DNA of 64,000 nucleotides from NCBI GenBank assembly GCA_951406725.2, contig OX597821.1, positions 56,110,001-56,174,000 on the forward strand. The letters run 5' to 3'. The stretch comes from Octopus vulgaris (lineage: Eukaryota). The notes beneath the pieces were generated by a model, which saw only the letters and a program-made list of their open reading frames with translations, made no database searches and had not been told where the DNA came from. The position numbers and the translations under genes were made by a program. Below, piece by piece: positions 1-64,000 of this stretch; the stretch's first letter is position 1; every line of letters begins with the position of its first letter.

Positions 1-1689
1 GTATAAACATTTTTATCTGCGAAAGCAATGCTTCATTTCTTGAAAATATATCCCCTTTTCTTTTGCGCGTCATTCACAATTATCCTTAGCTTTTTCTTTG
101 CGTTCTCCAGTTAAGGGAAAAACTTTCGATCTTGAAATAAATTTTTATGCACGTCATTCAGTTTTATCACCACCTGTCTATGTTAATTTACTGTTGTCTT
201 AAATATATGATTCATGACATCGCAAAACAGTAATTCAGAAATGAAAACTAAACAATGACCGCATAATCTGTTTAAAACTATTTTTGTGCTCATTGAGTGG
301 ATCATAGCCTGTCAGTGTTTGAAATATCTATATTTCAAAGTGAAGTGTTATTGAAGAAAATTAAAGGAGGAGAAAAAATAAAATTATATTTCTGATAAAA
401 TTACGCGGCCTCTTGACAAAACACCGACCTCCACCCTATTTCGTTACCTACTTTCTGAATTCAGCTCCAGTTGCGAACCAATCTTCGCTTTATATCTCCA
501 TATCTATTAATAAACTTACTCCACAAATCTATTCTTTACATTGCAAATTTTATAATATCATTCAATAGTGAATTTGTGACTAGACTTTAAAACTTTATAT
601 TTATGATAAAACCGATATAGAAAATTAAGATTTTTATTGCTTTGCTAAACGCCATAGAAGTAAATGTAAAATGAATCATAGACAGGTGGAAACTGAAACT
701 GTAACATATAGTAAACACACTAGGTATATAATTTTAAATTTGCATCACCCGATAAAGAACGATTTTCTTATTGTTTGGTGGCAACAATAAATCACTTACT
801 TTGAAGATGTTCTGATCAGGTGTTTCCGCGGCGAACATAATGATATAATAAATCTTACGTTTACACATGACGTCAGGAATACCAACTCCTACTCAGCTGA
901 ATACTAGAGTAAATAATGATTGCAGATGTGTTCTTTTGTATTTTGTAACTTAAAGCATCGTTCTTGTACATCTTAAATAGCATTTAATTATACACGACGC
1001 TAGAGGTAAACTACCAACGAGTTGAATCAGGTATCTGATTTCGCTTCTCACCAGTTTCGGACGAATTGATTTAAGTCAAACAAGCTACTTTCTAACCAAT
1101 CTTAAATCTGAGGTCTTCTACCCCCACCCCACCCCCAAAAAACAATTATGTAATACTTTGAGAGTAGAAAATATTCTATCTTTTGGGTACTTAATGAGAA
1201 TCGTCTTTGTTTTTTTAAGTGATAACATGGAATTAAAAAAATTGAGTTCTTATTAGTCTTATGAGCTGAAATCCTGCCCTCACCCTTTATCCTGCAACGT
1301 ACAGGACTGAACAGAAAAATTACTAAGTGTTGTATCTACTGGTCATGTACTTCATAAGAAAAAAAATGATAGAGAGCAATCTCTATTGATATATTATCAT
1401 TGCCGTATTGTTCCAAATTAAAATTGATAAAAATGAATCTCTGTCATCGGCACCACGAGTGTAGCTCTTGTGTGTGAAATGCTTCCGATTAATCTTTTCA
1501 AACGCACGGGCTCTTAGACAATGCATGAAAGATGAAGTTGTTGTTTGTGTAGTAATAGTAGTATCAGTTATTTTCGGTTTATTTTCTGACCTAGGGTTTT
1601 CATGAATTATTCTTCCTTTGTCTTTCATAGTTAATCATAAATATTATTTTACCATAGTTTACAATCTGGAGTGTTGGCTATATCCGGAT

Positions 1690-2800
1690 CAGTTTTGCAT
1701 TTAGAAATCTTATAAAGTATTCTTCTCTTGCCTTTCATAGTTGATCATTTTCATCGTTTATTTTGTAAAATGGGAATGTTTTAAATTTTCCATTTGCACA
1801 GATATCCAGGTGTTCCCTGCCTGGGACATTCCTAAGAGATGAATACCTAATATGTTGTTTATGCATATCTACACGACTGGTCAGTTTACTCCCTGTCTCC
1901 CCAATGTAGCTTTCATTGCATTGTGAGCATATGATGCAGTAGATGAGGTGTTTTGTTTTGAAATTCGTGTTTACACTTTTAATTCCTTCTCAATCTTTAC
2001 TCTTTTGGTTGCCCCTTGCTCAATTAATTCACATCTCCCACAACGAGGGTCTCCACAGTTGGTTACTTGCATCGTTTCTTTTTCAGATGTGAACCTCGCC
2101 TTTGTAAGAAGTCTCTTGAGGCCAGTTGGTTGTCGTCGACTCTGGAAAATTTGTGATTTTTTAACTATCCGTTAGAGATTTGGTGATTGATGTAGAATTG
2201 GGAGGTATCGTTTTGCTGAGAATAATATGCTGTGGTTTCTAGGATTGTAGGTGGCTACAAGCGGAATATTTGTATTTGCATTTTTGTTTTCACACCTAGC
2301 CTGAGTGGTTCGGGATTTCCTTTGCGTTTGTTATAGCATGTTGAAATAATTTGTTGGAGTATTTTTGTCTCTGAAAGAATATATTAAGTTTTGCAAGTCG
2401 CGTCTCTCGTCTCACGGTATCTGTGACTGTTGAGCTGACGCCACTTGCCATATGAAATGGCATGTTCCTTTTTGTATGGAAAAGATGGCAAGATCTAAAA
2501 ATATAAACATTGGCGTGTGTCTGTGTTCTTGTAGTAGAGGTCAGTTGTGACTGTCTTATTTTCTTTAATTATCAGGATGTCCAGAAAGGGGAGTTCTTTC
2601 CATTTCTTTCCATAGTGAAATGGATTGCGACGTGAATGCTATCTATTAATTTTTTTAAATGTGTACGTTCCTCCTTACTTAGGTTCCAAAATATGAAGCA
2701 GTCATCTAAGGAAGTTTTTTCTATTTTCCTATCAGATAGGTTTGAAAGTGTTGGTCAAAGTAGTTCTGGATAGGGTGTACATTTTTTCTACTAGGCATCC
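1690..2800 (-). mobile_element. Penelope-like element remnant: RT C-terminus/thumb plus GIY-YIG endonuclease (pseudogenised)
   Basis: Manual minus-strand translation gives [65 protein letters not shown] and REEYFIRFL, with frameshifts and stops. Cut off by (CA)n/(TA)n at about 2805. Confidence 0.8.
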
Positions 2801-2803
2801 TAT

Positions 2804-2871
<68 letters not shown>

Positions 2872-2872
2872 T

Positions 2873-2948
<76 letters not shown>

Positions 2949-3005
2949 TATATACATATATATATATGTGTGTGTGTGTGTATGTATATATATATATATA
3001 TATAT

Positions 3006-3202
3006 AAAATTTAAAGGACTGACCACTAAAAGTGGACAGTCAATATTCTAGATATAGACGTCTATATCTAGCATGTTGACTGTTCCATTTTAAGTGGTCA
3101 GTCTTTTAAATTTTGTATGTAAAATATATTTTAATCTTCGGATTTTTTTAATATGCTAGGCCACTGGTTTTAATTGATTAATATCAATTTCTACCCTTAT
3201 TC

Positions 3203-3210
<8 letters not shown>
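3006..3210. repeat. (TA)n-flanked fold-back element: about 110-bp palindrome plus asymmetric tail
   Basis: aaaatttaaaggactgaccact...tagatatagacgtctatatctag...agtggtcagtcttttaaatttt. The tail resembles 30900-31018. Confidence 0.8.
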
Positions 3211-3235
<25 letters not shown>

Positions 3236-3238
<3 letters not shown>

Positions 3239-3390
3239 GACGGGTTTCTTTCAGTTTCCGTCTACCTAATCCGCTCACAAGTATTTGGTCTGTTCGGGGC
3301 TATAGTAGATGACATTTGCCCAAGTTTCCATGCAGTGGGACTGAACCCAGCACCATGTGGTTGGGAAGGAAGCTTCTTACCACACAACTA
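3236..3390 (-). mobile_element. tRNA-derived SINE, 5' half (major family)
   Basis: Matches 29863-30027 (cgacgggtttctttcagtttccgtctacc...gggactgaaccc...cttaccacaca). Confidence 0.75.
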
Positions 3391-3394
3391 TGAT

Positions 3395-3481
<87 letters not shown>

Positions 3482-4099
3482 TGCATTAATACATAAATAC
3501 ATACATGTGCGCATGTGAGTGTATGAGTATGTGTAAATACTCATATACACATAATTGTAAATATAATTTATCTGGCTATAACATAGTAGAACTAACGATG
3601 TATATTGCAAAGGAAATAGCTGCATACTCCTCCAGAAGCACCCAAACTCTATCCAGCCTGAAATTCAGTGAAGTTGACTGGAATTCGGTTAAGAAAAAGA
3701 CCTCAAAAAAAAAAAAAAAATTGACTGGAAGCTCTCTCCCACTGGGAGATAAGGAAATATATATTCCTCATGAGTTCTTAAATACCACTATTCTACAAAG
3801 TGGAGAAGTAACCATAAATTTTACCGACAGATAATGTCAGTAAAATTCTCGAATTTTTTCCTTTATCTCACTTTATTACTGTTATTGAAAGTGTAAAAAT
3901 AAATATATAATCTCTGCTTGAATCTACAAGAAATGGAACTGATGTGGGGAAAATAATTTAGGTTAGTTATTAAGTTACATTTATAGATAATATATTTAGT
4001 GAGACATAAATTATTTAGAAACAGAATTTTGTATTTAAAATGATATAATATAGGAAATGTATGGCCAATAGTGCTTCTATTGTTATTCAAGGACAGCTG

Positions 4100-5230
4100 A
4101 GAGTGATAACTATTGTTAGATCCGATAGAATCTAACAATATTATCCCTTGTAACATTAAGGTATACATTGAGAGAACTAGAAAGAAAGTATGAAAATTCT
4201 TTAAAACTTATAATGTGGGCATTACGTTAGAATAGAATCTTAAGGTTGCGTATATGTTAGGGCTAACTTTGGAACACATATCAAAACTATTTTACTGAGC
4301 TCACAACTTATGTAAGCTGTTTTGCAAATCACCCCGCCGATGTAATTAACTCATTAGTAAATGACGTCTGCAATAGAATATCACACCTCTCTGCTAATGA
4401 GAATATCTTTGGCGTTTATGCTCGTCACTTTAACGAAGTTTTAATAAAAGCGGAATATAAACAATCCATTAGTTATTTCTCCGCGACTAGTGAAATGAGA
4501 GATTATATAATAGAGGGTAGTATTTCTTTGTGATATTATTCTTTTATATAATTACACACAGAAATACAATTATGTGCGATTGTAGAAGTGTAGGAAGTAC
4601 CAAGCTTCTGAATAGAAAAAATGAGAACGAAAATATTAAATATCATAACTATTATAAAGCAACTTCACATAATATCAACTCGAACAAAATAGATTGTACT
4701 GATGAAAGTAGCATTAATAATAATAATCATAATCATAATAATAATACGTACATAAGGAAGTTATACATAAAAGGGAAAACAAAGGTTAGTAATTGCATAA
4801 ATATTAATTCTGACACTAATAGTTCTATGATTGATATTCATAACAATGAGAGAGCTGCTCTGAATATCAGTAATAATAGCGATTGTAGTGATAAATTACC
4901 AACACTAATGTTCCTTGTACGAACGGTAGTAATAGCAGTGATAGTCAAAACAGAACTAAAAACACTATATATATAGTCGTACTGATAATTTACATAATAC
5001 CATTAAAGCGCGCAAATTGATATATCACAAATCCACAAGCCAGCTGAACTTATGAAATGATGATGTAATCTATTTTAACTCGCCCACAACATTATTATGA
5101 AACTATTCTAAAAAGTTATTGCCCCTTAGAGAAAAAATTCCCCCATCGAATAAATATTTCTATAGCTTTAATAAACGTAGGATAAGGATTTCATTTCTGG
5201 ATCATCCTCGCAATTTCGGCTGATTAATCT
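4100..5230 (+). mobile_element. Penelope-like element remnant (RT thumb plus Asn-rich linker)
   Basis: Translation IERTRKKV*KFFK..ITLE, YVSCFANHPADVINSLV..NRISHLSANENIF..FNEVLIKAEY, then DVIYFNSP, resembling PLE SNHP/RIS/IWFNPP motifs. Confidence 0.65.
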
Positions 5231-5467
5231 TGAGATCGCTCCTATCAGGGCAGCCTCAAGGAAAAACTAAGCTAAGAGCATTAGATTTCTTGGAAAAAGG
5301 TTCGAATGTATACGAAACAAGGACAGAAAAACAGACGATGCCACACGAATATAAATACAAAAAACAATAACAATAATAATAATAACAGGACAAAAACGAC
5401 AGACATCTTTCGACTTTAGACAGTTCAACTTAGCTTAGCTGGCGTATTTGAAAAATAATGCCTTACA

Positions 5468-5529
<62 letters not shown>

Positions 5530-5536
<7 letters not shown>

Positions 5537-5975
5537 TAAATAAAATAAAACATATGCATATATATAAACATATATGTACGTACCTACCTCTACATGTACA
5601 TATACACGCATATATGAGTACAGGACACCAAAAGGACGTCGAACACAATGAGAAACGAAAACATAGACACAAACCAAAGGAACTGGACATTTTTTAAAAA
5701 CAGCAAAAAAATAGAGTACAGGACAATTAACACAAAGAAAAAACCCCTTCTTCAGTCACTATGGTTTCATCTACTCTACGTTTCGAAGGATAAAAGCGAG
5801 ACGTATCTTCGACGAGAAACTTTCCTTCCTGCGAAAAGCAAATCAATTAAAATTCTGAGATCTTTTTGCAGAGGGGTAAAAAATGGTAGTAAAAACAGGA
5901 CAGTAACGACAGTACAAATTATAAACAGTAAAAGACAGGACAAGGAAAAACAAGATAAGAAGGGATGTTAACGCC
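5530..5975. repeat. (TA)n-flanked interspersed repeat, probably a PLE terminal repeat; partial reverse-complement copy at 21325-21465
   Basis: 5530-5670 is nearly identical to the reverse complement of 21325-21465; bounded by (TA)n on both sides. Confidence 0.65.
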
Positions 5976-6280
5976 GAACATATATATATATATATATATA
6001 TATACATACACACACACACATATATATTTTTTTTTCTAGTTTCAGCTCAGAGCTGCGGCCATGCTGATGTACCGCCGTTTTGTGCTACACTGTTATTGCG
6101 ATGAACCTCGTCTAATATGTGGCACTTGGTGAAGAATGGAGTTTGATACAGCTACTCTCATTTGCACCTCTTGCCGTGAGGTAGGTTCATCTGGGACTCT
6201 TGACAGGAAGATGTCCAGCTTTGATTTAAAAACCGCTACATCTACTTTGTGCAAGTTCCTCAGATCTTATACAGCTACTC

Positions 6281-8124
6281 TCATTTGCACCTCTTGCCGT
6301 GAGGTAGGTTCATCTGGGACTCTTGACAGGAAGATGTCCAGCTTTGATTTAAAACCGCTACATCTACTTTGTGCAAGTTCCTCAGACTCTTTGGGAGAAT
6401 ATTAAAAAGCTGTGGGCCCTTGAAACCCAGGCTGTTGCAGAAGCTGGTCCTGAAGCGTGATGGCATTGCTGGGATCTTTGGCACTATGCAGTGTCGTCCC
6501 GTTCTAGCATTGGTGTAGCTTACAATGCCAAAATTTGGCACAATTCCTTCCAGGATCTTCCAGACATATATTACTGCATACTTCTCCCGTCTTCTCTCCA
6601 GGGAGTAGAGTCTTAGCTGTTTCAACCTTTCCCAGTAGCTGAGCTGTTGCAAAGAGACGATCTTCTTTGTGAATCTTCTCTGGATTGCTTCAAGGTCCGC
6701 TGTTAATTTTACACTGGTGGGTGACCATAGCTGTGAGCAGTAATCCAGGCGACTGAGGACGAATGTCCGCCAGAGGACCATCATGGTTTCCTTATCTCTG
6801 GTTCTGAATGTTCTTAGGATCCACCCAGCCAGTCGTCTGCACTTTGTCGCCATCCTGGTAATGTGCACTTGGAAAGAGGTATCATCACTCGTGTCGATAC
6901 CCAGGTCCCTCACAGACTTAGGCTCTGGGATTGAAATTCCCTGTGGACCGGTGTATCCTGCAAGTTTAATATTCAGTTTTGGATGCTGGTAGCGCAGGGC
7001 CTGGAATTTTTCAGCATTAAACTGCATATTATTATCCTCAGCCCATCTGTAGATTGAGTCCAACTCCTGCTGCAGGTGTGCAACATCGCTGGGGTTCTGT
7101 ATTTTCTGCGAGACTTTCGTATCGTCTGCATAGCTGGCCAGAGTGGCTATCCGGGCATTTGAGGGCATATCTGAGAGGGCCACTATAAAAAGCAGTGGTC
7201 CCAAGACAGTGCCCTGTGGAACACCGCTCACTATTTGTGTGTTCATAGAGGTGGCTCCATTAACCACTACTGCCTGACTCCTATCTTTCAGGAAGTCATG
7301 CAACCACACTCCAAGTTTTCCAGCTATGCCGAGGTCACGTAGTTTGTGGCATATCATACCATGATCCACCTTGTCAAAAGCTTTTGCAAAATCAAGGTAG
7401 ATTACGTCCACATTTGATTTGTTGAGTAACTGCCTCAACACCCAGTCATAATGCTGTAAGAGCTGGGTCAGGCAGTCCTACCTGGTCGAAAACCATGCTG
7501 GGTATTACTCAGCAAGTTATTTTCCTCAAGGAATGCGATTAGTTTCTTTCTGACTATCCTTTCCATGACTTTGCTGATGTGTGAAGTCAGAGAGATAGGC
7601 CTATAGTTTTTGGCATCTGCTCTACTTCCCCCTTTATGTATTGGGCATATTATTCCCTCCTTCTGCTTGCTTGGCAGTTTGCCATTCGCAAGAAAGCTCT
7701 GGAAGAGAATCTTGAGGGGTTTTGCCAGGGCATGCTTACACGCTTTGAGGAGGATGGCTGGGAAACCGTCTGGACCAGCAGCTGAGTTTGTGTCCACTTC
7801 ATCTATGGCTAGTAGGACATCTTTTTCGCTAATGTCAATACATTCTATTGTAACCGCCTCGCTGGTTATAGGTGAGGCGGCAAAGAAGTACACTGGTTCG
7901 TTCACTTGTCTGTGTTCCAACGGGGTGGTAAAGACACTTTTGAACTGGCCATTCAGCATCTCACTGATCATAGTTGGACTGTCTGTGAGGGAGCCATCCT
8001 TTTGGAGGAGGGGTCCTATCTTGTAGTGCACTGAGACTGTTTCTTTCGCGTAATGAAAGAAGGCCTTTGGGTTTGATTTAATGTTTTTTATAACCCAGGC
8101 TTCTTTGTCTGCTTTCTCCTTCAC
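6281..8124 (-). pseudogene. LINE ORF2 reverse transcriptase segments (7468-8124 and 6281-7441)
   Basis: RT motifs split by a frameshift near 7465; C-terminal LYSLERRR and GPQLFNILP motifs typical of CR1. Confidence 0.9.
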
Positions 8125-9212
8125 ATAGGATTGTTGCAGCCTTTTTCGATCTCCATCAGTGTTGTTTTTAGGTGGGACGTTTCGCTACTTTTGGGATGTT
8201 GGTTGAGACGATTTGCAACCTTCGTCCGTCGTCTCATGAGGATCTTCCTGTCTCTTGGAATCTTGCTCCTATTTGTTTTGGCCTTGTGCTCTGGGACATA
8301 TTTCTGGCATACGGCTTGCACAGAAGACATGAAACATTCTAGTTTCATGTTAATGTCTGGTGTGGAGAGACATTCCGGCCAGTCCTCTCTGAGAATCCCT
8401 TTTTGGATCGATTTCCAATCTGCTTTGTCGAAGTTCAGATTAGAGAGATTTCGGGTGCTTCCTTTAGGCTGTATGTCTCTGGTTACTTTCGGCCCAAACA
8501 TAGACAGCTCTATTATGTTGTGATCCGAAACTGATGTCGGTGTCACTTTCACATCATGAATGATGTCCATATTGTTCGTGAAGCAGAGATCCAGAATGTT
8601 ATTCGCCCTAGTTGGCTTGAGTACAACTTGCTCCATGAATAAGGCATTGGTGAGGTTGAGCAGGGACTTCACCTGTACTTGCTTGCAATGATTCATTCCT
8701 GAGAGTATGTGACCTTCGGGCCATTTGACGTTGGGGAAGTTGAAATCACCCATAAGAAATATGGTCACGTGGTGTTCCAGATTCATGAAGATTTCTTTAA
8801 TTCTTGTGAGGCAATCTTCAAACTTGCCTATGTGATTTGGGGCATCCGGTGGGCAATATGTATTGCATATGACTATATTATGTTGTCTTATGTATACAAT
8901 TAAGGTGTCACATACCGAATTTGAGTATGTCATCAAGACCTGGGGTGTGAGGTCATCTCGGATGTATACAGCAACTCCACCATGGCTCCTTTCCCTTCTG
9001 TCTGTTTGCAGTATGGCATAGTTTGGTATGTGTAATTCTGCGTCCTCTATATCAAGGTTGAGGTGAGGTTCCACAAGTGCTATGCATAGGGCTTGATTGC
9101 ATGCATTAAGATCTCTCAGGAAAGAAATTTTGTTTCTATTTTGATGCAACAGGCCCCCAATATTTAGTAAAAGTATTGGGGTGACGGCTGTGCAGGCGTT
9201 AGGGGAGGCCAT
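8121..9212 (-). pseudogene. LINE ORF2 N-terminal apurinic-like endonuclease segment
   Basis: 363-aa ORF with GDFN, ILDL and SDH motifs; frameshift near 8125. Confidence 0.9.
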
Positions 9213-9986
9213 CCCGTGTCTGTTGACTGTGGTGGTCTTGCATAGTGGTGGGCAGGGTTCCTTCTCAGGTTAACTGCCGGACAATTCTTTCCGCCATGCA
9301 TAAAAAAGACTCTTGCTCAGCTGCTGCGTTGCGCAGAACATCTGAGGAGCGCACTTCGTTTTTGAAAGTTTTCCTGGGAGACATGTGTTCCATCGGTAAA
9401 GTTTTTCTCTTTGAGTCCCCTGAAGTTCTGGCGGGGTGTCGGGTGGGCGAACCGGCAGTTTTTGCCGTCCTCACCATGCCAAAAGGTAGAACTTACAGGT
9501 TCTTCGGTGCCTTCCAGATTTCTTCTTTCCTGAAGTGTACTGGGTGGCATTGGATCCTCCATGGGGTTCTCTGCTGTTTGTGTGGTGGGTTGGGGTTTCA
9601 GCTTTGGTTGTTTTGCCTTTTCCCTCCTTATTTTTGTTCTTGGTCCTTCCTTTTTTCTTCTGTTTTTCTAATTTTTCTAATTTTTCATTTCTTCGTACAG
9701 GGGGCTTCCGGTTTCTGCTCCCTTGGCTCCCCTCTCCTTCACTACTTGGTCGTTCACCGGGGTAGGTGATCCATTTTCCTGAGGAACCCCTGGATCACAG
9801 AGACTTCCGGCTTCCTTCTCTTTTTCGTACTCTTCATCCTTCATCCTATATGAATAAATGAAAGAATGGAGTCGAACGAAGATGTTAACAAAATTCCTTT
9901 ACTCTCGACACATGTTTCTAAGACAGCATATTTTCATTCCGAAAGAATAAAGGGTGACGATAAACATAGGATAATTCATTCACCTA

Positions 9987-10566
<580 letters not shown>

Positions 10567-10600
10567 TATATATCAACTCATGTGTTCCTTTTCACCCTTT

Positions 10601-10674
<74 letters not shown>

Positions 10675-10744
10675 CGAACTGGCACAAACGTTAGCACGTC
10701 GGGCGAAATGCTCGGCAGTATTTTGTTCGTCGTTACGTTCTGAG

Positions 10745-10791
<47 letters not shown>

Positions 10792-11660
10792 CTTTTCTTT
10801 TTTACGTTTTTGTTCCCCCAAGACTACAGATAGAAGTTGCTTTCTATATTATGTCCACGAAAAAGTTTTTTTATCTCATTATACCTTTTAACTTTTATTT
10901 TTTCATATATATTTATATATATATTATAGAGAATTTGGTTTATAGATATATTTTTTACACATAATAATTTTTTCTGTACTCTTCCTTCCATCCTGCATTT
11001 TTTCTTGTGCCTATATAGGCGTGTACATTAGATTCATTTGTACGCGTGTGTGGATATGTACGAGTAGGCGGCTATGTATGTATATAGATGTGGGCTTGTG
11101 TGCGGGCATAAGAATACATATATATATAGACGTTTTTTTGGGGTGGGGGGCGTATGTATAATCCTTTTTTGTGCGTGCGTGTGTATGTATGCGTATATAG
11201 ACGTGTGCAGGTATGTACACATATGGGCGTGTGTGTGTGCGTGCATAAGGGTATGTCCGTATATGAACGTGGTTTACTATTTGTAAACTTCCTTATGCCT
11301 TTTTTCTGTATTGTTACCCTTAACCCTGTCTCTTCTTGTGCTTGTGCGTATGTAGAGGTATGCATGAACTTTTACAGTGCGCACGTGTGTGTATGAGTTT
11401 GTATATATATATATGCATATACATTTGGCGAAATATGCGAGTAAAGATGTATACGTTTTCATAGTGATGTATACGTACGCACGTGGGTGCGGGAGCGCAC
11501 ATGTGTACGTATGAACAGGCATGCTTACGTGTTTACTATGAACTTTTAGCCTTATCTTAATTAGCAGTCATTCGAATTAGCGCTTTTGTATAAGTAGCGG
11601 ACTATAACACAGTAATTTCCCTTTGTATAAAGGTAATTTTTCATAGCGTTTTTCAGATGG

Positions 11661-11728
11661 CCAGATCGCCGAAGAGATGGTGGCGTGGATTTCCACCTCG
11701 GCATCAGAAACTCAGAGTTTTATCTTGG
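11661..11728 (+). ncRNA. Degenerate hammerhead-like motif in a (TA)n-flanked repeat
   Basis: ccagatcg-CCGAAGA-GATG..gtggatttccac..CATCa-GAAA-CTCAGAG-TT-ttatcttgg; proximal stem I is mismatched. Confidence 0.45.
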
Positions 11729-11826
11729 CTACCGAATAATTGTCACATATTATTTTACAGATAAATTTCCTCCTATTTACATAATATTGAGGTCTCTTTC
11801 TTTCTTTTGTTATCTTACCGTTTTTA

Positions 11827-11867
<41 letters not shown>

Positions 11868-11895
11868 CGTGTGTATAATTGTGATTAAATTATAC

Positions 11896-11958
<63 letters not shown>

Positions 11959-11987
11959 TATATAATTATATATATATATATAATATC

Positions 11988-12402
11988 ATGTTCAGTGGAG
12001 TAATTTGAAGTACGTCGTGTGAAGACAGCTGTTTTTATTCCCGCTTCGTGAAATCTGTATATCCAACGTATAGAAGGATATAAAAGTAGCGACGAGGATA
12101 TCCACTTATAAAAGTGATGACGAGCTTATTCGAAGCTTACGTCAGACGTCAAAATTTTCTTTCGATACAAGATCAAAGAAAAATTAGTTAACATGGAAAA
12201 CTTGTTAGCCCTCGTGGTGCAGTTGCAACAGCAGCAACAGCAACAGCAACAACAGTTACAGCAGCAACAACAATACCAACAGAAGCTGGAATTAATGCTG
12301 AATTCCAAAAATACTTCAGGTTCTTTCTCACCAAACGGCATAGTAAACGCAATAGTAGATTTTACTTATAACCCAGAAGATAGTATTACTTTTTCTAATT
12401 AA
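11988..12402 (+). mobile_element. Ty3/Gypsy (Mag-like) LTR retrotransposon fragment: LTR end, PBS and gag N-terminus
   Basis: PBS-like tagcgacgagga at about 12087. ORF 12193-12402 has polyQ then IVDFTYNPEDSITF, resembling the Mag-type gag F-Y-P-E-x-x-x-T-F motif. Confidence 0.55.
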
Positions 12403-12403
12403 G

Positions 12404-12496
<93 letters not shown>

Positions 12497-12520
12497 GTCA
12501 TATATATATATATATATATG

Positions 12521-12566
<46 letters not shown>

Positions 12567-12938
12567 TAAAATTAAAATTAAAATTAAGATTGAGATAGGA
12601 GTCATTAAGAAGCAGTGTCCAAAACTTGTTTCAGGTAAGTACCAGTTAGTGTGCACGTTCACCACTTATGGCTACTAGCTGTCATCCGTAGCACTGCACT
12701 TTCTTCGTTGGATCTACGTAAGAATTTCCTGCTAGGTATGGGTATATCCATTAGCGAAACTTCAAGTGTAATCTTTTCCATCTTCCTGACACTCTCCTTA
12801 CAAGCACATATTTCCTGGTGTTTCGGTTAAGTCCCAGGTAGTGTGGTTGCAGAGCACGCTCACCACTTATGGCTACCAGGCGTCACCCGCGGTATTGCAG
12901 ATTTTTATATATGTACATGTGTGTGTATGTGTGTGTAC

Positions 12939-12982
<44 letters not shown>

Positions 12983-14233
12983 TGTGTGTATGTTTGTATT
13001 TATTTGCAGTGTAGCGCGTGGATTCAGAGAATCATGTGACTATCAGAGAAAGCCCTTCTAGTGGCAATCATACTACATAGTAATTTTATAACGAAGAGTA
13101 TAATGGAGTTCAATGCAGCTGTAATCCCGGAGATATAATCGATGAAATTATTTCTCGAGGCTTACCTAAACAATAAAAAGTCAGGAGGTATGAGGAGTGA
13201 ATGTATTTATTTAACTTTTTGTTATCCCTAGATTTACGGTCGTTTCACAGACGGCATCATGCTATTATAATTTCAATGTGTAATAAATCATTTTACATGT
13301 CTGCACAACACCCGTACATAGGTACGTATATTCTATATCGATATATATTAACGTAAGATATAAACGTCGACTTGAAAGAAATGCAGTTATAAATTATATA
13401 TTTTGGAACAGCCCAGGATACTCCTTCAGCATCACTCCCAGAAACATAATGAGTCAGCTATTATCCTCTTAGTAACCTATAACCAACAATACTTTGTTTA
13501 GAATTTACAATAAAATATACAAATAAATAACCTCCTGGTCACCGACAAGATTTTTCTAAAACGTTTGTGCATACGTCTACACGAATGTCGTTGTACTTTC
13601 AGAAGAAAAAAAAATCATCGATTAAAATGCGCAAGAAAAAGAAAATAGTGAAACAGGTGATACTGGAGAAATATTTTCAGGAAACAATATAAAAACTACA
13701 TTAATGTGCAGATAAAAGATAAAAGCAATTATATTTCAGAAACTATAAATTCTTCAAACAGTTTTGTGTTTAAAGAGGTGACAATAGCTGGCAAGAGTAA
13801 CAGATATTTAAATATTCCTCTACAGAATATAATTATATTTTACTTAAAAGAAATTCAAAAATAAAATTGCCTGAAGTAATTCTCGTTTTATTAATTTCAC
13901 TTTGTGTGAAAATATTTTCTTAAATCTGTTTTTGTTTTTTATTCGCGTCTATCAATGTTCATAAAACGTGAAAAGGAGTTTTAATTCGGCATATGGTCGT
14001 TTTAGTAATGCTGCTGAAGTTGGGGGCATAGAATAAATGGTAATTATGATAATAAAGATAAGATGTCCTAGTAAATGTAGTTTGATGATAGTAATATTGT
14101 TTTCTGGTTGTATTGTACATATATTTCTTGTAGACCTGATGATGATTTTGAATATATGATTGCATGATTTTCAAAACAAATATAGAAATACAAACACACA
14201 TTTATGCGCATACTGACATACATACATGCATAA

Positions 14234-14284
<51 letters not shown>

Positions 14285-14289
14285 CATAC

Positions 14290-14341
<52 letters not shown>

Positions 14342-14394
14342 ATATATGTATGTATATATATGTATATATATATATATATATATATACATATATA

Positions 14395-15853
14395 TCACTT
14401 TGATCACCTTGAGCGACCAGTCCATCGGGCGTCCATTGTACATCACTGATCACAGCACACTGTCCACTTCTCTCTAGATCACGCCTTCCTCGTCCAATCA
14501 ACCTCCTAAAATCGTAACTCCACCGTCGTGGAGGCCTTCCGAGTGGTCGTTTCCGCTTGCGCGGTTTCACCGATTATCGGTGAGCCAGGTGATGTGTCCA
14601 ACCCATCTAAACTTGCTGCGTGTATATTCTACGATGACATCCCTCACGCCGGACGTCTGTCTGATGACCTCGCTACTGATGTGCTCTCTCAACGAGATTC
14701 CAAGCATTGACCTCTCTATGGCTCTTTGAGTCATTACCAATCTCTGCTCTTCTCTATTTGTAGTGGCCCATGTTTCACTACCATATATCATTGCAGGTAG
14801 AACTGTACTCTTGATGAGGTTGGCGTGGGTGGTCCTGTCTAACCTTCCCTTGAGCACATCCCTTACACCATTAAACGCCTTACATCTGGCCCTTTCTCTC
14901 CGCGATATCTTCTTTTCGATGTCTCGGCACATATTCACTTCCTGTCCCAGGTCGACATATTCCTTTACCTCCTCTACTCTATCACTGCCAACCACCATTC
15001 GACCTATCGGTACGTTGTCGGACCGCATGAACTTCGTATTCTTGCGGTTCATGTTGGGACCTACTGCAGAGATTTTGATGTCGAGCTCCGTCAGCATGGT
15101 CTGAAGCTGATCTGTGGTTTCAGCGATGATTACGATGACATCAGTGAAACGTGGGTGGGTGAGTAGCTCGCCATTGATGTTGACACCGCCTTGCCAGTCG
15201 ATGACTCTAATGATCTGCTCGAGACATGCGGTGAAAAGTTTTGGAGAGATCACTTCTCCTTGCTTCACTCCCTTCTCGACCGGTACTCGTACAGGTGATG
15301 ACAGCAGAGCTATGTCGGTGGTGCATCCGGAATTTGCCTCCCCGAGCAGTTGCACATATTGCGCCTCGACTCCTAGCTTCTGCAGCGAGTTCAGCACTGC
15401 GTTGGTTTCGACGCTGTCGAAGGCCTTCTCATAGCCTACAAGCGCAACGCAAACAAGCAGCTTGTACTCATTCGCTCGCTCAAGCAGATGTGTTAGAGTA
15501 AATATATGGTCCATCGTGCTGTAGTTGTTCCGGAAGCCGGTTTGCTCCCTCGGCCTGATTTTAACAACTCCGATGTTATACCGTCTTTCCCTGGCGCCTT
15601 CCTGTTTTTCATCAAGCCGATGGCTCTTTCGACCTCACTGACAAGAATAGGTGGCACATTTTCGTCCCGCTGGAGTGGTGGTAACGGCTGGACATTCCTG
15701 GTAGAATTGAAGAGCTTGGTGTAGAAGTCTTCGCAAACTTTTTCCATCTCGCTCTTATCATTGACCGGTATTCCATCTGTATTCTTCAGGGCCGTCCCCT
15801 CCGATCTATATAGTGCCATGTCCCTCTTGCATTTCTTGAGGCTCTTCTTCTCC
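14395..15853 (-). mobile_element. RTE-clade LINE, 5' truncated, (TA)n-flanked
   Basis: [72 protein letters not shown]. Confidence 0.92.
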
Positions 15854-15944
<91 letters not shown>

Positions 15945-16069
15945 GTTTAAATATAGCGGCGTAAGTACACTTTTGCTCATACCACACACACACACACACA
16001 CACATATAGAAAGGATAGAAGCGGAAAAGGAATATATCGGTATACTACCAGGGACATAACGAAGTCGTA

Positions 16070-16696
16070 AATTTAAAATTTTAACTTTTTCACCGTATTA
16101 CGCCCCATATTACAACCAAGCGCTCGTTGCCAGCGGATTCTCTCAACAAACAAAATACACCCCTTATACTTATTTCGTCAACATAAATATTACTCCATCT
16201 TTAATAGATCTATCTTTAAGTTATCCTACTCTTCCCCACCCAACTTTAAGTCTATCATAGCAGCCTCTAATAAACGAAAATTTTCTATATTTTCAAAACT
16301 TACTCTATTACAACTCTGAATACACAAGAACTCCAATATCGAAACCCATATTTTAGACCACAACGGAAACCTACCAATCCCGCTAACACTAACCAGAATA
16401 CTACAACCAAAACTTCCACCACTACTACAGAAAGGATAAATAACAGCAACGATAGAAATCGTAATAATAATAGTAATAATAATGTTAGTAACATAGACCA
16501 ATCTACTCCTGTCTTTAACCTCTGCTCTGACAGTATTACAACCTAAATAACCACGTAGCATTATCCTGAACACCTCTTAGATAATCTCCAACAACCCAAT
16601 TAGTCTTTAATTTTTTAACTCCAATTTTGTTTTAATTGTTTACTACTACATATACGGACATGCATATGAGTACGTATGCGGATGTATGTGCGTATG

Positions 16697-16759
<63 letters not shown>

Positions 16760-17990
16760 TTGTATGTGTTTGTGCGTGTATTGGTGTGTACGTGTGCATG
16801 TTTGCGTGTATACATGCGCACGTGTATGCGTATATGCATATATTTATGTGTATGCGGCGTGTGTATGCATATATATGTGTGTGTATGCATATGTATGTGT
16901 GTATATATGTATGTGTGTGTGTGTGTGTATGCTTGCATGCGTATGTATGTATATGTATATATGTATGAATATGTATATTTGTGTATATGTATATGTGTGT
17001 ATATGTGTATATATATGCATGCATGCGTACGAGTTTAAACACACATTTATGCAGGCCTATATAATAGTGCATGCACACACATATATATGTACATATGTGC
17101 GCGCGGACATATCGATATACACCTCTTTCTTTCCTTCTCTCTGGTTCCTCAACCCACACTCTCACATTAGCCAGGTGAATAAACACATAAGTCTATTTAT
17201 AGAAACTTGACCATTCTTAGTATTCTGTCGTTATGAGGTTTACTGCTCACTTTAGAAACACCCCCTCCTATACCTTTATCCGTACCCATCCCTTAGTGCC
17301 ATTCTATCATGTCACCCTACCTCACACATATTCATTACTTACATTCTTATATCTTCCTACGCCTCCCCTACTCCCCCACCTTCATAATATCTTGACCAGC
17401 AACACTCCTTTTTTCACTTTCACTCTTTCTTTCATTTCCTCTTCTCACTTTCTCATCCTCTTTCTTTCCTTCTTTTCTCACCTTTTCCTTTTACCTCTCC
17501 ATTTTAACATGCAACATCTCTTCTCCCCTCTCTATCCATTTAGTATTACCGCTACATTCTCCAATTTCCATTCAAACCACAAGACCATTTTGAATGAATA
17601 GCACATGGAATCTACGTCCCCACACTTTTTATTTGTAATGACAAAATATGTACTCCTATTGGAATTTACATACCATGGAAAAGAAGCATTTCTACCACCT
17701 CTACACACCACTTTCCTTGGATAATGGAACTACAGATATAACATCTTTATGTATTTTTATATTTGTTTCTATTTCTACATTCATTCTCCTATCTCCCTAT
17801 ATACTCCTTATATCTTTCCTTTTCGAAAATAACGCCTCATGTTGAACTCTAATATTTCCCTCTATTTATCCATCTCACATCTCTGATGAAGGGATATCCT
17901 TAATATCCCAGAAACAGGTGTAATACTATCTTTCTCGTTATAAATTTCCTGAAAACTCCAAACAGCCTTGGCTTTGTTGCCTCATTTTAT
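16070..17990 (+). mobile_element. Penelope-like remnant (thumb/linker) with pyrimidine-rich 3' region, interrupted by (TG/TA)n
   Basis: YAPYYNQALVASGF near 16090-16140 resembles the PLE thumb motif; hammerhead motif at 17877-17925. Confidence 0.5.
17877..17925 (+). ncRNA. Minimal hammerhead ribozyme motif (PLE terminal-repeat type)
   Basis: CTGATGA-a-GGGATAT(cctta)ATATCCC-a-GAAA-CAGGTG-TA; stem III is one change from the palindrome CAGCTG; stem I weak. Confidence 0.6.
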
Positions 17991-18006
17991 TTAACATATA
18001 CATACA

Positions 18007-18395
18007 TGGAAGCACTCCGTCGGTTACGACGATGAGGGTTCCGGTTGATCCGAATCAACGGAACAGCCTGCTCGTGAAATTAACGTGTAAGTGGCTGAGC
18101 ACTCCACAGACACGTGCACCCTTAACGTAGTTCTCAGGGATATTCAGCGTGACACAGAGAGTGATAAGGCCGGCCCCTTGAAATACAGGTACAACAGAAA
18201 CAGGAAGTAAGAGTGGAGTGAGAGAAAGTTGAGGTGAAAGAGTACAACAGGGGTCGCCACCACCCCCTGCCGGAGCCTCGTCGAGCTTTTAGGTGTTTTC
18301 GCCCAATAAATACACACAACGCCCGGTCTGGGAATCGAAACCGCGATCCTCCGGCCGCGAGTCCGCTGCCCTAACCACTGGGCCATTGCGCCTCC
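18007..18395 (-). mobile_element. tRNA-derived SINE, full length
   Basis: Minus-strand head ggaggcgcaatggcccagtggttagggc (A box) ... ggtttcgattccc (B box); same head at 59810-60113. Confidence 0.85.
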
Positions 18396-18544
18396 ACATA
18401 CATACATACATACATACATACATACATACATACATACATACAGGCATACATATATTACACCGAACAGTAATGTTAGGTGTAATCATCAATTAAGGATGTA
18501 ATTTTCTCCATTCATGTTCATGGTACATACGTATATACATACCC

Positions 18545-18596
<52 letters not shown>

Positions 18597-18669
18597 GTGT
18601 GTGTGTGTGTGTAGACAAGCAAAATCTATTCATTTTATTACGTTTCGAAATATATTGTGTGATACAAAT

Positions 18670-19165
18670 AAGTAGTTGCCGTTAGAATAGCAGAAATACT
18701 GAATAAATTAGTTTTACAAGGCGGAAAAATTTGCCAACAACCAGCCATGGGATTTGAACATATATCTCTCAAAGACTCTGGAGCTTTATTATTAAGCAAA
18801 TTCACCACTAAATACTTTAGGCTTATGGAACGACCATGTGTGTATAAATGTAAACAAACAAATATTTGTTCTTTTTATAGAAGTATCAATACAAATAAGA
18901 TGATGCATTTTCGAACGCAGAGTTGCCGTTAGAGCAGCAAAAATACTGGGTGGATTATTCTCACAGGGCGGAAAAATTTGTCAAGTATTTGGAGTCTAAA
19001 TTCAGCGGTAAATTGGTCAGCGGGCAGTTTAGGTTAACAGTAAAGCACTCAGCCAGAGTCTTGGCGGGATATGGGCTCGAGTTCTGTGGCTGGTTGTTGA
19101 CAAATTTGTCCGCCTTCTTAGGGCAATATATTCAGTATTTCTGCTGTTCTAACGGCAAATCTCTC
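18670..19165. repeat. Direct and inverted about 60-100-bp repeats (DNA-transposon/MITE-like)
   Basis: gttgccgttagaatagcagaaatactg at 18674, a variant at 18921, and the reverse complement at about 19075-19158. Confidence 0.55.
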
Positions 19166-19927
19166 TCTTTCACTACTGGATTAACCGATAAGGAAAATAT
19201 ACACATGCTTAGGGCATCAAAGGAAAGGGAACACCCTAAAAAGGGTAAATGGTTCACGGCACAAAATTTACTTTAAATTTGCTAAAATAATACTCAGGAT
19301 CCCTTATCTTTATTATGTATAGAAGCAGGCGTGTTACGTAGGACCAATTTTGGGGATCTGATCATAGACATTGCAATTAGAAAGAGTAGCAGAAAACATT
19401 CAAATATAAAGTGCATATACGCAAATAAATAAACATATTTCCTTCTTACGGTTAGTTTTGTTTCATTTGAAGTACATGAGTACCAAAATCTTCTAAGTGT
19501 TTAATGCCTCTATGGATCCGGTCCTGCTGTGTGTGTTTATGTGTGTGTGTGTTTGGTGTAACAGCAAGCATATGAAATCATATGTGCATGTGTTTATGCT
19601 TACTTGTGCGAAAATTAATGTATATTTAATTTTTTGTTTTATATAAAAGGTGTACAATATTTCTAGACTACAATGAAAGCGAAACAAAGTGCTTTCTTTG
19701 CAATTTATAATCAGCCACAGTTGGATAAGTAAAAAGGTTATATATGAACACCCACATATTTAGACAAGCACACACACACACACATACACACACACACATA
19801 TATATGCACATTCACGTACATAAATGCATAAAAACGTACGTACATTCACATATAAATACATGCATTTATGTATATATAAATATGTATATAATTATATATA
19901 CAGCTCGTGAGCTGAAACTAGATTAAA

Positions 19928-19976
<49 letters not shown>

Positions 19977-21007
19977 GTATGTATATGTATGTATGTATGT
20001 ATGTATGTATATATATAAATATATATATATATGTATGCATACATGCACATACTCATATATATGGGCTATATACGTATGTATATATGTCTGTGTGTCTTAG
20101 CCTATATGTTGGTATGCTCGTATTTATGGAAGTGTATATGCATGAGAGTGACCGACTGAGTAATGTAACATCTTGGAATATACTAAAATATACACTGCAT
20201 TTTCTTAGCTTTAGATTTTACTTTTCAATTTTATGTTCTTGATCATTTTTTGAATTAGCTATTTATAAAAATTTTAGTTTGATATATTTTATTTTTCCGT
20301 TAAAATGTATTATTTATATAACCATCAATATTTTATGAATATTTGCAAATATTTTTTTGTTGTGATGTGCTCAATAAAATATAGGAAAATCACTGAAGAA
20401 AAAATATATAAAATCTTATGAAAGCTTGTATGTTGTAATTATTTCAATGTTTCATTTTTTATTGAATATTTTACTTTAATTTTCGATATTCCCAGCATCG
20501 TAGTAGAAACAGAACGAGAACGTTTGTTTATTAAAGTCAGCTTAGTATCTGCTTCTAAGAAGGGTGGTTTTCGTTGAACATCCTTCTGGATGAAAAAACT
20601 AACACTGTCAAAGGACGGATAAATTCAGCAGATTCAACGGCCATCCAGCAACTGGGAGTGAGAAACTCCGAGTCTGTTTAGGCATCTTTCTAGTAGAAGG
20701 AAATTGCATAATGATACGCGCGGCATTGTGAAACCAGAGAACTTGCCCTTGCTTGTATCTCTGGTACATGGTTCTGAAGTTGAGAATCTTTAGCATCGTT
20801 GTGCAACCTGTTATTTAAAATTTTAGCAAATGAAGTGCTGACATCCTGGATGAGATAATTTATAAGTGATGGTCATACTCGTCTATGGGTAGACAACTAC
20901 GATGTGTGTATGTATGTATGTATGAATGTGTGTGTAGTATCTATATATGTCTGTGTGTTTTGTGTGCGTGTGTGCGTGTGTGTGTGTGTGTGTATGTGTG
21001 TGTGTGA

Positions 21008-21322
21008 AGGCGGGTGGCTTAGTATTTAGGGCATTCGGCTCTATGATCGTAAGGTCGCGAGTTCAATTCCCGGCAACGCGTTGTGTTCTTCAGCAAGACA
21101 CTTTATTTCCCGTTGCTCCAGTCCACTCAGCTGGCAAAAATGAATAGTACCTATATTTCAAAGGAACAGCCTTGTCACCCTCTGTCTCACGCTGGATCTC
21201 CCTCAGAACTATGTTAAGAGTACATGTGTCTGTGGAATGCTCAGTTACTTGCACGCTAATATCACGAGCAAGCTGTCCCATTGATCTTATCAGCTGGCAC
21301 CCTCGTCGTCGTAATCGACGGG
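21008..21322 (+). mobile_element. tRNA-derived SINE
   Basis: A box tggcttagtatttagg, B box gagttcaattccc; tail homologous to the reverse complement of 18007-18190. Confidence 0.75.
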
Positions 21323-21459
21323 TACGTGTCTATGTTTTCGTTTCTCTTTGTGTTCGACGTCCCTTTGGTGTACTGTACTCATATATGCGTGTATATGTAC
21401 ATGTAGAGGTAGGTACGTACATATATGTTTATATATATGCATATGTTTTATTTCATTTA

Positions 21460-21507
<48 letters not shown>

Positions 21508-22235
21508 CGGAGGAATGTATGTTCATCCATTAATTGGAATTTTTTTCTAAGATTTCTAATGCCTTTTCTTCATACTTTAATTTCGAATTTTATTATATAA
21601 ATTCGTAGAGGTATGAAAACTTGTATAGCTCAACAAATTCATTCATATTTATGTAATGGAGGATATTATAGTTTTTATTTTTCATTTTACTATACTAATG
21701 GACTCATATTTTTCATGTTTCATACTAATGGACTCAGATATTCATAAATACATAACGGTAATAGTAGCTGATAGCAAAATTTTAAAACACGTTAAAGGTT
21801 CATAAATTTCTTTTTAGGTACCATTTTGGGATTTGTATATTCGTACTTTCAGTCGCGTTCATTCGAATCTAGACTAAAAATATATAGTAAGTGAGTGCTA
21901 ATATATGCAATATTAAAAAAACTTGACATTCTGTCTAGGAAAACCAATATGTATCTATTTTAACTTCCTTAAATAAATTTTTACACTGGCCAAGCTGTAT
22001 TTGTATATATATACATGTGTGTGTGTGTGTCTGTCTGTCTGTTTGCCTGTGTCTGTGTTTGTCACGCAGCACCGCTTGACAGCCAGTGCCGGTTTGTTTA
22101 CGTCCCCATAACGAAGAGGTTCGGTAAAAGAGACTGATAGATTAAGTACCAGTAGCGTACTGGGGTCGATCTAATCGACAGGCCCCCTCCCCTAAAAATC
22201 TCGGCCCTTATGCTTAGAGTGGAAAAGAATATTTA

Positions 22236-22470
22236 AGACGGCGAGCTGGCAGAAACGTTAGCACGCCGGACGAAATGTTTAGTGGTATTTCATCTGCCGC
22301 TACGTTCTGAGTTCAAATTCCGCCGAGGTAGACTTTGCCTTTCATCCTTTCGAGGTCGATTAAATAAGTACCAATTACACACTGAGGTCGATATAATCGA
22401 CTTAATCCGTTTGTCTGTCCTTCTTTGTTCCCTCTGTGTGTAGCCCCTTGTGGGCAGCAAAGAAATAAGT
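22236..22470 (+). mobile_element. tRNA-derived SINE, second family (related copies near 10671+, 23706-, 25270-, 40165+, 42065+)
   Basis: ggcgagctggcagaaacgttagcacgccgg...gagttcaaattccgccgagg...ctttgcctttcatcctttcg... Confidence 0.8.
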
Positions 22471-22544
22471 ATTCCGTTTGTCTTTTCGTTGTACGTTAAA
22501 AGTCCGCCGAGATTGACTTAATTTTGTATTTATTGTTTCAAAGA

Positions 22545-22623
22545 TTTTCTCCTGAGGACTTATCATCCAATAAAGTAATTAAAAATCAGATTTCTTGAAG
22601 AAACAGAGTAGTCTGTCGGGAGA
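22545..22623 (+). ncRNA. Hammerhead-like motif with degenerate stem II
   Basis: ttttctc-CTGAGGA-...-GAAA-CAGAgtagTCTG-TC-gggaga. Confidence 0.5.
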
Positions 22624-22700
22624 TATAAAACGCAATTTTTAAGTGTTTAATGACAAGTTGGAACGATTAAGACGGTTATGAAGTACGTGCACACATACAA

Positions 22701-22790
<90 letters not shown>

Positions 22791-22824
22791 ACATACATAC
22801 ATACATACATACATACATACACAC

Positions 22825-22829
<5 letters not shown>

Positions 22830-22863
<34 letters not shown>

Positions 22864-23175
22864 TATATGTATACACACATATGTATACATACATGCGTAT
22901 ATATTTCACTTTGACTCTAACTCACTTTCTCTTTCTATCCCCTCTTTGGCTGCTTATCTTCCTCTCTCTCTCTCGCTCTATCTCTCTCTCTCTCTATGTA
23001 TATATATATATACATACATACATACATACATACATACATACATACATACATACATACATGTATATATATATATATATTCATATATGTATACACACATACG
23101 TATACATACATGCGTATATATTTCTCTTTGACTCTAACTCACCTTCTCTTTCTATCTCCTCTTTGGCTGCTTATC

Positions 23176-23214
<39 letters not shown>

Positions 23215-25913
23215 CTCTGTATATATATATATATAGCTGATAGATGAGAATCAGATATTCTCCGTATAGAATACACCTAGTAGTGCTCGAGTGGTTTAAA
23301 CTTGAGCGAGTAAATGTAAGGATAAGCAAGTTAGTCCAGTTGATACACAAAGAATATTTAATACATCAAATCCAAAAAAAAAATGTATATATGTTTAGAT
23401 ACATACAGGTCCGACTTACACAGAATAGAAATGATCGCAGAAATTAAGGGGGCTGAAGAAACGTGTTACAAATCCAACAGCTGTTTCTGGTGGCTCGGTA
23501 GTCCCAGAATAGTGATTGTAAATGGATTCCATCGTCGTATAAGACGAGCCTCTGCCTTCAACGAAGAAATCTTACATTTGAGGTGTTGACAGTAACGAGA
23601 TTAAAGATGGAATGATTTTGTGGGAGGTGTTCAGATAGAGAATAGTGAGGGGAGAAAATAAATTTCAAGGGATAGAAGTGAATAAGGAGTTTAGTATGGA
23701 GTTATATATTTCTTTATTGCCCACAAGGGGCTAAACATAGAGAGGACAAACAAGGACAGACAAAGGGATTAAGTCGATTAAATCGACCCCAGTGCGAAAC
23801 TGGTACTTTTATTTATCGACCCCGAAATGATGAAAGGCAAAGTAGACCTCGGCGGAATTTGAACTCAGAACGTAACGACAGACGAAATACCGCTAAGCAT
23901 TCCGCCCGGCGCGCTAAAGTGTCTGCCAGCTTGCCGCCTTCGCTAACGTGTCTGCAAGCTCGTCATAGCAATAAATACACTAAATAAGAGAAAGAGGGGA
24001 GGGTGGTTTAGGTACTATGTGAATGGTAACCTTTGCGTTAGTTTGTATGAAGGCTATAGAATTAATGGCTGTGATAGTGTCAAAAGGAATGGTCATTATT
24101 TGGAGGAAATAAGTTGACTGGTTCAGTGGTTGAGGGAAACCACTAAAGTATGTAGGAAGGTATAAGAGAAGATAAAAGAGGTGGACAGAATGGGGGTGAG
24201 TTGGTGGTCAATATAGCAGTTGCTAGTGGGACAAAGGAATTGGGCTGCCATTGTAAGCAGAGGTGAATGAAATTGAAAATGTGAATAGGAAGGGTGTAGA
24301 GGTTGACAGGTAGAATCTAAATGAGTGGGGTAGTATTAGTACTTTAGGTACTACAAGATTATTCATCTTTCTATTTCACATAATATATATATATATATAT
24401 ATATTCATATATGTATACACACATATGTATACATACATGCGTATATATTTCACTTTGACTCTAACTCACTTTCTCTTTCTATCCCCTCTTTGGCTGCTTA
24501 TCTTCCTCTCTCTTTCTCGCTCTTTCTCTCTCTCTCTCTCGCTCTTTCTCTCTCTCTCTCTATGTATATATATATATATATATATACATACATACATACA
24601 TACATACATACATACATACATACATACATACATACATACATACATGTATATATATATATATTCATATATGTATACACACATACGTATACATACATGCGTA
24701 TATATTTCTCTTTGACTCTAACTCACCTTCTCTTTCTATCTCCTCTTTGGCTGCTTATCTTCCTCTCTCTCTCTCTCTCGCTCTCTGTATATATATATAG
24801 CTGATAGATGAGAATCAGATATTCTCCGTATAGAATACACCTAGTAGTGCTCGAGTGGTTTAAACTTGAGCGAGTAAATGTAAGGATAAGCAAGTTAGTC
24901 CAGTTGATACACAAAGAATATTTAATACATCAAATCCCCCCAAAAATGTATATATGTTTAGATACATACAGGTCCGACTTACACAGAATAGAAATGATCG
25001 CAGAAATTAAGGGGGCTGAAGAAACGTGTTACAAATCCAACAGCTGTTTCTGGTGGCTCGGTAGTCCCAGAATAGTGATTGTAAATGGATTCCATCGTCG
25101 TATAAGACGAGCCTCTGCCTTCAACGAAGAAATCTTACATTTGAGGTGTTGACAGTAACGAGATTAAAGATGGAATGATTTTGTGGGAGGTGTTCAGATA
25201 GAGAATAGTGAGGGGAGAAAATAAATTTCAAGGGATAGAAGTGAATAAGGAGTTTAGTATGGAGTTATATATTTCTTTATTGCCCACAAGGGGCTAAACA
25301 TAGAGAGGACAAACAAGGACAGACAAAGGGATTAAGTCGATTAAATCGACCCCAGTGCGAAACTGGTACTTTTATTTATCGACCCCGAAATGATGAAAGG
25401 CAAAGTAGACCTCGGCGGAATTTGAACTCAGAACGTAACGACAGACGAAATACCGCTAAGCATTCCGCCCGGCACGCTAAAGTGTCTGCCAGCTTGCCGC
25501 CTTCGCTAACGTGTCTGCAAGCTCGTCATAGCAATAAATACACTAAATAGGAGAAAGAGGGGAGGGTGGTTTAGGTACTATGTGAATGGTAACCTTTGCG
25601 TTAGTTTGTATGAAGGCTATAGAATTAATGGCTGTGATAGTGTCAAAACGAATGGTCATTATTTGGAGGAAATAAGTTGACTGGTTCAGTGGTTGAGGGA
25701 AACCACTAAAGTATGTAGGAAGGTATAAGAGAAGATAAAAGAGGTGGACAGAATGGGGGTGAGTTGGTGGTCAATATAGCAGTTGCTAGTGGGACAAAGG
25801 AATTGGGCTGCCATTGTAAGCAGAGGTGAATGAAATTGAAAATGTGAATAGGAAGGATGTAGAGGTTGACAGGTAGAATCTAAATGAGTGGGGTAGTATT
25901 AGTACTTTAGGTA
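22830..25913. repeat. Tandem duplication, period about 1564 bp (about 22830-24350 and about 24385-25913)
   Basis: Matching ORF starts at 23244 and 24808; only a few substitutions plus microsatellite length differences. Confidence 0.95.
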
Positions 25914-26119
25914 GGGAATAGAACTAAGAGGGTAGTTAAGTGGTGTGGATGGTGTGGAGACTATGAGGGAAGTGGGAAACAATGGTTTCGAAGGATTAAG
26001 AAAGGTATTATGAGAAAGAATAATAGGGAGTAGTATTTGTTAACCTTCTGGTTGCTAGGCTGATATTGTCTTAGTTCAAGGTGAATTTTGAGTATGGATA
26101 TGTATACTTATGTGATTAT

Positions 26120-26700
26120 ATAGATTTAACAAAGTACGCAAAAGACGAGTAGTGCCTGTGCTTGAAAGAGAAAATTACATCCGAGAAGGGTTGTGAAAGC
26201 GAAGAATGGTTAGCGATTCTTTTAAACATAAGTTACACATACCGATGTTTGCATTGTATGGAGGAGCCTCAATGGACCAAGATAGAATATAAGGAATATT
26301 TTGAGATTAAAATTTGTGTATATGAGTTGTTAAGGAGGTTGATAATCTAGAATTAAGATTGGAGAAAGACTTTGTGTGTGCACGGTAGCGGCGCTTCAAA
26401 TCAACTGTGCCGACGATATACACCCTTACTTGGTGAGAACGTGGTGTTATAACACGGCACTTGTAGACTTTTTTACGTAAACGGAAACCTCCAAGAGGAC
26501 ATTGTTGGGAAACCCGACAGTTGCAACTTTTCTTACCTGCTCGGCGGTTAGAGTTTTCTGAAGGGGCGGTTGAGCCTCGTTGGTCCATTAATAGCGAGGG
26601 ACAACCATATAGTGCAATCTGTATGAGCATTGGATTGGAAAGTGGTATTGCAACTAGTATACGTTGTCGCATGAGTAGAATTGGAAAGAGATGGCTTTAG
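26120..26700 (-). mobile_element. Penelope-like GIY-YIG endonuclease remnant; long 3' region probably extends toward 24800
   Basis: SCNCRVSQQCPLGG..VYKCRV..VYIVGTVDLKRRYRAHTKSF..STSLTTHI, then WSI..PYNANIGMCNLCLKE. Confidence 0.85.
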
Positions 26701-26739
26701 TCTGGTATTATTTAGTTGAGACGCGTTACAATGGATTGT

Positions 26740-27240
26740 ATTATTGGTAATAGGACCTCCAGGTCTGTGACAGCTAGTGATTTAAGGAATATTGGCCGCA
26801 AGTTACATGGGAAACCTGGACAAAAGCGCAAAGCCATTTCCCCGCCTCCGGATTTACTCATGTACCGAAAACCACCAGAAATCACATCCTCTGAACCATA
26901 GCTTCCGTGCGAGAACACTTGAAACTGCCTCTTCAGAAGAGTTTGAGAATTCTATGGGCTCCAAAGTACTTGACATTAGACATGAGTTCTGTTCACTTTC
27001 GAATGAGGGTGACTCGTGACGAACCTGACGGTTGGGCAAATGGTTGGATCTGTTTTGGAGTTGAGCGTCACCAGCGTTTAGGATGTCAACAACAGGGTGG
27101 GGGAGTCATGTTGTTGGCTGGTATCATTGGGAACGAATTTGTTGGTTCAATCAGGGTGCCTGAAAAGGTTAAAGTGCCTGCAGCCGTCTAATACAATCTC
27201 CAACGAAATGCACGATTAACTTTTTTCACCCACTAAAACA
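26740..27240 (+). mobile_element. Tc1/mariner transposase fragment
   Basis: RSVTASDLRNIGR.., WAPKYLTLD.., DEPDGWANGW..QQQGGGVMLLAGII..VGSIRVPEKVK (Tc1 DGPDGW/GGGVMxW motifs). Confidence 0.8.
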
Positions 27241-27929
27241 ATTATTGAAAGATGAAAAATCGATTTTCTTAAATATTAATTTAGTTTGGAAATTTAAGCT
27301 GCATTTAACAGTACAACAGACCTTTTTCTTAAAATGTAAATATATATCGAGCAATTAGAAAAGCTGTGAACAATGAAATCAATTACGACATAAACATAAC
27401 ATTGAATGAGTTCCAATTTCCCATTCTGGACATTGCTAAAACGTAAAAGTTTCTTGTTTACAATCCGATGAGTTGTTTGGAAATTCCGGCGTTCCCTAGA
27501 GTGAGATGAGAAACGGAGAACTGAATCAATGTTCATACGAGTATGGTAATGCAAATGGTTGGCAGTTCTGGGTCATAATACTTTTAAAGGGTATAAAATA
27601 TGGAGGTAGAGTAACAAAAACAGCCATTCTCCATAATATTTTAAAAACAGTGACAACGGAAACAACGATACTACAACAATAACTACCACAAATAACTGCT
27701 GCTGCAGCGCTTCCACCGCCGCTGTGCTTAACACATAAATTTATCCATATACTTCTGAAACCTATTCGTAAACATACATCAAACCTCATTAGATATGATG
27801 TAGGCTTTCTAAATTTTCTCCGGAATAAACCGACATAAATACTATGTCTTAATTGATGTAGTAGAGTCCCGCACTATAATACTACATGGGTACAGAATAG
27901 CAGCAAAGAAAATTTGGGGAAGATTTATC

Positions 27930-28650
27930 GGAATTGTTATGTGGTTAAAAGTTTGCTTTCCAACCACATGGTTCCGCGTTCAGTCCCACTGCGGGGCACG
28001 TTTCTCAAATATCCTCTAGTATTGCCTCGGTCTAATTTACGTCAAGTGAGTGGATTTGGTTGGAAGAAACTGAAAGAAGGCCCATTGTATATATTCTTTC
28101 TTCTTTTAGTTGTTTCAATCATATGACTGAGGCCATGCTGAGGCACCACGTGAAAGGGTTTAGTCGAAGAAATCGACCGCAGGACTTATTCTTTGTAAGC
28201 CTAGTACTTATTCTATCGCACTCCTATTCCGAACTGCTAGGTTACGGGGACATAAACACACCAACATCGGTTAAGTGATGGTAGGGTCAAAAACAGACAC
28301 AAAGACACACACATAAATATATGCATTCCCACACATACACATATATATATGTGTATATATATCGTACACTTTTGATGAAACGGTAGATGGATAAGACGTA
28401 AGCACATCAACACCGGTTTTCGAGCATTGGTTGGGGGATAAACACAGACACAAAGACACACATACATACACACGGTTACATGAGCGCACAGACACACACA
28501 TACACACAAACACGCACATGTAGTAAGATGCTTACTTCCTAATCACTTGGTTCCAGGTTCAGTTCGGTGTCTTCTTCCATAGCTTCGGACGGACCAAAAG
28601 CCTTGTGAGTAGATTTGGCAGGCGGAAACTGAAAGAAGCCCGTGTCGTAT
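27930..28650. mobile_element. Cluster of SINE fragments in both orientations
   Basis: 27930-28090 (+), 28095-28330 (-) and 28515-28650 (+) match parts of the 29613-30027 family. Confidence 0.7.
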
Positions 28651-28786
28651 ATATATATGTATATATAGACGGGCTTCTTTAATACAGTAACCATCAGAGC
28701 ATCACAACAAATCACAGCACATACCCAAAGCACACAGAGCTGCACTCGGTAGTGAAGTGAAAGCACGCTATAAAAATAAAACTACT

Positions 28787-28809
28787 CAATAATAATAATG
28801 ATGATGATG

Positions 28810-28882
<73 letters not shown>
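28787..28882. repeat. (AAT)n microsatellite
   Basis: Direct reading. Confidence 0.95.
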
Positions 28883-28884
<2 letters not shown>

Positions 28885-28930
28885 TCGAAAATGCCTTAGG
28901 AATGAGAACCCACGTTAGAAATTTCCCCAA

Positions 28931-28976
28931 GACACCTGTTGAAGGCTGAAGGGTATACCAGCGGAAACGTTGTATT
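28931..28976 (+). ncRNA. Degenerate minimal hammerhead in a repeat abutting (AAT)n
   Basis: gacac-CTGtTGA-a-gGCTG(aagggtatac)CAGCg-GAAA-CG-TT-gtatt. Confidence 0.5.
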
Positions 28977-29612
28977 AACAACAAACAAGATTAGGACAAA
29001 TATCTGTCAAATGTAAATAGTGTATATAATGTACATAATTCCTTATCTCTTAAATATAGAACACGGATATATATTGCATGCACAAGTGCCTTTTTGTTTG
29101 TGTGTAGAATAGTAAATGAAAAGTAGCATCTCCAACGATAACGGTGGTACTTTTGATATGGCATAAGCATATATTTCTTTAAAACACCATGTTCTCAAAA
29201 AAGTATTTTACAAATACTTCTGAATATTATAAATTCAAGCCTGATTATGCTTACGTCCTCCAGAAATATTGCATTGCAATGCTAAAATAATATAATGTCA
29301 CACCACTTAAATAGATAATTTACCATTGCTTTATATTGATGGTCATTACATGTGCAGGCTTTCTATCGTATCACACAAAATTTATGCTTGACTTGAGTTA
29401 GATATCGCTAAATTAACTCTGGAAGTAAAACACATTTGATTATTGTACTTCGTCTGATGATTGCTAAGCGTAAATAATTCCGGTATATATATATATATAT
29501 ATATTTGCACACTCTTGTTATATTTCCGAATCTTTGTTTTTCTGTTTGGATTGTTGTAGGGGCATAGAAGATTTAGTAGCTCTGAATTTTCATAAGTGAA
29601 ATAATAACTCTT

Positions 29613-30027
29613 TTACTCTTTTTCTCTCTTTTTACTCTTTTTACTTGTTTCAGTCATTTGACTGCGGCCATGCTGGAGCACCACCTTTAGTCGAGCAAAT
29701 TGACCCCGGGACTTATTCTTTGTAAGCCCAGTACTTATTCTATCGGTCTCTTTTTGCCGAACCGCTAAGTGACAGGGACATAAACACACCAGCATCGGTT
29801 GTCAAGCAATGCTAGGGGGACAAACACAGACACACAAACACACATATATATATATACTTATATACGACAGGCTTCTTTCAGTTTCCGTCTACCAAATCCA
29901 CTCACAAGGCATTGGTCGGCCCGGGCTATAGCAGAAGACACTTGCCCAAGATGCCACGCAGTGGGACTGAACCCGGAACCATGTGGTTGGTTAGCAAGCT
30001 ACTTACCACACAGCCACTCCTGCACCT
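29613..30027 (-). mobile_element. Full-length major tRNA-derived SINE with CR1-like 3' tail
   Basis: Head aggagtggctgtgtggtaag...ggttcagtccc; tail ggtggtgctccagcatggccgcagtcaaatgactgaaacaag followed by A-rich repeats. Confidence 0.9.
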
Positions 30028-30583
30028 ATAACTGTGGTGAAAATCTTTGACTTTCAAAGCTTATTGACAATCTAATTTCATAGGTTCAGTATTCTGAAAG
30101 GACTTAATTTTCATGCCAATATAATTTCTCATTAAATGTCTCCTCTCTGAATCTTATTAATTCTAAAACACTTTGTTTCGTGAATAACTTGCTTTGATAC
30201 ACTTTAAATTCTTCTCCTCAAATATATTATCGTCAAACTTATTCTTCGACTCTTACAGTTTTACTGGTTTCAGTCACTTGGCTGTGGCAATGCTGGAACA
30301 CTGTCAGAAAAACTCACATATTATCATGGAATTGATTAGATATGTGTGAGATGTGTTAATTCTAGTTCTAAGGGCACTATTACTATAATCATTTATAGTG
30401 ACACCTTCACTAGTTCATTAAGTTAAAATGCAAGTTAAATATGAGGACACTTATGATTCCTTGTATTAATATACAATAAAATTTATCAGTACTTACAGAG
30501 TAAATGAAACCGATTTTAGAATTATAATTAGTGAGAAATGAGGTATCTTTTGGCCATGACATCATTAGATGCGATCTTAGTAA

Positions 30584-30895
30584 TCTATATATATAAAAGT
30601 GAGAATGTGTGTCTGTCTGTCTGTGTGAATCTCTAAAACTTGAGAACTAAAAAACCAATTTCATTCATTTTAGATATGCCTTACTTAGGGTCCATGTAGT
30701 GTCATGGGCAAAATAATTTTTAACTTCTTGCCTAGGGCGAGCCCACAGCAATATCGTATCTTCTCCATTATTTCAGTATTACGTGTCAAAAGTGAAACAA
30801 AAACATCTCTCTATTTTAATGCCAAATGCATTCACTTTAATTGTGAAACTATTATATAAGTGGCATGAACTGAACGTGAACATCCCTCTTATATG
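30584..30895 (+). mobile_element. Helitron-like 5' end
   Basis: A|TCTATATATATAAAAG followed by (tgtc)n, typical of non-autonomous Helitron 5' termini; no 3' end seen. Confidence 0.5.
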
Positions 30896-31019
30896 CATGT
30901 AATATAATTTTTTCTGAAACCTCAGACTTTTCAATATGCTACACCACTGGTTTTAAATTGATATTAATCAAATTAATATTCAATTTCTCACCCTTATTAT
31001 TTTAAATTTAAATTTACAC

Positions 31020-31081
<62 letters not shown>

Positions 31082-31264
31082 GGATGTATATATATACATG
31101 TATATGTATAGCTGTATGTGTATACATGTATGTCTAGACAGATAGATGTATATGTATACATGTGTTGATAGTATATATATATATACATGTACATGTAATA
31201 TGTACATATATATATATACACGTATATACATGCATATATATATACCCCCATACACACATACATA

Positions 31265-31910
31265 GGTGTAGGTGTGGCTGTGTGGTAAGAAACTTCGTTC
31301 CAAAACATGGTCCTGGGTTCAGACCCACTGTGTGGTGACTTGGCATGTGTTTTCTGCTATAGCCTCAGACTAACCAAAGCATTGTCAGTGGATTTTGTAG
31401 AGAGAAACTGAAAGAAATCAATCGTATATATAAATGTATGTATATACGTAAGTCTATGTGTGTGGCTTTGTGTTTCTCCCTCATCACTGCTTCACAACTG
31501 CTGTTCGTTTATTTAGAGCCCCATAACTTACTGGTTTCACAAGAAGAAACTGATAGAATAAGTACCAGGCTTATCAAAATAAAAACAAATCCGACTAAGC
31601 AATATCTCATATTTTTGTTTGCCCACATAATTTATCTTTGTGTATGTGTGTGTGTATACATATATATATATATATGGATTTCGTAGATAGAAACTTAAAG
31701 AAATCAATCGTATATATATATATGTATATATTTAAGTGTATGTGTGTGACATTGTTTCTGTGTTTCACCATCATCACTGCTTTACAACAGCTGTTCGTAT
31801 ATTTACATCCTCATAAGTAACTGGTTTCACAAGAAGAAACTAATAGTATAAGTACCAGGCTTATCAACATAAAACAAGCACTACGCTGTTTCTAATATTT
31901 TTGTTTGCCC
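31265..31910 (+). mobile_element. SINE with local duplication of its 3' part (about 31395-31625 and about 31675-31910)
   Basis: gtggctgtgtggtaag head; repeated agaaact..aagaaatcaatcg...taagtaccaggcttatcaa. Confidence 0.7.
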
Positions 31911-32011
31911 ACTCAGTTGTATCTATCAATTTATCTTTGTGTGTATGTGTATATATATATATATATATATAATACACACACACATACACGCACGTACACA
32001 CACACACGCAT

Positions 32012-32045
<34 letters not shown>

Positions 32046-32062
32046 ATATGTGCACATTCATA

Positions 32063-33738
32063 TCTATTATATCAAAGACAATGTCTTTATGTGTTCGTGT
32101 ATTACTTACACATTCGAAAACTGCTGCACCGATCCTAATGGAATTGGGAACACAAAATTCAAGCCTAGGGAGAAGGGTAATGCTGTGTGTTTCATACAAT
32201 TTCATGGACCAAAATTACTGAATGGATCCTTATGATATTTGAAACTTAGTTTCAATGCATAAGGGCGGGTATAATGCAATATGTTTGGTTTGAATTTCAG
32301 ATGGCTTAAAGGGGGTAGAACCCCCATGAAAATTCATAAATTTTCGATATTGATGAAATTTCAAACATGGATAATTGACACACATCAAGAAGTATTCTCA
32401 AAGGTTCCACTTCACATGAAGATTCTAAGATACCCTAATGGGGGCCTTAACTCCCAATTTTTAGTCATTTCTTTTATGATCCAAAACTAAGTCAAAAGTA
32501 CTGAATGGATCTTTACGAAATTTGGAAATTATATTCTATACATAAGGGCAATTATCCCCTTGACAATTCATATATTTTTGCTGTTGATGAAATTTTAACC
32601 ATAGATATTAGATACAAATGAAGCAATATTTATAAAATTTCATCTTCTTACAAGTTAGAAAGACCCCGCCATGGGGACTTAACACCCACAATTTTGTCAT
32701 TTTATCTAAGCAAAAACGAATACAGCTGCGCTCTTGGAAGCTGTACGGTTACCGGAGCATAGAAGATGAGCATTATTTGTAATTCAATGGTACAACAGTG
32801 TAAGAGTTTGCTTTGACATACACTTAGATTGTGATTTCTGCAATGTGCTGCATAAATTGTCAAGTAAATGAGAGGCATCTTTGCCTCCACTGATTCAGTT
32901 GCAAAGTGTTGTGTAAATTTATTTGATTGCAGATCTCCTTTCAGTCTTTTTAGTATCACTGGGTCACACATTGTCCCCAGATGGTAACATTGATTTCAAG
33001 GCCTTCCCAGATGAGTGACTGGTTATTCAAAGACATTTATAGATTGTAAATTTATTCTGTCCAGTTACGTATCAGTATAGTGGTAATTTGCAAACTCCAA
33101 CTTTCATTTCACCTTAGCCTTCACGTCACACAGTTGTTAATACTTATTTCAGTTGGGTCACGTCCTTCCAATTGCTATAGATTCGTAATGCATCTTACGG
33201 CTGTGCCTGTCACCTGGATGGTGAGGAATACTACATTGGGAGTGGTAACGACTAGGGTACTGTAGCTGACTGCTTATTGTGATCATTCGTCTTTTGGTTT
33301 CCTGTAGCTTTGCTCTCTTTTACAAACCCAGTGAACATATATTTCCTATTTCAAAGAAATTCAAACAATAGATATAAGACCCAAGTAAAAAGATTCTCAA
33401 CAATTCAACTTCTCTGGTTGACATTAAGATGCCCACTCCCAATAGGGGCCTTAACTCTCACATTTTAGAGCTCCATGACCTTCATTTTTCAGGAGCAAAA
33501 TCCTTTTAACAGGTTCTATAAGACTAGAATTTTGGAATATGCGCATAAAAATCAGTAGTATAGGATACATGTGGCACGATTACAATTTTTTTAGGGTGTG
33601 TCAAGAGGGAAATAACCCGCATCTGCAATTTTCATGAAATTCGAAACATAGGTATTCCAGTTCATTACAGAAAATATAACAGAAAAGTCTAATTCTTCAA
33701 TTGTATGTAACACGGGCAACGCCGGGTAACTCTGCTAG
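32063..33738 (+). mobile_element. Non-autonomous Helitron-like element
   Basis: 5' A|TCTATTATATCAAAG; 3' GC-rich hairpin acgggcaacgccgggt followed by CTAG|T. Confidence 0.65.
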
Positions 33739-33769
33739 TGTTAAATATATGCTTTAATCAGTACAGAAC

Positions 33770-34520
33770 GTCAGTGGTAATGAAACCCGGCAGCTGTGAA
33801 ACCTCTAGCCGAGTTCTGCTCATAATCAAGGTGCATATGGTGTGATGATGCGTTCTTGACAGAAGTAGCTTTTGTCATAGCTTGCTGTTGAAAGAAACGA
33901 GATTGGCATTTTCCCATTGGAGGATGCTTTCAAAATCTCTGTTCATGGAGTCATTATCTGTTTGGCACCTGATATCTGTATGTCTGGAGAAAATTAGGAA
34001 GAAATGTAAAGCAGTATCCTCTGTGCAAGAGTGGGTCGTACAAATGGTGAAGGTAAGTAATTCATTAATGTATACAAAGAAGAGAGTTGGAAACAAAACT
34101 GAGTTGATAGAATAGGGAGCAGAAATGCTCTGGCAATATATGAAATTATAGTGTGATTTGATAGGAACCTACGATCCAAAACATGAGATGAATGGAGCCC
34201 ATAGGAAGCTAGCTTCGCTAGGAAACTCGCAAGCCAGAAAGCTTTGTAGATGCCAAGGCTGATAACGTCACTTTCACCAAATTTTCCCAACACAAGAGCC
34301 TACTGAGGGGTGATAGAGGAGAATAAGTCACTATGGATCTTGCTATGTGGAAAACATACTGGTTGTTTATTAAATAGTGGGAGAGAGAGCTTTAAGGTGT
34401 TGGTAGACACAGTTGTTAATAGCTGCCTTCATTACCTTATAGATATTAGAAATCATTTGAATAGAGTGATAGTTGCCAGGGTCAGAGAATTATGTCGTAT
34501 TGGCTGAGATATGGTAAGTG
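33770..34520 (-). mobile_element. Degenerate CR1/Jockey-group LINE RT fragment
   Basis: FGESDVISLGIYKAF..LAKLASYGL; PTLFFVYINELL..HSCTEDTAL..ILQWENANLVSFNSK. Confidence 0.7.
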
Positions 34521-34819
34521 TATGCAGTTTGGAATTAGTTAATGTGTTAGGTACAACTAGAACGTCTTTCGTCATGGCCTGTCTGCTCTATCAGGGGCAA
34601 TCTGTCAGCTCTGTCAGTACCCATGTAGAGATGCGGTACTGCTCGTAGAATCGTTATTCGTTTTAGTGATGGTTATCATATTTAATATAGAATTATACTC
34701 ATTATTTATGTTGTTTGCCTAGATTGTCCATGATAGAGCAGACAGGGATGGTCAAAGACGTTCCAGTCGTGCCTAACACGTCTTTTATTCAACCACGCAG
34801 TATCTAGAATTATATTCTT

Positions 34820-34992
34820 TTGCTCGTTTGAATCATTTGACTGCAGCCATGCCGGAGTACTGCTTTGAAGCAGTTTTATTCGAATGAGTCGACCCCAGGA
34901 CTGAATTTCCTTTGGTTATGTACTTATTTTATTGGTCTCCTTTGAAGTAAACACACCAATACCGATTGTCATGCAGTTGGTGGGGTTGGGGG

Positions 34993-35050
<58 letters not shown>

Positions 35051-35227
35051 TATATACATATATATATATATGACGGGCTTCTTTCAGTTTCAAACTACCA
35101 AGTCTACCCAGAAGGTTTTAGTCAGCCCGGGGTTAGAAGACACTTGTCCAAGGCGCCACACAGTGGAACTGAATCCGGAATCAAATGGTTTGGAAACAAT
35201 CTTCTTACCAGATAGCCACGCCTGCGT
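34820..35227 (-). mobile_element. Major SINE family copy, diverged
   Basis: Homologous to 29613-30027. Confidence 0.75.
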
Positions 35228-37466
35228 CTATATTATTGAACTTTTTAAAGGAGCATAAAGTATATGAGGCAAATATTGCAACTATTTCTTACTGGTCGAC
35301 CGGCCATATAGAGACTTTTTGATTGGTTCGTTTATGTTCTCAATGTGTACGAGATTTTCAAATATAAATTTATACCCGCTTGCAGCAGTATTATTAAATT
35401 ATAGAAATAAGTAATCATTGCTTCTCATATGTTGTATCTACGTTGAAGGCGATGAAGTTCAGTCAAAATACAAACCTATGTTAAAAGTATTGCCTAATAT
35501 CTGTGGTGTGATGTATTCTCACAACTCTTCAACTGCATGTCTCACACTTTATTCAGTATACTACTTAACTTCACACATTATTGGGTAAGTAAAGCAAAAT
35601 AGTACATGCATTATGTTAATGTATGTAATCTTATATAAACCTATATATTGAAAAACGGAAAACGATGCGATAGTAAACTAAGAAATAAAAAAGCAAACGA
35701 AGCAAAATAGGATATTAAAATTAAAGGTTAAGTAAAAAGCTTCCTAACGGAACAACCGACAGCATTAAGATATTGGCTTTGATCGGTGTGTATGAGTAAA
35801 ACAGTTAATTGTATTTTTACTTTGCAAAACAACGTTTCAAAAATGTTCAAAAGATGTACATTGCTTTCATTCAAATGAAGTCAAAGAGCACTTATAAAGC
35901 TCACCATATGTTTTTTGTAGCGTTTTTGTTTTTGCCAATTTCATACTAGCAATAATATAAAAACCCATGTTTTAATAAACAAATTCCATTAGCATGTACG
36001 TCAATTTCATTTAGTGATATCACTTATATATCTCTGTTAAGCTGCTTGGATATTTTGTAAGAGGTGGGTGTATCAACTATTGAATCAATTTCACTCGAGA
36101 TGAAAGTGAAAGGCGATCCCTACGAGATTTCAATTCACAAATGCGAGTCAACGAAATACATACCTTAAATTATCAGATGCAACTTTCTAACGTTCCAACC
36201 CACTACATCACCTTATTTAATAGTAATGAGTTTAATACAACAGATAAAACATCTTTCCACCAGACAACAATTACTATTGATGCTGTTGCTGTTGTTGTAA
36301 ATTGTTTTTGGAATAGATATCGATGGAATATTTTGATGTGATAGAATTGGGATATTGCAGTTTTTTAATATGTAATACAGTATAGTGCTTTAGAGTAAAA
36401 GATCTGCAATGAAGTTGTGTAGTGGTGCATTAAACCTTTACTGGTCATAATGGTTAATGCAGTGCTTTGGGGAGACACGGTAGTAGTCACAAGAGGAAGA
36501 GAGACAGTTGTGGGCGAAAGTGATAGCCGAGTATCAGTAGAATGGACAGACAGATGAGAGTGTATGTATGCGGGAAAGACTGAATGTGTTTATGAGTAAG
36601 TCAATAAGTTGGATGACGGTTTTTATTGCTTTAATGGTATAACATTCAATACTTCTGTAAATAAACAAGTTCGTTGTTGTGATAAATGAATGCTAATATT
36701 TCTCTTAGAAATAACTTTTTTAGCATCAGTACAGATTCTGACATTTAAGGAAAGAGCTTAGTCCATATCATATACCCAAGTATTTATCTGGTACTTTATA
36801 TTATCAATCCCTTAGAAACTGAAGTCAAGCATGGCCTCGGCAAGATTTAAACTTAGAATGTAAAGAGTCGGAAGAAATACTTAAATGCTCTGACGATCCT
36901 GCCAGCTCGTCATCTCTATTCTTTCAGAAACAATTAGAAACGTGTAATATAGCTATATAATTTACTGTCATCTAATACACGGCTCACTTTTTCTCCAGCT
37001 ACAAAGAACAGTCAGAAACATAAGGATATATACTTATAAAATATTAGAAATGTATTCAACTTCGTCAATGTTATTGATGCTTTCTTTTTCCTGACAATTC
37101 TACCTTTCTCTTTCGCATTGATTGAATGAATCTCTTTTATATCACGAGTATTTCGCCTGGACATTGTGCGAATGTAGTAAAGACGGTCATTCATCGTAAA
37201 TCTTGATAATTGATGACTTGGCTGTAGTTTGCTAAATTTTCATACACTTCTTATAATCGGATTCAGTCGAAATCCTATGGTATATTGGACTAATACAGGT
37301 ACTGAACTCTAATCTAAGATTATTTTGAGCATTTACTGGCGACATGCATGTCTTAAACTGCACGCTTCAAATAATAGACCAGATGGTTTACTCATTTGCC
37401 AACCCACTAAAATACATACACGCACACAAACACACGTGCATACATACATATGTATATGCATATCTG

Positions 37467-37521
<55 letters not shown>

Positions 37522-37589
37522 GTCTGTCTGTCTGTCTGTCTGTATGTCTGTCTGTCTGTCTGTCTGTGTGTGTGTGTGTGTCGTCGACT

Positions 37590-38130
37590 CGACCCTCGAA
37601 TCCGAGGAGTTATTTCTACCCCTGGACGAATATTGGACCATTCATGCCGGTGATGAATATGGCTAACGAGGCCAATCAGCGCGCAGAATACGCGATTGCA
37701 TTGACCACGTATGAATATCAGAGTCGGTCTTCGTTGCTGCAGTCTATACTTTCCGTTGCCGTTGCCTCTCCTCCTCTTTTTTATATTCTTTGTCGGTAGT
37801 TGGTTACGGTCGTCTGAAAAGCTGGTCTGCTTCAGAATTTACTTTAGTAGATCTTTATAGCATCAAAGTGGAGCTCCTCTTTGTCTTCTACCGATTGTCA
37901 GTTCGCTGACGAGGTTTCATTGTTCATCCTTGTAACATGGTCAGCCCATCGAAAGTGATGTTTGAATAGCTCTGGCTATTCGTTCTTTCTTTCGCAGAGT
38001 TATTGAAGACATAGTTCAACCACTTGATGTTCAAGAGAGAGCGGACTTTCAGTTGATGAAAGCGTATGACATGTTTGACGTCTCGACTATACATAGTTCC
38101 AGTTTCACAACCATATAACAGCTTGTTAAT
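37590..38130 (-). mobile_element. RTE LINE 3' fragment
   Basis: LLYGCETGTMYSRDVKHVIRFHQLKVRSLLNIKW..FRWADHVTRM. Confidence 0.75.
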
Positions 38131-38323
38131 TTTGCCTTCAAAATTTTCCGGTTTTCTAGCGGCCATCCTGTATATACATACACACACACGCACACATATT
38201 ATGTATGTATGATATATATATATATATGTGTGTGTATATGTATATATATATTTCTGTGTGAGTTAGAGCTTGAGAAACCAAGTAAGGGATAGTACCTATC
38301 CCATATACTGCCATATACTGCCG

Positions 38324-38359
<36 letters not shown>

Positions 38360-38557
38360 TATATATATATACATATATATATGGACATACATATATATAT
38401 ATACATATGCAAAAATTCACCCTGGCTAGCTGGGTGCATCCGATTTTCTTCCACTTATCATGCCTACTGCAGTATTATGATCAACACTACTTTTCTATTG
38501 AACTCTTGAACAGCATTCTCATCACTGCTCAGTTATATATATATATATAATCAATAT

Positions 38558-39178
38558 AAAACTATGCATACTCCAAAGATGATTAGGGTAAATGTTTTTA
38601 ATTTTCCTTTGATTTCTGAATTACTACTATTTAGCGGTTTGAGTTTAGCTGCTCGTTTTAGTGAGTTGAATGGCCTATTAAGGCCATTCCTTAATATTAT
38701 TGTTGAATGTACATTATATAGTCTGTTTTCTTTCTCACTAGACCGCTGGTGGCGAAAAAATTTCTATTGAATTTTTTGCTACCCTTACATTGATTAATTA
38801 ATGATTTTTGGCTAATTCTGAAATTAAGTCAGCAGTTTATATTTGCTGCTGATAAGTTGGCGCGATGACGGTAGATTTTGAAAATTTAGAGTATATATTC
38901 CCAAGGCATCGATGCTGTTGCCTCGTGGAATATTTATTCCTCCTGGCTTCTTTGCCGATGAGACGGACCAGTGGTAAATTGACTTGATTAAATTAAATTT
39001 AATTTAATTAGGCTGGTTTACCAAAAAGTACGTCGAAACTATGCATAGTCCAAAGATGATTAGGGTAAATGTTTTTAACTTTCCTTTGATTTCTGAATTA
39101 CTACTATTTAGCGGTTTGAGTTTAGCTGCTCGTTTTAGTGAGTTGAATGGCCTATTAAGGCCATTCCTTAATATTATT
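38558..39178 (+). mobile_element. Retrozyme-like non-autonomous element: about 1.3 copies of a 477-nt monomer with a hammerhead, TA-flanked
   Basis: About 143-bp terminal direct repeat (38558-38701 and 39035-39178) that begins inside the HHR; no credible ORF; many internal hairpins. Confidence 0.75.
38949..39056 (+). ncRNA. Type-I hammerhead ribozyme (U4C core variant, extended stem II, palindromic stem III); predicted cleavage after C39050
   Basis: tctttg-CCGATGA-GACG[..ggtaaattgacttgattaaattaa/ttaatttaattaggctggtttacc..]CGTC-GAAA-CTATGCATAG-TC-caaaga. Confidence 0.85.
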
Positions 39179-39402
39179 ATATAAATGTATATGACACTGG
39201 TTTACAGTTATTCAAGCTTATCATTAACTTATCAATGGCACTAGAACCTCACATCATGTGAAGGTCATGGCTGTTTGGCTGTGTTCCATTCCTGTTTGAA
39301 GTCACTTTCGACTTATTATGAGCACAAGCAAATAGTCTATATCTTAATGCTGCACTAACTCGTCTCTTCATTATTAAGCTGAGGAATTCTATTTTATCGT
39401 TT

Positions 39403-39797
39403 ATCTTTTACTTGTTTCAGTTATTTGACTGCGGCAGTGCTGGGGCACGGCTTGCGGGAATTTTAGTCGAATGAATCAACACCGGAACTTATTTTTTATT
39501 TTAAGCCTCGTTTTTATTTTATCTGTTACTTCTGGTGTGTTTACGGTTTACGGGGACCCAAATACACCAATACCGGTTGTCAAGCGGTGATGTGGGGGTA
39601 AGCATAGACTCAAAAAGACCCATTTATATATATGTACGACGGGCTTCTTTCACTTTCCGTCTACCAAATGTATTCAAAAGGCTTCGATTGCTCCAAGGCT
39701 ATAGTAGAAGATACTTACCCAAGGTGCCGCGAAGTGAGACTAAATCCGGGATCATGTGGTTAGGAAGTAAGTTTCTTACCACACAACCATGCCTGCA
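39403..39797 (-). mobile_element. Major SINE family copy, diverged
   Basis: Homologous to 29613-30027. Confidence 0.75.
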
Positions 39798-42700
39798 CTT
39801 AGAAATATACTTTCAATATTCGGGAGAGTAGTTGTGAAGAATATGAGAACATTTAGCATTTAGTATTTACATGTGATGGAGTTTTTCCGCTACATTTATA
39901 AGTTAATCGTCACAAATTCATTGAAAACAAAATTTCCAGTTCTCATTATTTTGGAATTCTATCCGAGTTTTATGAGAAGCCCTTTATAGCTGTTTTTCTC
40001 GAACGAGAATAATTTTCTGTTGATAGACTTGAATGTCAGCAAAGAAATATGATATTTTGTAGGTTTCAATTGATTTTCGAAGCCATTTATGAGTTTAAAT
40101 ACTTTGAATTCATTCAGTCACTTGCTGAAGAAAGTATCATTATTACTGTTGTTGTTATTGTTTGGGTGTGAGCTGTTGGAATCATTAGCGCATCGGACAA
40201 AATACTCAGCGGTATTTTCCATGATTCTTTAAGTACTTGGCTCAAATCCCGCCGTGGTCAACTTTGCTTTCATCCTTTTAGGGTCAATAAAATAAAGGGC
40301 TTTGGGTCGATGAACTCGACTTACCTCTACCTCTAAATTTTCTGACCTTGTGCCAAATTTTGAAATAATAATACTTGTTGTTGTCCTTGTTTTCAGATAA
40401 TCTTGATGAGATGATGTTAAAGAAGTTACAGAATTGTCGGACGCCTGTTTAAATAAATTTTGATATTTAGGTTCAGTAGCACAATCGGTAGAGTGCTAGC
40501 CATAAGGTCTTGTGGTATTTTCCTGTCATTACTTTCTCAATTCAAATCCCTCCAAGCAGGGTTAATGAAGTAGTGCCTAGTTGATTTAATCAAGTCCATT
40601 GTTACCAAAACCAACAGCTATTTATGTAATAAATCATTATTACTAAACCACTTGTGAAATAAGAGGGATTAATAAAACAATGTCTTCATTGATATCCAAA
40701 AAAAAAAGAAAAAGAAAAAAGAAGTCAGCTTCAGATTAAAAGAAAATGGCGTTTCAATTTTCTTGACTTCATCGAAGATACATCTATTTATGTTAGAAAT
40801 AAGAAATATCCATTTCCAGAATAAAGGATGCATCAGAATGATAATTATGAAATGATGTTACTGAAATAATTGTTTCTGAAATATGTATAAGGTTGATAAA
40901 ACTATATTTAAAAGCCTCAACCATGGATAATGCAGGCAATGTGTTCTGGGGGAAAGAGAAGTATATAGAAATCCAATTCATTTTCTACGGAGAACAACTG
41001 CATGTTTGCGAATAGATAACAGTTTGTAGATTTATCTAGTTCGTGTATTATTAATATGTTCTATATAAATATATATTTCTATTTTTTGGTGTGGTTGAAT
41101 GGAAAAGATATTAAACTATAAACTGAGCAGTATATATATTAACTGCACAACTCTTTTTACTGTAAATTTACCCCACGATCGAATTATTACCATCTGGAAA
41201 TAACAACTATATCTTAATGCCTGCACTAACTCGTCTCCTCACTATTAAGTTCTTGCTGAAAAATTCTATTTTACCGTTTATCTTTTACTTGTTTCAGTTA
41301 TTTGACTGCGGCAGTGTTGTATTAATACTGCCTGGACCGTTACGATGGATTCGTGACTCATATCCTAAACACTACTAAATCCAAATGTGGCCGGAGCCTC
41401 TGAAACTAACCATAGTATTTATTGCGAAAACCTATTTATTGAAATGTGTATCACATAAATTGTGCGGCACTTCAGAACATCTAAGGCTAAAATAACGTTT
41501 TCATTTGTAATTGCTATTCTTATATTAAAGAGGTTAACAGTGAAACGATTATTAATTTCAAGGCGCAAAACTATTACTTAGGTCTGCACTACTTATATGT
41601 TGTTCACGTTCTTAAGGTGGTTTGTGTGAGTGAATAATTTGGCTGCTATTTCTAGGCAGTCGAACGTTGACACTGACGCTCTTTGTTGACTTTATATATT
41701 CCCGGTTGTGCATGGCAAAGGTACTTATCTTTCAATGACTATGCCCACCTTATTTAAACCAGGCATCAAATGGTGGTATTATTCACTACTCTAGGCAGCA
41801 GTGTGGAACTAAGAAGTTTCTATTTTTTATGTGGGGCTTTGCACAAGTGAGTTTGGCCTCTCGGACTGAAAATCCCGTGAAACGATATGATATTGTCTCA
41901 CAGGAAAATTATTTATTTCCTACCTCTTTAAAGATTCCTGAAGCGTGAGTTATGTTGGAATTTGTAGATCCTTGAAATTTAGAAAAATGCTTAACATACT
42001 TTTCCATTATATCGTAAAGATATGTGGCTGTCATTCTTTCCTTCAATATATCTTTCTATTTATGTGGTAAAATGCTTATTGGCGTTTCATCCGTCTTCAC
42101 GTTCTGAATTCAAATTCTGTCAAGGTTGACTGTGCCTTTCATCACTTTGGGTCGATAAAAAAAGTACCTGTTGAGCACTGGGGTCGTTTTAATCGACTTA
42201 TATCTACCCGCGAAACTGCTGGGATTGTGTCGGTATTTGAAATCAATATTTCTTTCTTTTTCTGGTGTTTTAGTTCTCCTCACACAAATACATCTTTCTT
42301 TTGAATCAATTTCTCATTGTCATAACTATTACTCGCAGTAAAAAAAAAGCAACAAACAGAAAGAAAACAAAAAACTTTTGAAGCTATCGTCTAGAATATA
42401 ATACTTTCTTCAGAATGTCCGAAAAGTAACTCAACAAATTTCGCCCAAACTGGACTGAAGATTAAGTGTTTAGATGGGAAACTAACTTTACTAACTATAG
42501 AAAATATGTTAATGTCTCTAGCTAACGCTTTGTTATCCTGAGATTGCTTTAAAAAATCACGTCTCTCTCTATTTCCTCATTTTTCTAAAGTTTCTGACGA
42601 ATGAGTGAATAAGCACCGGCGACTTTTTGTCATTCTGAAATTGCGAATGTATTATTGTCATGTATTTATAGATCACATGCCCACAACACAAACGAAATGT

Positions 42701-42851
42701 TATTAGCTTAATAAAAATCATATCATCATTACCTTCATTTAATTAGCTAGACAAAAGTCTAGATATAGCCTAAAATATCTTATATAGTTTATGAATAGAT
42801 CAAAATTATGCGATTATCTAACAAAAGACCATTTCTCACGCATAATGAAAC

Positions 42852-42932
42852 GAAGAAGAAGAAGAAGAAGAAGAAGAAGAAGAAGAAGAAGAAGAAGAAG
42901 AAGAAGAAGAAGAAGAAGAAGAAGAAGAAGAA
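42852..42932. repeat. (GAA)n microsatellite
   Basis: Direct reading. Confidence 0.95.
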
Positions 42933-43304
42933 CTCCGGGATGATAAATCCAGAAGTCTGATATAACTAAACATTCTCAGTAACATCTCTAAATTAATTTT
43001 ACCTCCACTTTATAAAAAAACAGTATTTATGTCATACATAAGGCAAGCGCTATTTTGGAAATAAATTTACGAAATATGGTGCTCATTCGCTATGCTTTTC
43101 TTGAGAAAAAATATCAGTGCCTTGGAAAGAACGTTCAGTACAGTGAGAGGCCCTTCACAACGTGTTATATTTACTTTCTATGTTCTATTATTACAGTAAC
43201 CACATTACTGAATCGTTCCCCATTTCTGAAGAAGAGATACTGTGTGTAGTCTCCCGTGACACAGTTTACGATACAAAGTAGCCGATTCAGGTAGACCAAG
43301 AGAG

Positions 43305-43347
<43 letters not shown>

Positions 43348-44179
43348 GAGAAATAAAGAAAGAAAGTAAGAGAGCAGGGGGAGATTCCAGGCACGTTTGC
43401 CATTGACCTAGAAAGGATCAAAGCAATGTTGAGGTCTTAACTTAAAGCGCGAATAGGCATTCAGTCATTCCGACGTTTAAACGACTGTGAACGGGTTCAT
43501 TACATTGGAGACAAGTGTTGATTTATTATTACGGCATAACAATACCAATCAATAAATTTGTGTGGTTAGAGTTCACTTGATAGATGTACCAGTACATTAT
43601 TGGATGTCAATTTAATAAAACGATTTGATGTCACAGAATTTCGACTCTTTTACGAAGGCAATTTTAATTTACAACAAAGGAAACAATTATGCTGAAACTA
43701 GGATTCGTTTAATATTCATTGTATCAACCCCAGCGCGATGATAGACAGAACTCTACCTTAATGCAATTTGAACTCAAATAGTCAAGGAATCACAATCACT
43801 GATTTGTTTACCCATCACTTTTGAAAAAGTGCAATATCGGAAGAATATAATAGATTTTATTTATTATTTACAGTCAGCAGACAGAGGTTTCTTTATAAAT
43901 ATTTTGATACTAATGCAGACTTTTAGCAATGTATTTATAAATGCTGAAACAGTACAAAGATGTAGACGTTGCAGTAACTCCACAAAATGGAAACTGCATG
44001 ACATGAGTTATTGAAAACTGAGTTTTAATGTCGAACATTAAAAAAAAAATTATGAAAAACAAAAAAACTCAAAGAACATCAGACTTAGAATCCATACATT
44101 TAATGGAAAGGATTGCGAAACAATAGTAATTCTAAAAACTAAAAACAAAGAATGAACAAGCAAAACAGATATGGCTGTG

Positions 44180-44269
<90 letters not shown>

Positions 44270-44714
44270 CAGTTTTATTTATATATCAAATAAAGATTTA
44301 ATGCGGTAAAATAGACGTTATATGTCTCATGCATTTTCTTCTTATTCAACACTCGACACAAAGAATATTAGCTGTAGTAATGGTACATAAGACGAAAATC
44401 ATGATACAGCACTCTGGAATTTTGCAATGACTATATTTAGTAAAAATATATATGTAAAGAGATAAATTAAATATTAATAAAATTACATATTAAAAAAAGA
44501 AAGCTATTTTCCCAAACAACTCTCTGTCTTCATATTTTCCTGCTATTCAAAGCGAAATTCATTATAATTATGCTCAAAATTAAGGAGAAAGAAAATATCT
44601 AGCGACACATTTTATGCATGTTTCTAATATTTCTTGAATAATTTCAAAAATTACATGTGCATATATGAGTATGTATGTATGTATGTATGTGTGTGCATTT
44701 ATATACATAAATAC

Positions 44715-44773
<59 letters not shown>

Positions 44774-44885
44774 AGATAAATATATAATTATATATATATA
44801 TATATCTATATGTATATATATGTGTGTGTGTGTGTGTATACACACATGTGTGCGTGTGTATACACACATGCATATATATATGTGC

Positions 44886-44929
<44 letters not shown>

Positions 44930-47900
44930 ATGCATACATACATACACCAGTACATACACATATATACATAATCATAAGAAAATACGACATAGAGACAAAA
45001 CTTGATAACAGTAAATTTAATCAGTCAATCCCTGCTGAGCACGGAAGTATGCCACACGCTATATGCTTTTGTTATGTGATAACATATTATCATTTACTAA
45101 TGATATTTATATCAACACTGGTTGCTGTCAATACTGTTTAAAGCTGGCATGAAATGGTATTCTCTCTTCGAAATAAATACATTCTTATTTAAACTTCGTA
45201 ATTTCTTTTCAGAAGTTGTTAATTTTAAAATTTCATTTATCCTCACTCACTCGAATAATGACTGTACCATTAGCAGCTGAAATATATCCTCCTTTCTGAA
45301 GATACAATTGATTTTTTTTCCCTCTGAAGGATTTCGACTTCAGCCTGAAAGCTAACGAAACTCCCCTTAATTACACAATAGTTCAACTGCTTAAAGTATG
45401 AAGTTAGGTTTATTACAATATCAATTTTTAAATTAGATCGACTGGCTTATCGAAATTAAAATGCACTTCGGGAATGCAATAACCAAATACACATCTTTGA
45501 GCATTTAACTGCTAAGATAGGTCAGACTACTGTGTTCCATATCAACTCATTCAGCTGTGATATTCTTTAGAAGTTGAAAACCAGAATATAATAAGAGAAC
45601 AATCAATATCAAGTATTGTACAAACAAACGATTATATAACGATATAATAGAATTCTTTGATTTAATAAACAATGTATAATGGAATATGTTGAAAGAAATT
45701 ATGTTGTGTTTAATGAATTGTGTTAGACTGTTGATATCGTGGCAGACAGTATTAATGACCTTTAGCATAACTTGTTGGTAATCAAGAACTCATTAAATCA
45801 GTCATAATTAAAATGACTAATTTTCGTTAAGCATCTTAATTTTAGATACAAAGCCATGATTGAAGGATGAATATCAAAATACCTTAAAGTCTTCTATTAA
45901 AATATTTTCAAATACTTTTTTTTTTAAATGAAGCAAACAATAGTGAAATGCAGAGATAACAATGAAATTGCTGAAATATATTCAATAAAATTCAAAGAAA
46001 AATTAGAATGTTAGATGACCTTGTATTTTTCATAATCTAGCAGTGTAATATTAGATGTCAAGCTACACGGCTAAAAAATGTTTGAGACATGCTGATATAC
46101 TTCAAAACAAGGGTTTAACGAGGTCAATAATACATGGTGATTGAATGAGATTACGTTAATTGGACTATACACCGATAAATAGACAGGCACCTCTACATTA
46201 TGTCACTAACACATGTGTGAGCTGTCAGCTGTCTCTATGTTAAGTCCAGTAATTCCCACAATGAAATTTTCGGATATCATGCGATCTGACTCGGTAAACA
46301 GTACAAAGGCATTATTAACCATTTTTTTTTTGTTAATATATCCACTGACTGTTTTCTCGCAGACGTTTGCATAATAATAAAATGCAATACATATGAATTT
46401 GTAATGAAGGAAATTCTAATTTGTCGGGAAAGGAATGAGCGTGTGCTGGAAAGACATGAGATTAAAGTGAATATAGGCGCTAAAGAGAATAGAATGATGG
46501 TTGTCAGAAGGTTGTCAAAAATAAGCAAAAAATAATCACACACACACATACATGTATGTGTGTAAGAAAAGAACTTAAGAAGGTAGTGAGAAAAAAGAAG
46601 AAACAGAAAAGGTAGCTTAAAACTATTAGAGAAGAAGAATCTATGATATTGTGAACCGGTGAAACCGTAACAACAGATACTGCGGCGGGTAACATAGGCA
46701 AGTATATGGAATGCATACATCAGTAACGCATAGATATGCAGATATTTGTTTATATTCCCGCACGTACACAGGGATATATATAAACAAATATCCAGGTTCA
46801 TATGAACAAAAGAAAACCTAAACGGTAGAAAAAGATGATGAAGTGGAGTAGTGGGGATGGGGGTGAAGAAAAAAACAACAAAGAAAGGAAGGAAGGAAAA
46901 GCGCTTTCCATCCACTGAAACCAATGAGTAAGGGACTTTCAAGACGCTTTTTCGTTTAATTTTTGTGTCTGTTGGAGCGTACTTGAGAATTGTTTTTGAC
47001 AATTTTGTCCCACTACTGTACTATATGTTACAGAGGTCACTCAGTAGCAATGGTGACAGTTGAGGAGACCGGTCACTGAATTATTTCGTTCTGTGTCCAG
47101 GAGAAATTGGAGTTTGTGAAGGAAAAGCTGACGGATGAAAAGTGTTGAAAAGGAAGCATTATTCAAAAGTGTGTGTGCACCAAAAAATATTGTCGTTTCT
47201 TTTTATTGCAAAGGTTCGATGAGAAGTGGAATCAACGATGAATGATCTTGGATGTCAGTGTGTAAAGCAATGACACATTTCCTCAAATCTAAAACGGACA
47301 ATATCTTACCACTCAGTTACACTGATTTAGTCACTTAATCGTACAAACGAAACAAATCATCAGAATGATAATTATTCATAAGAAAATTAAAATATTAAAA
47401 TATGTTTCACTTCTCTGTAGTGTGCTTTCTCCATTCATAAATTGCCACCATAAAATGTATGAGATTATATGCCGGTAAGTATTATTTTCTATCTTCTTAG
47501 CATACACTACTTAGCAACACTATCTCTATAGATGTAGAATCAACAAAGAAAGTTAACTATTGAACTAGATACCTTGCCGGTTCACTATCTCATTGTTCTA
47601 AATTTATATGTCACAGAAGATCAGAACATCACCTCTGGATCGATAGAGTACCTGTAAGCATCGACACTATATTCCATGAAAGATATGCTTCCATCCAAAC
47701 AATTGGCTTTTGTATCCATAGAGAGAGCTTCACGCAAATGCCTTGCAACACTTATTCATTTTAATCAATTCAAATACCATCATCATCATCTACCTCTAGT
47801 GTATTTACTCAAAAAGTATCAATTACAGTCTGGATTTATTCAATTAGCTATACACCCGTCTTTAAAAACAACTAGCGTCTTATTCGTCAAAAAGCAATTT

Positions 47901-50050
47901 AAAACTTAATTGAAGGAATGAACGAAAAAGTATTAGTGTAAACAAAACCTCATGAAGTAAGTTAGAATATTAAAAAGAAATCTTATAAATCTATTGTTAT
48001 GATGCTAGTTCAAAGATTATTGTCCATAAAGATTACAAACCATTTAGTTGTCGGAAATGCACAAATTTGAAAGTTACATGATAGTAGTATCCTGTCGGGT
48101 AGCATACATGGGCTTTTTAAATGTTATATTCCTTAGTCTTTCTGAATCGAAACACTTTTTAAAAAATATCTAATATTTCACGAAATGAAATCTATTTAGT
48201 TGACAGTAGCCTGGTTATTTAGATGAAGTATATTAGTGTCTTACAATAATTTAAAACGTTTTCAGAGTTACTTATTGTAATAGCGCACCTTTAATGTAAT
48301 ATACATACAGTTCAAGACATAATGTGGCGAGTCTGGCTATTGAATTAAAGTAACAGTCCATCGAAAGAATCCAACAAAATTTTTCTCAATTTGACTTACA
48401 CCATCTGGTTTAGTTGGAATAGGAGCTACGGCAGTATAAATTGTTTGCTAAATCGGGAACCTTGTGATTGTAGAACGGGTCGACATTAAGCTGTCTTTAA
48501 AACATTCGTGGGCTCTCAACTTTGCCCGGTCCATTTTGTGATATGAAGAATAGCAGTATTCATAAATGGAGCAACTGCTGATCACAGTAAGATGACCGTT
48601 CTAGAACTTCCGCTGATTTCTGGACACCACAATCAATCGAAAGTCATGTAATTAGAGATTTTTCACCGTTGCTTCTTCTCGAAACTAAGAAATTTATTAT
48701 ATATAGGAAAGCCAGTTGAATTATTGGTGCTATCCATATTAAATATATTATGAATTCTGACATGTAATGGTTTATCATATAGAATGCAGTGTGGCAGTTT
48801 AGGAATTTTCTTAACTGCTAAGTTTGTTGCTACCTATCTTAATTATAGCGAGAAATTTTACTTGACGGGTTTATAGTTCTACGTTTAACTTTAGATGTCG
48901 TTCCTCAGGGATGGAATTCACCAGCGGTTGCACTGGAGCTGACGTGCCTCGTTGTTATTCAAAAAGATTGCAAGAAAATTACAGGTGATATTTTAAAGAT
49001 TCTTCTTCATTTTAGCGATTACTTCTTACAGTTTTCAATTGCTTGTCTTCAGCTGTATCAGCCAGAGAGGGAACCTCTAGCTCGTTGTGTACCAAATTTT
49101 CCACTAATCCACACAAGCAATTACAAACTCCAAACTAATAACTTTACCAACATTTCAGCTCTCTGGCACCTCCCCTCTCTTTCTCTGCACATTTTTGTGC
49201 ACCAGTCAATTTGCGAAGGGCATGAACACATTCCTTTCCTACAGGTCGGTCCATAAGACGATTCACAACCTTATGATGTCTTTAGAACGGAAGAACACAC
49301 AGGTTAAATAGTTCACGATACAGTAAAATTGAGAAAGAAACCCCACTAAAACCGGATGGTTGAAGTGGTCACTCCGATAGGAATGATAAAAATTCGACAC
49401 AAATAAATTGTATCTGAAATATTAAATTGCTGATGGTCTACGTTTCATAGGGTAAACGATTAAGATCCTTCCCAAATCACATAGACACATAGGACAGGTT
49501 ACTTGATCTGTGTGGTGCGTATATTTTTCTCAGGACGGGACACTGGTCCGTCGAAGGATTACTCACTTTTGCTAACTGAGTAGACTTGAGTAACGGCAAA
49601 TGAAGTGTTTTGCTCAGGAACACAATGCAACGCCTGGTACATAGATCTTACTCATAATCTTACGACCATGAGTACAACAACCTAATCACCAAGCCATGTG
49701 CCTTAGCCTACGTTACATAGGTCTGCTCAAATCAGTGATGTCATGTAACAGAACAAAGGCAAAGACAATGTGCAATGATAACTTTGAAGACGGTTCCCAG
49801 TATTTTTATATAACCATAACTTTAGCATTCTCACCATTCTCATTGACGACATCATCATCAGTAGCAACAAAAGTAGGTTCGACAGAAATAATAATATAAA
49901 CACAATATTAATAATACTTAAAATTATTTTATTTCAAAAGCACGAAACCGGAGATTAATAAAAAGAAAACAAAAATCAAAACGGGTTAGCAGAACTGACT
50001 ATAGATTTCGTTTTGCCTAGAGTTAAACAACAATAGCAATAACAAAAACA

Positions 50051-50063
50051 ATGATGATGATGG

Positions 50064-50118
<55 letters not shown>

Positions 50119-50120
50119 GA

Positions 50121-50160
<40 letters not shown>

Positions 50161-50248
50161 GACGATGACAAAGACAACGACGACGATGATGACGATGACG
50201 ACGACGATAGTGATGATGATGAGGAGGATGACGACGATGATGATGATG
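50051..50248. repeat. (GAT/GAC)n microsatellite
   Basis: Direct reading. Confidence 0.95.
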
Positions 50249-50653
50249 TCATTGTCATATTTCTATTACCAGACAAATCCCATAAGGGTCAAATGAATGT
50301 ACAAATGTTTTGAGATGAATGAGTTACGAATGATTTCCAGAAGCATATTTTGTAGAACAAAAATACAAGAACAAAATATTCAATAGATAACATATATTAT
50401 TTATATTATTGTTATTGTTGTTGTGGTTGTTATGTCGTGAACAGATTCTCCAATGTTAATGTCATATTCACATTTATCTAATATGAAAAAGGGGGAAAAA
50501 GTAGCCAAACATTTACTTTATAAATTGTTATCTCTATAGCATGATCACAGATACTTTGACTTTGCATATGCCACATACAAATAATACACACACACACGCA
50601 CACACACATACATACACACACATATATATATATATATACATATATATGTATAC

Positions 50654-50708
<55 letters not shown>

Positions 50709-51015
50709 TATATACATGTATATATATACACATATATATATACATATATATATACATACACACACACATATATATACATACATATATATATATATGATTA
50801 TTATCCATGGAGAAAAGTTTCAAAGTGACTCAAGGTCCGAGATTTTCGTGCATAGCCCTAACATAAGTACCTTAGACGAAACTCTTGGCCTTTGAGTGGT
50901 TTTTTTAAAGTTCTGATGATGAAAAATAATAAATCAGATGCACTCCCGTACTGAATTCTATTGTTCTGTTTATTGCACTGAACCTACCTACCTACCTACC
51001 TACCTACCTACCTAC

Positions 51016-51046
<31 letters not shown>

Positions 51047-51293
51047 CATACATACATACATACATACATACATACATACATACATACATACATAAGCACA
51101 CACTTGTATAGAAGAATGTATGTAGGATTGTGTGCGTGTATTTATGTATTTTTGTTCTACCTTCCTTGAGGCCTCATCTTCTGGTGAAGCTGTGGGGGCA
51201 CCGTCTGCGCACACGGTGTGTCTTAAGGAAAATAAACCGAGCAGAGTTCGTCTGTTTTCATATATAAATACAGTCTATTCTTACCAGAGAGAT

Positions 51294-51297
<4 letters not shown>

Positions 51298-51326
<29 letters not shown>

Positions 51327-51429
51327 AAGAAGAAGAAGAAGAAGAAGAAGAAGAAGAAGAAGAAGAAGAAGAAGAAGAAGAAGAAGAAGAAGAAGAAGAA
51401 GAAGAAGAAGAAGAAGAAGAAGAAGAAGA
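51298..51429. repeat. (AAG)n microsatellite
   Basis: Direct reading. Confidence 0.95.
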
Positions 51430-51659
51430 AAGAGTAATTAATCATTTTCCCCAGTATTTGCTCGTTTCCATTTATTATAGAGCAACTCCAATATTAGTCT
51501 CTATGATCTTTTTCTCTCTGAAGGAGATGTGTTCAAAACTTCACTACTCACTGAAATTTATTTTTCTTCTACGAAAATTGAGAAACCTCCCAGAGACAGA
51601 CCCCAAAAATCACTATCGCAAATGTGTTGGATTCAGGATCTTAACATTTTACATTATAT

Positions 51660-53300
51660 TACACTAATTGTGTGACCCTATTTCCCTATTGCACCTACAC
51701 TAACCTATTTACACAGAGTTTACACCATGAACTAAAAAAATGCATATTCCCTTTGTTCCAGCAGCCGCCACAGAAACCTACATTTGTCAAATTCATCTTC
51801 ACCAAAGTAAAATTTTCTATCACCACGTAAATTTGGATCCCGCTTCTGCTGTTCCTCTTGTCCTTGCAGGTGACTGCCACCATACCAACACTGAATATAG
51901 CCCCACAGCCCTTTGTTTCATGTTATAAATGATAACTCTGAATCGTGACATCAGACATTCCTGTCGTCTTCTTACTCCAACTCGTCCACACTATAGCCAT
52001 TTACAGCTACCATCTTAACCGACGTTGTTTCGGTTTCCTTCAAGATACAGAAAACCTTCCCAGCTACTGGTGCTTCAGCGAGCAGTCATATCATACCGAC
52101 ACATGCAACAGCCTATTTGCCTTACGAACGCTTCGCCTAAACTGAAATCGCTATTTCATATTCACATGTATGGTTGTGAAGATTCTGACGCACACACTGA
52201 GGCCGGACAGTTTCTTTAATGTGCTTAGTTTGGGATGTTCATCCTCAACAGAGTACGAGATGTCTCAATTTCTGGATGCAAGTAGTATTGTTCTAACTAC
52301 GTGCCTAACTTATGATAGTACAATTAGGACCTGCCCCATGATAAATATAATTATCGTCTAAATTGTTTCCATTGCCGTAAACGACAAAAGATGCTTAATA
52401 TCGCTCCTTGAGATCTTGTCTGACTCTGTCAGCGCTGCCAATAGCGTGACAGCATCATAGAGCCGGTGGATCAAGGATAAACGGCAGTGTACTGGCATAT
52501 TGATTTTTGCCGGGAGGAAGCCTTTTGTTAATTTAACGATGACCAGAAACATTACAGACATAACATTCTTGTAAACCAAACTCTAATTTCTACTGTGATA
52601 TTCCGGCTCATCTACATTTTCTCTTTTTCTTCAGTAGTAGTAGTAGTAGTACCAATTTCATTCCCCAAAGAGCCCGCACTTCCACTAATTCCTTGTTAAT
52701 CCCCAACCCAACAATTTTATCTCCGCTTGCAACTGTCCTTGATCGCTGCACTTTCATTGAAAATGAAAACTAAAACTAGACAAGCCTATTCATCTATGAT
52801 TCCTCTTCCAGACCTGTCAAACTCTTCTTCACTATCGACGTAAAGATCTTACACATAGTTATCCTCCAAGATAACCCTTGTACTCGATCCGTACTTTTTC
52901 ACTTCGCAAACTCGTTCTTACTATAAATTGTTTCTCTTCGTCTCGTAATTCCTGCCAGCGTATAAACAGAGTATTTGTAGGAATTAAGACTGGTCCAGTT
53001 ATATCAACTTGTCCTTGGGTCACACCGAGGGCTAAATTTTCAGTTAGTGGTCTCCATCAAAATTTAAATTAAACAAACGAAACAACCAGTACACTGATGC
53101 AGACGCAGCCTTACTATCCAAAGATAAACTTAGAATTTTCATATTTCGCATGAACATCCTCCACACAAGACTGGAATTCACTTCCACCATCTTTATCAAC
53201 TTAGACACCTCTATCCCTGGTGACAACCTTCTCAATCCACACTGGTTCACTACAAAGTCACTAACTCTCACACCTAACACGAGTCTTCTTTAAATATTGG
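51660..53300 (-). mobile_element. Highly degenerate RTE-type LINE
   Basis: VGVRRRQECLMS near 51945-51995 resembles the VGxRQGCxMSP RT motif; endonuclease-like remnants near 52690-53280. Confidence 0.5.
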
Positions 53301-53895
53301 TGGTGGTTTTCTGTTGTTCGACAATGAGGATTGTTAAACTAATTGAATAACCTATTTTTGAATCGACGCATATTTGACTGAGCCTCTAGCAGACTCGTGC
53401 ACCATTAACATAATTCTCACATAAAATAACCGTGACACACGGTGTGATGACGATGTACCTTTGAGTTACTAGCACAGACCCAACCAACAGGCTTCGATAC
53501 AGTTTCCGTCAAGACGATTTCACTAACAGGTAGTAGTTTGAGCCAAGCGAGGGTAAAAAACTTTTGGTCAAGATCCCATATTGGGGATTAGCATGTTTGT
53601 GAACTGAACGTCTCAACTGCGCTGCCATGCTTCCTCCTAAACACACACACATACACGCACATAGAGACATAATACATCGATTGCATACATATAGAGACAC
53701 ATATCATGTAATGTACATACATACATACACATATACATACATACATACATACACACATATGCACACACACACGTCTATGTGTATGTATTTGAGAGACCAT
53801 ACGTATAGTTATCCATAATATACAGATATAATATATATATATATATATTGCTTTGACTTCATTATTGCAACTTTATATATGTATAAGAGAGGGTG

Positions 53896-53944
<49 letters not shown>

Positions 53945-53974
53945 AGAGGGTGACAGAGAGAGAAAGAGAGAAAT

Positions 53975-54450
53975 AAATGCAATTATAATTAAGGGCACAG
54001 AAGCTACCATGCTTATATGCTAGAAAGTGATGCCAAATACGTCCAACCCTGTAAGTTTCATTTCAATATACACATGTTGAAAGCAGGAAAAGCAGACCAA
54101 CCAAAAATACGTTAAATAATTCTGGTAGTTACAGATTGATCAATTTTTGGATAAGTTATTAAACGTATCCAGAAATTGATCGATCTAGAACTACCAGAAA
54201 TATTTTACGAATTTTTGGTCAGTCCAATTTTCCCGCTTTCAACCCGTGTATATTGAAGAGAAACTTACAGTGGTTGGCCGTATTTGGCGTCTCTTTCTAT
54301 CATATAGGCACGGTAGCTTCTGTACCTTTAATCATAATTGTATTCTATACATTTATAAATCTCTCCATATGAATTTTGCTTAAAAGGTTCTTTTGTATGT
54401 GCTGGCCACTGATAAAAATCCATTAATTTAAATGATTTTATCCTTTAAAT
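53975..54450. repeat. (TA)n-flanked diverged fold-back element (about 180-bp arms) plus tail
   Basis: aatgcaattataattaagggcacagaagctacc ... ggtagcttctgtacctttaatcataattgtatt; centre ggata-agttattaaacg-tatcc. Confidence 0.85.
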
Positions 54451-54477
54451 ATGTATATATATATATATATATATATA

Positions 54478-54585
<108 letters not shown>

Positions 54586-54789
54586 CATATATATATATAA
54601 CACAGTCAAATCAAATAAACAAACATTAAAAATAACAATAAACTAGAGGACATGCACATAGAATGTATTAGTTTGACGCGCAGGGAAAAGTGAAAGTCCA
54701 AAGAAGGAAAACAATTCACCAACAATACGAATGTACTTATATTGTGCTGAGTAAGTTAAGAAACGTGACGAGGGAAAATTTTGTAAATA

Positions 54790-55024
54790 GAATTATACGC
54801 TTAAGTTTATAAATTTTCACCGAATATTGACTATAGAAAATAGTCTAATATTGGGGCATATAAACCCTCGACGGAATAATGATGGGCATTAGTGTTGATG
54901 GGAAACGAAACCACACCTCTTATTTCCTTTTTTTGCAATTTGAGAGTTTATATGCCCCAATGTTTGACTATTTTCTATAGTCAATATTCAGTGAAAGCTT
55001 ATAAGCTTAAGATTGTAATTATAC

Positions 55025-55025
<1 letters not shown>
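54790..55025. repeat. Inverted repeat (about 80-bp arms, about 70-bp spacer) next to (TA)n
   Basis: cttaagtttataaattttcaccgaatattgactatagaaaatagtc..ggggcatataaac versus gtttatatgcccc..gactattttctatagtcaatattcagtgaaagcttataagcttaag. Confidence 0.8.
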
Positions 55026-55098
<73 letters not shown>

Positions 55099-58000
55099 AG
55101 TCTGTCCAATTATATAGGTGTGTACATAAGTGTATGCGTAGGTGTTTGTAAAACATATCTGTCTTGTAAAAGTATATACACACGTGTACACCCACACAAA
55201 GTTTATTTAAGTTCGAATATCAATGTCTATGTCTGTGTGTGTAGAAACTTGCTATCTCGACTAAATATGGTAGGGGAAATATTTTTCTAAATGTGTCTGC
55301 ATGTTATCTTATTTTGAAATAACTACTAAAATTAAATAAGCCCATATACCTATCGATAAACGGACTTCACTGAAAAATTAAAAGGATTTATAAAGTGAAT
55401 AAAACAGGACGAAGAATAAATTACATTTGCACTCATTTGTTAATATACAGTAAACATTTTTCTATTAAATATCTTCAATATTTCAAAACATTTTTCTGTT
55501 TCTCGGAAAAAAAAAAAAATCTTTCATTCATCACTTTCTTTTCATTTATTTCCAGATCATTCACACTGCATACCGCTTCATTTTCTCTTTAATTCTTCTC
55601 TCCATGTTTATTACAAAATAGTTGTCATGATGAGGCCGCTAATATCATTGTGCGAAACGATGATATATCACGATTAAGTATTAGGAGTGTGATATTTTGG
55701 ATTTTCTGATATAAAGGCAGTGTATAGAATTACATTATCGATTAGCTTCTGACAGGATATCAAAATAAAGTTTCTCCTAAACTAAAAGTGCAATACATCA
55801 CGCCTACTGTATATTTCTAGATCGATGGTCACATTTAAGACTGGGAGATGTTTGTCTTTTGAAAGAATAGGGAAAAAAGCGAGTTGTCACGGCGTTTAAA
55901 TATTTTTTTCTTTTACTTATACTCCGTAGCCTGTTGTTAACAGAACAGGGAAATGAAATTTATAATGGACATATAAACATAGTAAATAAAATTAAGTTGC
56001 TTGAAATGGATCACATCGCACGCCCTAAATATCTTCTTAATATTCTAACAGAAATTTATGAAAAGATTAAATGCTCTTTATGAGACGATTTCTCATTGTG
56101 CACAACCAGAACAAACGAATTCATGATACTGGATTTCTTATCAAAACATGTTTCCTTTCTTGATACTGTTTTGTCGTCACAGTCATGTAATTTAACTCTC
56201 TCAGCTACAGATCAAATAAGTTGTATGTATAAGTACAACATACCGAGTTACCGATAACAAATATGAAATCATATCGGAGTATTCAAAGAAAAAATTCTAC
56301 TCTTTACATAATGATAGCATTTGGCAGAACGTAAGTATAGAGAATTGATATTTTAGTTTGAAATATTTAAAACTATGACATTATATATAACTTCAAAAGA
56401 CTAGGAGAAATAGGTGAGAATTTCACCTAACTATCTTACTATTATTTTATCAACCCCATTACTAAGAAAATAACGCGAGCCGCTCCATAATTTGAACTCT
56501 GGATATAACTCAAGACTACTTCTAATAGTAACTGAATGTCACGTATTGGAGAGTAGGTCATAATAATGATTTCTTTTACAAAAACAGAGCCACTTTTTTT
56601 GGTGAGAGAACAATCAATATTTCGAAAGCAGTTCTTTACTGATATTTTATCTATCGACTGCGAAAGAAAGAAATGTAAAGACAACTTTGGAGGTATTTGA
56701 ACTCACAACGTAAAGACTCGTAGTAAAATATCTCAAACAATTGTATCAGCTGCTCTATTGCTTCCCATACATATCTAGGGATAATAAAAACACTAATCAT
56801 TTTCAAAAACTATTTACGTCTAAATATTGATACCATTTATAAACTAAATAGAGTTCTTGCCCCATGTGCAAGTTGCTTGACCTCAATATTATCGATTAAC
56901 AGTTGCGAGTAACTTGAAGTAAACATTTCTACCAAATGTATTAAACTTTACATCAACCGCTGGCATTGTTTCCCTCTTTGTATGCTGTAAGTTAGAGGGA
57001 GTAAAATTTGAAGGAAAGAGATTTGAAGGAAACAAACCAATCAATGAATGTAAAAATATTAGCATATTGAAGTAGGATTTTTCAGTAGTAAATATACTGG
57101 AAATAGCGCTAGCTATGATACAATATACTACATTATATTTATACACTTTTACAAAATTTCACTGTGTACACACATTATAATCCACTAAATAACAGTCCAT
57201 AGCTTTAGACTACTCGAGTAAAAACTAGGAAGTGTATGTGAACTTTCTCAAACAGTCGATTAAGTAACTAAGTCAATTATGCAAGAATATGACCGAAAAA
57301 TAGAACATTGAACGATAGAATATTTCTTACCGACCACACAAATGTCTAAATAGTGAACACGTAATCCTCAAAATTAAAGTTTCACAGCTCAGCAACTGAG
57401 CCAACGAAATAATGTCTAAGCAGTCGCTCGACTTGCTAAAATTAATAACAAAATTACTCTTACAGTACATTCCACCATATTTAAGGAGAGGGTATTAGAT
57501 GAAATTTTGACGGTTTTAATACCTTCGAGCATTGATTTTTTTTCTAAAATGAGTTGATCTGGGGTTAAACAACAACAACAACAACAGCAATAACCAGTTA
57601 TCTATGTTTCATAGAGTTGATTGAACATCATTAACGAGGACGACAGCAACAACATCACATGACTGGTTTAACCTACTCTGAACATCTATATTATTGCAAA
57701 GCATAGCATTATACAAAAATAAACATTTCGTTCGATAATACCTAAATGTGGAGACCGTTCAATATTTTAACAGTGAATATTTCATTAAAAAAAACTGTTT
57801 TCAGCATTATCGGAATCAACAACAACCATCACAATAACAACAACCACACAATAACAACAACAACAATACTAATAATCTCTTCGATGAAATTTTCGCTCGA
57901 ACATTTCTATAATGTAAGTTCAGAACACGTAAACCATATTAAAATAGAGAAGTAAAACTTACAATTTATCTTACTTCAGCCCAAGATATGTAAAACAAAA

Positions 58001-59127
58001 AAAGTCTTGAGAATTATTGTTTCGAAGTTAGCGAGTCTGGCTTACAACTCACAATATCTGTACAAAATAAGAAAACAATCCGTTCTCTTCCCTTCTCTCT
58101 CTCTCCCTCCCTCTCATACACACACACTCTTTCTTTCTTGCTTTCTCTTTGTATATATACATACATGCATACATACATACGTACATACACACATAAAGCA
58201 GTTTTCACTTGCAAGATGCAGATATGGTTATTTTTAATAGAAATTTAAGCAAAATTTTCCAAGACAGTTTGAAATTAGAGGTCATATTCAATTTATATTT
58301 GGTTCTGTAAATATGAACGTGTGAGGATGAATGACAACACTGTTACATTTTAAAATAGATGATTTTTGCTGATTTGATTGTATCATGATTTTTTTTGCAG
58401 GGAATGTATAGTTTTCCCAACATATAAAAACAACAAAAAGAGATTACTCTTTTGTCAGAAATATCTATCACACACAGTATGTGTGATATTGGAAAAAAAA
58501 GGAAAAACTTCCAACATATTTTTACAGCAGTTACAAATCCACTAAGGTGGGAAACCTTATTGGCGCCAATGTCGCGACCCGATGCCTACAGTTGTTTTGT
58601 TCTATCAAATGCCATTTTTTATTTTGGTGTTTGTATCTTTAAAAATATTTTTCATTTTCGTTAGTCTTATCTTTTACTTCAGACTAAGTTTTCAAAATAA
58701 AATTAAACAACAACGAATTAATTCTGTATCTTCTGTCTCTCCACTTCGAGATAAAACGATTTAGCTTACCCAGTCATTTTTCTCAAGATACATTATGCAA
58801 GTCACATATGCGACCCTGAATCTATCGATTGTGACATTTTCCCATTGATCTGTTTATATACCAGTCATGATTTATTTAAACAGTGGTACAAGTTACTTGT
58901 TTCCTGCGCTAATAAATCATAAAAAAACATTCGCCTCTAGAAAAAAAAGGAAAAATAAAACAAAAGAAAAAGAAATATACATAGAAGGATATTTCAACAG
59001 TCATGTTTGAACTGTAAACAAAATTGAAATGGAGAGAAAAGGAAATTAAAGCAATGTTCTTCAGTTTAAGTTTGAGTTATATGAAAGGTGTGAGGCAAGC
59101 CGAATCGGTTTCCTCCTCCATTGATTG

Positions 59128-59343
59128 TCAAACTGGCGTGCTGGCCTGTCCTTTCTTATTTGAAGATGTTAATAGAACTTTGCAAGCCTCTTTCGGTTTG
59201 ATCTTGTAGTGAACTGATGATGACTTGTTTACCGTCGATGCTCGTGATACCTCAGAGTTGATTGTCGGGCAGCTGTTCTTGCGAGTATCTGGACGAGTTT
59301 CAGGAAGACAGGTCAAACCAGTTCTTCGAAGATAATGCAGAAC
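59128..59343 (-). CDS. Probable terminal coding exon of a host gene, likely a class B (secretin-family) GPCR cytoplasmic tail
   Basis: Acceptor gtattttggcag|GTT; open frame VLHYLRRTGLTCLPETRPDTRKNSCPTINSEVSRASTVNKSSSVHYKIKPKEACKVLLTSSNKKGQASTPV*; higher GC than flanks; Ser/Thr-rich; repeat-poor downstream DNA. Class B GPCRs typically have a phase-0 intron at NGE|V. Confidence 0.55.
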   Translation of the reverse strand, partial: VLHYLRRTGLTCLPETRPDTRKNSCPTINSEVSRASTVNKSSSVHYKIKPKEACKVLLTSSNKKGQASTPV

Positions 59344-59809
59344 CTGCCAAAATACAATATCATAATTTACGTAGAATATTTATTATCTGATTAAGTGGCA
59401 AACAAATGCAGTGTATTGCAATACGTACGAAGAGAAATGTTACAATGCTCAAAACACCGACCAATAGCCTATGCAGGAAGATGTATTTCCAGCGAAAGGA
59501 AACTATAATCCATTTTTGATTTGTGATTAAAACACCTTATTTTTGTGACGTTTACTACACATTTATGTAAGTATCTAATGAACTGCGCATCTCCTTTTGA
59601 ACAATTTACCTTACACAAGTCAGATTTGTTGCTTGTAATACATATGAATTATTTTCAATGATAGGAAAGAGTATATTTGAAAGAGCGAAGCAAAATTTCA
59701 TCCACTTGTTTAGCATAAATTGATTTTAAAATCTAACCGTGTTTACAGACGATATATATGTACACACACATACGCACACTCACATATTTATATATATATA
59801 TATATATAT

Positions 59810-60113
59810 CTCACGTGATCACGTGACCGACCAGACCATCAGATGTTGTTACACATCGCTGGTCACAATGCGTTTGCATTCTTTAAGCCTTCGAATGACG
59901 CCACCCCGCTGGCTAAGCGAGCAGGCCAATAGAAGAAAGAGTGGGAGAAAGAGTGGTGAAAGAGTACAGCAGGGATCACCACCCCCTGGCGGAGCCTCGT
60001 GGAGATTTTAGGTGTTTTCGCTCAATAAACAAACACAATGCCCGGTCTGGGAATCGAAACCGCGATCCTGCGACCGCGAGTCCGCTGCCCTAACCACTAG
60101 GCCATTGCGCCTC
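59810..60113 (-). mobile_element. tRNA-derived SINE (same head as 18007-18395, different tail)
   Basis: 59940-60113 matches about 18215-18395. Confidence 0.85.
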
Positions 60114-60180
<67 letters not shown>

Positions 60181-60789
60181 ATATATATACACATATATAT
60201 ACGTATGTATAAATATAATATATATGTATACATAAATGTTCAAGATTCAAGTGAATCAGGACCTTAAATAGTAGAGCTCAACTCTCTTACCGAAGTTCGC
60301 CACATTAATGAAATGGTACATACTTGGACCCTTAGAATGTTTTTTTTGTTTTTAGATGTTTAATTCAAGCATACATTGAACAGATGAAAACGATTTTCTT
60401 TTCGTACGATGTAATAATTCTATTCACCAATAGAAACCCATCTGAAACAGCTGTAATCAGTAAACCATTATCTTTTTGTTGTTGCCTGTCTGTATATACA
60501 GGCGTGTGTGTATGTGTATAAAGAACTTTTCTAGCTTATATGCTGAAATTAGACGCTAAATCGTCTCACGTTTTTTTATATGCTGGTCACTGATAAGATT
60601 TTTTAAAATTTCTATTCACTTCGGGAAAGCATAGCCGCTTATGTGATACTGCGTCCTAATTCCCATGTTGGTGAGGCAAGCTGCGAAATTTATTGTCGGA
60701 GGTGTTTGGTGTATTTATATGTATTTGTGGTTTTGAGTTTTGCTTTCCTGAGTGTATGTATAAATATCTCATTTATTTCATATATGTGT

Positions 60790-60846
60790 GCTCTGCTGAA
60801 GAACGAAAAGCCATTGGGCAAATCTAGAAATTAGCTAATCCAGGGC
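60790..60846 (+). ncRNA. Minimal hammerhead motif with palindromic stem III
   Basis: gctctg-CTGAAGA-(acgaaaagccattgggcaaatcta)-GAAA-TTAGCTAA-TC-cagggc; stem II partly eroded. Confidence 0.65.
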
Positions 60847-61162
60847 TATCTATATCGTTATTAATCTCCTTTACCTTTGATAACAGCACGTGTGGAACTT
60901 TGTGACTTTGTTAGTAGTGAGATGATTTAGCGTCTAATTCAGTATATAGGCTAGAAAATTTCTTTCTATGTCCTTAATTATATTTATATATTATATTTCA
61001 CCTTAATCGGTCTTTTTTAATATGCTGATACATTTTTAAAAAATGTATCCTTGGTTACTGAATACACACACAGACACACACACACACAAACACACAAACA
61101 TACACATACATACAAACACACATATACACACACACATATATATATACATATTTATATATATA

Positions 61163-61326
61163 TACGACGGGATTCTTTTAGTCTCCGTCTATCAAATCCA
61201 CTCTCAAGACTTTGGTCGGCTCGAGTCTATAGTAGACGATACTTGCCCAAGGTTCCACGCAGTGCGACTGGACCCAGAACCTTTTTGTGTGTAATCAAGC
61301 TACTTACCACACAACCACTCCTGCAC

Positions 61327-61328
<2 letters not shown>
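61163..61328 (-). mobile_element. Major SINE family 5' half
   Basis: Homologous to 29863-30027. Confidence 0.75.
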
Positions 61329-61359
<31 letters not shown>

Positions 61360-61981
61360 CATACATACATACATACATACATACATACATACATAAATAC
61401 ATACATACATACATACATACATACATGCATGCATACATACATACATACATACATACATACATACATACATACATACATACATACATACATACATACATAC
61501 ATACATACATACATACATACATACATACATAAATAAATACATACATACATACATGCATATGTAAAGGCATGATGGAATTAAAGAGCAAAACTAAGTTATC
61601 TCAATTAATGAAACCGTACAGGTAGAAACTGAACTACGAGTTGATAGGTCATCAGTTTATAGAAGCTTCACATTGTTTATTATATCTTTTGATCAGAGCA
61701 TTAATCTTGCATCAGTTCACAAAGCTGTGATGGCTACGTAACGAACCTTCAACAAATATTACCTACAATGCATTAGTATTCATTTAGAGGGAAATTCATC
61801 TATTATTCCCTGTGATTTATTACATCAGAAGATTGGTTTCGCATGCGTAGAATTTTTGGAGACAGCTATTATTTTATTTTAGAACGTGACAGTGTTACAA
61901 GAGTGAAAATGACAATGTAATAGGAGCAAGTTCAAAAAGCAGTTTAACAGAAACGTATTTAGTTTTTATCAACAGGAGACT

Positions 61982-62030
<49 letters not shown>

Positions 62031-62044
62031 TATGTACATATATA

Positions 62045-62126
<82 letters not shown>

Positions 62127-62131
62127 GTATT

Positions 62132-62167
<36 letters not shown>

Positions 62168-62449
62168 TGTATGTGTGTGCGCGTGTGCGCGTAGTGCGCG
62201 TGTGTGCTTATATGTGTATGTCTATGAGTGTGCTTCTGTGTATATGTGCATATATATATATATTAGAGTTACAGAATACTTCTTGCTAGAAATAGGAATC
62301 ATCACTCTAAATCCACAAATTTCTCATTGTTTTATTCATCTATTTTTCAAAATAGTCATTTCATTTTGTTCATGTGAATGCCCCAGTGACATTCAAAAAC
62401 GAACATAAGGTGAGTCAGTACAATATACAATTTAATAAAGGATTATTAC

Positions 62450-62518
<69 letters not shown>

Positions 62519-62559
62519 CATAACGTGGCCTGCAAGCTAGCCTATATAGGTAAAAATAT

Positions 62560-63185
62560 ACGAATAAATAAAGTAGCCTACCGGAATAACACTTGCTGCA
62601 AAATAGGAGTCAACACTGCAAATCCACAAATTTCTCACTTTTAAGAAGTACACACAGTGAATGTGACGAATATAATAAATATAGTCTTTACCTTCTATAA
62701 ACTACAAAGCAAGAAAGATATCTTGGTATCAACTGATCTCACCTCCGTACTTTAGTACTTAATGATTCTGGTACCCTACTTTATTTATTTGTATATTTTA
62801 CCTATTTATGTTCACTTGCTCGTCACTTTATTATTATTTTTAATAATGATATTAACACTTTATTAAATTTTATATTGTACTAACTCAATTCATGTTCGTT
62901 TTTGAACGTCGCGAGGGCATTCAGATGAAGAAACGCGCACAGTGTAATGAAATGAATATTTTGAAAAATAGCTTAGCTGATGATCCTTAAGTACTAACGT
63001 ACAAAAAGTGAAATCAATTAACCAAGATATCTGTTCTTGCTTTGTGGTTTATACAAGGTAAGGCCTATATTTATTATATTCGTCACATTCACCGTGCGTG
63101 TTTCTTAACAGTGAGAAATTTGTGGATTTGTAGTGTTGACTCCTATTTCTAGCAAGTGGTATCCCGGTACTATATTTTATTTATT
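62560..63185. repeat. Diverged inverted repeat (about 205-bp arms, about 205-bp spacer) with hammerhead remnants at the inner ends
   Basis: taccggaataacacttgct...gatatcttggt versus accaagatatc...agcaagtggtatcccggta; a further partial copy at 62282-62330. Confidence 0.85.
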
Positions 63186-64000
63186 TGTTTATTCTACATA
63201 TACAGGTTAATGCGGTGAGGCTCGGCTTTCCACAGCTCAGCCCATGTCGCTTTCCTCTCAACCGCATTCTCCCATCTTGTCCATACTCCCCGTTGCTTCG
63301 TTTCCACTGCCTTGCATGTTCTCACCAGAATCGTGATAATTTTCAACTACTGACAGCAAACATATATATTTGCACATATGTATACATATATAAAGGCACT
63401 TATAAGTGAAAAAAAATGTGGGACAGAAACATGTACAAACAAGCATATTTAAAGCATACATGCATTCGTTTTCCAATTTTGACCATCAAAGAAGAAATTA
63501 CTGGAATCTTATTTAATGAATGTTATTGTTTGTGATAATTCCGGGAAGCTGTAATATATTCTCATTGAACTAAGCCAGAATCAAATTTTTGATGAAGTGC
63601 CATGACTCAACCTAAATTGTAATTAGTTGTGAGTTGAATGTTGGGCTAGTTTGTCCGTAATTCCACTAGGATCCTTACAACACATGGCAGCTATATCGTG
63701 GAACAGGTTCAACTTCTAATAGAAGTTGAACCTGTTAAAAGGTACATTGCATCTTTGCAAATAAAATTAACATTTAGTCGTGTAAGGCATAAACCAATTG
63801 ATTTGAAATTCGTATACCGCTTCTGGCATTGTGATGTATCTTAAAACAGACACATTCGTGATCTTGTCAAATTAATAGCAGCTGTTATTGAAATAAATAC
63901 ATTATCAAAAGAGCCACAGAAGCGACACAATGTAGGCGTATTTTGCTGCATTTAGCAGCAAAATACATGCATAATGGAAATCCAATGGCATGAGTTTTTT

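Follow-up and report, generated by a model that had tools for sequence, protein, structure and literature searches.

The window, a 64,000-nt stretch of Octopus vulgaris DNA (contig OX597821.1, positions 56,110,001 to 56,174,000, assembly GCA_951406725.2), contains one copy, 1.3 units long and truncated at its 5' end, of a non-coding hammerhead repeat family that is dispersed through the genome. The locus is very probably a non-LTR retrozyme copy whose insertion into a TA microsatellite was carried out by the reverse transcriptase (RT) and GIY-YIG endonuclease of an autonomous Penelope-like element (PLE). The family itself is a real non-LTR retrozyme with unusually direct evidence of PLE mobilisation: its TA-bound ends show the same pattern as those of the PLEs of this genome, and it was therefore likely copied by PLE enzymes. 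In the accessible parts of the published work, the retrozyme-PLE link rests on co-occurrence and on likeness to pseudo-LTRs (pLTRs). Here, a hammerhead unit that encodes no protein bears the PLE integration signature itself, and young autonomous PLEs in the same genome insert in the same way. A preliminary description of the locus had proposed a retrozyme-type class tied to Penelope-like RTs, and the PLE integration marks, the lack of coding sequence and the covarying hammerhead bear this out. The value of the finding lies in the family rather than in the single window locus.

The window locus is a truncated copy without a second complete hammerhead

The locus is delimited by two copies of a 143-nt direct repeat spaced 477 nt apart, in agreement with the repeat length and period proposed previously. 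Its features are as follows.

38534..38549, no strand: clean (TA)8 tract, target microsatellite at the left junction
38548..38559, minus strand: probable inverted arm of 12 nt, matching the long 3' end of the family in reverse complement
38559..38701, plus strand: first repeat copy, an upstream partial unit with only AAA, stem III and the 3' strand of stem I; GUC changed to CUC (38571)
38574..39050, plus strand: one full unit from cut site to cut site, 477 nt, 34% GC, longest ATG ORF 68 codons, strong fold
38668..38689, plus strand (second copy 39145-39166): conserved hairpin GAAUGGCC/GGCCAUUC, just 5' of the short 3' end
38721..38798, plus strand: 78 nt separating the two 3' ends of the family, short and long (a PLE-type tail in other copies)
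38949..39056, plus strand: type I hammerhead fold with a U4C core, a 6-bp stem I, a 4-bp stem II with a long capping hairpin and a 12-nt palindromic stem III
38949-38954/39051-39056, plus strand: hammerhead stem I
38955-38961, plus strand: hammerhead core CCGAUGA
38962-38965/39031-39034, plus strand: hammerhead stem II with long capping hairpin
39035-39038, plus strand: hammerhead GAAA
39038-39049, plus strand: hammerhead palindrome ACUAUGCAUAGU, predicted cut after C39050
39036..39178, plus strand: second repeat copy, in which the insertion terminates about 19 nt short of the usual short end
39133..39174, plus strand: 42-nt stretch weakly like the subterminal stretch of autonomous PLE family N1 (28/42 identical)
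39175..39192, no strand: degenerate TA-rich right junction

The two repeat copies differ at two sites (38571 C versus 39048 G; 38602 T versus 39079 C). Two consecutive complete hammerheads are absent from the locus, the upstream motif having neither the 5' strand of stem I, nor the core, nor stem II. Because this motif lacks its 5' half and carries a CUC triplet, the locus cannot release a monomer and is an ordinary dead copy, as the preliminary description had suspected for the locus alone. It is an inactive offspring of a family that still qualifies as a non-LTR retrozyme.

The insertion has a short-type end at its right, at an AT-rich place where several other family copies also terminate. 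At its left, next to (TA)8, 12 nt match the long end in inverted orientation; they are probably an inverted arm, which would fit the one-short-one-long rule described below, with a match so short and AT-rich that it may have arisen by chance. Of the TA tracts reported on both sides, the left one is clean and the right one is degenerate. The 477-nt monomer length stands for this copy and does not extend to the family, the closest relatives being 9 nt longer (486-487 nt). The linear fold of 38574-39065, in which the three hairpins named previously are present, was far more stable than those of shuffled sequences (z -6.15, 0/100 shuffles equally stable), and the circular fold of the unit gave a z of -7.1 against 25 shuffles. 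In the left flank, 37580-38170 is a stretch that resembles a decayed 3' end of a non-LTR RT on the minus strand.

The unit belongs to a dispersed family with contrasting subfamilies

Subfamilies were labelled A (that of the window), B, C, D, E and F, and positions after the cut were counted from the predicted cleavage site. A search of the 2.8-Gb genome with the unit returned at least 61 matches at 82-100%, the best 40 of 2,589 candidates being scored. Exact patterns matched 55 times for the 5' half of the A hammerhead, 266 times for the subterminal hairpin, and 379 and 1,545 times for the hammerhead 3' halves of A/B/C/E and of D, respectively; all reversed controls gave 0. The copies are dispersed over many contigs, and the tandem and scattered relatives that the preliminary description had anticipated were found with full monomer lengths or periods of about 469-495 nt. 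The opposite case which it had considered, a single-copy sequence with no hammerhead conservation, falls away, the unit being multi-copy with a covarying hammerhead. At least five subfamilies, 60-98% alike, were recognised, all without coding sequence; in four monomers the longest ATG ORF had 23-68 codons and the GC content was 0.34-0.37.

Subfamily D is a young sister of the window's subfamily, with a canonical CUGANGA core and a GUA cut triplet. It is about 70% alike to the window unit and 96-99% alike within itself. By hand count, 48 of the first 100 D matches listed lay in 11 runs of at least three units. One array (C10:20374165-20380521; L173-L197) holds 14 hammerhead units and cut sites with a period of 489, and some of its variants occur on alternate units, which suggests a higher-order repeat or unequal crossing-over. 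In contrast, A/B/C/E yielded three direct pairs and 0/100 matches listed in runs of at least three; their longest arm had about 2.1 units, and the window's group otherwise stayed under about two units. Dimers are present in subfamily B. No complete two-hammerhead dimer of subfamily A was found among its 55 exact matches, and two direct pairs of A break off inside the second hammerhead. Subfamily C has a canonical core yet short inserts, which weakens any simple core-to-length rule.

Across 48 D units from 15 arrays, units differed by 2.5 substitutions within arrays versus 6.4 between them, a homogeneity that both rolling-circle copying and unequal crossing-over would produce and that does not discriminate between the two. 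Since 18 of 40 array-level variants were polymorphic inside arrays, some of them on alternate units, local amplification after insertion contributes to the arrays.

A profile search also revealed an older, divergent sister family, F (L041:5060-5680, L033:4100-4336 and L193:2961-3400), with its own palindromic stem III (ACCAAUUGGU), a GUC site and both end types. The 5' half of its hammerhead seems to be a decayed or variant form.

Covariation in all three helices of the hammerhead

The hammerhead elements lie where the preliminary description had placed them; the nature of the core was missed. CCGAUGA is a non-canonical U4C variant of CUGANGA and is shared throughout the window's subfamily. 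At gathering score, Rfam matched nothing in the window; with E values of up to 10 allowed, it still reported no hammerhead family for the window locus or for one D copy, so the motif rests on covariation and not on a library match.

We parsed 166 hammerheads in 97 loci, 20 overlapping or duplicate loci being excluded and D arrays being over-weighted; 128 had an intact core and helices, and the U4C core was present in 72. The main versions of each helix are all paired: UCUUUG/CAAAGA, UCUUUA/UAAAGA, UCCUUG/CAAGGA and UUCUUA/UAAGAA in stem I; GACG/CGUC, GACA/UGUC, GGUG/CACC, AGUG/CACU and AUCU/AGAU in stem II; ACUAUGCAUAGU, ACAAUGCAUUGU, ACGAUGCAUCGU and ACGGUGCAUCGU in stem III. In 15 hand-picked A/E/C/B copies, 96.4% of cells were paired as compared to 34-45% in slid controls, and 8 of 22 pairs changed on both sides, including all four of stem II; the covariation score was reached by 0/500 shuffles. 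These counts come from few subfamilies and thus represent few inherited events, not many independent ones. Taken together, the helix comparisons indicate that the hammerhead is under selection, all three helices covarying between subfamilies around an invariant core. Compensatory changes also occur among the U4C lineages themselves (GACG/CGUC versus GGUG/CACC; CUUUG/CAAAG versus CCUUG/CAAGG versus CUUUA/UAAAG), indicating that the fold stayed under selection in the presence of the variant core. In the tree, several forks of which are weak, U4C extends across A, E and part of B, and C, which has U4, is nested among the U4C groups; U4C appears to have reverted in one subfamily.

The palindrome was kept in 99 of the 100 matches listed for the A/B/C/E 3'-half pattern with two positions free. 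It runs through the loop of stem III, where D has both UGCA and UAUA (one listed locus carries a mismatch). Such a paired change in a loop would make sense if two molecules or two units pair, in line with the dimer model of PMC4209133, and the previous suggestion that the palindromic stem III acts in a dimer thereby gains support. The active fold was predicted to be a minor state, with probabilities of 0.01 for stem I and 0.07 for stem III in the circle and 0.2 for stem III locally. According to the accessible text of PMC3088659, U4C lowers activity in vitro yet suffices for a viroid; in that of bioRxiv 2026.07.22.740005, no cleavage occurred for 8 of the 9 dimers predicted in Xenopus. Self-cleavage and RNA circles of the octopus family are predictions of the fold. 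Contigs of runs X1, X2 and X10, which we guess to be RNA, and of X15 cover family sequence, with strand, level and circularity not readable from contigs; the three guessed-RNA runs gave no depth on the flanks of family sequence, and none of the joints was indicative of a circle.

Insertions carry two fixed 3' ends and target TA repeats

Arms were surveyed at loci L001-L109, excluding two duplicates, and 161 arms were scored. Their 3' ends were found at two fixed positions 78 nt apart: 70 were short (about 147 nt after the cut), 65 were long (about 225 nt after the cut) and 26 lay elsewhere or were unclassified. TA-type repeats followed in 150 of the 161 arms, and 27 of 47 single arms also had TA upstream. 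Inverted head-to-head pairs (n = 49) combined a long and a short end in 39 cases and a long and an unclassified end in 10; none had two ends of the same class. D arms have the same two end types. The 5' ends of the family are ragged. The marks of PLE insertion described in the available portion of PMC8557442 are 5' truncation, a partial tandem, an inverted 5' copy, a tail at one end and (TA)n targets. The family displays PLE-type 5' truncation, partial tandems, inverted 5' arms and the one-end tail, together with a preference for (TA)n targets without a clear target-site duplication.

The D tandem arrays, their local homogenisation and the negative Rfam result are what a satellite-like repeat spread at the DNA level, with an incidental hammerhead, would give. 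The fixed 3' ends, ragged 5' ends, TA targeting and short/long rule are however marks of target-primed reverse transcription, and the helices covary around an invariant core. The satellite reading is largely refuted and is scarcely credible. When the two arms of inverted loci were compared for origin from one template, they were closer to each other than to another locus in 11 cases, with 2 ties and 20 cases in which they were not. L1-type twin priming and simple fold-back were considered for the inverted arms and misfit the arm coordinates of L046, L070 and L072 when these were worked through by hand.

Young autonomous PLEs are a probable source of the enzymes in trans

The autonomous PLE families of this genome were labelled N1, N2 and N3. 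At least three very young Neptune-type or related families (L152-L167) exist in many identical copies, all targeting TA tracts, with open frames of 775 aa (twice) and 880-1270 codons. N2 and N3 have RVT_1 and GIY-YIG matches; N1 matches are weaker, and N1 has a C-x4-C-xx-C motif before the nuclease. An ORF for RT plus GIY-YIG is absent from the retrozyme unit and present in trans in N2 and N3 (more weakly in N1). N1 insertions also have two end types, short and long, separated by about 55 nt; the inverted loci combined the two in 4/4 cases and ran into TA. The single N3 inverted locus was also short plus long (1/1), and two N2 loci had no clear classification.

Copies of the unit might be truncated 3' ends of an ORF-bearing PLE family of which the unit is the pLTR. 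Their ends, tail and inversion are the same as in autonomous PLEs, hammerheads are usual in pLTRs as far as the accessible text of PMC4209133 goes, and the family was sampled in part, the best 40 candidates being scored per DNA search. Against this, long copies continue upstream into the previous unit and never into an ORF. With three protein queries, and flanks of only 1.5 kb at 30 of the loci, a junction between the unit and a PLE ORF was seen in 0 of 163 arms, contrary to the alternative, named in the preliminary description, that all copies are terminal repeats attached to a PLE ORF. In four of the 163 arms, a PLE ORF lay on the same strand within the 1.5 kb upstream, separated from the arm by a TA tract every time, and the existence of at least five subfamilies as divergent as these, none with coding sequence, also argues against it. 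We judge this explanation very improbable; the unit itself likely derived from an ancient pLTR. The PLE ORFs adjoining L018, L024, L027, L043, L051 and L063 were considered as partners and rejected as separate insertions into shared TA tracts.

N1 matches the 42 nt before the short end of the unit at 28 positions in register. In a 70-nt shuffle test, 1, 7, 4 and 1 of 300 shuffles reached the score for A, B, C and D, respectively; in a 150-nt test for B, 30/300 did. N2 and N3 had no similarity to the subterminal stretch, a profile of the 3' part of the unit found no clear homologue among 56 PLE loci, and blastn of the unit against the PLE loci gave chance matches only. Three young PLE families were sampled at full length. 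N1 is a candidate partner only, because its likeness was spotted by eye before testing, the 150-nt test for B was reached by 30 of 300 shuffles and the profile search missed N1.

N1 also contains an atypical hammerhead-like motif (CUGAUGCG, a 6-bp hairpin and GAAA) at L152:7305-7375; the motif lies about 130 nt upstream of the short 3' end of N1, a position equivalent to that of the hammerhead in the retrozyme unit. At L051, a single TA-rich site has received nested insertions, namely a dimer of D and, each with an inverted arm, a 3' fragment of N1 and a copy of A. A loose end in run X10 resembled a partner family but proved to be a tail insertion of 40 nt in unique DNA, for which an empty paralogue exists. 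This tail-only insertion lies in one of two paralogues (L150:1520-1562 / L151), the other being the empty site, and the X10 contig, which bears another organism code, has the filled form.

5' ends of the window's group accumulate just after the predicted upstream cut site

Among 48 arms holding an exact 16-mer, 7 stopped 0-40 nt after the upstream cut as compared to 1.2 expected. In 57 arms from 40 hairpin-selected loci of C1-C4, from which earlier-fetched loci and two others were excluded, 4 versus 0.9 expected stopped there at the second cut and 11 versus 5.7 at the first. For the second cut, both sets together gave 11 versus 2.1 expected (Poisson P ~1e-5, the zone having been chosen after looking); nine irregular arms were dropped from the 5'-end counts. 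Three arms start at offsets 0, +1 and +2, no further than 1 nt from the base immediately following the cut. In D, 1 of 24 arms started in the 0-40 nt zone (hand count on a score-biased sample). The pile-up could also mark a transcription start or AT-rich microhomology. For the window's subfamily, a linear template fits it at least as well as a circle.

Mobilisation would begin with transcription of a multi-unit locus. The hammerhead would then cut after GUC (GUA in D), probably aided by pairing of two palindromic stems III. After nicking of (TA)n by the PLE enzyme, cDNA synthesis would be primed at either of two AU-rich sites, located 147 and 225 nt beyond the cut, and would halt early or at the 5' end of the template. 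In the U4C group of the window, a linear template is likely, one that began at the upstream cut or shortly beyond it and whose internal hammerhead had stayed intact; in the canonical-core subfamily D, a circle or a long multimer is the likely template. A fuller version, in which the core sets the template, is put forward as a speculative and rather unlikely model. In this model, U4C and related lineages would be copied from linear RNA that has been cut in part, giving pLTR-like inserts of 1.3-1.5 units with the in vivo cut recorded at their 5' end; the canonical CUGANGA/GUA lineage would pass through monomer circles rolled by the PLE RT into 3-14-unit arrays; and the TA-targeting, Neptune-type N1 would be the partner, recognising the shared subterminal hairpin region.

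Two other accounts of the template remain live; neither is exclusive of the main reading, which is about the class of the element and what mobilises it, and both overlap with it. One has all subfamilies arising by rolling reverse transcription of circular monomer RNA, with the 5' pile-up due to AT-rich microhomology or RT pausing. In its favour, the copies exceed one unit in length and are circularly permuted, D units resemble others of their own array more than those of different arrays, and circles have been demonstrated for mussel, coral and axolotl retrozymes (PMC7229834, accessible part). The failure to find a complete dimer of the window's subfamily among its 55 exact matches adds to this, since a circle would be a simple source. 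In this zone, however, cDNA stops are about 2-fold in excess on the first pass and about 5-fold on the second although the sequence is the same, so that sequence alone does not explain the pile-up, and unequal crossing-over, to which the variants polymorphic inside arrays can be added, also gives within-array likeness. We regard circles throughout as a real possibility, though a minority one.

The other account places an internal promoter just past the hammerhead as the 5' boundary. U4C would be slow or idle and cleavage unneeded, the window's group being a miniature PLE made of an upstream partial unit, a body and a downstream partial unit. The spread of 5' ends over 0-40 nt, rather than at one base, is consistent with this, as are the weakness of U4C in vitro and, from the accessible text of PMC8557442, the successful spread of PLEs without canonical hammerheads and the internal promoter of Penelope. 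The compensatory changes among the U4C lineages themselves and the three arms starting at offsets 0, +1 and +2 argue against it, and we find the promoter account doubtful.

The mobilisation of the family by PLE enzymes can be studied on a small young substrate, with units of <500 nt and about 1,900 exact hammerhead-half matches, in two contrasting sister lineages, one with short inserts and a 5' barrier and the other with long arrays. Owing to these properties, the origin of PLE and retrozyme tandems from circular or linear RNA, and the role of the hammerhead, become testable. If the core does set the template, one lineage would offer a natural experiment on the making of Penelope-type partial tandems.

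Comparison with known retrozymes and PLEs

We found no published description of the family, or of PLE end structure in retrozymes, in the open-access literature; the comparisons below refer to the accessible parts of the papers cited. Metazoan non-LTR retrozymes are known from mussel, coral and axolotl (Cervera and de la Pena 2020, PMC7229834). The octopus family shares with them tandem units that are non-coding and low in GC, each with a single type I hammerhead, a strongly folded monomer, PLEs in the same genome, and no LTR, PBS or PPT seen. It differs in unit size (470-492 nt versus 150-450 bp), in a stem II capped by a long hairpin, in a stem III of 4 bp within a 12-nt palindrome, and in its U4C core or GUA triplet. 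Its hammerhead is also predicted not to fold freely in the circle, and its circles and expression are predictions. Integration marks were measured here, whereas PLEs are proposed as partners in that part of PMC7229834.

Non-LTR retrozymes have also been described as non-autonomous PLE derivatives (Li, Clavereau, Pollet, bioRxiv 10.64898/2026.07.22.740005). The conclusion of PLE dependence, a size inside the 51-972 bp range and a mixture of monomers, dimers and arrays are common to both studies. The case made in the available text of that preprint comes from vertebrates and is built on co-occurrence and on homology to pLTRs, with a transposable element matched by 24 of the 57 families in Xenopus; in the octopus, pLTR homology is nearly absent and the evidence is insertion structure. 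The window locus falls outside the preprint's class of 'active' elements, which have two complete hammerheads.

The family resembles EN+ Neptune-type PLEs (Craig et al. 2021, PMC8557442) in its 5' truncation, partial tandems, inverted 5' arm, one-end tail, (TA)n targets and hammerhead near the 3' end. Unlike these elements, it has no ORF, its whole repeat unit is <500 nt, and its tail is 78 nt as compared to 30-40 in the published elements and about 55 in the local N1. With the minimal hammerheads of PLEs (Cervera and de la Pena 2014, PMC4209133) it has in common the type I topology, the palindromic stem III and predicted dimer action; it differs by three complete helices, with a stem I of 6-8 bp and a stem III of 4 bp, and by having no extra base between A9 and stem II. 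As in the viroid U4C hammerhead cited in Perreault et al. 2011 (PMC3088659), the core change is kept in a replicating RNA lineage, but in the octopus several genomic subfamilies have it as their principal core (72/166 motifs). The plant LTR retrozyme, with a type III hammerhead in LTRs, a PBS and PPT and a 4-bp target-site duplication, is a different arrangement from the type I hammerhead, ragged 5' ends and TA targets found here.

Other PLE-related sequences were encountered beside the family. Two open frames of 648 and 350 codons (L063:813-2756, minus strand, and L024:2489-3538, plus strand) have no Pfam match; by their motifs they look like Naiad-type PLE RTs. Cephalopod Naiads are described as long inactive remnants in the accessible text of PMC8557442. 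Elsewhere in the window, 1690-2718 (minus strand), 4309-4497 (plus strand), 6761-8094 (minus strand) and 14519-14842 (minus strand) comprise a PLE ORF that is broken, a fragment resembling the L063 frame and pieces of LINE RT.
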